A DNA stretch of 64,000 nt from Candidatus Atelocyanobacterium thalassae (GCA_051971635.1 JBFPLN010000001.1:192001-256000); one strand, 5' to 3'; positions 1 through 64,000 are shown, numbered from the stretch's first letter. The notes: generated by a model from the letters alone, not told the origin. Numbers and translations are program-made.

Positions 1-185
1 GTCTCATCTGATAAAACATTATAAGCTTCATTAATACTTTTAAACTTCTCTTCTGATGCTTTATCTCCTGGATTAACATCAGGATGATACTTTCGGGCGA
101 GTTTACGGAAAGATGTTTTAATTTCTTCTGCAGTAGCATTTTTCGCAACTTCTAAGGTCGCGTAATAGTTATGAATTTGTTGCAT
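1..185 (-). CDS. dnaJ: DnaJ-family co-chaperone (N-terminal J-domain; partial, runs off window start)
   Basis: Not in the ORF track. Manual translation from the ATG at 185 gives [61 protein letters not shown], a J-domain with the HPD motif. It lies directly downstream of dnaK on the same strand. Confidence 0.93.
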
Positions 186-245
186 ATATCCAATGTTAAA
201 GAAAAATTGAGAATATTTAAAGTTGATACTGACTTATACTAAGAG

Positions 246-2393
246 TTAGAACCAATCATCGTCTTCTTCATCCCATTGATTTTCATTTGGTGTCTGATGA
301 GAATGGTTACGACCTTGATAGGGGCCATATCGATCCCGAGAATATTTTGAATTTTCTTTAGAAAAAGAGCGATTGTTTTTGCCTTCTTTAAAAGTATCAT
401 ATTGATCGTTATAACGTTCATATCTAGGAGGTTCGTGATCTTTAAGTTTTTGATAATAGGTAGAATTATAATCAGATTCATAAGATGTATATGAATCTAC
501 ATCAGAATCATTCGTGAAAGTTCGTTTAATAGATTCTAAAATACCTTCATCTTCCTCTTCATACTGTAAGCGCACCTCTCTATTTAACTCATACAATAAA
601 TCTTCTAGATCATCTTTCGCTTTATCTAAAGATCTTTCATCATCATTATTTAGGTTTTCAATAATTTCATTATTTAAAACTTCAATTTGACGACGATAGC
701 TATTGGTAAACTGAGCTCCAAAATCAAGAGTAATATCTTTTATTCTTCTTAACGCTTGATCTGTCAAAGCTTTGGCATTATTGCGTTTCTCTATTCTTTC
801 TCGTCTTTGCCGATCTTTTTCAGCAAATTTAGCAGCTTCTTGAATCATTCGGCCAATTTCTTTTTCGCTAATAGTCGAAGTTCCTTGAATAAGAACACTC
901 TGTTCTCTTCCAGTTGCTTTATCTCTTGCAGTAACTTGTAATATTCCATTAGCGTCGATATCAAAGGCAACTTGTACTTGAGGAATTCCTCTTGGAGCAG
1001 GTGAAATTCCTGTAAGTTTAAAACGTCCTAATGACTTATTATCAAAAGTCATTTCACGTTCTCCTTGAACGACATGAATTTCTACTATAGTTTGATTATT
1101 TTCTCCTGTTGAGAAAATATCAGAACGACGCACTGGAATAGTTGTATTACGAGGTATAAGCTTTTTCGTGACACCCCCTATTGTTTCTAACCCCAAAGAA
1201 AGAGGTGTTACATCTAATAATAATATTTCTTTAACCTCACCAGCTAAAATACCTGATTGAATAGCAGCGCCAACTGCTACAACTTCATCGGGATTAACAT
1301 TTTCATTAGGTTCTTTATCAATAAAGCTACGTACTAGAGATTTAATCATCGGCATTCTAGTCCCGCCGCCTACTAATACTACTTCGTCAATTTGAATAGG
1401 AGTTAATCTTGCATCATTCATCACTCTTTTTAGAGGGCGCTGTAAACGAGTCACTAAATCAGAACAAAGATCTTCAAATTCAGGGCGTGTTAGACGTTTT
1501 TCTATATGCTGTGGACCATTTTCTGTAGCAGTAATAAAAGGAAGATTTATATCAGTAACACTTACTCCGGAAAGTTCAATCTTTGCCTTTTCTGCTGCTT
1601 CAGTAAGACGTTGTAAAGCTTGTCTATCTTTTCTTAGATCTGTACCTTCATCTTTTAAAAATTGTTCGGCTAGCCAATCAACAATACGCTTATCAAAGTC
1701 GCTCCCTCCTAGCTGAGTATCACCACTAGTAGATTTAACCTCAAATACTCCATCTCCAACTTCTAAAACGGAAACATCAAAAGTACCGCCCCCTAAATCA
1801 AATACTAGGATTTTTTGAGATATTTTTTGATCTAATCCATAAGCCAGAGATGCTGCCGTTGGCTCATTTATTATTCTTAGTACCTCTAACCCTGCAATTT
1901 TTCCTGCATCTCTAGTAGCTTGTCTTTGAGAATCATTAAAATATGCAGGAACTGTAATTACTGCACTTGTAACAGGCTCTCCTAAATAACGTTCTGCTTC
2001 CTCAGCTAATTTCCTTAAAATAAATCCTGATATTTCTTCAGGAGCAAAATCTTTGTTTAGACGAGGACAGGCCAACTTAATATTGCCATTTTTATCTCGG
2101 CGAATAGTGTAAGGAACTTGCTTAGATTCATTAGTTAACTCATTATATTTACGTCCTATGAATCGTTTAACACTATGATATGTATTTTGGGGATTAAGAA
2201 CAGCCTGCCGTCGTGCCATTTGTCCTATTACTAATTCCCCATCCTTACTAAAGCCTACCATAGAAGGGGTAGTACGCATTCCTTCGGAATTGGCGATAAC
2301 TACTGGCTTGCCGCCTTCCATAACTGCGACTACAGAATTTGTTGTCCCCAGATCAATGCTAACTACTTTACCCATGTATCTTTTTTTCTCCAA
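246..2393 (-). CDS. dnaK: Molecular chaperone DnaK (cyanobacterial DnaK3 type)
   Basis: Hsp70 motifs [24 protein letters not shown]. The extended C-tail ends in WDEEDDDWF, typical of cyanobacterial DnaK3. The true start is probably MGKVV (ATG at 2375). Confidence 0.97.
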
Positions 2394-2785
2394 CTACTCC
2401 GTTTTAAATATGAGTGTTATTTATGCAAAAACTTAATTTTAATATATATTTCGCTAACGATAATGATATTGTATCTAATTATGTAAAGTTATTATGGCCA
2501 AATACATTAATAGTTTTCCTCAGTTAGAACTTATAGTTTTAGTAAATGAATAATATAAATATATGCATGTATACACTTATATTGTTTTTTATAATCTGAA
2601 CAGATATCTGATTGGTATTTAAATTATTAGGAGTAGAAAATATTTATATTTCACTAATTTTTTAGATTATTTTCTTAACTTTAATAAATATTAAATTTTA
2701 TTTATAAGAATAACAACAAATATATAAAGCTAAATCTTTCCTCACGATGCATGGTATTCAAGCATTAGTAGAATTAAAATTTAAA

Positions 2786-2825
2786 AACGTAGTAATAGAA
2801 AGTATTGGAAGTCTATTACTACGTT
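2786..2825 (-). terminator. 14-bp inverted repeat downstream of the nfu gene (putative terminator / 3' stem-loop)
   Basis: aacgtagtaataga (2786-2799) and tctattactacgtt (2812-2825) are perfect arms with a 12-nt loop, about 60 nt past the stop. Confidence 0.6.
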
Positions 2826-2882
2826 CATTAGCAAAAGAAAAAATACTTAATGATACATAGTTTCTTTCCAAGTCTTCAAATT

Positions 2883-3125
2883 TTAAAATGCTTGTTCAAC
2901 TTCTGAAACTTCAGGAATCATTTCTTTCAAACGCCTTTCAATTCCCATTTTGAGCGTCATGGTAGAACTGGGACAGGAACCACATGCTCCTTGTAAACGT
3001 AACTTTACGATTGCCCCGTCTATTTCAACAAGTTCTACGTTACCTCCGTCTGCTATCAAATATGGGCGTAACTCATCTAAAACTTGTTCGACATTAGTTG
3101 GTGTTAAGGCCATTACTTCTGACAT
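2883..3125 (-). CDS. nfuA: NifU C-terminal-like (Nfu) Fe-S cluster carrier
   Basis: 80 aa with [12 protein letters not shown] and [11 protein letters not shown] (CxxC), the Nfu domain. Confidence 0.93.
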
Positions 3126-3688
3126 ATTTACCTCGATTATATTGAATTAAAATTAGGGGGATTAAGAGATTTATTCTCTTTTACCCAATGAATAAAAACT
3201 ATAGAAGACTTTTACTTGCTAGTAATGCTAGTGTAACTCATGATTGTAGAAACTGTATTTTAAGTTAAGATTCTATTTTGTATCTTGATACAAATATGTT
3301 AAACATAATCGAAGTTAGAATATTTACTAAGAACTTTAATAGATACAAAAATGGACCTTAAACCTACTTAATAAGATACAACCATAATTATTAAGCGTCT
3401 AAAAATATAGCTAAAAAATAGTATAAAGTTCAACATTCACCTTTTTAATTGCTAAATTATGCATTATTTTGATTAGTATATATTAAAGCTTATTTACACT
3501 TTCATTCTCCGATAGTGTGACCAGTTTAGCTATTGTAAATAGTACAATTTTCTAGTTTCTAAATGGTCTCTTTTTACTTTTATTAATTAAAAAGTTTGAT
3601 GACTATAATTTAAGTAGAACTTATTTTCATTCTATTAAGTAGTTGGTATAAATATAATTAATATATATCAACTACTTAATAAAATCAT

Positions 3689-5239
3689 CTAGCTTTCTGA
3701 ATTTTGATTTTTTAGCAATGGAAAAGCAATTACATCTTTTATACTTGAGGAATTTGTCAACAACATAACAAGACGATCAATACCAATTCCCAATCCTCCA
3801 GTAGGTGGCATTCCATACTCTAAAGCTGTTAAAAAATCTTCGTCTATATTGTGAGCCTCTAGATCTCCTGATTCTTTTTTTAAAGCCTGCTTTTCTAGTC
3901 TTTGTCGTTGATCAATAGGATCAGTTAATTCAGAAAAACTGTTTGCTAGTTCTCGTCCCATTGCATAGAGTTCAAATCGTTCAACTATATTTTCTTTAGT
4001 ACGATGAGGCTTCGCTAATGGAGAAATTTCAATGGGAAAATCTAAAATAAATGTAGGTTGTATTAATGTCTCTTCTACAGTTTGTTCAAAAACTTCGTTA
4101 AGTAAATTTCCTAAAGTCTGACATGTTTCTGAAACTTGTACTCCTATTTCACTTACTGCTATTTTAGCTTCTTCAAAATCTCTAAAACTATTAAAGTCTA
4201 AATTATTTTTCTCTTTAACTATTTCATGCATAGTAATTCTGCGCCAAGGCAGTGAAAAATCAATTTCTTGTTCCTGGCACTTGAAAATCATGCCTTTATC
4301 GATATCATGAACAATCTTAGTAATGAGTTTTTCTGTTAAATCCATCATGTCATTATAATCTGAATATGCTTCATAAATTTCAATAGAAGTAAATTCTGGA
4401 TTATGTTTAGTTGAAATTCCTTCATTACGAAAAATTCTACCTATCTCAAATACTTTTTCAAATCCACCAACTATTAACCTTTTCAAATGTAATTCTGTCG
4501 CAATCCTCAAATACAAATCCATATTCAATGTATTATGGTATGTTGTGAAAGGACGGGCATCCGCTCCACCTGCTTCAGAATGTAAAACAGGTGTTTCTAT
4601 CTCTATGAAACCTTTCTCTTCTAAAAAATTACGAATAGAAGATATTATCCTTGAGCGAGAACGAAAAGTTTCTCGTGTATTAGGACTAACTATTAAATCA
4701 ATATATCTTTGACGGTAACGCTTTTCTTTATCAGTTAAACCATGCCATTTATCAGGAAGTGGTAATAAGGATTTGGTTAAAATCTCATATGTTTTCACTT
4801 TAATAGACAGTTCACCCTTTTCTGTCTTTTTTATACTTCCTCTGACTCCAATAATATCACCAGTATCTATCAGTTTTTTAAGATGATTAAAGGAGTCATC
4901 TATATTGTTCATATTACTTTGAATAATATTTTTATCAAGATATAGTTGAATAGTCCCTGTCTCATCCTGTAAGGTAAAAAATGCAAGTTTCCCAAAAACT
5001 CTACGAGCCATCACTCTTCCAGCAAGTGAAACTTCTATCTCTACTTCTTCCCCCTGGCTCAAATCAGTATAAGATTTCTGCAAACAAGCAGCATTGTGAG
5101 TAGATTTCCACTGATAAGCATAAGGAGTCAAACCTAATTTTTTTAACTCTTCTACCTTTGCAAGACGTGTAGCACGAATTTCTTGTAAGCTAGAAGTAGA
5201 TTGAGCTTCTTGCTGTGATAAATTAAAAGACATTTGCAA
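3689..5239 (-). CDS. lysS: Lysine--tRNA ligase (class II)
   Basis: OB-fold N-terminus, [41 protein letters not shown]. Confidence 0.98.
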
Positions 5240-5401
5240 TATAAATTATATGGTTTTTGAAAATTGAATAAGGTCTGAGCTTATTAATTGAGCTATTATT
5301 ATAGCGTTACAGATACTTGAAACAGATATTTTACTAATCACACATCACGATATTTTTATATTTATTTCTCCATATATCTTAGAAGTGGGAAGTACTATTT
5401 C

Positions 5402-5443
5402 AAAAATAAATAGTTGATGACTGTACAACAACTATTTATTTTT
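5402..5443. repeat. 15-bp inverted repeat in the lysS/ktrB divergent spacer
   Basis: aaaaataaatagttg (5402-5416) and caactatttattttt (5429-5443), 12-nt loop. Confidence 0.7.
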
Positions 5444-5749
5444 TCACTAATTATATTTCTTCTATCATGAAATATGAAACTCCATATTCAAAAATGTATT
5501 CAGACAAACAAAAATACTCATGTTATATTTATTTAAGTACCATTAACAATATTAATATTTAGATTTTTAGGAATATTAAAAAAGTTTATGTAGCTATTTT
5601 TTTAATATCGATATGGTTTATTAAAAATTAATTTAACATACATTATACAGTCTTATAATGTGACATAGATTAAGGTTTAATTAGTAGATAATAGTATCTT
5701 TTATATTTATGTTAAGGTATGAGCGATTCAGTCCTATCAAGAATTTTTA

Positions 5750-7120
5750 TTGCTAATGACAATTGCAAGGACAATTTGCCTAGGTTTTCTCGCAGTAATT
5801 TTAGTGGGCACATTATTACTGATGTTGCCATTTGCTACTAGTAATGGAAATTGGAGTAATCCCTTAGTTGCCTTGTTTACATCTACCTCTGCTGTATGTG
5901 TAACAGGACTAGTTGTTGTTGATACCGGGAGTTATTTCTCTTTTTGGGGTCAGCTAGTCATTTTACTGCTGATCCAAATAGGAGGCTTAGGATATATGAC
6001 AACAACAACTTTTCTTATTTTAATATTGGGTAGAAAATTTGATCTTAGACAAAAGTTAGCAATTAAAGAACCATTTGATAGTTCTCATTTGTATGGTAGT
6101 AGCCAAAACATAATTATTTCAATTGTTGCAACGACCATGATCTTCGAAATTCTCGGAATCTTATTGATGCTTAACGTGTTTTCGGATAAATATGGAACTC
6201 TTCAAGGTTTATGGATAGCTACTTTTCATAGTATTAGTGCTTGGAATAATGCGGGGTTTAGCTTGTTTCCGGATAGTTTAATTAGTGTCGGTGATTCTTT
6301 TATAATCAACTTTGTAATTTCTGTTTTGATTATATTTGGAGGTATTGGTTATCAAGTTATTATTGAAATGTACATAGCAATTAGACATAAGCTAAAAAAT
6401 AAGCAAGAAAGATTAGGATTTTCCCTGAATTTTAAAGTTGCAATTAGTACAACTATTACTTTGCTGATTGCTGGCACGATAATATTTCTCATAGCTGAAT
6501 ATAATAATCAAGCTACTTTGGGACCACTAAATTTTCACAACAAATTGTTAACAGCTTGGTTTCAATCTGTTACTACAAGAACAGCTGGGTTTAACAGTAT
6601 CGATATTAGAAACATGACTTTTGCTGGTCTATTTTTAACTATGGGGCTAATGTTTGTAGGAGCAAGTTCTAATGGGACGGGAGGAGGTATTAAGACTACA
6701 ACACTTTGTATCTTGACTAACTGCACACGTTCTGTTTTGAGAGGAAATCATGAGGTAGTAATGTTTCGTAGAGAAGTTCCTGTTTCTTTAATTTTGAAAG
6801 CAGTTGCTGTCGTGTTTGGCTCAACAAATATGGTTGTTTTAATGACATTATTGATTTCGTTATCTGAGGCTAGTTTAAATCCTACTTTTTTTGACTCTGG
6901 AATAAGTTCATTACAAGTTTTGTTTGAAGTAATTTCTGCATTTGCAACTGTAGGACTGTCTACAGGGATTACAGCTGATTTATCTTTTCTATCACAACTT
7001 TTGTTAATTTTAACAATGTATGTTGGAAGAGTAGGAATACTTGTTTTTATAGCAGCTGTTTCTAAAGAATCTCGGCCACGATTAATACAATATCCTGAAG
7101 AAACTTTATTGGTCGGATAA
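5750..7120 (+). CDS. ktrB: Ktr/Trk-type K+ uptake membrane subunit KtrB (NtpJ)
   Basis: Four pore-loop motifs SAVCVTGL, SAWNNAGF, TRTAGF and SAFATVGLS; GTGGGIKTTT; adjacent to ktrA. Confidence 0.93.
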   Translation: MLMTIARTICLGFLAVILVGTLLLMLPFATSNGNWSNPLVALFTSTSAVCVTGLVVVDTGSYFSFWGQLVILLLIQIGGLGYMTTTTFLILILGRKFDLRQKLAIKEPFDSSHLYGSSQNIIISIVATTMIFEILGILLMLNVFSDKYGTLQGLWIATFHSISAWNNAGFSLFPDSLISVGDSFIINFVISVLIIFGGIGYQVIIEMYIAIRHKLKNKQERLGFSLNFKVAISTTITLLIAGTIIFLIAEYNNQATLGPLNFHNKLLTAWFQSVTTRTAGFNSIDIRNMTFAGLFLTMGLMFVGASSNGTGGGIKTTTLCILTNCTRSVLRGNHEVVMFRREVPVSLILKAVAVVFGSTNMVVLMTLLISLSEASLNPTFFDSGISSLQVLFEVISAFATVGLSTGITADLSFLSQLLLILTMYVGRVGILVFIAAVSKESRPRLIQYPEETLLVG

Positions 7121-7177
7121 GTTGCAAATTTGATATTATTATATGTAGCTATTTCTAAACAAGGGTGAGGTATTAAT

Positions 7178-7870
7178 TTGAAGTCCTTAAATTTTTTAAG
7201 TATTCTTCGCAGAGAAACCCGTCAATTTGCAGTAATTGGACTAGGACGCTTTGGACGTTCAGTATGTAGAAACCTTCATAAATTAGGTTATGAAGTATTA
7301 GGAACAGATATAAAGGAATCTTTAGTATCTCAAGTTTTAGCTGAAAACATTGCTTCCAGTGCCATTAAATTAGATTCAACCAAACCCAATGCTTTAAAGG
7401 AAGCAGGTATTTTTGAATTTGATACTGTTATTATTGCTATTGGTAATTATCTAGAAGAAAGTATTGTTACTGCTTTAAATGTTAAAGAAGGAGGTGTAAA
7501 ATATGTAATTGCCAAGGCCTCTTCTGATGTGCATGGTAAGCTTCTTCAAAAAGTTGGGGCTGATCTAGTTGTATATCCTGAATATCAAGCTGGATGTGAT
7601 TTAGTTCATTTACTTACACAAAATCCTAGAATTATAGAAAGGTTTGAACTTGATCCTGATCATAGTATTGTAGAAACTCGTATTCCTCAAGAGTTCCATG
7701 GGATAGCTATTGAAGAATTAAAGCTTAGAAGTCGATATGATATAAGTGTATTAGCAGTAGGTAATGATGATAAATTCAAAATTAATCCTTCGCCCCAAGA
7801 GAAATTAAACAAGAATTTATCAATGGTTGTTATTGGTTCCAATAAGGCAATTCAAAAACTACCTCTATAA
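7178..7870 (+). CDS. ktrA: Ktr K+ uptake regulatory subunit KtrA (RCK/TrkA domains)
   Basis: FAVIGLGRFG Rossmann motif, TrkA-N and TrkA-C; follows ktrB. Confidence 0.92.
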   Translation: MKSLNFLSILRRETRQFAVIGLGRFGRSVCRNLHKLGYEVLGTDIKESLVSQVLAENIASSAIKLDSTKPNALKEAGIFEFDTVIIAIGNYLEESIVTALNVKEGGVKYVIAKASSDVHGKLLQKVGADLVVYPEYQAGCDLVHLLTQNPRIIERFELDPDHSIVETRIPQEFHGIAIEELKLRSRYDISVLAVGNDDKFKINPSPQEKLNKNLSMVVIGSNKAIQKLPL

Positions 7871-7871
7871 G

Positions 7872-8426
7872 TTAGATATCAGGAAAAACATTATTATTTT
7901 TAATTGATGTAGAATTTAAAAGAAATAGAGATGCGCGAGCTATGGCCTCATGGGACAAGTTGATTTTAGTTAACTTTATTAAACCTTCTTTAATAAACAT
8001 ATCTCTAATTGAGGTTTTACTACCTTTGTTAAATTCCGTCTCATAAAAAACTTCTTTAATTCCAGCAGAAATTATTAGTTTTAAACAAGACATACAAGGT
8101 TCTAACGTTACATAAATAGTAGACTCATTGGTAGAAATGCTATGTTTTGCTGCCTGTGCGATTGCATTTGCTTCTGCATGTACAGCCCGTGAAGGCAAAT
8201 TACTGGAAGAAATGCAGCTGTTAAGTCCTGGATAGCAAACACCCTGAGTTATGCAGTGAGTAGAATTAGCAGGAGGTCCATTGTAGCCAGTAGATAATAC
8301 TTGTTTATTTTTTACAATCACAGCACCTACTGGGAAAGCTAAGCAAGTAGATCTTGTAGCAGCCAATTTAGCCATCATCATAAAATATTCGTTCCAAGTA
8401 AGTCTTTTACCTTTTAGATATGTCAT
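7872..8426 (-). CDS. dCMP deaminase (ComEB-like)
   Basis: WNEYFM...A.RSTC, GYNG, and the zinc motifs HAEANA and PCMSC. Confidence 0.92.
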   Translation of the reverse strand: MTYLKGKRLTWNEYFMMMAKLAATRSTCLAFPVGAVIVKNKQVLSTGYNGPPANSTHCITQGVCYPGLNSCISSSNLPSRAVHAEANAIAQAAKHSISTNESTIYVTLEPCMSCLKLIISAGIKEVFYETEFNKGSKTSIRDMFIKEGLIKLTKINLSHEAIARASLFLLNSTSIKNNNVFPDI

Positions 8427-8458
8427 AAAAATAGTTATGAAAATTATTTAGAAAAACA

Positions 8459-8890
8459 CTAGATTCCTGTTGATCCAAATCCATTGGTGCCTCTTATTGA
8501 AGATTTTAAAGAGTTTACTTCTTCAATTTCAACATGCATGATAGGTACAATAACCATCTGTGCGATTCTCATACCTGGTAAGACTTTAAATGATCTTGAG
8601 CCGTGATTGATCAAAATTACTCCAATTTCTCCACGATATCCTTCATCAATAGTTCCCGGAGTATTTAAAACAGTAATTTGACTTTTTAAGGCTAAGCCAC
8701 TTCTAGGACGAATTTGTGCTTCTGTCTTGGGAGGTAGTTCAATGGAAATACCAATTTTGACTAATTTACTTTCACCAGGTTTAATTTCTATTTCTTCTAC
8801 AGCTCTTAAATCCATTCCTGAATCTTTACAATGTTCGTATTGTGGAATAACTGCAGAATCCTTTAATTTGACTATTTTTAGCTTATTCAT
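8459..8890 (-). CDS. dut: Trimeric dUTP diphosphatase
   Basis: [41 protein letters not shown]. Confidence 0.97.
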
Positions 8891-9071
8891 ATGAGTATTT
8901 ATCTATATCGAAAAATCAAGTTAACTTAAAATTCTACCGAAAATAATTATAAAAAATAAGTATTTACCAAAATTTGTATTTTATATATGAAAGTTTAACT
9001 ATCCTAACAAAATTATATTCTGATATCAAAAGCTATAAATACTTACATAATAATCTCAAGGATTCATCAGA

Positions 9072-10586
9072 CTAGTTTTTAATTGTTAAAGGTTTATCTT
9101 GTTGGTAATAATAAAGTTTATTAGTCAAGCAAATTTCTGCTTTTTGCAGTTCTGCTCCTAAGTACATAGCATGCTTTATTCCAATACCAGGACACTCTTC
9201 TGCAATTTTATTATAGATTTTTTTGGCAGATTTACCAAAGTAGCAATTTACAATTTCTCCTGATCCTGGGGTAATATGTTCAACAGATATTTGATTATTT
9301 TTAATGAAGATTAAATAGCTTCCACTAGGATCAGCATATTGCTTTTCTTGACATATTTTTTTATATTCTGCATCTACTATTTTGTCTGCATATTCCCAGC
9401 AATCATTATAAATATGAGCACTTTGACTAATAGTAATTAATGGACCAACTTTTAATTCATGGTTCGATCTATTTTGTATTTCTTTAATAATATGTACTTG
9501 TAATGCTCTTAAGCCCATCGCATTTGAAGGCCATGCAGAAAACATATCATTGCTACGAAATGTAGCTGTTAAAGATAATTCATTATCAATAGTTCTTATC
9601 CAAATATGATTTAGACAAGGAGGACTATCGTTATTATCATGATCGTGAACATCCCATAGAGACATAACAGCTCTAGAAGAATTAATATCAGAAATCAGTA
9701 AATTGATAACTTGTTCAATTTGATCTTTTTTAAACCAAGATCTTAATCTTTGTCCATATGTATACTTAATTCCTTCTCGTTGTGGAGAATCATCAAGAAT
9801 TTGAGATATGTAGTCACTGATAAACTCTTTTTTTATAGGAAGATAATTAGGCTCAGGAAAATAAAAATTTAATGGCTCATCCGTAACAACAGCTGTAATA
9901 TCAATTAATTCTTGCCATTTTCCATATTCGGTTGGCCTAATTCTTCCAGTTGTTTTAATACGATGTAATATTTTGACCCAAGTTTCTGCTACTGTATTAC
10001 CTTCTATCCGATGACAATATTTAGTTCCCGGACGTATTTTTGAATCGATTTCTGTAAAAGGAAAAGTTAGAGGTTTGTTCCAAGGCTTTTTTTTCTTTTT
10101 GTAATTAAGCTCCTTCACGTAATCAATGGCTTCAGGAATAGACTTAACTTCTCTATGAACTATAGATTCACGAAGTGATTCTAATACATTAGCAGGAATT
10201 TCTATATCTATATATCCGAGAATATCGGAATCGATAACCCATACATCTTTCCCTATGTGATCAACTCCTATCTTAAAACCTTTATTTAAGAAATCTAATA
10301 GACATTGACATCCCCCTGCATTTCGATCCTCTTTCGTTGATTGCAAGATAGTTAATGAAATCACATGAGGATTTGCCAGTAAATTTCTTATTAAGGGGCT
10401 AATACCTCTCGTTGGACTGTATAGGTTGCCAATAACTGCATACTCTTTCGATGTCAAATATTTTGCAACTGACTCTTTAACGGTCCATCCAGTAATAATA
10501 GCTGTTTGTCCATAACCACAAATTAATTGGTTAGGTTTATAATGCGGAGCATAATTAAATAAATAATTTGATGATGTTATATCCAT
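9072..10586 (-). CDS. Thymidylate synthase-like three-domain protein (MtrA-like N-domain + ThyA core + DUF4346-like C-domain)
   Basis: ThyA catalytic pattern: YTYGQRL, SSRAV, PPC(324), R(344)SND..., N(355), SAHIY. About 180 extra N-terminal residues and about 85 extra C-terminal residues. Co-oriented with dut and dCMP deaminase. Confidence 0.85.
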   Translation of the reverse strand: MDITSSNYLFNYAPHYKPNQLICGYGQTAIITGWTVKESVAKYLTSKEYAVIGNLYSPTRGISPLIRNLLANPHVISLTILQSTKEDRNAGGCQCLLDFLNKGFKIGVDHIGKDVWVIDSDILGYIDIEIPANVLESLRESIVHREVKSIPEAIDYVKELNYKKKKKPWNKPLTFPFTEIDSKIRPGTKYCHRIEGNTVAETWVKILHRIKTTGRIRPTEYGKWQELIDITAVVTDEPLNFYFPEPNYLPIKKEFISDYISQILDDSPQREGIKYTYGQRLRSWFKKDQIEQVINLLISDINSSRAVMSLWDVHDHDNNDSPPCLNHIWIRTIDNELSLTATFRSNDMFSAWPSNAMGLRALQVHIIKEIQNRSNHELKVGPLITISQSAHIYNDCWEYADKIVDAEYKKICQEKQYADPSGSYLIFIKNNQISVEHITPGSGEIVNCYFGKSAKKIYNKIAEECPGIGIKHAMYLGAELQKAEICLTNKLYYYQQDKPLTIKN

Positions 10587-10783
10587 AAGTAACTATCAGA
10601 GACATTTTCAATATTTTTTTATAAGATTATCCAAAAGATAATTGATTATTATAAAAAAAATCAATTTAACAGAGCACTCCCTATAATAATTTTTCAATTA
10701 ATTATGTCAGATTATTTTCTCTGATTATCTGAACAATGCTATTTTAGATTACCTCTCGAAAATATAGAAAGGTTATTTACTGT

Positions 10784-10811
10784 AGAAAAGTCAAAACTTA
10801 TTGACTTTTCT
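10784..10811 (-). terminator. 11-bp inverted repeat downstream of rseP
   Basis: agaaaagtcaa (10784-10794) and ttgacttttct (10801-10811), about 20 nt after the rseP stop. Confidence 0.55.
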
Positions 10812-10832
10812 GTTCTTATGTTTTTGCTATAG

Positions 10833-11918
10833 TTACATACCAACTTGTTTAATAAATTCTTGAACTATGTTTAAACTAACTGTGTCACGAATAATTACAA
10901 AAATTCCTAGTCCTAATAGCAAAGCAAGACCAGTTTGCATAATACTTTCTTGAAACCTAGTAGGTAAAGGTTTTCCCAGAAAACCTTCTATCAATAAGAA
11001 GACCAATTGTCCACCATCTAATGCAGGCAAAGGCAAGATATTAATAATAGCTAAATTAATGCTTATGAGTGCGCCAAATTGAAACAAATTTCCAAGATTA
11101 TTTTGAGCAATACTGGCTCCATATTCGACAATCTTAACAGGACCAGCAATTTGTTGTACATTTTGTTGAAAATGACTTATTAATTGCCAAAATCCCTGAA
11201 TTGTAAGGGTAAAAGCATTTAAATAGGTTTTACTACTGTGAACAAATATTTCTATTAAATTCTTGGCATGACTTGACTCAATATTAGGCAATAATCCCAC
11301 TCCAATTTTACCTTTTCCTTCCTCAGTTAGGTCAGGTATTACGATTAAATCTAATATTTCATCTTTTCTTTTGACAGTTAAATTTAAAGGTTTATTGATC
11401 GAGTTTTGTACTTTTTCAACGAATAATGTAGTTGCATCGGGAAATTCTTTTAACGGATGTTGATCTATAGATAAGATAATATCTCCTTCTCTTATTCCCG
11501 CAACCATAGCTGCAGAATCATTATCTATTTGAGGAACCATTAATCCTGGTTGTAAATTTTGAATACCCATTACAGTAGTCTGTCCAATGAAAAGGAAATA
11601 AGCAAAAACCAGATTTGCTATCACTCCTGCGCTAATGACTATTGCTCGATCAAGAATAGGACGATTACGAAGTAAATTAGGATCATCAACTGCTATCGTA
11701 CTTTCTGGATCGTCATCAGGAAAACCTACAAATCCACCCAGAGGTATGAGACAAAAGGTATATTCAGTTTCTTTCCCTTGATATTTTGCTAAGACAGGTC
11801 CAAAACCTATAGAAAACCGTTTAACATGAATCCCTTGTAATCTTGCAGCACAAAAATGACCTAACTCATGAACAACAATTAAAATAACTAAAACTGTGAT
11901 TGCCGCCAATATTGACAT
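10833..11918 (-). CDS. rseP: RIP metalloprotease RseP (M50, with PDZ)
   Basis: HELGH, FSIGFGP, PDZ region, NILPLPALDGG. Confidence 0.96.
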   Translation of the reverse strand: MSILAAITVLVILIVVHELGHFCAARLQGIHVKRFSIGFGPVLAKYQGKETEYTFCLIPLGGFVGFPDDDPESTIAVDDPNLLRNRPILDRAIVISAGVIANLVFAYFLFIGQTTVMGIQNLQPGLMVPQIDNDSAAMVAGIREGDIILSIDQHPLKEFPDATTLFVEKVQNSINKPLNLTVKRKDEILDLIVIPDLTEEGKGKIGVGLLPNIESSHAKNLIEIFVHSSKTYLNAFTLTIQGFWQLISHFQQNVQQIAGPVKIVEYGASIAQNNLGNLFQFGALISINLAIINILPLPALDGGQLVFLLIEGFLGKPLPTRFQESIMQTGLALLLGLGIFVIIRDTVSLNIVQEFIKQVGM

Positions 11919-12065
11919 AATAAATTAGTTGATTATCAGATATTTAACATCTTTATATTGTAAAACATATGGTAATGCCCTTTCATTCTCAATTAATGAC
12001 TGATAAAAAGTACTGGTATATGATATTTACTAGTTAAAATTTAAAACAATAATTTCGATATTTTT

Positions 12066-13508
12066 ATGACATTTAATCAAAATCCGATAAAGTTTGGAAC
12101 AGATGGATGGCGTGGTGTTATCGCAGCAGATTTTACCTTTGAAAGAGTTGCTATTCTTGCTCCTATATCTGCTCAAGTTTTGTTAAATAATTATGGGACA
12201 ATATCTAATAACCATACTATTATCATAGGTTATGATCGACGTTTTTTAGCTGAAGAATTTGCCAAGGCTGCTGCTGATTCTTTAGTTGAGTCTGGTTTTA
12301 ATGTTGCCTTCTCTCAGTCTTATGCTCCAACTCCTGCTTTCAGCTGGGAAGTTAAGGCACAAAATGCTTTAGGAGCTATTATATTAACTGCCAGTCATAA
12401 TCCTGGAAAATATCTAGGAATAAAAGTTAAAGGAGCTTTTGGTGGTTCAGTTTCCTCTCAAATTACTCAGCAAATTGAAGATTTATTACACAATACCCCC
12501 AAATTTTCTGAAAAGCCAGGTACGTTAAACTTTTTTGATCCTTGGAAGGGTTATTCCCAAGAATTAAAAAATAAAGTCAATATTGAAAAAATTCAAAAAG
12601 CAATCAACGCAAAAAAACTAACTATCTTTGCTGATGTTATGCATGGGGCTGCAGCGACTGGCTTAGAAAGATTATTAGAATGTCCTATACAAGAGATTAA
12701 CAGCCATCGAGATCCTCTTTTCGGAGGTCATGCCCCAGAGCCTTTACCTTGCAATATTACAAAATTATCAACTACGATTAAAAAATTTAATTCTAATAAG
12801 AACTGTGGTTTAAGTATAGGATTGGTCTTTGACGGGGATGCTGATCGAATTGCAGCGGTTGATAGACAAGGAAATTTTCTTAGCTCTCAAATTTTACTTC
12901 CTATTCTTATAGATCATCTAGTAATACATAAAAAACTAAAAGGTGAAATTATTAAAACTGTTAGCAGTTCGGACTTAATTTCTCGCTTAGCAAATTTATA
13001 TAATTTGCCGGTTCATGAAACCCCCATAGGTTATAAATATATAGCCGATAGAATGCTAGACAATAATGTTTTGATAGGGGGAGAAGAATCTGGAGGAATT
13101 GGTTACGGAATACATATACCTGAAAGAGATGCATTATTATCAGCACTATATCTTTTAGAAGCAATAGTTGAGAGTGGTGATGATTTAGGAGAGTATTATC
13201 TGAAATTACAAGAAAAGGTAAAATTCTTTAATGCTTATAATCGTATTGATTTACCGTTATCAAGTTTTGATATACGTTTAAAATTAATCAAGTATTTAGA
13301 AACACAATCTTTTGATAAAATTGCAAATGAAATTGTCCTTAAGTGCGACAAAAAAGACGGTTATAAATATTATCTAAAAGATAAAAGCTGGTTGCTCATA
13401 CGTTTTTCTGGAACAGAACCGATTTTAAGATTATATTGCGAATCTTCAACCTTGGAAAAGGTTGATAGAATTCTAGAATGGATTAAAAAATGGGTTGACT
13501 TGGTTTAA
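12066..13508 (+). CDS. Phosphoglucomutase/phosphomannomutase family protein
   Basis: FGTDGWRG, phosphoserine motif TASHNP, metal loop DGDADR, GEESGG, RFSGTEP. Confidence 0.95.
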   Translation: MTFNQNPIKFGTDGWRGVIAADFTFERVAILAPISAQVLLNNYGTISNNHTIIIGYDRRFLAEEFAKAAADSLVESGFNVAFSQSYAPTPAFSWEVKAQNALGAIILTASHNPGKYLGIKVKGAFGGSVSSQITQQIEDLLHNTPKFSEKPGTLNFFDPWKGYSQELKNKVNIEKIQKAINAKKLTIFADVMHGAAATGLERLLECPIQEINSHRDPLFGGHAPEPLPCNITKLSTTIKKFNSNKNCGLSIGLVFDGDADRIAAVDRQGNFLSSQILLPILIDHLVIHKKLKGEIIKTVSSSDLISRLANLYNLPVHETPIGYKYIADRMLDNNVLIGGEESGGIGYGIHIPERDALLSALYLLEAIVESGDDLGEYYLKLQEKVKFFNAYNRIDLPLSSFDIRLKLIKYLETQSFDKIANEIVLKCDKKDGYKYYLKDKSWLLIRFSGTEPILRLYCESSTLEKVDRILEWIKKWVDLV

Positions 13509-13583
13509 AAGAACATGATTTATTAGCATAAAGATATTCTATGTGTTCTTAATACGGAAATAACATCAAAAATAATTAAAATA

Positions 13584-13781
13584 ATGCAATCATATCAAAC
13601 AATAAAACTAGCACAGTTTCTTAAATGGAAAAAATTAGTAAGTAGTGGAGGAGAAGCGAAAATTAAGATACAAGGAAAAGAAGTATTACTTAATGGCAAC
13701 GTTGAAACTCAAAGAGGTAAGAAATTAGTAACAGGGGATATAGTAACTTTTAATGGAATAGAATATGAAGTCTTACTTTAA
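13584..13781 (+). CDS. RNA-binding S4 domain protein (YaaA/YbcJ-like)
   Basis: IKLAQFLKW...SSGGEAK...NGNVETQRGKKL. Confidence 0.92.
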   Translation: MQSYQTIKLAQFLKWKKLVSSGGEAKIKIQGKEVLLNGNVETQRGKKLVTGDIVTFNGIEYEVLL

Positions 13782-13818
13782 TAAATCTGTTACATAAATA
13801 ATAAAAATAATATGTCTG

Positions 13819-14952
13819 CTAATTATTAGACTTCATTGATAAATCTTCAAGAATTTTATCTTTAATAATTAACGCTGTTGCCGGAGCTAGTAAAACACCA
13901 TTACGATAGTGACCAGTTGCCAATAATATATTAGGATAATGAGGAATTTTTCGTATTATAGGAGCTATTTCTCCATCAGGACGAGGACGTTTGCCAGACC
14001 AAGTTTTGGTAATATTTCCATTTTTAAGATCTGGACATATGGAGAATACTTGTCTCTTAATTTGTTCTAAAAATTTTGAGTGGGCTAACATTTCTCCATG
14101 TTTATGAGGAAATTCTACTGTTGAACCAGCCCAATATCTTTTTGGATTAATTGGAATAATATTAACATCTTTCCCAGTAATTATAGGGAGAAAATTGGGA
14201 TCTCCTAAAGAAGTGTCTAGATCAATTTGTATTCCTTGTCCAATGACAGGCTTAATTTTTACTATAGTTTCTAATTTATTAACTAGTTTGTTTGAACCTA
14301 AACCAGCACTTATAATTATGTAATCCGCTGTTAATACTTGTTTTAATGTTTTAGAATAACAGGTTAAACTATGACTTAAATTATGGTTTGATGGTGAAGA
14401 TATTTTTTGAACTTTAGTATTAAATAAGCAATTCACCCCATTCAAAGATGCTCCCAAAACTAAAGCTTCCGTTATTTCGACTGGGTTTATCTGAAAATCT
14501 TGTGGGGAATAAATAGCTCCAGTTACTTTATCATCTTTAATATGTGGGCACTTTTTAAAAAGAGTATCTTTACTCCATGTTTCTAATAAATAGCCAGAAA
14601 AATTACGAATTTTAACTAAATCTTTCCACTTTTCTAAATAGTTATCTAGATAATGAAGTGACAAGATTCCTTGGTAATTAACTGATATTGGTTTCTGAGT
14701 TAATCTTTCAAGTTCAGGAATTAATGTTTTATAACGCTTTAAACTTATTTTACATAACTCCCATCTTCTGCCTCTAGTTTTATGACTTGCAACTCCCATC
14801 AAAACTCCTAATGCTCCTTTTGTGGAAGAAGATGCAGGCGATTTCTCATCAACTAGAATAACTTCTATGCCGTTTAATAAACTAAGCTCATAAGCTATTG
14901 CTGATCCTATAATCCCAGCTCCAATAACAACGATACGGGGTATTTTATTCAA
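13819..14952 (-). CDS. FAD-dependent oxidoreductase (DAO / glycine oxidase-like)
   Basis: IVVIGAGIIG FAD motif, GKRPRP, ATGHYRNGVLLAP. Confidence 0.88.
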   Translation of the reverse strand: MNKIPRIVVIGAGIIGSAIAYELSLLNGIEVILVDEKSPASSSTKGALGVLMGVASHKTRGRRWELCKISLKRYKTLIPELERLTQKPISVNYQGILSLHYLDNYLEKWKDLVKIRNFSGYLLETWSKDTLFKKCPHIKDDKVTGAIYSPQDFQINPVEITEALVLGASLNGVNCLFNTKVQKISSPSNHNLSHSLTCYSKTLKQVLTADYIIISAGLGSNKLVNKLETIVKIKPVIGQGIQIDLDTSLGDPNFLPIITGKDVNIIPINPKRYWAGSTVEFPHKHGEMLAHSKFLEQIKRQVFSICPDLKNGNITKTWSGKRPRPDGEIAPIIRKIPHYPNILLATGHYRNGVLLAPATALIIKDKILEDLSMKSNN

Positions 14953-15048
14953 TCAATTCTTAAATATAGTTATATTCAACAGTAGTCAAAAATTAGAATT
15001 TGACTTCTATATCGCCTTATATCATCTAATCAACTAATTACTTTAAAG

Positions 15049-15591
15049 TCAATTCCTTTGTGTTTTTTGTCCCAAAACACTTAAATTCATAACATGCCCT
15101 CCTATTATTAAATAAGTTGTGTCGACTATGCTTCCTAGCTTAGAAACAATATGTCCAAGTCGATCACGAAATAATCTACCAAGTGGATATGCCGGAACAA
15201 CTCCCCATCCTGTTTCCTCAGCAACAAAAATTAAGCTTACAGATGTTTTTTCAATACATGCTAGAAATTCTATAACAATTTGGTCCCAATCCTTATCATT
15301 TTCATCTAATTTATTTGCTACCCAGGTTCCTAGGGAGTCAATCAACAAGCAAGAAGAAGGTACTGCTGTGTCAATGGTTTTTATAAGATCATAAGGTACA
15401 GCCAAAGTTTTCCAATTACTAGGTCTACGATCACGATGCTTTTTTATACGAGTTTGCCACTGAAAATCAGCAGGATTTTCAATGGCTGTTGCTACATAAA
15501 TAACTTGATCATATAACCTATTAGCTAGATTCTCGGCATATTCACTTTTACCTGAGCAAGTTGGTCCTATGATTAAAGTATGTTTCGGCAT
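15049..15591 (-). CDS. cobU: Bifunctional adenosylcobinamide kinase / adenosylcobinamide-phosphate guanylyltransferase
   Basis: P-loop GPTCSGKSEYAE, YVATA, RIKKHRDRRP..W, EETGWGVVP...RLFRD.LG. Confidence 0.93.
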   Translation of the reverse strand: MPKHTLIIGPTCSGKSEYAENLANRLYDQVIYVATAIENPADFQWQTRIKKHRDRRPSNWKTLAVPYDLIKTIDTAVPSSCLLIDSLGTWVANKLDENDKDWDQIVIEFLACIEKTSVSLIFVAEETGWGVVPAYPLGRLFRDRLGHIVSKLGSIVDTTYLIIGGHVMNLSVLGQKTQRN

Positions 15592-15889
15592 TTTGTTGAG
15601 TCTTTATTTAATAAATTATTAATAAAATGAACTATTTGAAATTTTTCTAACAAACAGTTAGAGTTCTGTCATTATATTTATTTTATGAGATATAAATATA
15701 GAATGAATAAAAAATTATTTAAGATATACTGACAAGATAGAAGTAAGCCAATAATCTTACAGAAAAATGCTTGTATAAATAGTTAGCCACTATGATAAAA
15801 GCTTTAAATATAAAACTATTCTTAAAGTTAATAAATAATTTTTATTGAAATATATAATCCTTAAAATATTCTATTAACTACTTAACTTT

Positions 15890-17683
15890 TTATAAAGTGT
15901 TCTGATTTTGCTTTAGGCTTATCATATAAGCTAGCCTAAGATTGAAAAAAGCATTAACTACAAGAAATAGGCTTGATATATCAGTAAAATATATACCCCA
16001 AACCTTTGAATAAATAGCTGCATGAACTAATAAGAAGCCTGTTATTCCAATATTCATGCCAATTATAAAGTGTTTCCATCCATAAAATTGAATAAGTATA
16101 ATAGATAAAAAATAAGATAGAAGAAAACTGACGATAAAAGGATTAAGCGTAGTAGTCCCTCTTATAGAGTTTTCTAATTCAAAAAATGAACTTCCAAGAA
16201 TACGGAATGGCAACTGAGGTAGATCAAATATATAAAATTCTTTTAAGAAAAAGAGTCCTGAACTTCCTAATACGATACCTAAGTTAAAAGAAAATGAATA
16301 AATAAAAGAATAAGTACGAAACAATAATAAAACAAACAAGTAAGAAAGGCTTAACATATAGATTTTAGGTAAATAGTTGACAGCTTGACTATCTATCCAA
16401 AAATTAAAGTTAAGATTGTAAAAATTCTTAAACCAACGAAAGGAATGTTTTGAAATAATTTCTTTGTTGAAAGCTATTTGAATAGCTTTTTCTGCATCTA
16501 ATTGTCCTGCTCCAAAATAGTTAAATGGATCTCGATTCACTTTACGTGAAGATTGAAGCAATATTTTAAAAACATCGTTAGCTTTTTGATAATTAGCAGC
16601 TTTTACTAAAGCTGCTACTCCAGTGACGTGAGCAGCAGCTACACTAGTTCCTTCTAATTTTTGAAAATTTATATTTTTAGTATTCTGATTAACTTCTTGT
16701 TGAACACTTATATTGTTATTACTGCTTCCTGGAGCAGAGATATCAACTTTTGCACCAAAGTTTGAATAGGATGCTTTATTACCTGTTTTGTCTAAGGCTG
16801 AAACACTTATAACTTTTTGATATCGGGCGGGATAAGATGCTGTATTATTATTATCGTTTCCTGCTGCAGCAATAATAATAACACTTTTGTTATAGGCATA
16901 ATTTATAGCATTTTCTAATATCTGGCTTTTATTTTCTCCTCCTAAACTCATATTAATAATATCAGCACCATTATCAGTAGCATATCGTATTGCGTCAGCA
17001 ATATCTGAAGTCAAACCTTCTCCTGCTTTAGAGAGAACCTTTAAAGGCATTATTCTTAATTTATTAAATACTTTTTTATCATTAACAGTTTGCTTTATTA
17101 TTTTAGCTATATGTGTACCATGTCCGTTATTATCAGAGGCATAGTTCCTATCGTTTACAAAATCATAACCTGAAGTAAACTTAATTCTTTTAAGTTCAGA
17201 TACTCTATTAACCCCTGTATCTATAATCGCAATAGTTATTTTTTTATCTGATATTTCATCAATATTTCTATCTAAATGTATATTAGATAAATTCCATTTT
17301 TCATGAGTAAGAGGAAGTTGAAAAGGATTACTGTATTTTGTTAAAGCTTTATAAATATAATTGGGTTCTATATAGTCTACATATTGATTTAGAGAAGATT
17401 TTTTCAGTCTTTTTAATAACGTTTCATCTCCCCGTATTGTATAAATATTTTCATCAATAGAGTAGACACTATTAAGGCTTATAGTGGTTTTATAATCATG
17501 AGAAATCTTTTTTATTTGTTTACTTAAAACTGTGGTAGGTACATCTTCGCGAAAATTAATGATAATCGAACTATACTCCTTTTTATTTACAAGTCCATGA
17601 GTATTTATCAAAAAGATTGATAAACTTATCATGAATGAAATTAAGAATAATAATTTTCTTTTTACTTTCTTTTTTATTGACAT
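15890..17683 (-). CDS. Membrane-anchored S8 (subtilisin-like) serine peptidase, diverged
   Basis: Triad motifs IAIIDTG, NGHGTHIA and GTSVA; oxyanion AAAGN; N-terminal signal/TM and a hydrophobic multi-TM C-terminus. Confidence 0.85.
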   Translation of the reverse strand: MSIKKKVKRKLLFLISFMISLSIFLINTHGLVNKKEYSSIIINFREDVPTTVLSKQIKKISHDYKTTISLNSVYSIDENIYTIRGDETLLKRLKKSSLNQYVDYIEPNYIYKALTKYSNPFQLPLTHEKWNLSNIHLDRNIDEISDKKITIAIIDTGVNRVSELKRIKFTSGYDFVNDRNYASDNNGHGTHIAKIIKQTVNDKKVFNKLRIMPLKVLSKAGEGLTSDIADAIRYATDNGADIINMSLGGENKSQILENAINYAYNKSVIIIAAAGNDNNNTASYPARYQKVISVSALDKTGNKASYSNFGAKVDISAPGSSNNNISVQQEVNQNTKNINFQKLEGTSVAAAHVTGVAALVKAANYQKANDVFKILLQSSRKVNRDPFNYFGAGQLDAEKAIQIAFNKEIISKHSFRWFKNFYNLNFNFWIDSQAVNYLPKIYMLSLSYLFVLLLFRTYSFIYSFSFNLGIVLGSSGLFFLKEFYIFDLPQLPFRILGSSFFELENSIRGTTTLNPFIVSFLLSYFLSIILIQFYGWKHFIIGMNIGITGFLLVHAAIYSKVWGIYFTDISSLFLVVNAFFNLRLAYMISLKQNQNTL

Positions 17684-18013
17684 TATTTAGTGATTTATAA
17701 GTTGAAAAATAAATTGAATATGCATTCTTTATTTTTTTAGGCAACGCTATCATTGAGTTTACCAAAATAATATTAAGGTATAATCACTGACGATGTACAA
17801 CAAAATTAAAGAATTTAAAGCTTATTAAATTAATGTTTTAAGATTACTACCTTGAACAATATTAGTTGCTGAGAAGATAAATAAATAGTATCTAATTTCA
17901 GATATCTATTGAGCTCATTTATCTAAAAACTATATTGATTATAAAATAATAAACATTCCAGAAACATTTATATAACTTACTAAAAAATAATATAAGATTA
18001 TAGAAAATTTATC

Positions 18014-18586
18014 TTGGTAAAATTACTGATGAATAATGATTTACTTCAAGGAATTAATATTTTTTTGGTTGGGATGATGGGAAGTGGTAAAACAACTGTA
18101 GGAAAAGAATTAGCACAACATCTTAAATATCGTTTTTTTGATACAGATACCTTAATTGAACAGATAAAAAAGAAGACTATTAACGATATTTTTCTTGAAG
18201 AAGGAGAAGAAGCATTTCGTATTCTTGAAAGTAAGGTCCTATCAGAATTAGCATCATGTACAAAGAGTGTTATAGCCACAGGAGGAGGAATTGTATTAGA
18301 GAAAAAAAATTGGAGTTATCTACACCATGGTTTAATTATTTGGCTAGATACTTCAGTTCCTCTTCTTACAAAAAGACTTAATAATGTTACTTCTCGTCCT
18401 TTATTAAAACAAAACCAGTTAAGTACAGAGCTAGATATATTATTAAAACAGCGTCATGCATTATATGAACAAGGAGATTTGAAAGTTACTGTTGATGAAA
18501 ATGATAGTTCTGATGATACTGTAAATAAAATTTTAAAATCAATTCCTACTGTCATAAAAAATAATCCATCAGAAGTTTCCAGCTAA
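18014..18586 (+). CDS. aroK: Shikimate kinase
   Basis: GMMGSGKTTVG, DTD, GEEAFR, IATGGG, RPLL. The true start may be the ATG at 18029. Confidence 0.95.
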   Translation: MVKLLMNNDLLQGINIFLVGMMGSGKTTVGKELAQHLKYRFFDTDTLIEQIKKKTINDIFLEEGEEAFRILESKVLSELASCTKSVIATGGGIVLEKKNWSYLHHGLIIWLDTSVPLLTKRLNNVTSRPLLKQNQLSTELDILLKQRHALYEQGDLKVTVDENDSSDDTVNKILKSIPTVIKNNPSEVSS

Positions 18587-18648
18587 TAAGATATAAAAGG
18601 TTATTAAGTTTTCACAATAAAATTTATAATCAATACTAAAACAAAGGA

Positions 18649-19353
18649 TTACCTTCTTGAATTATGAATTTCTTTCCCCTTGTCAGTTGCTAGAGAAGGA
18701 TAACCAGCTTCAATAAGTGCTTGATCACGTATTCGGCAAGAATCACATAATCCACATGGTTCATGACCACCTTTGTAACAGGACCATGTTTTTTCAATAG
18801 GGATTCCTAATCTAACAGCTTCTTTAATAATATCAACTTTATTCTTTTTGATTAGAGGAGCAACTAACTGTGGTGTATTTCCTTCAATTCCAGCTTTTGA
18901 TGAAAGCCCCGCAAGATCCTGATAGGTTTTAAGATATTCAGAACGACAATCAGGATAACCCGAATAATCAATCATATTTATACCTAAATAAATAGCCTTT
19001 GCACCTTTAGCTTCAGCTAATGAAAGAGCAATCGCTATAAAAACTGTGTTTCTACCAGGAACATAAGTAGAAGGTATCTGATCAGGATTAATTCCATCTA
19101 AAGGCACAGATAAAGATTGGTCAGTTAATGAAGATCCTCCCCATTGAGAAATATCAACATTAATTATGTAGTGTGAATCTATTCCTAAATCTTTAGCAAT
19201 TATCTTAGCTGATTCCAGCTCTTTATGATGAAGTTGTCCATAACTTAAAGAGAGAGCAATAAGCTTATAACCTCGAGAAGCAGCGATCGCTGCTGAAGTA
19301 GCCGAATCAAGACCTCCTGAAAGTAAAACAACTGCTAAAGGCTTATCGCACAT
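18649..19353 (-). CDS. queC: 7-cyano-7-deazaguanine synthase
   Basis: [24 protein letters not shown]...CGLCDSC. Confidence 0.97.
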
Positions 19354-19626
19354 TTAATTATAAATTACTAAATTTTAGCTATACATAAAGAAAAGATTAT
19401 CATATAAAGATTTAACAGTAAACTTGATTTTCATAATAATTATACCTATATTACATCTTGGAGACATAGAACTTTTCTTTAAGAAGCCAGAAAAATGGAC
19501 AAAAAAAATCATGAAATATTTAGGTAATTCCAAGTTAATTAGTTTACTGAATCTCTTGACTTTACATTTCTCATCGTTTTAGTAATAAATTTTCTGGGAC
19601 ATTTCTTAAAATTTTTAAATAAATAT

Positions 19627-19740
19627 CATTATGATGCTAGAGGTATAAATTTTAAAGATGGAAAATAATATGAAATTCAAGACGCAAATAAATGAACCAT
19701 GAAAGGTATGCCAGAACTTAATAAATACTATTCCTTAACA
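19627..19740 (+). pseudogene. Possible eroded gene relic of unknown identity
   Basis: One frame reads HYDARGINFKDGK*YEIQDANK*TMKGMPELNKYYSLT, protein-like with two in-frame stops, inside a 690-nt spacer. Confidence 0.3.
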
Positions 19741-20044
19741 ATTATATATATGCTACGCTTATAATAACGTTTTAAAAAACTTAGCTAGAATCTAAAGATA
19801 CTTTAGATGTATACTAGATTGCGAAGATTATCTAACTCGCCGATCTTAATAAATTACTAATTATCAGCTTTTGAGCTTCAATAAGTATCTTCCTAAAAGC
19901 TAGATGAAGCTGACTTATGATAATTGAATTAAAGAGAATTATATATTCAAAAATTAAATAAGAATTTTAATTAAATTGGTGAATAGATAATAGGCGGAAT
20001 GCCTCACAATAACAAAGGGAAATTCTTAAGGAGTTCACTCATAA

Positions 20045-20752
20045 ATGATGCTAGCATACACCCTATCTGTTACTGCGGGACTTGCGAGTCTATTTTTTTA
20101 CTTATCAGCATTTTTTTTCCCTAGATTACATAGAAAAGATGATTTTCTTTGGAGTGCTCTTGGACTGTTCTATTCTTTATCTCTCTGGATTGGCGTAGAG
20201 AAAGTAACAGGGGGTTTATTGTTAGGCCAATTATGTATTCTAATTTTGGTCTTGTCTTTTGGATGGCAAAATTTTCGATTGAGGAGTAAAGTTTTTAATT
20301 TGGAAGCCCAAACAAATTTTACTGAATTTTCTTTTTTAGACTGGATTGAGAATTTGTTAAAGAGACAATCTTTTTCTTCTTCTACAACTTCATCCAGTAA
20401 CGATAAAAAAACTAATTCTGATAGTCGTAAGAAAGAATTAAAACTACAGAAAAAAAATACTGTAGAAAATGAAAATATTAATATTTCCCAAAAAACACAA
20501 ATTAATAATCTCTTAAACAGAAAAAAATCTAATACAAAAAATCAAAATTTCTCTTTTAAATCTCTTTTCTCATTTCCTAAATTAGGCCTACAAATTAATC
20601 CTAAATTATCAGAAAATAATATAGGAAAAGAGTTATTAGATACGTCAAACATATTTTCTGGGTCGAGTAAAGAGGTCGAAAACTCTAAAAATCAAATTAG
20701 TGAAAACAAAAAAAATGTTATCAATAATGGTGATAAAGATTCAATAGATTAA
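20045..20752 (+). CDS. ycf66: Ycf66 family protein
   Basis: N-terminal TM domain with FFPRLHRKDDFLWSALGLFY...L.W...TGGLLLGQ...WQ..RLR, then a low-complexity K/N/S tail. Confidence 0.8.
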   Translation: MMLAYTLSVTAGLASLFFYLSAFFFPRLHRKDDFLWSALGLFYSLSLWIGVEKVTGGLLLGQLCILILVLSFGWQNFRLRSKVFNLEAQTNFTEFSFLDWIENLLKRQSFSSSTTSSSNDKKTNSDSRKKELKLQKKNTVENENINISQKTQINNLLNRKKSNTKNQNFSFKSLFSFPKLGLQINPKLSENNIGKELLDTSNIFSGSSKEVENSKNQISENKKNVINNGDKDSID

Positions 20753-20954
20753 TCTTACTAATAATCATTTACATAAAGCTAATAGGTTAAAATCTATAAA
20801 AATAATACTATGGTAACAGTTTGAACATATAACTTTTAGGTAATTTATACTGTTGCTCTTCGTTAATATCTTAACTATCATATTTTTTTAATTACTAAAA
20901 GATATTATCTATAATGCTTTACATATATATTGTATTAGTTTGTTACTATTTATT

Positions 20955-22004
20955 TTAATCTTGCTTAACAATAGAAATCCAAGGATCTAAGATATCTTTA
21001 AATAAAATTTCCTCAATCCATGTTTTAGCAACTACTGTTAAAGGGAGGGCTAATAATAATCCTAATACTCCAAAAAATTGAGCAAAAAATATTTGTACTA
21101 CTAAAGTAACGACTGGAAGTAATGACACCTGTTTAGCCATCACTAAAGGTGTTAACCAATAGCTTTCAATATTTTGAATAATAATATACCAAATAATAAT
21201 TGCTCCTATTTTCCAAGGTTCATCTAGTAACGCTACCATCAATGGAAAAATTACACTAGTAACTGGACCAATATTAGGAATAAAGTTAAGCAATCCGGCT
21301 AATAATGCATGAACCAAGACTAATCTAATTTGTAAAAACCATAATCCTAAGCCACTTAGTGTTCCAATAAATAAACAATTTATAACAATTCCTATCAACC
21401 AATTTCCTAAAGCATTTTCTGAGAGTGTTAAAATTTCATCTCCACGTTTTCGGTAAAATAATGGAAAAAGCTTCAAGAATATACAACGATATCTATGAGG
21501 ATTTAAAATCATCATTATAGTTAATATTAAGATAAAAGTAAGTTGTGAAATAATTGTTAAAGAATTAGAAAAAATTGTGAAGAAGTTTGAAAATATATCT
21601 GTAAATAAAGGTTGTAGCTGGGAAAATAAATTATCTAGAGAAGGAGGTGAAGGCATTAAAAATAAATAACCCTGATTTTCTAAGATTAAAATTAAATAAC
21701 TACGTAATTTTTCCCCAATATTAGGCAACAAACTTAATAATTTTTGAAATTGATCAAAAAAGGGAGGAACTATCAACCAGCTAAATAAAATACTTGCTAT
21801 TGTGATTACAAAAACAATAATTAGAATTCCTAAAATTCTTGGAATTTTAATTTTCTCTAATAATTTAATTAATCTATTTATAGCTGTGGCAAAAATAACA
21901 GCTGTAAATATTAACAACAACATATGTTTAATTTCCCATAAGATGTAGCAAGAAATAATTAAACTAAATAACCCTATCCATTCACCAATATTCATGAAAA
22001 TCAC
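20955..22004 (-). CDS. AI-2E family transporter
   Basis: Multi-TM protein with LNFIPNIGP, IQNIESYWLTP and GLLLALPL. Confidence 0.9.
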   Translation of the reverse strand: MIFMNIGEWIGLFSLIISCYILWEIKHMLLLIFTAVIFATAINRLIKLLEKIKIPRILGILIIVFVITIASILFSWLIVPPFFDQFQKLLSLLPNIGEKLRSYLILILENQGYLFLMPSPPSLDNLFSQLQPLFTDIFSNFFTIFSNSLTIISQLTFILILTIMMILNPHRYRCIFLKLFPLFYRKRGDEILTLSENALGNWLIGIVINCLFIGTLSGLGLWFLQIRLVLVHALLAGLLNFIPNIGPVTSVIFPLMVALLDEPWKIGAIIIWYIIIQNIESYWLTPLVMAKQVSLLPVVTLVVQIFFAQFFGVLGLLLALPLTVVAKTWIEEILFKDILDPWISIVKQD

Positions 22005-22395
22005 TTAAACTTCTACAAATTATATATGTATATATTTTAAATACTTAAACTAAAATATTAATTTTTTTTTCTAAATATTTTTATAAAAGTTATTTGCTAA
22101 AGTCTGGTAAGTTTATAACTATATTTCCATTTATTTAAAAATTTAGATTTAGTATGAATTAATTTACTAATTGTGATTTATTACAGAGATATATCCTAAG
22201 CGAATAACTTCTATTGAATAGAATACTGTACTGTTATGATGACCATACATTTAATTAATGTACGATCAAATAGTTTTAATTAAAGCTATTTTAAAAATGA
22301 ATAGGCAATAATTGCGATACACTAACTTGAGTGTATGAAAATAGTGAGATATAGTTGTATAAAAAATTTACATTAACTATTATAAAAAAACGTTT

Positions 22396-23130
22396 ATGAT
22401 TGATATTAGAGCCGTAGTTTTAGCAGGTGGATATGGAACAAGAATTAAGCACTTAATTTCTGATATTCCTAAACCAATGTTTCGAGTTGCCGATAAGCCA
22501 TTTATAGAATGGATTATTTCTCATGTTAAACAACAGGGAATTAATCAGGGGATTATATCTACTGGTTACTTAGGAGAAGTTATCGAAGAACATTTTAATA
22601 AACATAAGATAAGCGGAATCGATATCAATTGCTATCAAGAGAAAACACAATTAGGGACGGCAGGAGGTTTTATTCATGCAGTTAGACAAAATGGTTCATC
22701 TCCTGAAGCATGGTTAGTCATGAATGGCGACTCTCTAATAGCAAATAATTTTAAAAAGTTGATTAGCTATTTAGACAATCCAGAAGTAGGATGTGTCATA
22801 TTAGGAATATCTGTAGATGACACATCTCGCTATGGCTCTTTAGTCTTTGATGAGTCTAATAATCTACTTCGGTTTTCTGAAAAAGAAAGTGGTCAAGGAT
22901 TGATTAATGGCGGAATATATCTGTTTCGTCATAAGATTCTGGAGCATTTTCCTTCAAAATATCCTCTTAGCTTTGAATATGACGTTTTTCCAAAATTGTT
23001 ACAACAAAATATTAAGATTAAAGTTTGTAAAGTTCAATCTCCGTTCTTAGATATTGGAACGCCAGAAACTTTAACACAAGCTGAAAAATTTATTAAAGAA
23101 AACTTTACCAATTTAATTAAACCATGCTGA
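22396..23130 (+). CDS. Sugar-phosphate nucleotidyltransferase (HddC-like)
   Basis: LAGGYGTR...PKPM, LGTAG, NGDS, INGGIY, FLDIGTPE. Overlaps the downstream GHMP kinase start. Confidence 0.88.
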   Translation: MIDIRAVVLAGGYGTRIKHLISDIPKPMFRVADKPFIEWIISHVKQQGINQGIISTGYLGEVIEEHFNKHKISGIDINCYQEKTQLGTAGGFIHAVRQNGSSPEAWLVMNGDSLIANNFKKLISYLDNPEVGCVILGISVDDTSRYGSLVFDESNNLLRFSEKESGQGLINGGIYLFRHKILEHFPSKYPLSFEYDVFPKLLQQNIKIKVCKVQSPFLDIGTPETLTQAEKFIKENFTNLIKPC

Positions 23131-24104
23131 TTGCACGTGCCCCTGTTAGAATAAGCTTTTTTGGAGGAGGAACAGATTATCCTGAACATTTTCTTCGTCA
23201 TGGAGGAGCTGTTTTATCAACAGCAATTGATAAATTTTCATACGTAACTGCAAGTCCTTTCCCTAGTCATTTGTTTGATTATCTAGTTCGTATATCTTAT
23301 CGTAAAGTTGAGCTAGTCAAAACAATTGATCATATCGAGCATAAAGTATTCCGCGAATGCTTAAAATTTTGTAACTTAGAGAAAGATATTGAATTACACA
23401 ATGTAGCAGACCTACCTGCTTTCACAGGCCTGGGATCATCATCAGCTTTTACCGTATCTTTGTTACAAGCATTACATAACTTTAAAGGAGAATTTATTAA
23501 ACCTTTGGATTTAGCTTATGAAGCAATTTATGTAGAGCGTCATCTAGTAAAAGATAATGTAGGATGTCAAGATCAATTAATGTCTGCAGTAGGAGGATTT
23601 AATTTAGTAGAATTTAGAACAGAAGAAGATATTATTGTTAACCGGGTAAATATTTCCCCTCAAAGGTTAGCCGAATTTGAATCTCATATTTTCATTGTAT
23701 TTACCGGCATTAAAAGACGTGCTTCTCAAGTAGTAGAAAAACAACTTAAGCGAGTAGAGGATAATCTCGAAACCCTCAAAAAGATGCGTAAGATGGTTGA
23801 TCAAGGTTGGAATATTCTTACTAATAACGAATCATTATCAAAATTTGGTGAGTTATTACATGAGGCTTGGATAGCTAAAAGAAGTTTGGATCAAGGTATT
23901 TCGAATCCAGAAATAGATTATTTGTATGAACTTGGACGAAAAAATGGAGCTTGGGGAGGTAAACTTCTAGGAGCAGGTGCAGGTGGATTTTTATTATTTT
24001 TCGCATCACCTGAAGTCCATCCAAAGCTAGAGAAAGTTTTTAAAAATCATCAGATACTTTCTATTAAGATCAATTCACCAGGTTCTCAGGTTATTTTTTC
24101 ATAA
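23124..24104 (+). CDS. GHMP kinase, D-glycero-alpha-D-manno-heptose-7-phosphate kinase (HddA)-like
   Basis: RAPVRISFFGGGTD, DLPAFTGLGSSS, GCQDQ...AVGGFN, GGKLLGAGAGGF. Confidence 0.88.
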   Translation: MLIARAPVRISFFGGGTDYPEHFLRHGGAVLSTAIDKFSYVTASPFPSHLFDYLVRISYRKVELVKTIDHIEHKVFRECLKFCNLEKDIELHNVADLPAFTGLGSSSAFTVSLLQALHNFKGEFIKPLDLAYEAIYVERHLVKDNVGCQDQLMSAVGGFNLVEFRTEEDIIVNRVNISPQRLAEFESHIFIVFTGIKRRASQVVEKQLKRVEDNLETLKKMRKMVDQGWNILTNNESLSKFGELLHEAWIAKRSLDQGISNPEIDYLYELGRKNGAWGGKLLGAGAGGFLLFFASPEVHPKLEKVFKNHQILSIKINSPGSQVIFS

Positions 24105-24740
24105 ATTTATAGTAAATTGTATGAGTAATAAATAGTTGATTGACTCGACGCTTTATTTTAGTAAACTTTTAGAATAAGTAGTTACCAATATATTTACTGG
24201 TAATTTTAATTTAGATAAAATCTATCCTAATATGTGACTACAAGAAATATAAATTAAACAACTAGCAAATATTTATTAAAGATATTTCCTTAGTCATAAG
24301 TTAACGTTTTAGGGAAAGCAATCATGTAATTATTTTGAAACAATGTTAATTTTTACAGTATTAAAAGTTATATGATAGTCAGTTTTATCCTCAATATAAT
24401 TATAAATATACTTCTTCTTAGTATTTTCAAAAAAAGTTTTATTCTGCAAGTTTTAGATATAAAGTTATATAAACAGTATAAGAATAGAATTTAGTTTCTG
24501 AAGATTTATAAAAGATAAAGAAATCGTATTTATATTTACTCAACAATCTTATTACTAAAATTTATTAAAGATAATTATATAATTTGGTTAAAAATTATAC
24601 ATAAGATTTTCTATATATGTTCTTAAAAAGATCAACGTAATTTACTTTCAATAGGCAAAAAAGCTACATTTAAAATTTCTAGCATATTAAATAACTATAT
24701 TCAGATTAAAATAAGATAACCTAAAACAATAATTAATCAT

Positions 24741-25304
24741 ATGATTGAATTTATTCATATTCATCGTATTAAGAATTTTTTAATTGCCATTGTTTCCATT
24801 ATTCTTGGCGTAACTATATTTCTTGGTTTCCAAAAACAGGTAAATTCTTCCTCTTTAGAATTTCAAGCTAAGCAATCTATTTCTATGGAGGTTGCAATGA
24901 TGAATAAAAAGCCAACAGTATTAGAATTCTACGCTACATGGTGTACAAGCTGTCAATCAATGGCTTCAAAATTAGCGAAATTTAAAGAAAAATATTCCAA
25001 TAATATTAATTTTGTAATGCTCAATGTAGATAACAATAAATGGCTACCTGATATTCTTCATTATCAAATTAAAGGCATTCCATACTTTGTTTTTATGGAT
25101 CATCAAAATAAAATAGTTGCTCAAACAATTGGGGAACAACCTTTTGAAGTGATGCAAGCTAATTTAGATGCGTTAAATAAGAATGAAAAGTTACCTTATT
25201 CCTATGTAACTGGTAAAAATTCTGATTTTTCCGCCACCATAAAAACATCTTCAGATAGTCCTCTAAGTCATGGACATAAAACCTTAAGTCAAGCCTTGGA
25301 ATAA
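24741..25304 (+). CDS. txlA: Membrane-anchored thioredoxin-like protein TxlA/HCF164
   Basis: N-terminal TM, EFYATWCTSC, NFVMLNVDN.KW, GIPYF, C-terminal PLSHG. Confidence 0.88.
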   Translation: MIEFIHIHRIKNFLIAIVSIILGVTIFLGFQKQVNSSSLEFQAKQSISMEVAMMNKKPTVLEFYATWCTSCQSMASKLAKFKEKYSNNINFVMLNVDNNKWLPDILHYQIKGIPYFVFMDHQNKIVAQTIGEQPFEVMQANLDALNKNEKLPYSYVTGKNSDFSATIKTSSDSPLSHGHKTLSQALE

Positions 25305-25318
25305 TCTTTTTTATTTTG

Positions 25319-25327
25319 TGCTACTAT
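25319..25327 (+). promoter_or_regulatory. Extended -10 promoter (TGnTACTAT) for the 6S RNA
   Basis: tg-c-tactat at 25319-25327, about 7 nt upstream of the predicted RNA 5' end. Confidence 0.55.
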
Positions 25328-25333
25328 ACCTTT

Positions 25334-25515
25334 ACGAACTGCTGTTTTGGTGACTGCCAAAAGAGTTTTTTGACTATGCTCTAAATTTAAGGGCTTTAAT
25401 TTAGATATCGTAGTAGTAAACCAAGCTTAGATTTGGAAACAGAATCGATAATCAATCAAGGCCCACCTGGTTTTCCAGGTCATAAACTGAGGTAAAACGA
25501 TACAGCGGTTCTTCA
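25334..25515 (+). ncRNA. ssaA: 6S RNA (SsaA/6Sa)
   Basis: About 180-nt GC-richer non-coding island. Its ends pair: gaactgctgt (25336-45) with acagcggttc (25502-11). It carries 5' TTGGTGACTGCC and 3' CCCACCTGG-tttt-CCAGGTCATAAAC...GGTAAAACG segments that I recall from cyanobacterial 6S RNAs. Ends are approximate. Confidence 0.88.
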
Positions 25516-25594
25516 AAACTATTTCTGTTATGAAAAATATAAGCAGAATACAAATTATTTATTATAGGCTTTAAATTAAATCATTGAGATATGG

Positions 25595-25638
25595 ATAAAT
25601 CCTGCAATAGTCTTTTAAAAAACTACCGCAGGATTTAT
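25595..25638. terminator. Bidirectional stem-loop between convergent 6S RNA and ndhH
   Basis: ataaatcctgc (25595-25605) and gcaggatttat (25628-25638), with further imperfect inner pairing. Confidence 0.7.
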
Positions 25639-25653
25639 ATATATTATTTGTAG

Positions 25654-26838
25654 TTAACGATCCACTGAGCCCATAATGACATCAATACTACCTAAAATTG
25701 CCATAATATCAGCTACTTTTACTCCCTTAAGTAAATGAGGTAGAATTTGTAAATTATTGAAGTCAGGAGCGCGAATTTTCCAGCGCCATGGGAAGACATC
25801 ATTATTACCAATAATAAAGATTCCTAATTCTCCTTTCCCACTCTCTAGACGAACATAGTGTTCACCTGATGGAATTTTAAATGTAGGAGCAACTTTCTTA
25901 GCTATGTATTGATAGTCGAAATCGTCCCACTGAGACTTTTTCCCTTCTATCATACGATTCGCTTCTAAATTTTCGTAAGGTCCTCCTGGAATACTCTTAA
26001 GAGCTTGACAGATGATTTTAGCCGATTCACGCATTTCTTTAATACGAACAAGATAGCGAGCTAAGCAATCTCCTTCTGTCTCCCACTGGATATCCCAATC
26101 AAAGTCATCATAACATTCATAATGATCAACTTTTCGAAGATCCCATTTCACGCCAGAGCCGCGTAACATAGGACCAGATAACCCCCAATTAATGGCATCC
26201 TCGCGAGTAATTTTTCCTATTCCTTCTATACGACGTCGGAAAATAGGATTATTAGTAATTAACTTCTCATATTCATCTACTTTAATTTTAAAGTGATTGC
26301 AGAAGTCTTCACATTTGTCGATCCAACCATATGGTAAATCAACTGCTACTCCTCCAATACGGAAGTAGTTATTATTAATCAATCTCATTCCTGAAGCTGC
26401 TTCCCAAAGATCGTAAATCATTTCACGTTCTCGGAAAATATAGAAGAAAGGAGTCGTTGCACCTACATCCGCTAAGAAAGGACCTAACCATAATAAATGG
26501 TTAGCAATGCGATTCAATTCCAACATAATGACCCGAATATATTGGGCACGTTTTGGAACTTGAATATTTGCCAGTTTCTCTGGTGCATTTACAGTAATCG
26601 CCTCATTAAACATTCCAGCCGCATAATCCCAACGACTGACATAAGGAACGTACATAATGTTAGTACGATTTTCTGCAATTTTCTCCATCCCACGGTGAAG
26701 ATACCCAATAACAGGTTCACAGTCTACTACATCTTCCCCGTCTAGGGTAACGATCAGACGTAGTACCCCATGCATTGAGGGATGATGTGGCCCCATGTTT
26801 ATTACCATGGGTTCGGTTCTAGTTTCGATTTTTGACAT
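25654..26838 (-). CDS. ndhH: NAD(P)H-quinone oxidoreductase subunit H (NDH-1)
   Basis: [45 protein letters not shown]. Confidence 0.99.
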
Positions 26839-27340
26839 AGAGTGGCCAGTTGATCGTCATCATCTATTCTAGAATAACAGGGCAGCTTTCACATAGCTTT
26901 ACAATAAAATTTGTCTCTATAAATTGAGAATAATCTTAATAAGCTAATAATTAATCATGAAAATAGTGAACACTGGTCCAATTAAATAGTTATAGATAAT
27001 TTAAATAATTTTTCTGAATATATTTATTTTTATGATATATATGTATATATTATAAAAAATAATTAGTAGAATATCAGGATAAAAGCACCATCATTATAAA
27101 TTGAGAATATAAGCTAAATATATTCTAGTTAAAAAAACGATTAATTTTATGTTGTGTCAAACGGCATTTTTTGATACTACTAAATAAAAAACCATCTTTA
27201 AGACAATCATAGCTCTTTCTATTTTCAACATATTACTTAGATTTAACAATTATTTTCAACATAATTTTAACTTTTGTGTTAACGTTCGATAAATAATAAT
27301 TTTCAGGTTTCTTATAACGTCAATCTGGTGATCATAACTT

Positions 27341-28717
27341 ATGCGCATCAGTCTATTAGAGCGAATATTACGTAAAGTTAAAATCAAACAGCGTGATTTA
27401 GTAAGCATAGGCCAAAAGACTCCAAAGAAAGTTAATAGATGGATGAAATGGCTTTCTCCAGGCTTATTAATCAAGCGTTGGCTATTTATTAGTTCTACAG
27501 GTGTATTACTAATAGTTTTAGGGTTAGCTATTTGGAGTAAATTAACACCAGTAAATAGATTGTTGGAATTGATTTCTCAATTCCTTGAAAATGTTACAAC
27601 TCGTATTCCTAATTACATATCCGGTCCGGGAGCTCTTTTACTGGGAATATTCTTACTCTTATGGGGACAAAATCGAACCCTAGTTTCTATTACTGAAGCT
27701 TTTTCTGATGGAGATCAGGAATTAGTTGATCGTCTTCTTAATCATAGGCGTTTAAATCGTGGACCTAAAATCGTAACAATTGGTGGAGGTACAGGATTAT
27801 CTACTTTATTAAGAGGTTTAAAGCAATATAGTGCAAATATTACAGCTATCGTTACAGTAGCTGACGATGGTGGCTCTTCGGGAAGACTACGGGAAGAAAT
27901 AGGAGTTTTACCTCCTGGTGACATTCGTAATTGTATGACTGCTTTGGCCGATGAAGAGAAACTCTTAACAGAATTGTTTCAATATCGTTTCCAAGCAGGC
28001 GATGGTCTTACTGGCCACAGCTTTGGTAATTTATTTTTAACGGCCATGACAGCAATTACAGGAAGAGATTTTGAAAAGGCAATTGCTGCAAGTTCCAAAG
28101 TTTTAGCAATACGAGGTAAAGTATTACCAGCAACTTTAAGTGATGTTCGTTTATGGGCAAAATTAGATGATGGTCGTTTTATAGAAGGCGAATCTCACAT
28201 AACAGAAGCTGGTGGAAATATTACTCAAATCGGTTGTTTTCCCTCTAATCCACCTGCCTTGCCTGCTGCATTACAAGCCATTAAAGAAGCAAACTATGTA
28301 ATAATAGGTCCTGGTAGCTTATATACTAGCGTTATCCCTAATCTTTTAGTTCCAGAACTTAGAGAAGCTCTAAAAAAAGTCAAAATTCCTCGAATTTATG
28401 TTAGTAATATCATGACTCAACCTGGAGAGACTGAAGGATACTCAGTATCGGATCATATAAAAGCTATTGAGCAGGTTTGTGGACAGAAAGTATTCGATGC
28501 AGTTTTAGTACAACGTGTTCCCCCTTCTCCTCCTGCATTAAAACATTATGCGCTAGAAAACTGTCATCCTGTCTTCTTAGATAAGGAAAACGTAAAAGCG
28601 TTAGGCTATCGTATAGTCTTAGCTAACGTTATGGATGAAAACTCAATGACAATTAAAATTAGCCATCATCCTCAGCGCTTAGCAAGGGTCTTATTACGTT
28701 GGTATGGAAAAAACTAA
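27341..28717 (+). CDS. YvcK/GlmR family (gluconeogenesis factor; UDP-GlcNAc-binding) protein with N-terminal TM segments
   Basis: [44 protein letters not shown]. Confidence 0.93.
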
Positions 28718-29137
28718 AGTAATACAAGCATTAAAATCGTATTTTATTAATATATTGCAACTGCTAAAAAAGTTGAAATAGAAATTTATATTTTAAGTAA
28801 ATAGTTACTCTTAATAAAAGAAAGTATAAAACTATTTTCAATTAAGTTTCTTATTGTAATTAGTTGTTGTAATTATTTCTTGTTATGTAAATAAAATATT
28901 TTATATCGAGTAATTATTAACTTTCTACATAAAGAAGTAATTTAACAAATTTCATATATAAATTATTAAAAAAAATTGATAATTTATTGTCTAATTTAAA
29001 TAGATATTATAAATTATTTCATCATAATTTATAATATCTATTTCATAAACTATAATTAAAAGTTGAGAAAAGATAAAAACTAATTATCGTAATTGATAAA
29101 ATAAATTTATTCTTAAAATATTACAAGTATTAATAAT

Positions 29138-30571
29138 ATGACATCGAACCGAGATAATCCCTTCCTCAATCTCGAATATCAAACTGCTTTAGAAGATTTA
29201 GGGAATGAGTACTATGAAGAGGTAAGTGCAGCTAGATTTCCACAACATATTTTAAGATTTCGTAATAATGATTTATTGAAGTATCTGGGACTAGTACCAG
29301 ATAATGTAGACGATATACATTTTGTTGAAGTATTTGGAAAGTTTAAAAAAATAAGACCTTTTTTAGCATTATGCTATCACGGTTATCAATTTGGAGAATA
29401 CAATTCTTTTTTAGGTGATGGAAGAGGATTCCTGTATGGACAAGTTAAAGGAATAGATGAAGAGATTTATGATTTTGGGACAAAAGGATCTGGAAAAACG
29501 CCTTACTCTAGAGGCGGTGATGGGAAATTGACTCTTAAAGGGGGAATTAGAGAAGTTCTCGCAGCGGAAATATTACATAGAGTTGGAGTTAAAACATCTC
29601 GATGTCTAAGCTTGATCGAAACAGGCGAAAGATTATGGAGAGGAGATGAGCCGTCTCCTACTCGTTCTTCAGTGATGGTCAGAATGAGTCGCTCCCATAT
29701 TCGTTTTGGGACTTTTGAACGTCTCTATCATCTTAAAAGACCTGACTTAATCAAAAAATTATTAGATTTTGTGATTAATACTTATTATCCAGAAATTGCT
29801 TTAGAAAATGATCGTTATGGTTTATTTTATGAAGAATTAGTAAAAAGAAATGCTCAGTTAGTCGCTCATTGGATGGCTGCAGGATTTTGTCATGGGGTAC
29901 TTAATACAGACAACATGTCTATTGTTGGTGAAAGCTTTGATTATGGGCCTTATGCTTTTATTGATACATATGACCCACTTTTTACTTCTGCTTATTTTGA
30001 TCATGGTCGACGCTATAGCTATGGTAATCAACCTTTAATGGTTCGTACCAATTTAGAAATGTTACAGTTACCATTGATGAGTATCATACCTCCTAAGGTT
30101 TTAGAAGCAGGTATAAGTAAGTTTACTTATTACTATGAGAATGCATATCGTGAAGCAATCTCTAATAAATTAGGTTTAACAGGAATAGTTAATCAAGAAA
30201 GTGAACTCCTAGAAGCAACAATAGATGTATTAAAAACAAGTCAAATTAATTATCACCAATTTTTTATTTACTTGATAGACAACATAAATAGAAGCTGGTG
30301 GGAAAACCCTTCTAATATTTTGGATAAAACTAGATTGCCTGCTGCAAATTGGGTGAATTGGAAAAGGATATATAATAAGTGTTTAAATCAATATTCTTCG
30401 GATCAAATCAACAATATTATCAATAATTTAAATCAGTTTAATATTAGAATTCCTTTGCTGAAGTCAAAAATAGAATTATTATGGGAATCCATAGCTTATC
30501 GTGACGATTGGCAACCTTTTTATCAATTAATAAAAAATACTGTACCTTCTAAAATAACAATAACCAAATAG
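29138..30571 (+). CDS. YdiU/SelO family protein adenylyltransferase
   Basis: YHGYQFG...LGDGRG, KGSGKTPYSRGGDG, HIRFGTFE, HGVLNTDNMS, FDYGP. Confidence 0.93.
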   Translation: MTSNRDNPFLNLEYQTALEDLGNEYYEEVSAARFPQHILRFRNNDLLKYLGLVPDNVDDIHFVEVFGKFKKIRPFLALCYHGYQFGEYNSFLGDGRGFLYGQVKGIDEEIYDFGTKGSGKTPYSRGGDGKLTLKGGIREVLAAEILHRVGVKTSRCLSLIETGERLWRGDEPSPTRSSVMVRMSRSHIRFGTFERLYHLKRPDLIKKLLDFVINTYYPEIALENDRYGLFYEELVKRNAQLVAHWMAAGFCHGVLNTDNMSIVGESFDYGPYAFIDTYDPLFTSAYFDHGRRYSYGNQPLMVRTNLEMLQLPLMSIIPPKVLEAGISKFTYYYENAYREAISNKLGLTGIVNQESELLEATIDVLKTSQINYHQFFIYLIDNINRSWWENPSNILDKTRLPAANWVNWKRIYNKCLNQYSSDQINNIINNLNQFNIRIPLLKSKIELLWESIAYRDDWQPFYQLIKNTVPSKITITK

Positions 30572-30726
30572 AATATTCATGATTCAATACCTAATTTTTA
30601 TTGACATATTAATTATTAATATAAATGTACATTACTTGAATATAGAGAATGTTAATAATAACTAAAATTGATAATATGGCTCATGAGATTTAAAATATAG
30701 TTCACCAAACATTTATATAAAAATTT

Positions 30727-31845
30727 GTGATTAATTCTAGTATTTCTCAAAACCTACTAAAAACACCTATATACGATCTCATCATTGAAGAAAAAGCCAA
30801 AATGATAGATTTTTTTGGTTGGAATATGCCTATTCAGTTTAGTGGTATTCAGACAGAACATAATGCTGTTAGAAATAGTGTTGGAATATTTGATATTTCT
30901 CATATGGGTAAACTTTTAATAGAAGGAGATGAGTTAGTCTCCTTATTACAGTTCCTTGTCCCATCAGATATTAAACGATTAGTTCCTGGAAAAGCACAAT
31001 ATACAACATTTTTGAATTCCAATGGCGGAATAATAGACGACATTATCATCTATTATCAAACCCCCAAAAAAGCCATAATCATAACTAATTCATCGACAAA
31101 AGATAAAGATATAAAGTGGATTGAATCAAATACTAAATCTAATTCACTTAAAGTAACTGATTTATCTCAAAAAAATGTTTTACTGGCAATTCAAGGACCA
31201 AAAGCTTTGGAAAAGTTACAGTTATTTACTACTAATGAAATAGCACAGTTATCTTTCTTTGAACATGTAGAGACTGAGATATTAGGATATCCTGCTTTTA
31301 TATCTCGTACAGGATACACAGGAGAAGATGGTTTTGAAATCATGGTTTCAGATACAATAGGAAAAAAGTTGTGGAAATTGTTTGTTGACGAAAAAGTCGT
31401 ACCTTGTGGATTAGGGGCTAGAGATACTTTACGTTTAGAAGCATCTATGTGTTTATATGGTCAAGATATTAATGAAAATACCACGCCTTTAGAGGCTGGT
31501 TTAAATAATTTGGTACATTTAAATAGTAAAGGAGATTTTATAGGGCGAGAAGTCTTAGAAAGACAAGCTAAAGAAGGAATTAATAAATTATTGGTAGTGT
31601 TAGAAATGGAAGGAAAACAAATTGCTCGACGTGGATATAATGTTTTTGCTAACGGTGAGTATGTAAGTACAATAACTAGTGGTACATTTATTCCGACGAC
31701 AAAGAAATCTTTATCATTTACTTATCTCCCTATTTATTTAAGCCAAGTAGGAACAGTCGTTAATGTAGAAATAAGAGAAAAATTTTATCCAGCAAAAGTT
31801 ATACAAAAAACATTTTTTAAATCAAAAAAAAAAAATAAGAGATAA
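30727..31845 (+). CDS. gcvT: Glycine cleavage system aminomethyltransferase T
   Basis: EHNAVR...FDISHMG, GGIIDD, SRTGYTGEDGFE, GLGARDTLRLEA. Confidence 0.96.
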   Translation: MINSSISQNLLKTPIYDLIIEEKAKMIDFFGWNMPIQFSGIQTEHNAVRNSVGIFDISHMGKLLIEGDELVSLLQFLVPSDIKRLVPGKAQYTTFLNSNGGIIDDIIIYYQTPKKAIIITNSSTKDKDIKWIESNTKSNSLKVTDLSQKNVLLAIQGPKALEKLQLFTTNEIAQLSFFEHVETEILGYPAFISRTGYTGEDGFEIMVSDTIGKKLWKLFVDEKVVPCGLGARDTLRLEASMCLYGQDINENTTPLEAGLNNLVHLNSKGDFIGREVLERQAKEGINKLLVVLEMEGKQIARRGYNVFANGEYVSTITSGTFIPTTKKSLSFTYLPIYLSQVGTVVNVEIREKFYPAKVIQKTFFKSKKKNKR

Positions 31846-31908
31846 CACATTATTTATGAAAGTTATTCAATAGTTGAAACTGATACTGATGTTATTAATT
31901 TACCTTTT

Positions 31909-33291
31909 ATGAAAAATTCTTATTTGCTCTGGCTAATTATTAGCATAAGTTTTTTTATTTTATTTGGATGTTCTAGCTTAAGACATTCTCTCTTCCAGTC
32001 TAATGCTCTAGATCTAGGTTGGTTTGATCAAACTTCTTACTTAATTAGTCAAGGGATTGAGCCCGTTGTTTCTTTTTCTGATAATCATATATTAGGAGAT
32101 CACGCGGCAATTATTTTATATCCTTTATCGTTATTTTATATAGTTTATCCAGATATACATTGGTTACTTTTTATTCAATCGTTTGCTTTAGCAATTACTA
32201 TCTTACCCTTATGGAAACTAGCGAAACAGGCTAATTTGTCTGATAATTCATCTTTAGTTGTCATATTTATATATTTACTTTATCCATTAACCTTTAATGT
32301 TAATTTATTTGACTTTCATACAGAAATTATTGCTTTACCTGCAATTGTATGGTCAATCTTAGCAGCTAAAATAAACTCAAGATTACAATTTGTTTTCTCA
32401 ATCATACTAATCTTAAGTTGTAAAGCAGTATTATCATTAACAGTAATTGGAATAGGTTTTTGGTTATTTTTTAATAAAAGAAAAAGAGAATATGGGATCT
32501 TTGCACTATTTACAGGAGTAATATGGTTTGTATTAGCTACACAATTTATTATTCCTCAGTTTAATAATGGTGAAGTTGCGGCTGTAGGGAGATATTCATT
32601 CTTAGGTAGTTCAGTTTTTGATATTGTTGTTAATTTATTTACTAACCCAAAAATCATTTTCAGCTATATTTGGAACTTGGCAAATTTAGAATATATTGTA
32701 TTACTATTTATTCCCGTAGCTTGTTTTTTGAATCCTTATTATTTTAATGTTTTAATACCTGCTATTCCTAACTTGGCCTTAAATTTATTAACAGATTATC
32801 AGCCACAAAAAGATTTAGTTCATCAGTATTCTGTTCCTATAATACCATTTCTATTATTACTAGTTATTAGTTGCATACAAAATAAGAAAGAAATAACTTT
32901 CCTTACAAAATATGCTCTAATATGGTCATTGCTAAGTTTTTTAGTATTAGCAAAATATAATTTTTTTATTTTTAGATACATCAAACAGATGGGAAAAATA
33001 TCAGCCATGAAAGAAGCTGTAGAATTAGTACCTCCAAAAGTAAAAGTATTAACATCCCCTCAGTTCGCACCTCATTTGAGCCATCGTTCCGTCATCAAAT
33101 TAGCTATTGGAGATCATGATCCCATTAATATTGATAGTTATGATCATATATTACTAAATGTACGCTATCCAGGCTGGAGAAATTCTAGATATACAGTTGA
33201 CAAGTTAGTAAAAAAACTAAAAAATGACTCTGATTTTAGATTAGAATATAGCCGTAAAGATATAGTTTTATTCAAAAAAAAAGATAATTAA
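31909..33291 (+). CDS. DUF2079 family membrane protein (probable GT-C-type glycosyltransferase)
   Basis: DLGWFDQ, LGDH, NLFDFH.E, HQYS; many TM helices and a soluble C-terminus. Confidence 0.8.
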   Translation: MKNSYLLWLIISISFFILFGCSSLRHSLFQSNALDLGWFDQTSYLISQGIEPVVSFSDNHILGDHAAIILYPLSLFYIVYPDIHWLLFIQSFALAITILPLWKLAKQANLSDNSSLVVIFIYLLYPLTFNVNLFDFHTEIIALPAIVWSILAAKINSRLQFVFSIILILSCKAVLSLTVIGIGFWLFFNKRKREYGIFALFTGVIWFVLATQFIIPQFNNGEVAAVGRYSFLGSSVFDIVVNLFTNPKIIFSYIWNLANLEYIVLLFIPVACFLNPYYFNVLIPAIPNLALNLLTDYQPQKDLVHQYSVPIIPFLLLLVISCIQNKKEITFLTKYALIWSLLSFLVLAKYNFFIFRYIKQMGKISAMKEAVELVPPKVKVLTSPQFAPHLSHRSVIKLAIGDHDPINIDSYDHILLNVRYPGWRNSRYTVDKLVKKLKNDSDFRLEYSRKDIVLFKKKDN

Positions 33292-33396
33292 TTTTCTTCT
33301 ATCTGAAAATATAAACAATTAGAAAGTGTAATTTATATTAGGAAATTCTGCCTTTTTTATTGACCATGCTATACTAAACTGACATTAACTATAAGA

Positions 33397-34017
33397 ATGA
33401 TGAAACCTTTATTTATTGTTTTAGAAGGTATTGATAAATCTGGAAAAACTACACAAGCAGAATTTCTTAAAGACTATTTAATTGAACATGGAAACTTAGC
33501 AATTGTTAGTTCAGAACCTACAAATAGCAGTATAGGAAAATTGATTAGACAAGGTATGCAAAATCAGTTTTTTTCCATTAAAGATAAAACAAGATTTGAC
33601 GAACAAATGGCTTATTTATTTGCTGCAGATAGGCATCACCATTTATACAATGATGTAGATGGAGTTTTTAAGTTAATTAAACAAGACAATTACACTGTAA
33701 TTTCTACTCGCTATTATTTTTCATCTCTTGCGTATAATAGCTCTACAGAATTTGATTTTGTTTATCAATTAAATCAAAAGTTCCCTAATCCTGATTTGGT
33801 AATTTATATAGATGTTTCACTTGATGTTGCTTTGTCTCGTCTGAAAAACTTTACATTTCAAGAAGTATATGAAACTAAAGGTAAATTAGATAAAGTACGA
33901 AAAAATTATCAAGCTATCTTTAGCAACTATAAAGGCAATATTCTAAAAATTAACGGAGAAAACTCTGTTGATGATATTCATAAAGATATTATTAATAGTT
34001 TAACAAAGCAAGTTTAA
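33397..34017 (+). CDS. tmk: dTMP kinase
   Basis: FIVLEGIDKSGKTTQ, EPT, LFAADR, TRYYFSSLAY, PDLVIYID. Confidence 0.92.
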   Translation: MMKPLFIVLEGIDKSGKTTQAEFLKDYLIEHGNLAIVSSEPTNSSIGKLIRQGMQNQFFSIKDKTRFDEQMAYLFAADRHHHLYNDVDGVFKLIKQDNYTVISTRYYFSSLAYNSSTEFDFVYQLNQKFPNPDLVIYIDVSLDVALSRLKNFTFQEVYETKGKLDKVRKNYQAIFSNYKGNILKINGENSVDDIHKDIINSLTKQV

Positions 34018-34297
34018 TTATTTAGAGAAAAAGTTGATAAGCATTAGTTACTTGAGCATGGGAAGTTATACATAAATTACTAATAGAAATTGGTTCATTT
34101 TTTGTCGATCACAATTAAATTTTTTAAGAATAATTAATATACAGAGTTAATACACAAAAGTAATAAGTCCTAATATTTATACTAGCTATATATTTGATTT
34201 TCGGGATAAGAATTATAAAAGTTATCTCTCAAATATTATAAAAAATGCGTTAGACTATTTTAAATTTAGTACTATTTTATTCAAAATTTTAAAAATC

Positions 34298-35224
34298 GTG
34301 TTTATAAGCATTGTCATCCCGACTTACAATCGTAAACCAATTTTAGAAAAATGTCTTTATGCATTAGAGCAACAAAAATTTACTGATACCAAAATTAATA
34401 ATTATGAAATAGTTCTTATCGATGATGGTTCTACGGATGGAACTTTACAGTGGTTAGATACAAACAAACATGATTTTCCTCATGTTTGTTCTTTTCTTCA
34501 AGATCATCTTGGTCCTGCATCGGCAAGAAATCTGGGTATAGAGAAAGCAAAAGGAGATGTAATAATCTTTATCGATAGTGATCTGGTTGTTACTGAATCA
34601 TTTTTACAATCTCATGCAAATTCATTAATAAAAGGTAGAGAAGAGTTGGGTAATGATCGTTTATTTACCTATGGTGCAGTCATTAATACATGTAATTTCG
34701 ATAATCCAACTTCAGCAACCTATAAAGTTACTGACTTTTCTGCTGCTTTTTTTGCCACTGGTAATGTGGCAATTTCTCGTAAATGGCTAGAAAAAGCAGG
34801 GTTATTTGATACAAATTTTAAGCAATATGGATGGGAAGACTTAGAGTTAGGCGTAAGATTAAAAAAATTAGGATTAAAGTTGATCAAGTGTCCTGAAGCA
34901 GTTGGCTATCATTGGCACCCAGCCTTTACTTTGGAGCAAATTCCTAATTTAGTTAATCAAGAAGTTCAAAGAGGTAAAATGGGAATTTTGTTTTACCAAA
35001 AGCATCCTACTTTTGAAGTCCGTCTTATGATCCAAATGACATGGTTTCATAAAACTTTATGGGGAATTCTTTCTCTAGGTGGAATTTTAAACGAGAATAC
35101 TCTATCACCTATTTTACAATGGTTGATTAATCGTGGGAAGTCACAGATAGCATTAGAAATCGCTCGTATTTTTCTTAACTGGTACAATGTAAAAGCTGTA
35201 TATAAAGCTTATCAAGATATATGA
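34298..35224 (+). CDS. Glycosyltransferase family 2 protein
   Basis: SIVIPTYNR, DDGSTD, ARNLG, FIDSD, YGWEDLELG.RL. Confidence 0.93.
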   Translation: MFISIVIPTYNRKPILEKCLYALEQQKFTDTKINNYEIVLIDDGSTDGTLQWLDTNKHDFPHVCSFLQDHLGPASARNLGIEKAKGDVIIFIDSDLVVTESFLQSHANSLIKGREELGNDRLFTYGAVINTCNFDNPTSATYKVTDFSAAFFATGNVAISRKWLEKAGLFDTNFKQYGWEDLELGVRLKKLGLKLIKCPEAVGYHWHPAFTLEQIPNLVNQEVQRGKMGILFYQKHPTFEVRLMIQMTWFHKTLWGILSLGGILNENTLSPILQWLINRGKSQIALEIARIFLNWYNVKAVYKAYQDI

Positions 35225-35367
35225 TATAGAGGATTTTTTGTTTCTACTACATAAATAACTTGCATTAAAAAAATTAATATTTTGAGAGTCTGTAAAACTA
35301 TTGATCCCAAATACTTAATCACTTTTTATATAACTATTAGTCATATCTTGTACAAATCACCTTAAAG

Positions 35368-35407
35368 AATTGTATTTATTAATAATTTTTTATTAATAAA
35401 TACAATT
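35368..35407. repeat. Perfect 18-bp inverted repeat between convergent GT2 and mutS
   Basis: aattgtatttattaataa, tttt loop, ttattaataaatacaatt. Confidence 0.85.
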
Positions 35408-35494
35408 ATTCTGCTATGGTAACTATTCTAATCAGTTTAGTTTGATAAAAAAGATTCATGACAAATACCCGAACCTTTTTTACTAAGTATTAAA

Positions 35495-38059
35495 CTAATT
35501 ATTCTCCAGTTCATTAAGTTTCAATATAATCCTACTAGATTGACTAACCCTATCCATAATTTTTTTAGCTCTTATAGTTACAGAGGAAGGTAATCCAGCT
35601 AATTTGGCAACTTCAATTCCGTAAGACTTACTTGCACCTCCTGGACGAATTTGGTGTAGGAAAACGAGACTATCAGCCTTTTCCTCTACTATAGTTTGAA
35701 AATTAGCTATTTTAGGGATTTTATGAGCTAATTCATTTAATTCGTGATAATGAGTTGCAAATATAGTTTTTCCTTTAATTTCTTTGCTTAAATATTCTGC
35801 TATGGCCCAAGCTATAGAGAGTCCATCAAAAGTTGATGTTCCCCTGCCAACTTCATCTAATAAAATTAATGACTTTTCTGTTGCATGGTTAAGAATATTA
35901 GCAGTTTCATTCATTTCCACCATAAAAGTTGATTGCCCAGTTGCCAGATCATCTACTGCACCTACGCGCGTAAAAATACGATCAGTAATACCTACTTTTG
36001 CAGAAGCTGCTGGAACAAAGCTCCCAGCTTGTGCTAACAATTGAATAACGCCTATTTGTCTTAAATAACAACTTTTTCCACTAGAATTTGGACCCGTTAA
36101 AATAATTAAATTAGGATTTTCTAGTAATTCTTCAGAACTTTCAAGAAAGACAGAATTAGGTACAAAAGAGCCCAATGGTAATAATTCTTCAACTACTGGG
36201 TGTCTACCATCAGTAATGTTTAATGACTGATTTTCTAGAATTTGAGGTCGACAATAATCTTTGTTAACAGCAGTTATCGCAAAACTTAATAAGATATCAA
36301 TAGCTGCTATTGATTTAGCAATTTGACAGATTGCATGCCCTTCTTTCGCTACTTCTGAACGTAGCTTTATAAAAATTTCATACTCTAGTTTTTTAACAGT
36401 TTTTTGTGCGCTTAAAATACGAACCTCTCGTTCTTTTAGTTCAGGAGTAATAAAACGTTCTTCATTAGCTAATGTTTGCTTTCTGATGAAATAGTCCGGA
36501 ACCTGTGCTGATTTACTACGAGGTAAGCTTATGTAAAAACCAAAAGATTTACTATAACCAACTTTAAGGCTACTAATTCCTGTTTTTTTCTTTTCTGTTA
36601 ACTCCAGATTCGATAACCATTTACGATCATCTTCCATCTGTCTTCTCATACTATCTAGGTCTGTACTAACTCCATCTTTAATAATTCCTCCTTCTTTTAA
36701 TTTTGTCGGAAGAGACTCTATTAGATGATCACGAATATATTTTCCTAACTTCTCTAATTTCTTAGGCATATTACGTAAAGATTTAAAATAAGAAGATTTA
36801 CCTCGGTTCGCGAACTGTGATAAATCTTTTAATATTAATAGTGAATTAGCTAAACAAGATAAATGTCTTGCATTAGCTGTTCCTGAAGTGATTTTAGTAC
36901 TAATTCTTTCTAGATCATGTATGTTTGCTAATAATTGTTTAAGATCATGTCTTAATGTAATGTCTTCTACTAACTCTTCAACAGTGTTCTGTCTTTCAGT
37001 AATTTTTTCAATATTCAGTAGAGGTTCTATCAACCAACGCTGTAAATCGCGGGCTCCCATAGAAGTTTCAGGTTTATGGATAATTGATAGCAAAGAACCT
37101 TTAAAAGTGGAGTCTTTAATAGTTTTAGTTATCTCTAAGTTACGACGTGTTTGGTAGTCTATGATAAGAAAATCATTTAAACTATAGCTTTTAGGTAATT
37201 GCAATGTAATCTGTTGACCAATTTGTGTATCTTCTATGTATTTCAGTAATCCCCCTGCAGCACTAATAGCTAGAGGTGAATTATGACAGCCCATTCCTTC
37301 TATAGAGCTAACATTAAAAACATTTAAAAGTTTTTCCTTTGCAGTATCTAAATCAAAAGTCTTTTTTGTTCTTAAAGAATAGCAAAAGCAATCTGGCAGA
37401 GTATTTATTAATAGTGAAGATTTTTCTCCAGGACGAATTATTTTGCCAGCATCTATATCATTTACTGAAATAATAATTTCGGCTGGTTGCAATCTAAGTA
37501 ACTCTGAGTTAAGGTCATGCATTTCTATACTTTGAGTAGTATAAAATTCTCCTGTCGATACGTCTGCATAAGCAAGACCCCATAAATTATTTTTTATTAT
37601 TAATGCTACTAAAAAATTATTATTTTCTGGTATGAGTAATTCATCATCCATTAAAGTTCCTGGAGTTAACAACCTGGTTACACGTCTTTCCACCATACGA
37701 CCTTGAGCAAATGCTTCTGAAGAGTCTTCTACTTGATCACAGATTGCGATACAGTAACCCTTATCTATCAACAACTTAGCGTAACGATCTAGTGAATGAT
37801 GAGGAAACCCTGTTAAAGTAATTCTTCCAACTTTTTTCCCTGCCTCTTTACTAGTCAAAATTGTTCCAACTTCCTTAGAAACAATGACAGCATCTTGAAA
37901 AAAACATTCAAAAAAATCTCCTACCCTATATAGCAGAAGGGCATGAGAGTACTCTGCTTTAATATTTACATAATGCTGATACATTGGAGTTAAATTTTTA
38001 AAATCAAGGAGACGATAATCATTATGGGGAGATGCAATTTCTGCTTTTAAATTGTTCAT
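35495..38059 (-). CDS. mutS: DNA mismatch repair protein MutS
   Basis: TPMYQHY, GDFFECF, P-loop TGPNSSGKS, STFMVEM, DEVGRGTST, ATHYHEL, SYGIEVA. Confidence 0.98.
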   Translation of the reverse strand: MNNLKAEIASPHNDYRLLDFKNLTPMYQHYVNIKAEYSHALLLYRVGDFFECFFQDAVIVSKEVGTILTSKEAGKKVGRITLTGFPHHSLDRYAKLLIDKGYCIAICDQVEDSSEAFAQGRMVERRVTRLLTPGTLMDDELLIPENNNFLVALIIKNNLWGLAYADVSTGEFYTTQSIEMHDLNSELLRLQPAEIIISVNDIDAGKIIRPGEKSSLLINTLPDCFCYSLRTKKTFDLDTAKEKLLNVFNVSSIEGMGCHNSPLAISAAGGLLKYIEDTQIGQQITLQLPKSYSLNDFLIIDYQTRRNLEITKTIKDSTFKGSLLSIIHKPETSMGARDLQRWLIEPLLNIEKITERQNTVEELVEDITLRHDLKQLLANIHDLERISTKITSGTANARHLSCLANSLLILKDLSQFANRGKSSYFKSLRNMPKKLEKLGKYIRDHLIESLPTKLKEGGIIKDGVSTDLDSMRRQMEDDRKWLSNLELTEKKKTGISSLKVGYSKSFGFYISLPRSKSAQVPDYFIRKQTLANEERFITPELKEREVRILSAQKTVKKLEYEIFIKLRSEVAKEGHAICQIAKSIAAIDILLSFAITAVNKDYCRPQILENQSLNITDGRHPVVEELLPLGSFVPNSVFLESSEELLENPNLIILTGPNSSGKSCYLRQIGVIQLLAQAGSFVPAASAKVGITDRIFTRVGAVDDLATGQSTFMVEMNETANILNHATEKSLILLDEVGRGTSTFDGLSIAWAIAEYLSKEIKGKTIFATHYHELNELAHKIPKIANFQTIVEEKADSLVFLHQIRPGGASKSYGIEVAKLAGLPSSVTIRAKKIMDRVSQSSRIILKLNELENN

Positions 38060-38106
38060 AATATTTTCTTAATGTGATATAATATTATATTACATTAATC
38101 TCAAAT

Positions 38107-38141
38107 TAAGTTTAATTATATAAATAATATAATTAAACTTA
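38107..38141. repeat. Perfect 15-bp inverted repeat in the mutS/grpE divergent spacer
   Basis: taagtttaattatat, aaata loop, atataattaaactta. Confidence 0.75.
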
Positions 38142-38385
38142 AACTAATTAATAAAATAACTACCCATCTTTTAACATATTAAAAATTTTTAACTTTTTAT
38201 TAATTTATATGAAGGATGAGAGGGAGGACGTTTAAATTTTAATTACTCTCTCTGCAAAGCTTTTAGGTATTTGCTGCTAGAATGTACTCGTAATAAAATC
38301 AGATAAGCAATTATAATATGTTGAAGAATTAAGCTTAACAAATTATCAATTAAAATATCCTTTAATAAATATAGAGAAAGCAACT

Positions 38386-39123
38386 ATGACAGACGAAAAA
38401 CAACGAATAGAAATGAATACAGAAACCTCTGAAGTAGAAGATGTATGTATTAGCTCTTCTGAAGTTGAAGTTAATGAACAAATTGAGACAAATTCTGATG
38501 CTGATAAAAAATTAGAAGTCAATGAAAGTATTAATTCAACAAATTCTGAAGCAGAATCAGAAAAAGACTTAATCTCTAGTCTAAATGAAACAATAAGTAA
38601 CTTAGAAACTAAGCTAAAAGAGCATAGTCAACAATATGAAACCCTTAATAATAATAATCTTCGGCTTAATGCAGAATTTGATAACTACCGAAAACGTTCG
38701 ATAAAAGAAAAAGAAGATTTAGAAGTTAAGGTTAAATGTAAAACAATTAGTGAATTATTATCTGTTGTAGATAATTTTGAGCGTGCTCGTAACTCGATCA
38801 ACCCAACTAGTGATGGAGAAGCAACAATACATAAAAGCTATCAGGGAGTATATAAGGCACTAGTAGACAGCCTTAAGCGCCTGGGTGTTGCACCTATGCG
38901 TCCTGAGGGAGAAAATTTTAATCCTTTATATCATGAAGCTATGCTACGAGAATATACCGATGAATACCCAGAAGGAACTATTATTCAAGAACTAATGCGT
39001 GGCTATATACTAGGCGAACAAGTTTTACGACACGCAATGGTAAAGGTTGCCGCTCCTAAAACTTCTGATTCTTCAGTCCAGGAAGAAAATCTAGTAACAG
39101 ATGAAAAAGATTTGAAGAAATAA
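38386..39123 (+). CDS. grpE: Nucleotide exchange factor GrpE
   Basis: [43 protein letters not shown]. Confidence 0.97.
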
Positions 39124-39126
39124 GAT

Positions 39127-39192
39127 AACTAAATTAACTTTATATAAAAGTTAAAAAGAAATTTTTAACTCTTATATAAAGTTAATTTAGTT
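39127..39192. repeat. 31-bp inverted repeat (1 mismatch) with GAAA loop immediately after grpE
   Basis: aactaaattaactttatataaaagttaaaaa, gaaa loop, tttttaactcttatataaagttaatttagtt. Confidence 0.9.
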
Positions 39193-39243
39193 CAAGATAA
39201 GTATCATCTATTCTTTAAAAATTTACAAAATTTAAAAATTATT

Positions 39244-40320
39244 TTAGTGCCTTGGTGGTCTTAAAGTAGCGGAACGATTTATTGGTCCTAAAATTTGGTT
39301 TAACTGACGTAATTGTTCAGGTGTACCCATACAAATAAGTAAATCTCCTGCCATTAATTCAGTTTCTCCTGTTGGTCCACCTAATAAGGCACCATCAGAA
39401 CGCCGAATAGCCAAGACCAGTGAACCTGACTGAAGCCTAAGTCTTGCCTCACTTAAAGTTTGTCCAACACAAGGGCAATATTTAGGATCAACAAGGAATT
39501 CTTCCATATAAAATGTACGATCACTACCAGTTAGAATGCCATCTACAAAATCCATAACTTGAGGCCTTAAAGCAGCAGAAGCAAGTCTCTTACCTCCCGT
39601 AATGTAAGGTGAAACAACAGAATCGGCTCCAGCTCTTTGCAATTTAAGAACAGCTTCTTCTGTACTAGCTCTAGCAATTGCTCTAATTTTTGGATTCAAG
39701 GTTTTCGCAGAAAGTACAGTATAGAGGTTTTCTGCATCAGAGGTTAAAGCAGAGACCAAACATACTGCCTTATCTATTTTGGCATTTATTAGACATTCAT
39801 CAAGAGTAGCATCTCCTTGGATTACGATATAGCCTAATTGTTTTGCTTCTTCTACCTGTTCAGGTCGAGAATCAATAATAACAAAAGGAACTTCTTCTGC
39901 AGTAAACTCTAATGCAACTTGACGAGCAGTACGTCCATAGCCGCAAACAATACAGTGATGTTCTAAAGTATCTATCAAACGTTTCTCCTGTCTTTGTCGA
40001 ATTCCTTCTTGAAAATAGCCTTGAATCAAGGCTTCTGTTAAACGATTAACAATATAACCAATGGTAATAACCCCCATCGAAATAAGAACAATAGTAAACA
40101 GTTTGGAATTATCGTCTAGAGGATGAACTTCTGAAAAACCAACTGTTGAAAGGGTTATCATGGTCATATATGCTGCTTCTGTTAATGACCATCTCTCGAT
40201 CAAATAATACCAAATTGTCCCAGAAAGAAAAACTCCTCCTAAAGCAAACGCTCCACCAATTAACTCTTTCCGTAATCGTTGATATTTTTCTTCAAAAGAA
40301 TATAAAGCCATAAGAAACAA
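39244..40320 (-). CDS. Potassium channel protein (2-TM pore + TrkA-N/TrkA-C RCK domains)
   Basis: Pore helix/filter ITLSTVGFSE, CIVCGYGRTA, GDAT, and a TrkA-C domain. Confidence 0.92.
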   Translation of the reverse strand: MFLMALYSFEEKYQRLRKELIGGAFALGGVFLSGTIWYYLIERWSLTEAAYMTMITLSTVGFSEVHPLDDNSKLFTIVLISMGVITIGYIVNRLTEALIQGYFQEGIRQRQEKRLIDTLEHHCIVCGYGRTARQVALEFTAEEVPFVIIDSRPEQVEEAKQLGYIVIQGDATLDECLINAKIDKAVCLVSALTSDAENLYTVLSAKTLNPKIRAIARASTEEAVLKLQRAGADSVVSPYITGGKRLASAALRPQVMDFVDGILTGSDRTFYMEEFLVDPKYCPCVGQTLSEARLRLQSGSLVLAIRRSDGALLGGPTGETELMAGDLLICMGTPEQLRQLNQILGPINRSATLRPPRH

Positions 40321-40471
40321 CGAGAAATATGAATACTTATCTCCAAAATATTTGATTAAAATTAAGTAATATTTAGAATAAAATTATCTAATACGTTACT
40401 TTATCTCTTGGTTAATTTTAAGAGTAAGAAGAATACTTATATAAAAATTCAATCATGACCATATATCAAGA

Positions 40472-42904
40472 TTAACTACGGAGAGTAACGTTGAATTGAT
40501 CTACTAAAGTCTTGCGAATTCGATTATGAGTAGTTATTACATCTTTATCAGTTAATGTACGTTCATCAGAACGATAAAGCAAACTAAAAGCTAAATTTCT
40601 TTGTCCTTTTGGTACACTTTCTCCCCGATAATCATCAAACAGCTCTATTTCTTTTAATAAGTTTCCTCCTGCTGTTTTCATTTTTTCAATTAGTCTAGCC
40701 ACAGGAATATCTAAAGAAACAAAAAAGGCTAAATCTAATTCTATAGGAGGATAAGAAGAAAAATGTTTAAATACAGGTGTTAAGAGAGCTTCTTGACTAA
40801 GAGTCTGCAGTAAAACCTCAAAATTTAGCTCAAATCCATATACAGTACTAATTAAATCTAGTTCTTGGCATAATTGCGGATGTAGTTGCCCAAATACTCC
40901 TAAGAACTCGTTATTTAGCCATAAAGAAGCTGTACGTCCTGGATGTAACCTTTTATCTTGTTCATAAGCTTTGTATTCAACTACAATTTTGAATTTTTTA
41001 AAAACACTATCCAAAATGCCTTTCGCCTCATACCAAGTCATGGGAGGTAACTTTCCACCTGTTATCCAGCGTCCCTCGGTAAGAAAGTCACCTCCCATGA
41101 TACCGGCTAAACTTTCTAATTCTTGGCTTTGACCTTCAATGTTATAAAAAATTTTACCAATTTCAAATCCATTTAAAGATCCGTTACCTTGCGATTGGTT
41201 ATAAGCGAATGTACTAATTAGACCATCTAGTAAATTATTTCTTAAAGCTGAGTATTCTGTTAGCAAAGGATTTGCGAGAACTATATCAGCTTTTTCTGGT
41301 TTAACAAGAGAGTATTGTACCAATTCATGTAGACCAACAGAACGAAATGTTTCCCTAAGCTTACGCTGGATATAATATTCTTGAGAAAGCTTTCCAGGCT
41401 CTGTTTTATAAGGTAATTCATCACAAAAATTTCCATATCCGTAAATACGAGCTATTTCCTCTATTAGATCAATTTCTCTATATAGGTCTCGGTAACGATA
41501 AGATGGAATAACAACCGACCAGACATTGTTTGCATTATTAACTAAGTTTAGCGTACATCCTAAGTTAGTTAGAATATCGTGCACTTCTTCTGAAGTTATA
41601 AGAGATTTAAGACCATTTTTCCAAACTGGTCCTAAAAATTTATGGATACGTTCTAAACGTAAAGTTATTTTAGGAATATTAGTTTGAGAACGATTGTCAA
41701 CTATATTTTGAGAGACCAGAACTCCTCCAGCTAATTCGTGAATTAGGTTAATAGCATGCTGACAAGCCACCTCTAATTCGAATTGATTAACTCCTCTCTC
41801 ATATCTTATAGAAGCTTCAGTACGTAAGTTTTGACTTTTTGAAGAATGGCGAATAGCTACCTGATTAAATAGAGCAGTCTCTAGAAAAATATCTTTAGTT
41901 TGCTTATCAATTTCTGTTTCTTTTCCTCCCATAATTCCTGCAAGGGCAACAGGAGTATCATTAGAAGTAATTATTAAATTACCTTCATTTAACTTTCTAC
42001 TACAACCATCTAATGTTTGCAAAGTTTCTTTATCACTGGAAGAACGTACCTTAATGGTTAACTTATCCTTATTGTCTTTTAACTTTCTTAAGTCAAAAGC
42101 ATGCATAGGCTGTCCCCATTCCAGTAGGATTAAATTAGTTATGTCCACTATGTTGTTAATAGGTTCAATTCCTGAAGCTTTAAGTTTTTGTTGTAGCCAT
42201 ACTGGAGAAGAAGTTACTGTTACATTTTGAATAATAGTTCCAATATAAATTGGACAAGCCTTAATATCTTCAGTTTCTATTTTCAAAAAATCATTTCTAT
42301 TATCAAAAATAAAATTTTTGATAGTTCTAGGAGAATTAACTATATTTCCTGTTAGAGATGCTACTTCTCTAGCAATTCCTATCATGCTCATTGCATCAGG
42401 TCGATTAGCAGTAGGCATGACGCTTAATATAGTATCGTTTACGCCTAATATAGAAGCAACATTTTGGCCTACTTCTATCGTATCTCCTTTAAAAATATGA
42501 ATTTCGGACGATTCTTCTGATAGTCCAATCTCTGATAAAGAACAAATCATACCTTCTGATTTAATTCCTTGTAATTCTATTGAGCTGATCTTTAAATTTA
42601 TTTTAGATAAGTATGTTCCTAGAGTTGCAACAGGTACATATTTACCAATTTCAACATTAGGTGCACCACATACGATATTGAGTAAATTTTCTGTTCCAAT
42701 ATCAACTTTACAGATATTTAATTTTTGAGTTTTAGGATGAGGTTGACAATCTTTAATTAGACCAACTACAACTCCATCAGCCCATTCATAAAGATTTTCA
42801 TATTCATCTACCTCTAAACCTACAACTGTTAAGATATCAGCTAATTCCTCATGGGAAAAATTAAAATTTATTAGTTCCCGTAGCCACTTAACGGATATTT
42901 TCAT
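40472..42904 (-). CDS. pheT: Phenylalanine--tRNA ligase beta subunit
   Basis: MKISVKWL, IVCGAPN, SEGMICS, TANRPDAMS, GQPMHAFD, RYERG, DLIEEIARIYGY, C-terminal FDX-ACB domain. Confidence 0.98.
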   Translation of the reverse strand: MKISVKWLRELINFNFSHEELADILTVVGLEVDEYENLYEWADGVVVGLIKDCQPHPKTQKLNICKVDIGTENLLNIVCGAPNVEIGKYVPVATLGTYLSKINLKISSIELQGIKSEGMICSLSEIGLSEESSEIHIFKGDTIEVGQNVASILGVNDTILSVMPTANRPDAMSMIGIAREVASLTGNIVNSPRTIKNFIFDNRNDFLKIETEDIKACPIYIGTIIQNVTVTSSPVWLQQKLKASGIEPINNIVDITNLILLEWGQPMHAFDLRKLKDNKDKLTIKVRSSSDKETLQTLDGCSRKLNEGNLIITSNDTPVALAGIMGGKETEIDKQTKDIFLETALFNQVAIRHSSKSQNLRTEASIRYERGVNQFELEVACQHAINLIHELAGGVLVSQNIVDNRSQTNIPKITLRLERIHKFLGPVWKNGLKSLITSEEVHDILTNLGCTLNLVNNANNVWSVVIPSYRYRDLYREIDLIEEIARIYGYGNFCDELPYKTEPGKLSQEYYIQRKLRETFRSVGLHELVQYSLVKPEKADIVLANPLLTEYSALRNNLLDGLISTFAYNQSQGNGSLNGFEIGKIFYNIEGQSQELESLAGIMGGDFLTEGRWITGGKLPPMTWYEAKGILDSVFKKFKIVVEYKAYEQDKRLHPGRTASLWLNNEFLGVFGQLHPQLCQELDLISTVYGFELNFEVLLQTLSQEALLTPVFKHFSSYPPIELDLAFFVSLDIPVARLIEKMKTAGGNLLKEIELFDDYRGESVPKGQRNLAFSLLYRSDERTLTDKDVITTHNRIRKTLVDQFNVTLRS

Positions 42905-43117
42905 AATTTATTTTGTTATCGTAATAAATTCAAGCTCTAGTCTATCAAAGAATTATATTGCTTGTTGGATATTCCTTTGCAGTATTAAAATTCATAATTT
43001 TCTTGTAATTTAATAAACATTAATTACTTTAAATATTATTAACTTAAAGAATATTTTTTAACCTAAAGTCATGTCCAACTATAGATCTAAAAATTAATTA
43101 AACATATTAAAATTTAT

Positions 43118-43903
43118 CTATATTAAGGATTTTTGTCTTTTAGCCTCATACAAAATCAAAGCTGTAGTAACTGCTACATTTAATGATTCTACATTTTGCT
43201 CTAATGGAACTTTTATTATTTCATCTGCCATATTAACTAAACTTTTTGATAGTCCAGAACCTTCGTTACCTAATAAAATAATTGTAGGCTTCGTCAGATT
43301 TAAGTTCCAATAAGTTTTCTCAGCATTCGGCAAAGTTGCAACGATGTTCACACCTTGATTTTTATAATTCTTGACTATATTTTCTAAATTAGATGTAATT
43401 ACTAAGGGGGCTTTAAACCAGGCACCAGCAGAAGCTCTTATAACTTTTGGATTATCAATATTTACACTATCGCTACTAACCCAAATACTGTCAACATTTG
43501 TAGCAACAGCTGTACGAACAATAGTTCCTAAGTTTCCTGGGTCTTGCAGTCTTTCTAAGATTAGACCTAATTTCAAACTGGAAATTTTAGTTTCGCAGAA
43601 AGATTTAGATAATGCTGTAGCAACTATCCCATCAGGATTTACAGTTGTTGTAATACTTTTTAAAACTTCTGGTGAAACAACTTCGTATCGTTCTGCAAAT
43701 TTAGAAGCTATTTTCCACAGTTCGGGATTTTGTATTTTCCACTTTTCAGTAGAAAGTAAGGTTATTAGGGAACAATTCTCTTCACAGGCTGTCATGAGAA
43801 GATGAGTTCCCTCGAAAAAAAATATTCCTTTTTCTCTTCGTTTCTTTACATTACGTAGTTCACGAATTTGCTTAATTAAAGGATTTTTAGTACTTGTAAT
43901 CAT
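43118..43903 (-). CDS. TrmH/SpoU family RNA methyltransferase
   Basis: LQDPGNLGTIVRTA, LGNEGSGL, VESLNVA. Confidence 0.95.
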   Translation of the reverse strand: MITSTKNPLIKQIRELRNVKKRREKGIFFFEGTHLLMTACEENCSLITLLSTEKWKIQNPELWKIASKFAERYEVVSPEVLKSITTTVNPDGIVATALSKSFCETKISSLKLGLILERLQDPGNLGTIVRTAVATNVDSIWVSSDSVNIDNPKVIRASAGAWFKAPLVITSNLENIVKNYKNQGVNIVATLPNAEKTYWNLNLTKPTIILLGNEGSGLSKSLVNMADEIIKVPLEQNVESLNVAVTTALILYEAKRQKSLI

Positions 43904-44236
43904 TAAAGATACGGAAAATATTAGTTTAATTTCATACTAGATTGGTATTTAACTCCAAAAAATTTAATAGATGCTAAAGATTCAATCTAGTTACCTAATA
44001 ATTTTATTGGTTTTATGTAGTAATATTTATTATTTAATTAATATTTATGATGGACTGAGAACTAGCTCTAGTTTTATTTTTATATTTAAAACTTAAGTCC
44101 AGTTTATAGGAATATCAACTTTTCAGAGTTTTTTGAACCAATGAAATTATACTGAAAATAATTTTAGAACCAGTGCTAATTTTCTTTATAGTATAAAAAA
44201 ATATAGTTATACAGCTTCATTGCGTATCGAAATTTT

Positions 44237-45568
44237 ATGACATCTTATATAGAAAAACAACAATCAGTTTTGGAAATCCAAGGTCAAAACTCTCTGAATG
44301 GCCAAGTTCGTATAAGTGGTGCCAAAAATTCAGCTTTAGTTCTCATGGCCGGCTCAATTCTGTGCTCCGAGGATTGTCGTCTTAATAATATCCCTGCTTT
44401 GGTTGATATTGATCGTATGTCTCAAATTCTTTCAGCTATTGGAGTACGACTTAAGAAAGATGGGGATAGCATAGATATCAACGCTCAGCACATAGGGCAG
44501 AACAAGGCTCCCTACGAATTAGTATCTCAACTTCGTGCTAGTTTCTTTGTAATTGGTCCTTTGTTAGCAAGGTTGGGTAAAACTCGTGTTCCCTTGCCAG
44601 GAGGTTGTGCTATAGGTGCTAGACCTGTCGATCTTCACGTACGAGGGCTACAAGCTATGGGAGCAGATGTTAAGATTGAACATGGGGTAGTCCACGCTTG
44701 TATTAAAAACAATTACAAGAGACTACAAGGAGCCAAAATCTATTTAGATTATCCTAGTGTTGGCGCTACAGAAACAATCATGATGGCTGCAACTTTAGCA
44801 GAGGGAGAAACTACTATTGAGAACTGTGCTCAAGAACCTGAAATTACTGATTTAGCAAATTTTTGCCGCTCTATGGGAGCAAAAATCAAAGGTGATGGAA
44901 CTAAACGCATTATTATATCGGGAGTAGATTATCTTCATAGCACTGAGTACTCTGTAATCCCTGATCGTATTGAAGCAGGAACACTACTTATAGCAGGAGC
45001 AATTACTCAATCAGAAATTAGCTTATATCCTGTCTTTCCTGAACATTTAGCGTCTATTATTGCGAAGTTAAAAGAAGTTGGCCCTAGGGTTGTAGTTGAA
45101 GGGACAGATTCTGTAAGGTTAATCCCTTGTCCTTTAAAAGCCACTAATTTAAAAACTCTTCCTTTCCCAGGTTTTCCTACAGATATGCAGGCCCAGTTTA
45201 TGGCTTTACTTTGCATTAGCAAAGGAAATAGTGTGATAACAGAAACTGTCTTTGAAAATCGTTTACGTCATATTGCAGAACTACAAAGAATGGGGGCAGA
45301 TATTCGAGTTGAAGGTAATATTGCTATAGTTCAAGGAGTATCTTTCTTGTCTGGCGCTCCTGTTATGGCAACTGATTTAAGGGCTTCTGCTGCTCTTGTT
45401 TTAGCTGGTTTGGCTGCTCATGGAAAAACAACTATACAAGGATTACACCATCTTGATCGTGGGTATGACAATTTAGAAGGTAAACTGCGTAAATTAGGAG
45501 CAAACTTACGTCGAGTCAGTATTTCTTGTGATGAAAAAAGCTCGACAGAACATCCTGTTCAATTTTAA
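44237..45568 (+). CDS. murA: UDP-N-acetylglucosamine 1-carboxyvinyltransferase
   Basis: [49 protein letters not shown]. Confidence 0.98.
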
Positions 45569-46194
45569 GATTCATTTTTTAAATTATTAATGATTAGAAT
45601 ATATAAGCATCAAATGGTCTAACTTATATTTTTTTGTAAGTTTAATCAATTGGTATCGTTTAGAACATTGCAAACAGGAAATTAAATCTTTATTAGTTGT
45701 GATTTAAATGCTAGATTTAAACAACAAAAATATACTTGTTCAAGTTACTAAATTATGTATACTCTAAAGAAAATAATATGAATCAATTTCTTATTAAACA
45801 AGTTCTTTTATATTGACTTGATTATATAGAGGCTTACGAGTTGTTGATAAGAAGATTATTTTATTTAAGATAATTTGTTTTTAAGCTTTATAAATTAGAA
45901 ATATCTAAGCCAGTAAGGAATAATGACAAAGGCAAGCCTTGTCTGTACTACATAAAAATTATAAATATTTAACTTAATTGTAGTTTGGTTTAGAAACTTA
46001 TTGTTTTTAACTTATATTTTTTAATCAATATTCGATTATTTTTTTATTCCCTGACTGGCCATTTACCGATAATATAAGTAATACTAAAAAGGCTTAGTAG
46101 TAAATTTAGATTTTAGGAAATGGTAAATTCCGCCCCATTTCCTACTCATCATAGTCATTTTGATGAGGTATTTAGCGGTTAATAGTAAAAATTA

Positions 46195-46443
46195 ATGAAC
46201 CAAGAAATATTTGAAAAAGTAAAAGTTATTGTTATCGATAAACTTGAAGTAAAAGAAGAACAAGTTACACTCGAAGCAAATTTTGCTAATGATTTAAGCG
46301 CCGATTCTTTAGATACAGTTGAACTAGTAATGGCTCTAGAAGATGAATTCGACATTGAAATTCCTGATGATGATGCCGAAAACATCAGTACTGTAAAAGC
46401 AGCTGTTGATTATATCGAACAGGCTAAGGGTAAGGACCTATAG
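46195..46443 (+). CDS. acpP: Acyl carrier protein
   Basis: [17 protein letters not shown] phosphopantetheine motif; upstream of fabF. Confidence 0.97.
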
Positions 46444-46526
46444 TTAAAATAATTTAAGTTTAAATTTCTCTATTACCTCTCCTAGCTATGATATGAGCTA
46501 AATTAGAGTTTTAATAATCGATAATC

Positions 46527-47786
46527 ATGATAAATTCACATTTAAAAAAAGTAGTTATAACAGGATTAGGTGCAATTACTCCTATTGGCAATAATCTTAA
46601 TGAATATTGGAATAGTCTAATGAACGGACGTAGTGGAGTCACCAAAATTAGCTATTTTGATGCTCAGTATCATGTTTGTCGCATTGCAGGAGAGGTTAAA
46701 GATTTCAACCCCTATGATTATTTAGATCGTAAAGATGTAAAGCGTATGGACCGCTTTTGTCAATTTGGGGTATCAGCTAGTTTACAAGCATTGGCTGATT
46801 CACAATTGGTAATTAATGAAGTTAATGCTGATCAAATAGGAATTATTATTGGTACCGGAATAGGTGGGGTAAAAGTTCTCGAAGATCAGCAAGAGATTTA
46901 TTTAAATCGTGGTCCTAGTCGTTGCAGCCCTTTCACAATTCCTACAATGATTGGCAATATGGCTTCTGGACTCACAGCTATTTATACAGGAGCTAAGGGC
47001 CCTAATACATGTACTGTAACAGCTTGTGCTGCCGGTTCTCATGCTATTGGTGATGCTTTTAGGCTCATACAACAAGGCTATGCTAAAGCAATGATATGTG
47101 GTGGAGCGGAAGCAGCAATTACTCCTTTATCATTAGCAGGATTTGGCTCTGCAAAAGCTTTATCCACCAGGAATAATAGCCCTGAAGAAGCTAGTCGCCC
47201 TTTTGATAAAGATCGGGATGGATTTGTTATGGGCGAAGGCTCAGGTATTTTAGTACTTGAAGAATTAGAGCATGCTCTTAAAAGAAAAGCTAAGATCTAC
47301 GGGGAAATTATAGGTTATGGTATGACATGTGATGCTTACCATATGACTGCGCCATCACCTGATGGTGATGGCGCTTCTCGAGCTATAAAACTTGCCTTAA
47401 AAGACGGTAATATTAATCCTGAACAAGTAGGCTATATTAATGCACATGGTACAAGTACTACAGCAAATGACATCATAGAGACGAAGGCAATCAAGAAAAT
47501 TTTTAAGGATCATGCTTATAATATTCCTATAAGTTCAACTAAATCAATGACAGGGCATTTATTAGGTGGCTCAGGAGGAATTGAGGCAGTGGCAACAGTT
47601 ATGGCTATTGCTAAACAAAAAATCCCTCCTACGATTAATCTCGACAATCCAGATCTTGAGTGTGATCTTGATTATGTTCCTGAAAGAAGTCGTTCGATAA
47701 AACTAGATATTGCATTATCTAATTCTTTTGGCTTCGGAGGACATAATGTTACATTGGCATTTAGAAAGTATAATGACAATGAGTGA
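46527..47786 (+). CDS. fabF: Beta-ketoacyl-ACP synthase II
   Basis: VVITGLG, TACAAG, SRPFDKDRDGFV, NAHGTST, KSMTGHLLG, NSFGFGGHN. Confidence 0.98.
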   Translation: MINSHLKKVVITGLGAITPIGNNLNEYWNSLMNGRSGVTKISYFDAQYHVCRIAGEVKDFNPYDYLDRKDVKRMDRFCQFGVSASLQALADSQLVINEVNADQIGIIIGTGIGGVKVLEDQQEIYLNRGPSRCSPFTIPTMIGNMASGLTAIYTGAKGPNTCTVTACAAGSHAIGDAFRLIQQGYAKAMICGGAEAAITPLSLAGFGSAKALSTRNNSPEEASRPFDKDRDGFVMGEGSGILVLEELEHALKRKAKIYGEIIGYGMTCDAYHMTAPSPDGDGASRAIKLALKDGNINPEQVGYINAHGTSTTANDIIETKAIKKIFKDHAYNIPISSTKSMTGHLLGGSGGIEAVATVMAIAKQKIPPTINLDNPDLECDLDYVPERSRSIKLDIALSNSFGFGGHNVTLAFRKYNDNE

Positions 47787-47879
47787 TTAAAGTTTAAGAT
47801 ATTTTTTTAGAATACAAATAAAGCTTAACTAGTCAGTTAAGCTTTATTTGTATTCTAAAAAAATATCTTAAACTTTAAT
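47786..47879. repeat. Perfect 45-bp inverted repeat with 4-nt loop, starting at the fabF stop codon
   Basis: attaaagtttaagatatttttttagaatacaaataaagcttaact (47786-47830), agtc loop, then the exact reverse complement (47835-47879). Confidence 0.95.
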
Positions 47880-47969
47880 TATCTGCAATATAAACAAATT
47901 ATATCTTATATACTTTTTTAATCATATTAAAGATAGATTAAAATAAATTCGCAATATTATCTTAAATTT

Positions 47970-48974
47970 ATGAAAATAACTTCTAATACTTTAGAAACGG
48001 AGCTAAAATTACTCCAAGAAGAAGCTTTAAAAGAAATATGTTCTATCACAAATCTAAAAGATTTAGAACAGATTCGAATTTACTATTTAGGAAAAAAGGG
48101 GAAATTATCTCAAATTTTACGAGGAATGGGTCAACTGGATCCCCTAAAAAGACCTCATGTTGGTTTATTCGCAAACAAAGTTAAAGATGCTGTTCAAGAA
48201 CAGTTAGACAAAAAACTTGATAATTTAAGTTCTGCTGAATTAAAAACTAAAATTATCTCAGAAACTTTAGATGTTACGATGCCTGGGGAAAGTCGTCCTT
48301 TAGGTAGTATTCATCCATTAAATAATACTACAGATAGAATATTAGATATTTTTATTGGATTAGGTTATCAAATTTCTACAGGACCCCATATTGAAACAGA
48401 TTATTACAACTTCGAAGCTTTAAATATACCTCCCGACCACCCAGCCAGGGATATGCAAGATACATTCTTTCTAACAAATGGTGATTTAATGAGAACTCAC
48501 ACATCACCTGTACAAATTCACTATATGGAAAATAATACTCCACCTATTAGAATAGTTGCGCCTGGTAGAGTATATCGTCGAGATACCGTAGATTCAACTC
48601 ATTCTGCTGTATTTCACCAAATAGAAATCTTGGCAGTTGACAAAGAGTTAACATTCACAAATCTGAAAGGAACTGTTAGAGAGTTTTTGCGCCAAATTTT
48701 TGGAGAAGATTTACCAATCAAATTTCGCGCTAGTTATTTTCCTTTCACTGAGCCTTCTATAGAAGTAGATGTTCAATGGAAAGGAAAGTGGTTGGAAGTC
48801 ATGGGTTGTGGGATGGTAGATCCAAATGTTTTAAAAGCTGTGGGATACGATCCAGAAATTTATACTGGGTTTGCAGCTGGATTAGGAGTTGAAAGGTTTG
48901 CCATGGTACTACATAAGATTGACGATATTCGGCGTTTTTATACTAATGACTTACGCTTTTTGGAGCAATTCTAA
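47970..48974 (+). CDS. pheS: Phenylalanine--tRNA ligase alpha subunit
   Basis: [40 protein letters not shown]. Confidence 0.98.
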
Positions 48975-49083
48975 CTTTAGAATTATATTCTGAGTTGTAA
49001 ACTTAATTAAATACTAATGATTATTGAAATTAGTAGGAAAATACTTTTAAACACTAATATACTAGTACATATATAATTGATTT

Positions 49084-49455
49084 TCAATCCTGAATATACT
49101 CTGTTCCTTGAATCATAGCTATTTCAGCTTTCATAAACTCTCTACCAAGATAAGCAGCATGATCTAACATCGTAATAGAACAATTATCATTATTCTCAAT
49201 AATTTTGATACATAGTTCTTTTGCACTACGTGCTGTAAAAATTTGTGTAGCATTACGAACTATTTTATTTCTTACAGAAATAACCTCTCCACTTTCTGGA
49301 TCAATTGCTAGTCCTTTATCATTGATTTTATTTGTAAAATACTTAGCACAAATAAGATTTTGGCTACGATCAATATAAATTATGAAATACCCTCCTGGAT
49401 CAAGTTTTATGTAGCGTTTAGAAAGTTTTTCATCAAGCTGTTTAACTGTTTCCAT
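49084..49455 (-). CDS. DUF4346 domain protein (stand-alone)
   Basis: LDPGGYFIIY...ARSAKEL...DHAAYLGREFMKAE...YIQD. Confidence 0.82.
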   Translation of the reverse strand: METVKQLDEKLSKRYIKLDPGGYFIIYIDRSQNLICAKYFTNKINDKGLAIDPESGEVISVRNKIVRNATQIFTARSAKELCIKIIENNDNCSITMLDHAAYLGREFMKAEIAMIQGTEYIQD

Positions 49456-49554
49456 TAATCTATTTTATTTGTAATATTGTTTTGTTAAAGGTAAATATAT
49501 TTAAAATTTGAGTAATGAATAGTGTGTATAGGAAATATTCTATCTTAGCTGTAT

Positions 49555-51312
49555 TTATTTTTTAGCAGTACCAGAATATACTTGTCCCTTTTCAATATCT
49601 ATAGTAATAATTATTCCTTCAGATATATTCTTAGTTGCATTCTTAAAGTCAAGAATAACTGGTATACCTAAACGAGTTCCAATTACTGCAGCGTGACTAG
49701 TCAAGCTTGATTCCTCTGTAATAATTCCTGATGCTTTTCTCATAATTTCTACAAATTGTGCATCGGTTTTAGGTACTACTAAAATATCCCCTGATTCGAA
49801 ATTATTCAAGTCTTTAGCATAATTGGCAATTCTTGCTCTACCACTTGCCAAACCTTGTCCAACTCCGATCCCTTTACCTAATATTGCCCGAATTGTTTCT
49901 ATTTTTATCAAATCAGTCGATCCTGTTATTCCCTGAATACTTCCGGCTGTCATGACTACTAAATCTCCATCCTGAAGTAATTCTTTTTCTTGAGCTATAT
50001 TAATTGCAGATTGAAAAGTTTGAGTGGCTGATGGTGAATCAAGAACTAACAAGGTTTCTAATCCCCAAACTAACTGTAATTGTCTTGCAACATCTGCCCG
50101 AGGAGTTACAGCTAATATCGGAATACGAGGACGAAATTTAGAAACATTACGAGCAGTCAAACCTGTTTTTGTTAAAGATACTATAGCAGCTGCGTTTAAT
50201 TGTTCTGCAATTTGACTGACCGCTGCTGAAATTGCGTTAGTAATAGACTGTCTTCTTTCAGAAGAATTTTTTATAGTTGTAGGTTCTTTTTCTATACGTT
50301 CAGCGATAGTGGACATAGTTTCTACTGCTTGGACAGGATATTTTCCTACAGCTGTCTCATTTGATAGCATGACTGCATCAGTACCATCTAAAATAGCATT
50401 AGCTACGTCAGATACTTCTGCACGAGTAGCACGAGGATTATTCACCATGCTATCCAACATTTGAGTAGCAGTAATTACAGGAATTCCTAAACTATTTGCA
50501 GTAGAAATTAATCGTTTTTGTAAAATAGGGACATCTTCTGGTGGTAACTCAACTCCTAAATCTCCTCTAGCTACCATGACACCATCACATAAATTAAGAA
50601 TTTCTTTCATATTTTTGATAGCTTCATGTTTTTCAATTTTTGCAATTATCGGAACATTTTTCCCTGCATTTGTAATAATTTTTTTTACTTCTAAGATATC
50701 TTGTGAATTACGTACAAAGCTTAAAGCAATCCAATCTACTCCATTTTCTAAACCAAAAATTAAATCTTTTTTATCTTTATTTGTTAATGCTCTTACAGAT
50801 AGACAGATTCCAGGAAAATTGACACCTTTATTATTTGATAACGTTCCACCGACAATAACCCTACAATATAAATTTTTATTAGTAAAATCAACCTTTTCGA
50901 CTAGCATTTCAACTTTGCCGTCATCCATTAAAATTCTTGCCTGTTCCGGAACTTCTTCCACTAAATGCTTATATGTAACGTAACTAATTTCATTATTACA
51001 TTCTACTTCTCGGCTTGTAAGAGTAAAAGAATCACCATTCTCAAGCGTAATTGAGTTAGTCTTAAATAATCCAAGACGAATTTTCGGGCCTTGCAAATCT
51101 TGAAGAATAGCTACAGGCTTATTTAACTCAAAAGCAACCTGTCTAATAAGTTGAATACTGTGTGCATGGTACTCATGATCACCATGGGAAAAATTGAGAC
51201 GGAAAGTACTTGCACCGGCTAAAATTAACCTACGCAAAGTTTCTTTATCTTGAGTAGCAGGGCCAATAGTTGCTACTATCTTAGTTCGGCGAGGCATAGA
51301 ATAAGATCGCAT
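49555..51312 (-). CDS. pyk: Pyruvate kinase (with C-terminal PEP-utilising swivel domain)
   Basis: RRTKIVATIGPA, RLNFSHG, DLQGPKIR, AKIE, MVARGDLG, ATQMLDSM; C-terminal ITEESSLTSHAAV. Confidence 0.98.
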   Translation of the reverse strand: MRSYSMPRRTKIVATIGPATQDKETLRRLILAGASTFRLNFSHGDHEYHAHSIQLIRQVAFELNKPVAILQDLQGPKIRLGLFKTNSITLENGDSFTLTSREVECNNEISYVTYKHLVEEVPEQARILMDDGKVEMLVEKVDFTNKNLYCRVIVGGTLSNNKGVNFPGICLSVRALTNKDKKDLIFGLENGVDWIALSFVRNSQDILEVKKIITNAGKNVPIIAKIEKHEAIKNMKEILNLCDGVMVARGDLGVELPPEDVPILQKRLISTANSLGIPVITATQMLDSMVNNPRATRAEVSDVANAILDGTDAVMLSNETAVGKYPVQAVETMSTIAERIEKEPTTIKNSSERRQSITNAISAAVSQIAEQLNAAAIVSLTKTGLTARNVSKFRPRIPILAVTPRADVARQLQLVWGLETLLVLDSPSATQTFQSAINIAQEKELLQDGDLVVMTAGSIQGITGSTDLIKIETIRAILGKGIGVGQGLASGRARIANYAKDLNNFESGDILVVPKTDAQFVEIMRKASGIITEESSLTSHAAVIGTRLGIPVILDFKNATKNISEGIIITIDIEKGQVYSGTAKK

Positions 51313-51848
51313 GATAATTTTAATAAAATATAATAACTAATAATTGATATTTGATGAAAAGTTAAGTCTTTCTTTAAAATTATACGAAAAATTGTTATTA
51401 TTTAAATATTTTTCTCGTATTCTTTGTATTTTCTAATTGTAGAATTAGATAATCAGCAAAGTTAAGATATGGTTAAATTAATCTTGTATTTTCTTTTAAT
51501 AAAATTGAGAGACAAATTTTTAAGATCCAAGATTTTTTAAAATACTTTACTGCTTATATTAAGCTTATAGATTAAAAGATGAATATCAATAAAAATAACT
51601 ATATGAGATATGAAACTTAATTTATAAATAGACATCAAGTTATTTTAAGTAAATAAATATTTTTACGATTAGATTTTATATAGATAATTTTTTTGAAACC
51701 TTTTTTCTGTATGATAATTACTTAAGAATATTTTATTTTAATAATTTTTCAATTAGATTCTTGAACTCATATATAATAAGTTTGAGTTAGAGTTATTTTT
51801 AATAATAACCGACAATAAATTAATATCACTTGTAAACTTACAGGCTAA

Positions 51849-52778
51849 ATGAAAATACTAGTTACAGGGGGTGCTGGTTTCATTGGTTCCCATCTTATTG
51901 ATCGTTTAATGGAAAAGGGACACGATGTCCTTTGCTTAGATAATTTCTATACTGGCAGCAAAAATAATATTTTGAAATGGATTGGCAATCCTTGCTTTGA
52001 GTTAATTCGCCATGACATAACTGAACCTATTCGTTTAGAAGTTGATCGAATTTATCACTTAGCATGTCCTGCTTCTCCAATTCATTACCAACATAATCCT
52101 GTAAAAACCATTAAAACTAATGTATTGGGAACGCTAAATATGCTGGGCCTCGCTAAAAGGGTTAATGCACGTATTTTACTGGCGTCCACTTCTGAAGTAT
52201 ATGGAGATCCGGATATACATCCTCAGAATGAAGAGTATAATGGAAATGTAAATTGCACCGGTTTAAGAGCTTGTTATGACGAAGGCAAAAGAGTAGCTGA
52301 AACTTTAGCATTTGAGTATCATAGAGAGCATAAAACAGATATTCGAGTAGCACGTATTTTTAATACATATGGACCTAGAATGGCAGAAAACGATGGTAGA
52401 GTTGTAAGCAATCTTATTGTGCAAGCTTTACAAAACAAGTTTTTGACCATCTATGGAAATGGATCTCAAACTCGAAGCTTCTGCTATATTTCTGACATGG
52501 CAGAAGGATTAATAAGATTAATGAATGGAAATTATATAGGTCCACTAAATCTAGGCAATCCTGATGAGTACACTATCCTAGAGCTGGCTAAAACTATTCA
52601 AAAGATGACTAAGTCTAAAGCACAATTAATTTATAAAGAATTACCTAAAGATGATCCTAAAAAAAGACAACCTGATATTGCAAAAGCTAAACTTTATCTT
52701 GATTGGCAACCAGAATTTTCTTTAGAGAAAGGTTTAGAATTAACAATTCAGCATTTTCAAAATCAAATATTTGAATGA
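51849..52778 (+). CDS. UDP-glucuronate decarboxylase (UDP-xylose synthase)
   Basis: [54 protein letters not shown]; paired with ugd. Confidence 0.93.
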
Positions 52779-52864
52779 TACTTGAATCTATTTAGAGGAA
52801 TTCTAAAGATCTATAAAAGAACAGTTAAATGTCAAACTTTAAATAAATTAAAAAACATAAAATC

Positions 52865-54214
52865 ATGCGTGTTTGTGTTATCGGGACAGGTTATGTTGGG
52901 CTAGTAACTGGAGTTTGCTTAGCTCATATTGGTCATCATGTTATTTGTGTTGATAATAACGAAGAAAAAATCAAATTAATGAAGGCTGGTCAATCTCCTA
53001 TCTATGAACCTGGACTCTCAGAACTAATGTATTCTTCTATGCAGGAAAAACGTTTAGAGTTTACATCAAATTTAGCTAGAGGTGTTCATCATGGAGAAGT
53101 TCTTTTTACTGCGGTGGGTACTCCTGCTTTGACTAATGGAGAAAGTGATACTCGTTACGTTGAAGCCGTTGCAAGAGGTATTGGAGAGAGTTTAAATTGT
53201 GGATACAAGGTGATAGTAAATAAATCTACTGTACCAATTGGTTCTGGAGATTGGGTAAGAATGATTGTCATGGAAGGATTAGCCAAACAAAATAATCCTT
53301 CTATGAAAGTAGAGTTTGATGTTATTAGTAATCCTGAATTTTTGAGGGAAGGATCTGCGGTACATGATACATTTAACCCTGATCGTATTGTTCTTGGAGG
53401 TAACAGCAAGCAAGCAATTGATCTAATGAAAGAGCTATATAAACCTTTAATAGAAAGAAAATTTTCTGAAGATAAAGGTTTACCTTTTGTTCCTTTAGTA
53501 GTAACAGACTTAAACTCTGCAGAAATGATAAAATATGCTGCCAATGCATTCTTGGCAACTAAAATTAGTTTTATCAATGAAGTTGCAAATATCTGTGATC
53601 GTGTAGGAGCAGATATCTCTCAAGTTGCACAAGGTATAGGATTAGATTCTCGTATTGGTAATAAATTTTTGAAAGCAGGTATCGGTTGGGGAGGCTCTTG
53701 TTTTCCTAAAGATGTTTCAGCTTTAATTCGTACTGCTAATGATTATAACTATGAGACACAACTATTAAATGCAGCTGTTAGGGTAAACAAAAAGCAAAGA
53801 TTAATAGTTATAGAAAAATTACAACAAGAATTAAAAATTCTTAAAGGTAAAACTATTGGTCTATTAGGACTGACTTTTAAACCAGATACTGATGATATGA
53901 GAGATGCTCCTGCATTAGTAATAATTGAAGAGCTTAACCGCTTAGGAGCTAAGGTAAAAGCGTATGATCCGATTGTTTCTCAATCTGGATTAAGTCATGG
54001 ATTATCAGGAGTTATTATTGAGACTGATGCCGAAATGCTCTCAGACAATTGCGATGCCCTAGTATTAATTACAGATTGGCAAGAATTTCTTAATTTAAAT
54101 TATCAAAAGATGGCTGAAGTCATGATCAATCCAGTTCTTATAGATGGTCGAAACTTTTTAGAACGTTCTAAATTACAAGTTGCTGGCTTCCATTATGTAG
54201 GGATTGGTCGTTAA
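52865..54214 (+). CDS. ugd: UDP-glucose 6-dehydrogenase
   Basis: IGTGYVGL, NKSTVP, SNPEFLREG, KYAANAFLA, GWGGSCFPKD, FKPDTDDMR. Confidence 0.96.
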   Translation: MRVCVIGTGYVGLVTGVCLAHIGHHVICVDNNEEKIKLMKAGQSPIYEPGLSELMYSSMQEKRLEFTSNLARGVHHGEVLFTAVGTPALTNGESDTRYVEAVARGIGESLNCGYKVIVNKSTVPIGSGDWVRMIVMEGLAKQNNPSMKVEFDVISNPEFLREGSAVHDTFNPDRIVLGGNSKQAIDLMKELYKPLIERKFSEDKGLPFVPLVVTDLNSAEMIKYAANAFLATKISFINEVANICDRVGADISQVAQGIGLDSRIGNKFLKAGIGWGGSCFPKDVSALIRTANDYNYETQLLNAAVRVNKKQRLIVIEKLQQELKILKGKTIGLLGLTFKPDTDDMRDAPALVIIEELNRLGAKVKAYDPIVSQSGLSHGLSGVIIETDAEMLSDNCDALVLITDWQEFLNLNYQKMAEVMINPVLIDGRNFLERSKLQVAGFHYVGIGR

Positions 54215-54413
54215 ATATTATCTCAAAAATATTAGTACTCAAGATCTTGATATTATCCTTTTTCTACCCATTTATTACTTCATAAATGAGTAAGTTATTA
54301 CTTTCAATATTTTTATTCAAATAGCAAAAATTAATATTCATATTTTATTTAAAGGGTAAGATGTAAATAGCTAACATAGAGTTTGCTTAATTATTTGTTA
54401 TTAGGATTAGTAT

Positions 54414-55400
54414 ATGATTTGGAGAAGACGTCATATTTTAAGTTTAGCTGATTGGGAGGAAGAAGAATATAACACACTAATCCAAACTGCTTCTAGTTTC
54501 AGCGAAGTTCTATTACGTCATACCAAAAAAGTTCCGGCTCTTCAAGGATTAGTTGTTACTAATATGTTTTTTGAACCGTCTACAAGAACTCGTAGTAGCT
54601 TTGAACTAGCAAGTAAGCGCCTTTCTGCAGATATATTAAATTTTTCTCCAGGAACCTCATCTTTAGCAAAAGGAGAAACGATTCTAGATACAGCTAAAAC
54701 TTATTTAGCTATGGGAGCAAATATTATGGTTATCCGTCATAAACAGGCGGGTGTTCCTCAAATAGTTGCTAATGAAATGGATCGTTTACAAACTGGTATT
54801 AGCGTTTTAAATGCTGGAGATGGAATGCATGAGCATCCTTCTCAAGGATTATTAGATTTATTTACTATTTGTTCTGAACTAGATTCTAATTATCCTAGAT
54901 TAGAATTATTACAAAATAAAAAGATCGTAATTGTTGGTGATATCTTACATTCTAGGGTTGCCCGTTCAAATATATGGAGTCTAACGAAAGCAGGAGCTGA
55001 TGTTCATTTGGTAGGCCCCCCAACACTCCTCCCTAGATGGTTTGAAGACATAAAGAATACACACAACAAAGGACAATTATTTATACATTGGGATTTGGAA
55101 CCTGCTTTAGAAAAAGCAGATTTTATTATGACATTACGCTTACAGAAAGAAAGAATGACAGATGCTTTATTACCTAGCCTGAGAGAATATCACAAATATT
55201 ATGGTATCACGTATAAGCATTTACAGCTTTGTAAGCCTAATGTAAAAATCCTACATCCAGGACCAGTTAACCGTGGAATTGAGATTACTTCTAGTCTAGT
55301 AGATGATCCTAATTTTAGCCTAGTTCAAAAACAAGTTACAAATAGTATTGCCGTTCGTATGGCTTTACTATTCTTACTTGGAACCTTTTCTGAACAATAG
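54414..55400 (+). CDS. pyrB: Aspartate carbamoyltransferase catalytic subunit
   Basis: [44 protein letters not shown]. Confidence 0.97.
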
Positions 55401-55513
55401 TAATAATATTTTAATTCTTTAAGTAAATCATTTATATTCTTTAAAAGATAAAAGTTCTTATGAATAAGATAAATTTTAAATACATTCTTATCTTAACTTT
55501 TTTGATTAGTTTA

Positions 55514-55557
55514 AATAATTAAAAAAGTTAAGACTCTATTGAATTTTTTTAATTATT
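55514..55557. terminator. 13-bp inverted repeat between convergent pyrB and hemN
   Basis: aataattaaaaaa (55514-55526) and ttttttaattatt (55545-55557), next to the hemN stop. It is A/T-only, so less significant. Confidence 0.45.
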
Positions 55558-55561
55558 GAGT

Positions 55562-56965
55562 TCAAATAGATTTTGAAAATGTATTTTCTTTAGTTTTTTT
55601 AAGATATGGATCGAATATTGATGCAATATTTCTTATAAGCCAACGCCCTGAATTAGTTACTTCTATACGTTCATTATATATATTAATCAATCCATCATTT
55701 TCTAAAGGTTTTAAATCCATCAACTCTTGTGCAAAATACTCGTCAAAATTAAAATTTAAATTATACTTTTTCTTAATACGATTTTTATCAAGTTGAGATT
55801 GACACATTAATTCCATGATTATAGAACGACGAATAATATCATCTTGACTAAGAGCGAAACCTTTTTCAATAGGTAAAAGACCTTCCTCTATAGTACGGTA
55901 GTAATCTTTGATTTTTTTATGATTTTGAACATAAACATCATGAAGCATACTGATAGAGGTCATTCCAAAAGAAAGAAGATCAGATTCTGGCTTTGTCGTA
56001 TATCCCTGAAAGTTACGATGTAGATCGCCTTTTTCTTGCGCAATTGATAATTCATCATTTGGTTTGGCAAAATGATCCATGCCTATGTACATGTAATTGT
56101 TATCATTAAACTTATTGATAGCCATCTGTAAAATAGCAAGCTTTTCTGATGCACTTGGCAATTCACTAATGGGAAGATTTTTTTGGGCAGGTTTTATCCA
56201 TGGAATATATGCAAAATTAAATACAGCGATACGATCAGGATTTAACTCTATTGTTTTCTGAATTGTTTTCTCAAAAGTGTGTCGATTTTGGAAAGGTAGA
56301 CCGTAAATTAAATCAACATTTACACTCTCAAACTTTGCTTCTCTTATCCAGTTCATCACTTGAAATAACATCTTTTCAGGCTGAACACGATTGATAACAT
56401 TCTGTACTTTCTCTTCAAAATCTTGAATTCCAAAACTAATACGGTTAAAACCAATATCTCTCAGAAAAAAAATAAGGTTTTTGTCAACATACTTAGGATT
56501 AACTTCAATAGATATTTCTGCATTTTTATCTATGTTAAAGTTATCTTTTAACGTATTAAATAATTGTTCTATTTGAACCTGATTTAAATAATTAGGTGTC
56601 CCTCCGCCCCAATGAATTTGGTTTACCGAACGATTTAACGAAACAAGTTGAGAAGTTTTTTTAATATCATTTACTATATATTCTAAATAGGTAGAAGCAA
56701 CTTTTTTATTTCTTGTAATAATTGTGTTACACCCACAGAAGTAACATGCATTTTCACAAAAAGGAATGTGACAATAAAGAGAAAGTGGGGTTTCTTTCTT
56801 ATTACCTGATTCGAGACCTAATCTAAACTCTTTTTCTCCTGAATTTACCTTTAATTCAGTAGCAGGAGGATAACTTGTGTATCTAGGAAGAGATTTATCA
56901 TACTTTTTAAGTAATTCTTGGTCAAAAATCATGTCTTTTGGTGTTACTTTCATGGTTTTAGTCAC
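55562..56965 (-). CDS. hemN: Oxygen-independent coproporphyrinogen III oxidase
   Basis: PRYTSYP, radical-SAM motif HIPFCENACYFCGC, HWGGGTP, DLIYGLP, IGMDHFA, RNFQGY. Confidence 0.97.
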   Translation of the reverse strand: MTKTMKVTPKDMIFDQELLKKYDKSLPRYTSYPPATELKVNSGEKEFRLGLESGNKKETPLSLYCHIPFCENACYFCGCNTIITRNKKVASTYLEYIVNDIKKTSQLVSLNRSVNQIHWGGGTPNYLNQVQIEQLFNTLKDNFNIDKNAEISIEVNPKYVDKNLIFFLRDIGFNRISFGIQDFEEKVQNVINRVQPEKMLFQVMNWIREAKFESVNVDLIYGLPFQNRHTFEKTIQKTIELNPDRIAVFNFAYIPWIKPAQKNLPISELPSASEKLAILQMAINKFNDNNYMYIGMDHFAKPNDELSIAQEKGDLHRNFQGYTTKPESDLLSFGMTSISMLHDVYVQNHKKIKDYYRTIEEGLLPIEKGFALSQDDIIRRSIIMELMCQSQLDKNRIKKKYNLNFNFDEYFAQELMDLKPLENDGLINIYNERIEVTNSGRWLIRNIASIFDPYLKKTKENTFSKSI

Positions 56966-57034
56966 TTTTTAATGATTAAGATGGTCCGGGAATAATAAGT
57001 TTTAAAAAGAAAATTCAGATAAAAGTCTTGATTT

Positions 57035-57280
57035 GACGTTTGAACTCTTTTTAACATAAGCAATAGCCTTAAGTTTTTAATTCTTAGTTATCAGATTCTA
57101 AATTGTTATGACACCAATTATTTTCTAGTAAACTAAAAATCTTCTATAAGCAGTTAAGTAAAAGTTTAAGTATCTATATGTCGATCTTAACCTTAAATTT
57201 TTAGGGTTGAGCGTATCACCTAATACATTCATGCTATAGCTACAGATTTCAATACATAAGTAAAGATCGGCGATAGAAAG
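57035..57280 (-). pseudogene. Probable eroded heme oxygenase (ho2-like) relic
   Basis: Three colinear minus-strand fragments resemble heme oxygenase motifs: IADLY(F)V, LIED...NW and AYVK(R)VQ. Indels must be allowed. The position upstream of hemN and beside acsF fits. Confidence 0.45.
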
Positions 57281-57632
57281 TTACTTCAGGATATTTAGGT
57301 AGATTAAATTAAGAATATTCTACTTATTATGGAATTTAAGGCTACTACTTTGTAGTGTATTTCAATTCATTTCTATACAGTTATATTATCATTGAATTGT
57401 CAAATATGTTCAAGATTGATATTATCCTAAGCGAGAAAATTGTTATCATTAAAACCTTTATTTTATTCAACAATCAGGAATTTGAAAGTAAAGACTACCA
57501 AATAGTATGCATCTTTTTAAAAAACCACAACTAATCTATAAAAAAACAAATATAGTTCTTTTGTAGATCTAGGGATAGACAAACTACTTTCAACATAAGA
57601 TAATATAGCTATCAAGTTATATAAATATAATT

Positions 57633-58712
57633 ATGGTCACTACTTCAGTTAATCCACACACAAATCAGCTGAAACCTAATACGAAAGAAGTTTCTAAAGA
57701 AACTTTATTGACTCCACGTTTTTACACTACAGATTTTGAAACTGCAGCTACTATTTCTTTAAAGGATCAAGAAATTCAATTGCAAGCAATGTTAACAGAA
57801 ATGCGTAACGATTATAATCGTTATCATTTTGTTCGAGAAGAGAACTGCAAAGACGCTTCTTGGGATCACTTAGATCAAGATACAAGAGAAGGATTTGTTG
57901 AATATTTAGAAAGATCATGTATCTCTGAGTTTTCTGGGTTTCTACTTTTTAAAGAATTATCTAGAAAAATTAAAAAAAGCAATCCTTTAATGGCAGAAAT
58001 CTTTCATTTAATGGCAAGAGATGAAGCACGGCATGCTGGATATCTTAATAAAGCGATGTCCGACTTTAATGTCACATTAGATTTAGGAAAAATAACCAAA
58101 ACAAGAAACTACACTTTCTTTCCTCTAGAATGGGTAATTTATACAGTATATCTATCTGAAAAAATTGGATATTGGCGATATATTATTATCTTTCATCATT
58201 TGCAGAAACATCCTGAAAACAAATTCTACCCAATTTTTGATAAATTTGAGAGTTGGTGTCAAGATGAAAATCGCCATGGAGACATTTTTAATGCTCTATT
58301 ACGTTCACAGCCTAAGCTTTGGAATAATTGGAAAGCAAGGTTATGGAGTCGCTTTTTTCTTTTATCCGTGTTTGTAACACATACTTTAACTGTACATGAA
58401 AGAAGCAAATTCTATATATCTTTAGGAATAAATCCAACAGACTTTGATAAAGAAGTGATTCGTGAAACCAATAATACTTCTGCTAGAGCATTTCCTTCTA
58501 TCTTAGATGTAGAACATCCTGAATTCTACCCTCGTCTAAAAAGATGTTCAGATCGTAACTTACAAATTAAAGCTTTGGCGAATAGTAATAAACCAAAAGT
58601 TGTAAAAGCTTTAAATACGATTCTATTAATTGCTGGTATTGCTGGAGATTTCTTTAAAGCTTTTCTTATTAAACCTATTGATACAGAGTCTTTACGAGGA
58701 AATATTCATTAA
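57633..58712 (+). CDS. acsF: Mg-protoporphyrin IX monomethyl ester (oxidative) cyclase, probably the AcsF-II/ChlA-II type
   Basis: LLTPRFYTTDF, ERSCISEFSGFLLFKELSR, di-iron motifs DEARH and DENRH, YLSEKIGYWRY. Confidence 0.96.
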   Translation: MVTTSVNPHTNQLKPNTKEVSKETLLTPRFYTTDFETAATISLKDQEIQLQAMLTEMRNDYNRYHFVREENCKDASWDHLDQDTREGFVEYLERSCISEFSGFLLFKELSRKIKKSNPLMAEIFHLMARDEARHAGYLNKAMSDFNVTLDLGKITKTRNYTFFPLEWVIYTVYLSEKIGYWRYIIIFHHLQKHPENKFYPIFDKFESWCQDENRHGDIFNALLRSQPKLWNNWKARLWSRFFLLSVFVTHTLTVHERSKFYISLGINPTDFDKEVIRETNNTSARAFPSILDVEHPEFYPRLKRCSDRNLQIKALANSNKPKVVKALNTILLIAGIAGDFFKAFLIKPIDTESLRGNIH

Positions 58713-58746
58713 TAATGATTATATGACTCAATTAGATAAGACTATC

Positions 58747-58800
58747 TAACTTCTATTATTATGTTTAAATATTAATATTTAAACATAATAATAGAAGTTA
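58747..58800. repeat. Perfect 54-bp palindrome (no spacer) after acsF
   Basis: taacttctattattatgtttaaatatt|aatatttaaacataataatagaagtta. Confidence 0.93.
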
Positions 58801-58906
58801 ATAAATATGTTTTTAATATTAGAATATCTTTCATTCTCATATATCATTAATTTTCTCAAGGAATATAAAAATATAACTTTTTCTTAGTTAGTTTTAACTA
58901 AAAACA

Positions 58907-59383
58907 TTACAATATATTGAGTTCAATTTTGTTAAAATTTTCATAATTTATAGATTTTTCAATAACCTTTTTACGAAAATTTTTAAATTCAGGCTTAATA
59001 TCAGAATAAAATAAATGCGATGTACAATTACAATCAGAGGCTCCAAAATTCTCTATGGGAACCTTGAAGAAATTGTGATTAAGCAATAATTGAGCCCATT
59101 GGTGTTCTTGCTTATTCGTGGAAGTGGAATACCAGACCTCTAATGGAATTAGATATTGTCTTAAATAATCAAGATGCCAGTGTTTATTTTTATAAATTTT
59201 TATATGCCTTTGTACTCTTGAGCTTAAACCACCTGACCCAAAAGCACTACCTATATATATATAATAGCCTAAGCTTATTGGATAAATGCCTAATTGACCT
59301 ATTCTGACTGATGTTGAGTTAAAACAAGAAAATAACAGGCAATAAGTCCCTTTTTCGCTAGTTGGTAATAATCCATAACTCAT
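58907..59383 (-). CDS. GIY-YIG nuclease family protein (DUF123-like)
   Basis: GTYCL...GYYIYIGSAFG.GGL..RV.RH, HWHLDYL, FGASDCNCTSHLFY. Confidence 0.85.
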   Translation of the reverse strand: MSYGLLPTSEKGTYCLLFSCFNSTSVRIGQLGIYPISLGYYIYIGSAFGSGGLSSRVQRHIKIYKNKHWHLDYLRQYLIPLEVWYSTSTNKQEHQWAQLLLNHNFFKVPIENFGASDCNCTSHLFYSDIKPEFKNFRKKVIEKSINYENFNKIELNIL

Positions 59384-59433
59384 AATTATAAATATTAAAA
59401 TTTCTTAAAATTAATTAGTTATCTTAAAGTCTT

Positions 59434-61146
59434 CTAAAAAGTAAAAGTTGTTCTAATTGTTCCAATTACCAAATCATCATTAGCATTATCATAATCGGGT
59501 GACGTAATAACAACAATACCAGGAGTGATCTTGACATTGTTGTTAATCGTATATTCATAAAAAGCTTCTAGGTGAAATGAAGTATCTTGATCACTATTCT
59601 TTAACTTTCCAGGTAGGTTAATATTTGATTTAGCAACCCAAGGTTCCATGCCTATGACTATAGCTCCTATCCCACCTTCGATTAATGCATCTGGAAAGGC
59701 TAATGTGACTGCCCAATTCCAAATGTCTAAGTTTCCTCTATCAATAGAATTTTCTGATAATGTTATTGGACCAGTTTTTGTCGTTGTAAATCCTCCCCAA
59801 CCTCCTAAAATAAAATTAGGGGCGACACTCCACATAAATTCTATTCCATAAGCATTATTGACAGTATTTACGCTGGATGAAAATTCTTCGTGAATAAATG
59901 ATTGAAAGTTTGAGAGACGACTTCCTGTCCCGGAATCAAGATTGTTATAGCCATGAACATACGTAAAATCGACAGTAAAGTTTCCGTCAGTCCCATATGG
60001 ATACCATCCTATTTGACCAATAACACCATAAGGACCATTAAACATTCCTGCCTCTAAATCAGGATCATTACCATTCTTCGCTAAATACCCACCACTCCAT
60101 TCAAAAACCTCAAAAACAGTTCCTCGAAATCCTATTCCGGGTCCTCCAGCCATGAAATACAAGGGATTACGGCTACCAAACGAGGTTATTGCTCCGAATG
60201 CTCTATCTCCATCTAAAAAGTTAACTGTTGGTACAAAGTCATCAAATGCTCCACCTACTGGTTCTATAAACATTCTTATATTTTCTGCCAGATTAAATTG
60301 ATAAATAATCAACTGTATAGCTAAGTCAGAATTATCTGGTTGTTGAAAGCCTAGGTCTCCCTCAAATGTATCTGTGATTGTTGCATAAGAAGGAATTGTT
60401 CCAGTAGCAAGACGAGTATAAAGTGAATCATTACCATCAAAGCTAGTATTTAATTCAATTCGTCCTCTATAGCCCAAATTATTAGTATTATGTATATCTT
60501 CAGTCCCTTGCTTTTTTTGCCCACTAGCGATTCCTGTTAAACCTACGACAAATTGTCCACTTAAAGTTGTTGTTGTCGAAAACTGATGGTTTTCTATGTA
60601 AGCTACTCTTTTTTCTAAGTTTGATACTTTAGCACCTAAAATAATTAGTTCTGTTTCAAATTCCTTCATTAGTTGTTTAGATATTTCAATATCTTCTCTT
60701 AAAATTACAGCGTTTTTTCTTAGTAATTTTTCAATTGTATTAAAGCATGTATTTAATCCTGAAGTAAATTCATAACGAGATAAACTGTATCTTCCATTAA
60801 AAATCCTATTTGGATATCCTGAAATACATTCATAACGTTTAATCAATCTTTGTAAGGATTCGTAAGGCCAATCTGCAGGAGATATATCTTCTAATTTTGA
60901 AAGATCAGCAACTTTAGGAGTTAATTCTTTAGAGTTATTAAGAGAATTAAGAAATCCATCACGAAATTTCTGAAGTTTTAGATCTTGTGATGTTTCAGGT
61001 AATGCTTGAGCTGTAGTAGTTGACAAAAAAAATATTAACGCAGCGATGCCAGATGTTTTATACATAGAAAACAAATTAAACATCAGCTTTTTGTACTTCA
61101 TATAGAATGAAGTTTTGCAAAAAAGCAAAGAACAGAAGAACAACAT
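59434..61146 (-). CDS. Cyanobacterial outer-membrane porin (SLH + OprB-type barrel; SomA/iron-uptake porin family)
   Basis: DISPADWPYESLQRLIKRYECISGYP (SLH), coiled coil, QFSTTTTLSG, LNTSFDG.D.L, terminal GTIRTTFTF. The start codon is uncertain; several Met precede the signal peptide. Confidence 0.92.
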   Translation of the reverse strand: MLFFCSLLFCKTSFYMKYKKLMFNLFSMYKTSGIAALIFFLSTTTAQALPETSQDLKLQKFRDGFLNSLNNSKELTPKVADLSKLEDISPADWPYESLQRLIKRYECISGYPNRIFNGRYSLSRYEFTSGLNTCFNTIEKLLRKNAVILREDIEISKQLMKEFETELIILGAKVSNLEKRVAYIENHQFSTTTTLSGQFVVGLTGIASGQKKQGTEDIHNTNNLGYRGRIELNTSFDGNDSLYTRLATGTIPSYATITDTFEGDLGFQQPDNSDLAIQLIIYQFNLAENIRMFIEPVGGAFDDFVPTVNFLDGDRAFGAITSFGSRNPLYFMAGGPGIGFRGTVFEVFEWSGGYLAKNGNDPDLEAGMFNGPYGVIGQIGWYPYGTDGNFTVDFTYVHGYNNLDSGTGSRLSNFQSFIHEEFSSSVNTVNNAYGIEFMWSVAPNFILGGWGGFTTTKTGPITLSENSIDRGNLDIWNWAVTLAFPDALIEGGIGAIVIGMEPWVAKSNINLPGKLKNSDQDTSFHLEAFYEYTINNNVKITPGIVVITSPDYDNANDDLVIGTIRTTFTF

Positions 61147-61593
61147 GATAACTCTATCCCAGGGTGCAGAAATTATAATACTTAACTTAGAGGAGACATA
61201 ATTATAACAATTTTTAGATTTTTTATATCATTAAATAGAGCCAAAGTACTAAGTATAAAATAATAACTTAAATATTTTTATAATCTTGACCATATACTAT
61301 GTTAGTTGTGTCCAACGATTTAAAAATATTTAAATCGTGTGAGAATATTAAGTATAGATATTTACTTAGTCTAAAAGTTCATATTCTTCTTTTAAGATTT
61401 TATTAAATATTTCTTCAAGTATTTTACTTTTTTAAACTAGCAATATCTAGTTTTCTATATTAAGTAATTTATTCTATTATTTTCAAAAATAATCCCTACA
61501 ATATTTAGTTTTACAAGAATACATATAACTTTTTTAATTTGTTAAGTTTAAAAGATTAAATATTAAGCTCACTAAAAGCAAATATTTACAGTA

Positions 61594-62568
61594 TTAGATG
61601 TTTAACAAGCCTTTTTCTTGTAACCATATTTCATTATAAATACGTGATTGATAACGTGCACCACCATCACATAAGACTGTAACAATAGTATGCCCAGGAC
61701 CGAGCTTTTTAGCTAAAGAAACTGCAGCACCTACGTTAATGCCTACTGATCCTCCCATAAATAAACCATCACAAGATAATAATTGATTAATTACTTGAAT
61801 CGCTACATGATCGTTAATTTGTATAGCATCATCTATGGGAGCTCCTTGCATATTAGCAGTAATACGACTATTCCCTATACCTTCTGTTATGGAACTACCT
61901 TCTGATTTTATTTCACCTGTTTTTACATAACTATACAACCCACTGCCCATTGGATCAGCTATTACGCATTTAATCTTGGGATCTTGTTCTTTAAAAAATA
62001 AAGCTGTTCCAGCATAAGTCCCACCTGTTCCTGTCGCTGATACCCAAGCATCTATTTTCCCATCTGTTTGATACCAAATTTCAGGACCTGTTGTCTGATA
62101 ATGCGCTTGACGATTTGCTAAATTATCAAACTGATTAGCCCAAATGGCATTATCCATTTCTTTTGCTATTCTGCCTGAAACTTTAACATAATTTTCTGGA
62201 TTTTTATAAGGGACTGCAGGGACAAGCCTAACTTCTGCTCCTAATGTTTTTAGAAGATCAATTTTTTCTTTTGATTGAGTTTCGGGAATAACAATAATAC
62301 ATTTATATCCTTTAGCATTACAGATATGGGCCAATCCAATACCTGTATTACCTGCAGTCCCTTCAACAACAGTTCCTCCAGGTTTCAGCAATCCTTTATC
62401 CTCCGCATCTTTAATAATATATAAAGCTGCTCTATCTTTAACAGAACCTCCAGGATTAAGAAATTCCGCTTTACCTAAGATATGACATCCTGTTTCTTCG
62501 CTAAAACTGTTAAGTCTAATAAGAGGAGTATTCCCAATAGTATTAATTAAACCTGTCTTAATATCCAT
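61594..62568 (-). CDS. cysM: Cysteine synthase (PLP-dependent)
   Basis: IGNTPL, KAEFLNPGGSVKDR, EGTAGNTG, NQFDN, GTGGT, TEGIG. Confidence 0.93.
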   Translation of the reverse strand: MDIKTGLINTIGNTPLIRLNSFSEETGCHILGKAEFLNPGGSVKDRAALYIIKDAEDKGLLKPGGTVVEGTAGNTGIGLAHICNAKGYKCIIVIPETQSKEKIDLLKTLGAEVRLVPAVPYKNPENYVKVSGRIAKEMDNAIWANQFDNLANRQAHYQTTGPEIWYQTDGKIDAWVSATGTGGTYAGTALFFKEQDPKIKCVIADPMGSGLYSYVKTGEIKSEGSSITEGIGNSRITANMQGAPIDDAIQINDHVAIQVINQLLSCDGLFMGGSVGINVGAAVSLAKKLGPGHTIVTVLCDGGARYQSRIYNEIWLQEKGLLNI

Positions 62569-62663
62569 AAATTAAAGTGATTAAATAAGTATTTAAAGCA
62601 TTCAGATATGCTACATTATATCCTAATGTTCATTGTAATCTGAATAAAAAAACTGTTGGATAG

Positions 62664-63983
62664 TTAAACCTTATTTAGAATGTTATAAGCATTGGTTAAA
62701 GTTTTAGCATTTCCTAGATTACCAGGAAATAAGATGATGAGTAACCCTGAATATAAAATATTGTTACTTTCTGTTTTTACAATTGAACAACCAGGTAAGA
62801 TTTGTCCTAATAAACGAATAGATTTTAACTTTAAAGCTTTACTTAAAAGAATATTAGAGGTGGTTCCTCCTTTACTAATTAGGAAACTAATATTATCAGG
62901 TAAATTTTGAATAATTTTTGCTAATAAAGACGTAACAAGTATCTCGAAATCAGATCTTTCTTGAAAAGAATTAAAAACTATTTGTTTTCTACTTGTATAG
63001 ATAACAACAGTCTTTCCATCATCATAAATAGCTCTTATTCGTTCAATCAATTTTTTTAGTACTTCACTTTCCCTATTCAGATATCTTTGTAATTGTTTAA
63101 GATTAATTTCAAGTCCTGATATATTATGTTGCTGTAATAAATCGTTTAATTGTTCAGTTGTCTTCTTTGCATATGAGCCAACTAGAATAACACCTGGATT
63201 TCTTTGAGACCTATATTGTTTTACATCTTCAGCTGTTAATAACTGTTTACTAGTTTTAGTTAATGAAGTTAGCATACTTGCAGCACCACAAAATAAAAAC
63301 TTTTTACCAAGTTTTAATGCTGCTTGCAAATCTCTAAAAAAGTAGTCTAAATCTAATTGAGATTCTGCATCAACTACAACACAACAGTCATTATTTAACT
63401 CTATCAACTTATCTAGACTACCTTCACGAATATCTTCTAACAAAAGTCGTTTTATATCGTTCGCTTTAAATAAGCCCTCTGTTTTTTCTTCAATGTAATA
63501 AGGTAAGTAGCTATGGGAATAACTAAAAATAGAATCTCTAGAAAATTCTGTCTTATGAACTGGACATAAAGAAACTTTATCGTCTAAGTATTGTATGCTA
63601 TTGATGGTTTTTTTCCCTCCCTCGAAAAAAGCAGGAATGAAAAAATGAGCATCAAATTTACCAAACTTGTCAGAAATAATTTTCATTTCTAAAGGATAGT
63701 GTCCACGAAGAGTAGAGTCGAAGCGACTATAAATTAAAAATTCTGTTATATTTTCACTCTCAAGAGCAATTTTTAAATTATGACAAACTTGTTGAGTAAC
63801 CTTTTTTGCTTTTTCTGAAATTAGTGCTCTTGTATTCGTTATTATGAAGATTATAGGAGACTTATCTCTCAATCCTGATCTAATTGTCTCTATATCCCAT
63901 TCCACTAGTAACAAGCAGTTACTCACAGTTTGTGAACCAGTAGGATCATCATCTAAAACAATAATTTTTGATATATCAACCAT
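62664..63983 (-). CDS. Four-carbon acid sugar kinase family protein (DUF1537/YgbK)
   Basis: IIVLDDDPTGSQTV, DSTLRGH, VGSY..KTTEQL, SKGG.TS, FPGNLG. Confidence 0.9.
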   Translation of the reverse strand: MVDISKIIVLDDDPTGSQTVSNCLLLVEWDIETIRSGLRDKSPIIFIITNTRALISEKAKKVTQQVCHNLKIALESENITEFLIYSRFDSTLRGHYPLEMKIISDKFGKFDAHFFIPAFFEGGKKTINSIQYLDDKVSLCPVHKTEFSRDSIFSYSHSYLPYYIEEKTEGLFKANDIKRLLLEDIREGSLDKLIELNNDCCVVVDAESQLDLDYFFRDLQAALKLGKKFLFCGAASMLTSLTKTSKQLLTAEDVKQYRSQRNPGVILVGSYAKKTTEQLNDLLQQHNISGLEINLKQLQRYLNRESEVLKKLIERIRAIYDDGKTVVIYTSRKQIVFNSFQERSDFEILVTSLLAKIIQNLPDNISFLISKGGTTSNILLSKALKLKSIRLLGQILPGCSIVKTESNNILYSGLLIILFPGNLGNAKTLTNAYNILNKV

Positions 63984-64000
63984 ATTTATATCTATGGTAA

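Follow-up and report, generated by a model that had tools for sequence, protein, structure and literature searches.

The 64,000-nucleotide stretch of the Candidatus Atelocyanobacterium thalassae genome analyzed here (the window; positions are counted from its first letter) encodes a three-domain thymidylate synthase that is very probably the cell's housekeeping dTMP synthase. As defined by Pfam, NCBIfam, and a predicted model, this 504-aa protein (P0001; 9072–10586, minus strand) joins an N-terminal MtrA-fold domain (residues 13–171; 10074–10550, minus strand), a short archaeal-type ThyA core (residues ~185–410; 9357–10034, minus strand), and a C-terminal PterinBD-DUF4346 domain (residues ~415–500; 9087–9344, minus strand). 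It is followed in the same orientation by genes for a 143-aa dUTPase (dut; 8459–8890, minus strand; NF001862 and TIGR00576 above cut-off) and a 184-aa ComEB-like dCMP deaminase (7872–8426, minus strand; PF00383 above cut-off, TIGR02571 below it), with spacers of 181 bp between synthase and dut and 32 bp between dut and deaminase. The initial annotation had described this cluster of three ORFs on one strand, and both its positions and the residues it quoted are correct (C324, R344, N355, SAHIY at 389, KEDRNAGG at 85, and D419, with the core motif FRSNDMFSAWPSN at residue 343 of the 504-aa ORF). This trio is also found in both congeners. Promoter-like sites occur at chance level (15 seen versus 17.9 expected).

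The genome (1,469,411 bases, 31% GC, 99.74% complete), whose nearest named relatives are Crocosphaera proteins, presumably belongs to a UCYN-A-type, nitrogen-fixing endosymbiont. It contains a single PF00303 match, the fusion gene itself. We found no match in the genome to ThyX, FolA (PF00186), thymidine kinase, RibD_C, or MetF, so the earlier remark that the window holds neither DHFR nor thyX extends to the 99.74%-complete assembly as a whole. The genome retains FolP (279 aa, without an N-terminal extension), HPPK, FolE, and SHMT. Its three SDRs are FabI, FabG, and a member of NF005672 encoded directly upstream of folE. Compared with the congeners, dN/dS was 0.13–0.15 for the N-domain, 0.07–0.11 for the core, and 0.06–0.08 for the C-domain, with similar values for dut and dCMP deaminase. 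Purifying selection acts on all three synthase domains. Relaxed selection on the fusion is ruled out by values of 0.06–0.15 in every domain, which, together with the lack of an alternative gene, bear out the importance that had been ascribed to this gene. In the available portion of its supplement, PMC12903740 calls the 504-aa UCYN-A gene thyA and an orthologue of cce_0382, which is our match P0004.

The fusion is not peculiar to this genome, since a full-length copy is carried by 67 of 401 genomes of the phylum, all within one order, and by about one third (67/186) of the oxygenic genomes sampled. We compared 50 of the 66 other carriers with 30 non-carriers, having dropped 16 near-redundant carriers from three genera. 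Among these 80 cyanobacteria, 49 had the fusion only, 30 had ThyX only, one had both, and none had neither; ThyX was thus present in 1/50 carriers versus 30/30 non-carriers. The fusion was the only PF00303 protein in each carrier, with no second ThyA, and non-carriers had none. In one genome (G351), thyX lies just upstream of an intact fusion, while in another (G005) thyX and dut occupy the slot behind a 31-codon fusion remnant, with flanks 93% identical to those of the carrier G139. Such same-slot exchange between fusion and thyX was seen in two genera; kin among the 80 genomes are not independent, and exchange nevertheless occurs within several genera. The alternation with ThyX and the same-slot exchange make it very likely that the fusion works as a dTMP synthase and, together with its standing as this genome's sole synthase gene, uphold the earlier proposal that it is the cell's route to dTMP. 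At 20 loci, dCMP deaminase lay near the fusion in 11 (within the fetched stretch) and dut in 4, while genes for Dcd-like proteins and thymidylate kinase recur nearby as well; the composition of the cluster thus varies.

PF00303 covers residues 271–409 of the synthase (E 3e-16; 59.7 bits versus a cut-off of 24.3), hhalign aligns the core to E. coli ThyA with a probability of 99.9, and residues 187–413 adopt the TS fold by VIA. The top NCBIfam match is the methanogen-type model TIGR03283 (E 5e-41, model positions 3–199 of 201), which supports an archaeal-type core, as first described, though its 140.4 bits fall under the cut-off of 174.55. A whole-protein AlphaFold2 model built from 139 sequences is compact (pLDDT 95.5, pTM 0.91). 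The key core residues Y277, C324, R344, S345, D347, N355, H391, and Y393 are equivalent to E. coli Y94, C146, R166, S167, D169, N177, H207, and Y209 and are conserved at 97–100% in the 139 sequences (C324, R344, and Y393 in 137, S345 and H391 in 139, D347 in 135, and N355 in 138). At the N177 position, Asp is characteristic of dCMP hydroxymethylase and hydroxylase, while Asn excludes cytosine substrates; Asp is absent here, with N355 in 138/139. Judged by sequence, the core carries a dUMP-specific catalytic set. Compared with E. coli ThyA, however, H147 is replaced by L325 and F176 by S354, the R126' position is variable, and DUF4346 stands in place of the C-terminal tail; the hhalign alignment, whose N-terminal stretch is of low confidence, gave no placement for R21, E58, or W80. 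In ThyA, where these residues, H147 included, have recognized roles, F176 and the C-terminal tail clamp folate. With S354 and a replaced tail, the short core therefore lacks ThyA's folate-clamping parts, and the variable R126', L325, and the unplaced R21, E58, and W80 mean that ThyA chemistry of the textbook kind cannot be taken for granted.

The N-terminal domain superimposes on MtrA (5laa_B) with a VIA Z of 17.0 and an rmsd of 2.1 Å over 143 aligned residues, the next unrelated structure in the list reaching Z 7.0, and it has the MtrA Rossmann-like fold. Profiles agree: 5laa matches with E 0.006, an NCBIfam MtrA model matches weakly over residues 39–142 (E 3e-4), and the relatives P0261 and P0266 score above the PF04208 cut-off. 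No separate mtrA match exists elsewhere in the genome. Trp34 is invariant in this domain, and G53, Y56, G61, N68, N72, and D87 are conserved. In the profile alignment to 5LAA, MtrA residues G57, V61, N64, N68, and P69 pair with G61, L65, N68, N72, and P73, while His84 falls opposite R88, beside D87 (131/139 relatives). His is found in 2/139 relatives at the R88 column and in at most 4/139 in any column from 82 to 92, in agreement with the initial annotation, which had seen no cobalt-ligand His. An ungapped extension of the alignment replaces T53 with S57 and E54 with P58. An excerpt of PMC4915002 places G57, V61, N64, and T53 along the cobalamin nucleotide-tail pocket and attributes cobalt ligation to His84-Glu54. 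With the roles given in that excerpt, the residue alignment to 5LAA suggests that the tail pocket is kept and cobalt ligation lost.

At the C-terminus, PF14251 matches residues 419–495 (E 2e-22, 80 bits versus a cut-off of 29.6), and NCBIfam gives weak matches to an MtrA model and to TIGR00284. The conserved residues are D419, G422, H472, Y475, E479, Q496, and D497; D419, G422, H472, E479, and Q496 are conserved at 91–99% in the 139 sequences. Pterin binding by DUF4346 is a putative function that takes its cue from the Pfam name. The three-domain anatomy initially proposed is thus borne out by VIA for the MtrA fold, by PF00303 for the core, and by PF14251 for the C-terminus; neither terminal domains without a match nor an intact thyX or thyA alongside relaxed selection, the computational outcomes named at the outset as adverse, came about. 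An ESM Atlas search returned MtrA and DUF4346 clusters alone, and a predicted complex of the N- and C-domains scored 0.00, which gives no verdict either way. Of the best 150 relatives (50% clustering), a list biased toward full-length matches, 131 keep all three domains and 19 are shorter and fragment-like. One archaeal relative has a dCMP deaminase fused onto the same chain, and no longer DUF4346 fusion was found among 86 candidates, which is weak evidence. Of 50 cyanobacterial genomes searched, one (G113) has a match above the MtrA cut-off. In this protein of 378 aa, a His-retaining MtrA domain is joined to DUF4346 with no synthase core, which suggests that the core was inserted into a pre-existing MtrA-DUF4346 module.

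The same window also contains a standalone DUF4346 gene (123 aa; 49084–49455, minus strand) that the initial annotation missed and that lies outside the region described there. Its product matches PF14251 (E 8e-30) and aligns with the synthase C-domain by hhalign with a probability of 99.5; its predicted model had no Foldseek match at E≤0.001 and a best VIA Z of 6.1. By PF14251, the standalone protein occurs in 186/401 genomes, namely all 186 oxygenic genomes of the same class and none of 215 others, which belong to other families and whose listed rows are labeled as the same phylum. PF14251 is also found in Sulfolobus and in two methanogen control genomes. At 30 loci, psb32 (12/30) and a FemAB-like gene (9/30) neighbor the standalone gene, and no folate gene recurs beside it.

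Viruses carry the fusion as well. In IMG/VR, 109 of 113 pattern matches encode a relative of it, often adjoining ribonucleotide reductase and nblA; neither the phages in GenBank nor the plasmids in PLSDB yielded a full-length relative. A scan of genome contigs with P0187, a distant relative, gave a single weak locus. One clade mixes 18 cyanobacterial with 6 viral rows (SH-aLRT 99) among further viral rows. On this quick, midpoint-rooted tree, for which we claim no direction of transfer, exchange between cyanobacteria and viruses is evident.

A ThyA-like reaction raises the matter of folate recycling. Excerpts of PMC1971073 and PMC12903740 report that most cyanobacteria lack a recognizable dihydrofolate reductase, for which, they add, no gene is known. 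Besides the accessory domains, candidate reductases are the folE-linked SDR, the standalone DUF4346 protein, and an enzyme imported from the host. The SDR (NF005672, E≤1e-60) is found in 50/50 carriers and 26/30 ThyX genomes, and folE adjoins it in 17/20 loci; in genus g2, it is present in both carriers and absent from three ThyX genomes. Its motif reads TGASSGIG, without the Arg of the pteridine-reductase motif used for comparison (PMC13259868). Among many SDRs, it resembles sepiapterin reductase, and it may serve biopterin synthesis instead. With regard to import, the available portion of PMC12903740 reports hundreds of imported host proteins and the absence of a folate transporter from UCYN-A; free-living carriers exist, so host import is no general answer.

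The mechanism we favor, with about even confidence, is a ThyA-like synthase that releases dihydrofolate, combined with ligand-binding accessory domains and a separate, non-FolA reductase. dCMP deaminase and dUTPase would supply dUMP. By analogy with the family, Cys324 would attack C6 of dUMP, Asn355 would select uracil, and methylene-tetrahydrofolate made by SHMT would donate carbon and hydride as in ThyA, leaving dihydrofolate. The MtrA-fold and DUF4346 domains would form a two-domain module that predates the insertion of the synthase core, and they most likely bind a ligand (one on the side of folate, or else a nucleotide lodged in the MtrA tail pocket) and would not perform redox chemistry. 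Dihydrofolate would then be reduced again by another enzyme, distinct from FolA. The leading local candidate for this step is the SDR encoded just upstream of folE; other options are the standalone DUF4346 protein and an enzyme imported from the host. Counted against this separate-reductase mechanism are the structural scores, in which AfhB and MilA exceed ThyA, the missing Arg of the SDR, and the DHFR-less phages that carry the fusion.

Those phages bear more directly on a possible but doubtful alternative, in which the synthase would be self-sufficient: the MtrA-fold domain would bind a nucleotide redox cofactor and DUF4346 a pterin, and dihydrofolate would be re-reduced on the chain or never released. 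Tentatively, such an enzyme would be a non-homologous counterpart of DHFR-TS, freely exchangeable with ThyX. DHFR was found in 0/34 carrier phage records and in 0/18 of the near-complete ones; the sole comparator is one T4-like phage, which has DHFR beside its own synthase, and phages can use a host reductase. An excerpt of PMC7824862 reports that DHFR and thymidylate synthase families group in jumbo phages. In the cyanobacteria, 40/50 carriers had no strong FolA match (E<1e-30) and 34/50 had none at all, and thyX exchange took place in genomes without a strong match (G351, G243, and G139). However, strong FolA matches are commoner in carriers, at 10/50, all in one family (f6), versus 1/30 non-carriers, with weak partial matches in six more carriers and four more non-carriers; within f6 the figures are 10/22 versus 1/8, among kin that are not independent. 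Self-sufficiency is favored by the retention of all three domains in most distant relatives (131/150 of the best matches), the confident, compact model (pTM 0.91), the invariant W34 and H472 and near-invariant D87, D419, and E479 outside the core, and the way in which standalone DUF4346 follows the oxygenic class, where FolA is scarce. Against it, the structural matches of the two accessory domains include no known reductase fold, the folE-linked SDR is present in every carrier (50/50), and host protein import, as the available portion of PMC12903740 describes it for this lineage, offers an ordinary route. Six genomes of family f39 and other non-oxygenic genomes also have FolP and manage without FolA or DUF4346, the f39 FolP being short; a lack of FolA therefore does not always call for DUF4346.

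The initial annotation had suggested a part for the accessory domains in recycling or replacing the folate/pterin cofactor. Its anatomy, core type, dTMP route, and importance stand, but this last step is possible rather than probable, and ordinary routes compete with it. In its broadest form, with the MtrA-fold and DUF4346 domains reducing dihydrofolate or dihydropteroate and standalone DUF4346, possibly with FolP, providing the missing cyanobacterial route to tetrahydrofolate, the idea seems to us rather unlikely. Archaeal DHPS-like-DUF4346 fusions are the precedent named for pairing DUF4346 with FolP. Of 60 genomes from the other families, which are without DUF4346, 2 have FolA and 53 have a pterin-binding barrel. 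In one such family, f34, FolP is ~380 aa with an N-terminal extension, presumably the Helicobacter reductase-fused type; considered as a homologue of the accessory domains, this extension proved homologous to neither.

It is very unlikely that the product is instead a modified nucleotide, hydroxymethyl- or hydroxy-dUMP, as made by phage pyrimidine-modifying members of the TS fold. Structural scores point in this direction (Z 23.3 for the phage dCMP hydroxylase AfhB and 21.5 for MilA versus 17.7–19.6 for ThyA), as do the 109 phage stretches encoding the family and the fact that hydroxymethylases need no DHFR. However, the fusion is the sole synthase in 49/50 carriers, this genome has no salvage kinase, and thyX replaces the gene in place; no glycosyltransferase or base-modifying partner occurs among 119 phage neighbor proteins (Pfam), and Asn355 would exclude cytosine substrates by the Asn/Asp rule.

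Methylation of Cys-activated dUMP by His-off pseudocobalamin bound to the MtrA-fold domain, with folate not oxidized, is most improbable: the fold keeps tail-pocket residues, a His-retaining MtrA-DUF4346 relative exists in G113, and pseudocobalamin synthesis is reported kept in this lineage (available portion of PMC12903740), but the cobalt His is lost, as is its partner Glu54 by the ungapped extension, no methyl source is evident (no MetF in this genome or its two congeners, and no MetH-type second pterin-binding domain in this genome), and the gene is retained in two diatom endosymbionts that the same portion reports to be without cobamide synthesis.

The usual account of DHFR-less cyanobacteria is that they use ThyX and need little folate recycling, and the fusion removes that account. 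About one third of the oxygenic genomes sampled, most of them lacking FolA, and many of their phages rely on an enzyme of the ThyA fold, which implies either a folate-sparing enzyme or an efficient reductase. A folate-sparing enzyme, if true, would be a new mechanism for a textbook reaction; if the ordinary reading is true, the gain is the annotation of two domains and of a missing reductase. In a genome of 1.47 Mb, few candidates are left, namely the accessory domains, the folE-linked SDR, the standalone DUF4346 protein, and an imported host enzyme, making the fusion gene a handle on folate recycling in cyanobacteria. The thymidylate synthase label was already known from databases and one paper supplement; the distribution of the standalone DUF4346 gene and the natural MtrA-DUF4346 protein without a synthase core are new here. 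A literature search, with most subscription journals and bioRxiv supplements outside its scope, found nothing on DUF4346, PF14251, TIGR03283, or TIGR00284, no enzyme assay, and nothing linking MtrA with thymidylate synthase.

Among known systems, the archaeal short synthases of TIGR03283, which occur in organisms without FolA, share the PCL, RSND, and SAHIY motifs with the fusion core. The fusion nevertheless scores below that family's cut-off, is twice as long with two extra domains, and belongs to a host that uses folate (FolP, HPPK), not methanopterin. E. coli ThyA (EC 2.1.1.45) shares the eight catalytic equivalents listed above, whereas the fusion has Leu for H147, Ser for F176, a DUF4346 tail, and usually no genomic FolA. 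MtrA (PF04208; 5LAA) and its cytoplasmic homologues share the fold and the kept G57, N64, and N68-P69 (V61 aligns with L65), but the fusion has no His84 and is part of a soluble nucleotide-synthesis enzyme. DUF4346 is held in common with the MtrA-DUF4346 (NF002128) and DHPS-like-DUF4346 (TIGR00284) proteins; the G113 protein shares the order of the two accessory domains with the fusion but keeps the His and has no synthase core. AfhB, MilA, and T4 dCMP hydroxymethylase share the short TS fold and give the top structural scores, whereas the fusion has Asn355 and is the sole synthase of cellular genomes. Finally, DHFR-TS and ThyX likewise permit dTMP synthesis without a separate FolA, and ThyX occupies the same gene slot, but the fusion has neither a DHFR domain nor similarity to ThyX.

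In the whole genome, the RibD_C domain (PF01872) yielded no match, whereas all 14 control genomes were positive, and no MetF was present. One candidate for a pterin or dihydrofolate reductase is a short-chain dehydrogenase of family NF005672, encoded on the reverse strand between accA and folE (G000, contig C4, 101886-102668; 890-1669 in fetched locus L170). This gene adjoins folE in 17 of 20 loci and occurs in 76 of the 80 cyanobacteria, its only absences being from ThyX genomes.

The DUF4346 domain of the fusion also exists alone, as a 123-residue protein encoded on the reverse strand (window 49084-49455). Among the genomes sampled, the standalone gene was found in 186/186 of the same class and in 0/215 others, and the supplement to PMC12903740 lists it, the orthologue of slr0651, as a core gene. 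The standalone protein has no solved fold.

In genome G113 (contig C11), a 378-residue protein (L194, 1138-2274) lacks the synthase core and comprises a Cys-rich N-terminus, an MtrA domain that retains its His, and DUF4346. A Nanoarchaeota MAG joins MtrA, synthase, DUF4346 and dCMP deaminase in one 733-residue chain (P0261/P0288). The stop codons of the separate dCMP deaminase gene and a convergent ktrA-like gene lie 1 bp apart in the window (7870-7872), and the search for terminator-like sites gave none at this spot.

In a large group of cyanophage-like contigs 80-90 kb long (L042, L061, L085 and viral loci related to them), the fusion sits with nblA on one side and nrdA/nrdB on the other. 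In cyanobacterial genomes, thyX can occupy the gene slot of the fusion: in G005, thyX (L012, 3000-4078) stands beside a 31-codon remnant of the fusion, while in G351 both genes are intact (L011, 5021-9047). In seven genomes (G105, G117, G127, G183, G229, G093 and G121), ThyX matches fall in two pieces within open frames of 420-690 codons, as would be expected for intein-like insertions.

Non-photosynthetic relatives (family f34) lacking FolA and DUF4346 encode a FolP of ~380 residues with a 120-residue N-terminal extension (L158-L163, L171-L173), which may resemble the reductase-fused FolP of Helicobacter.
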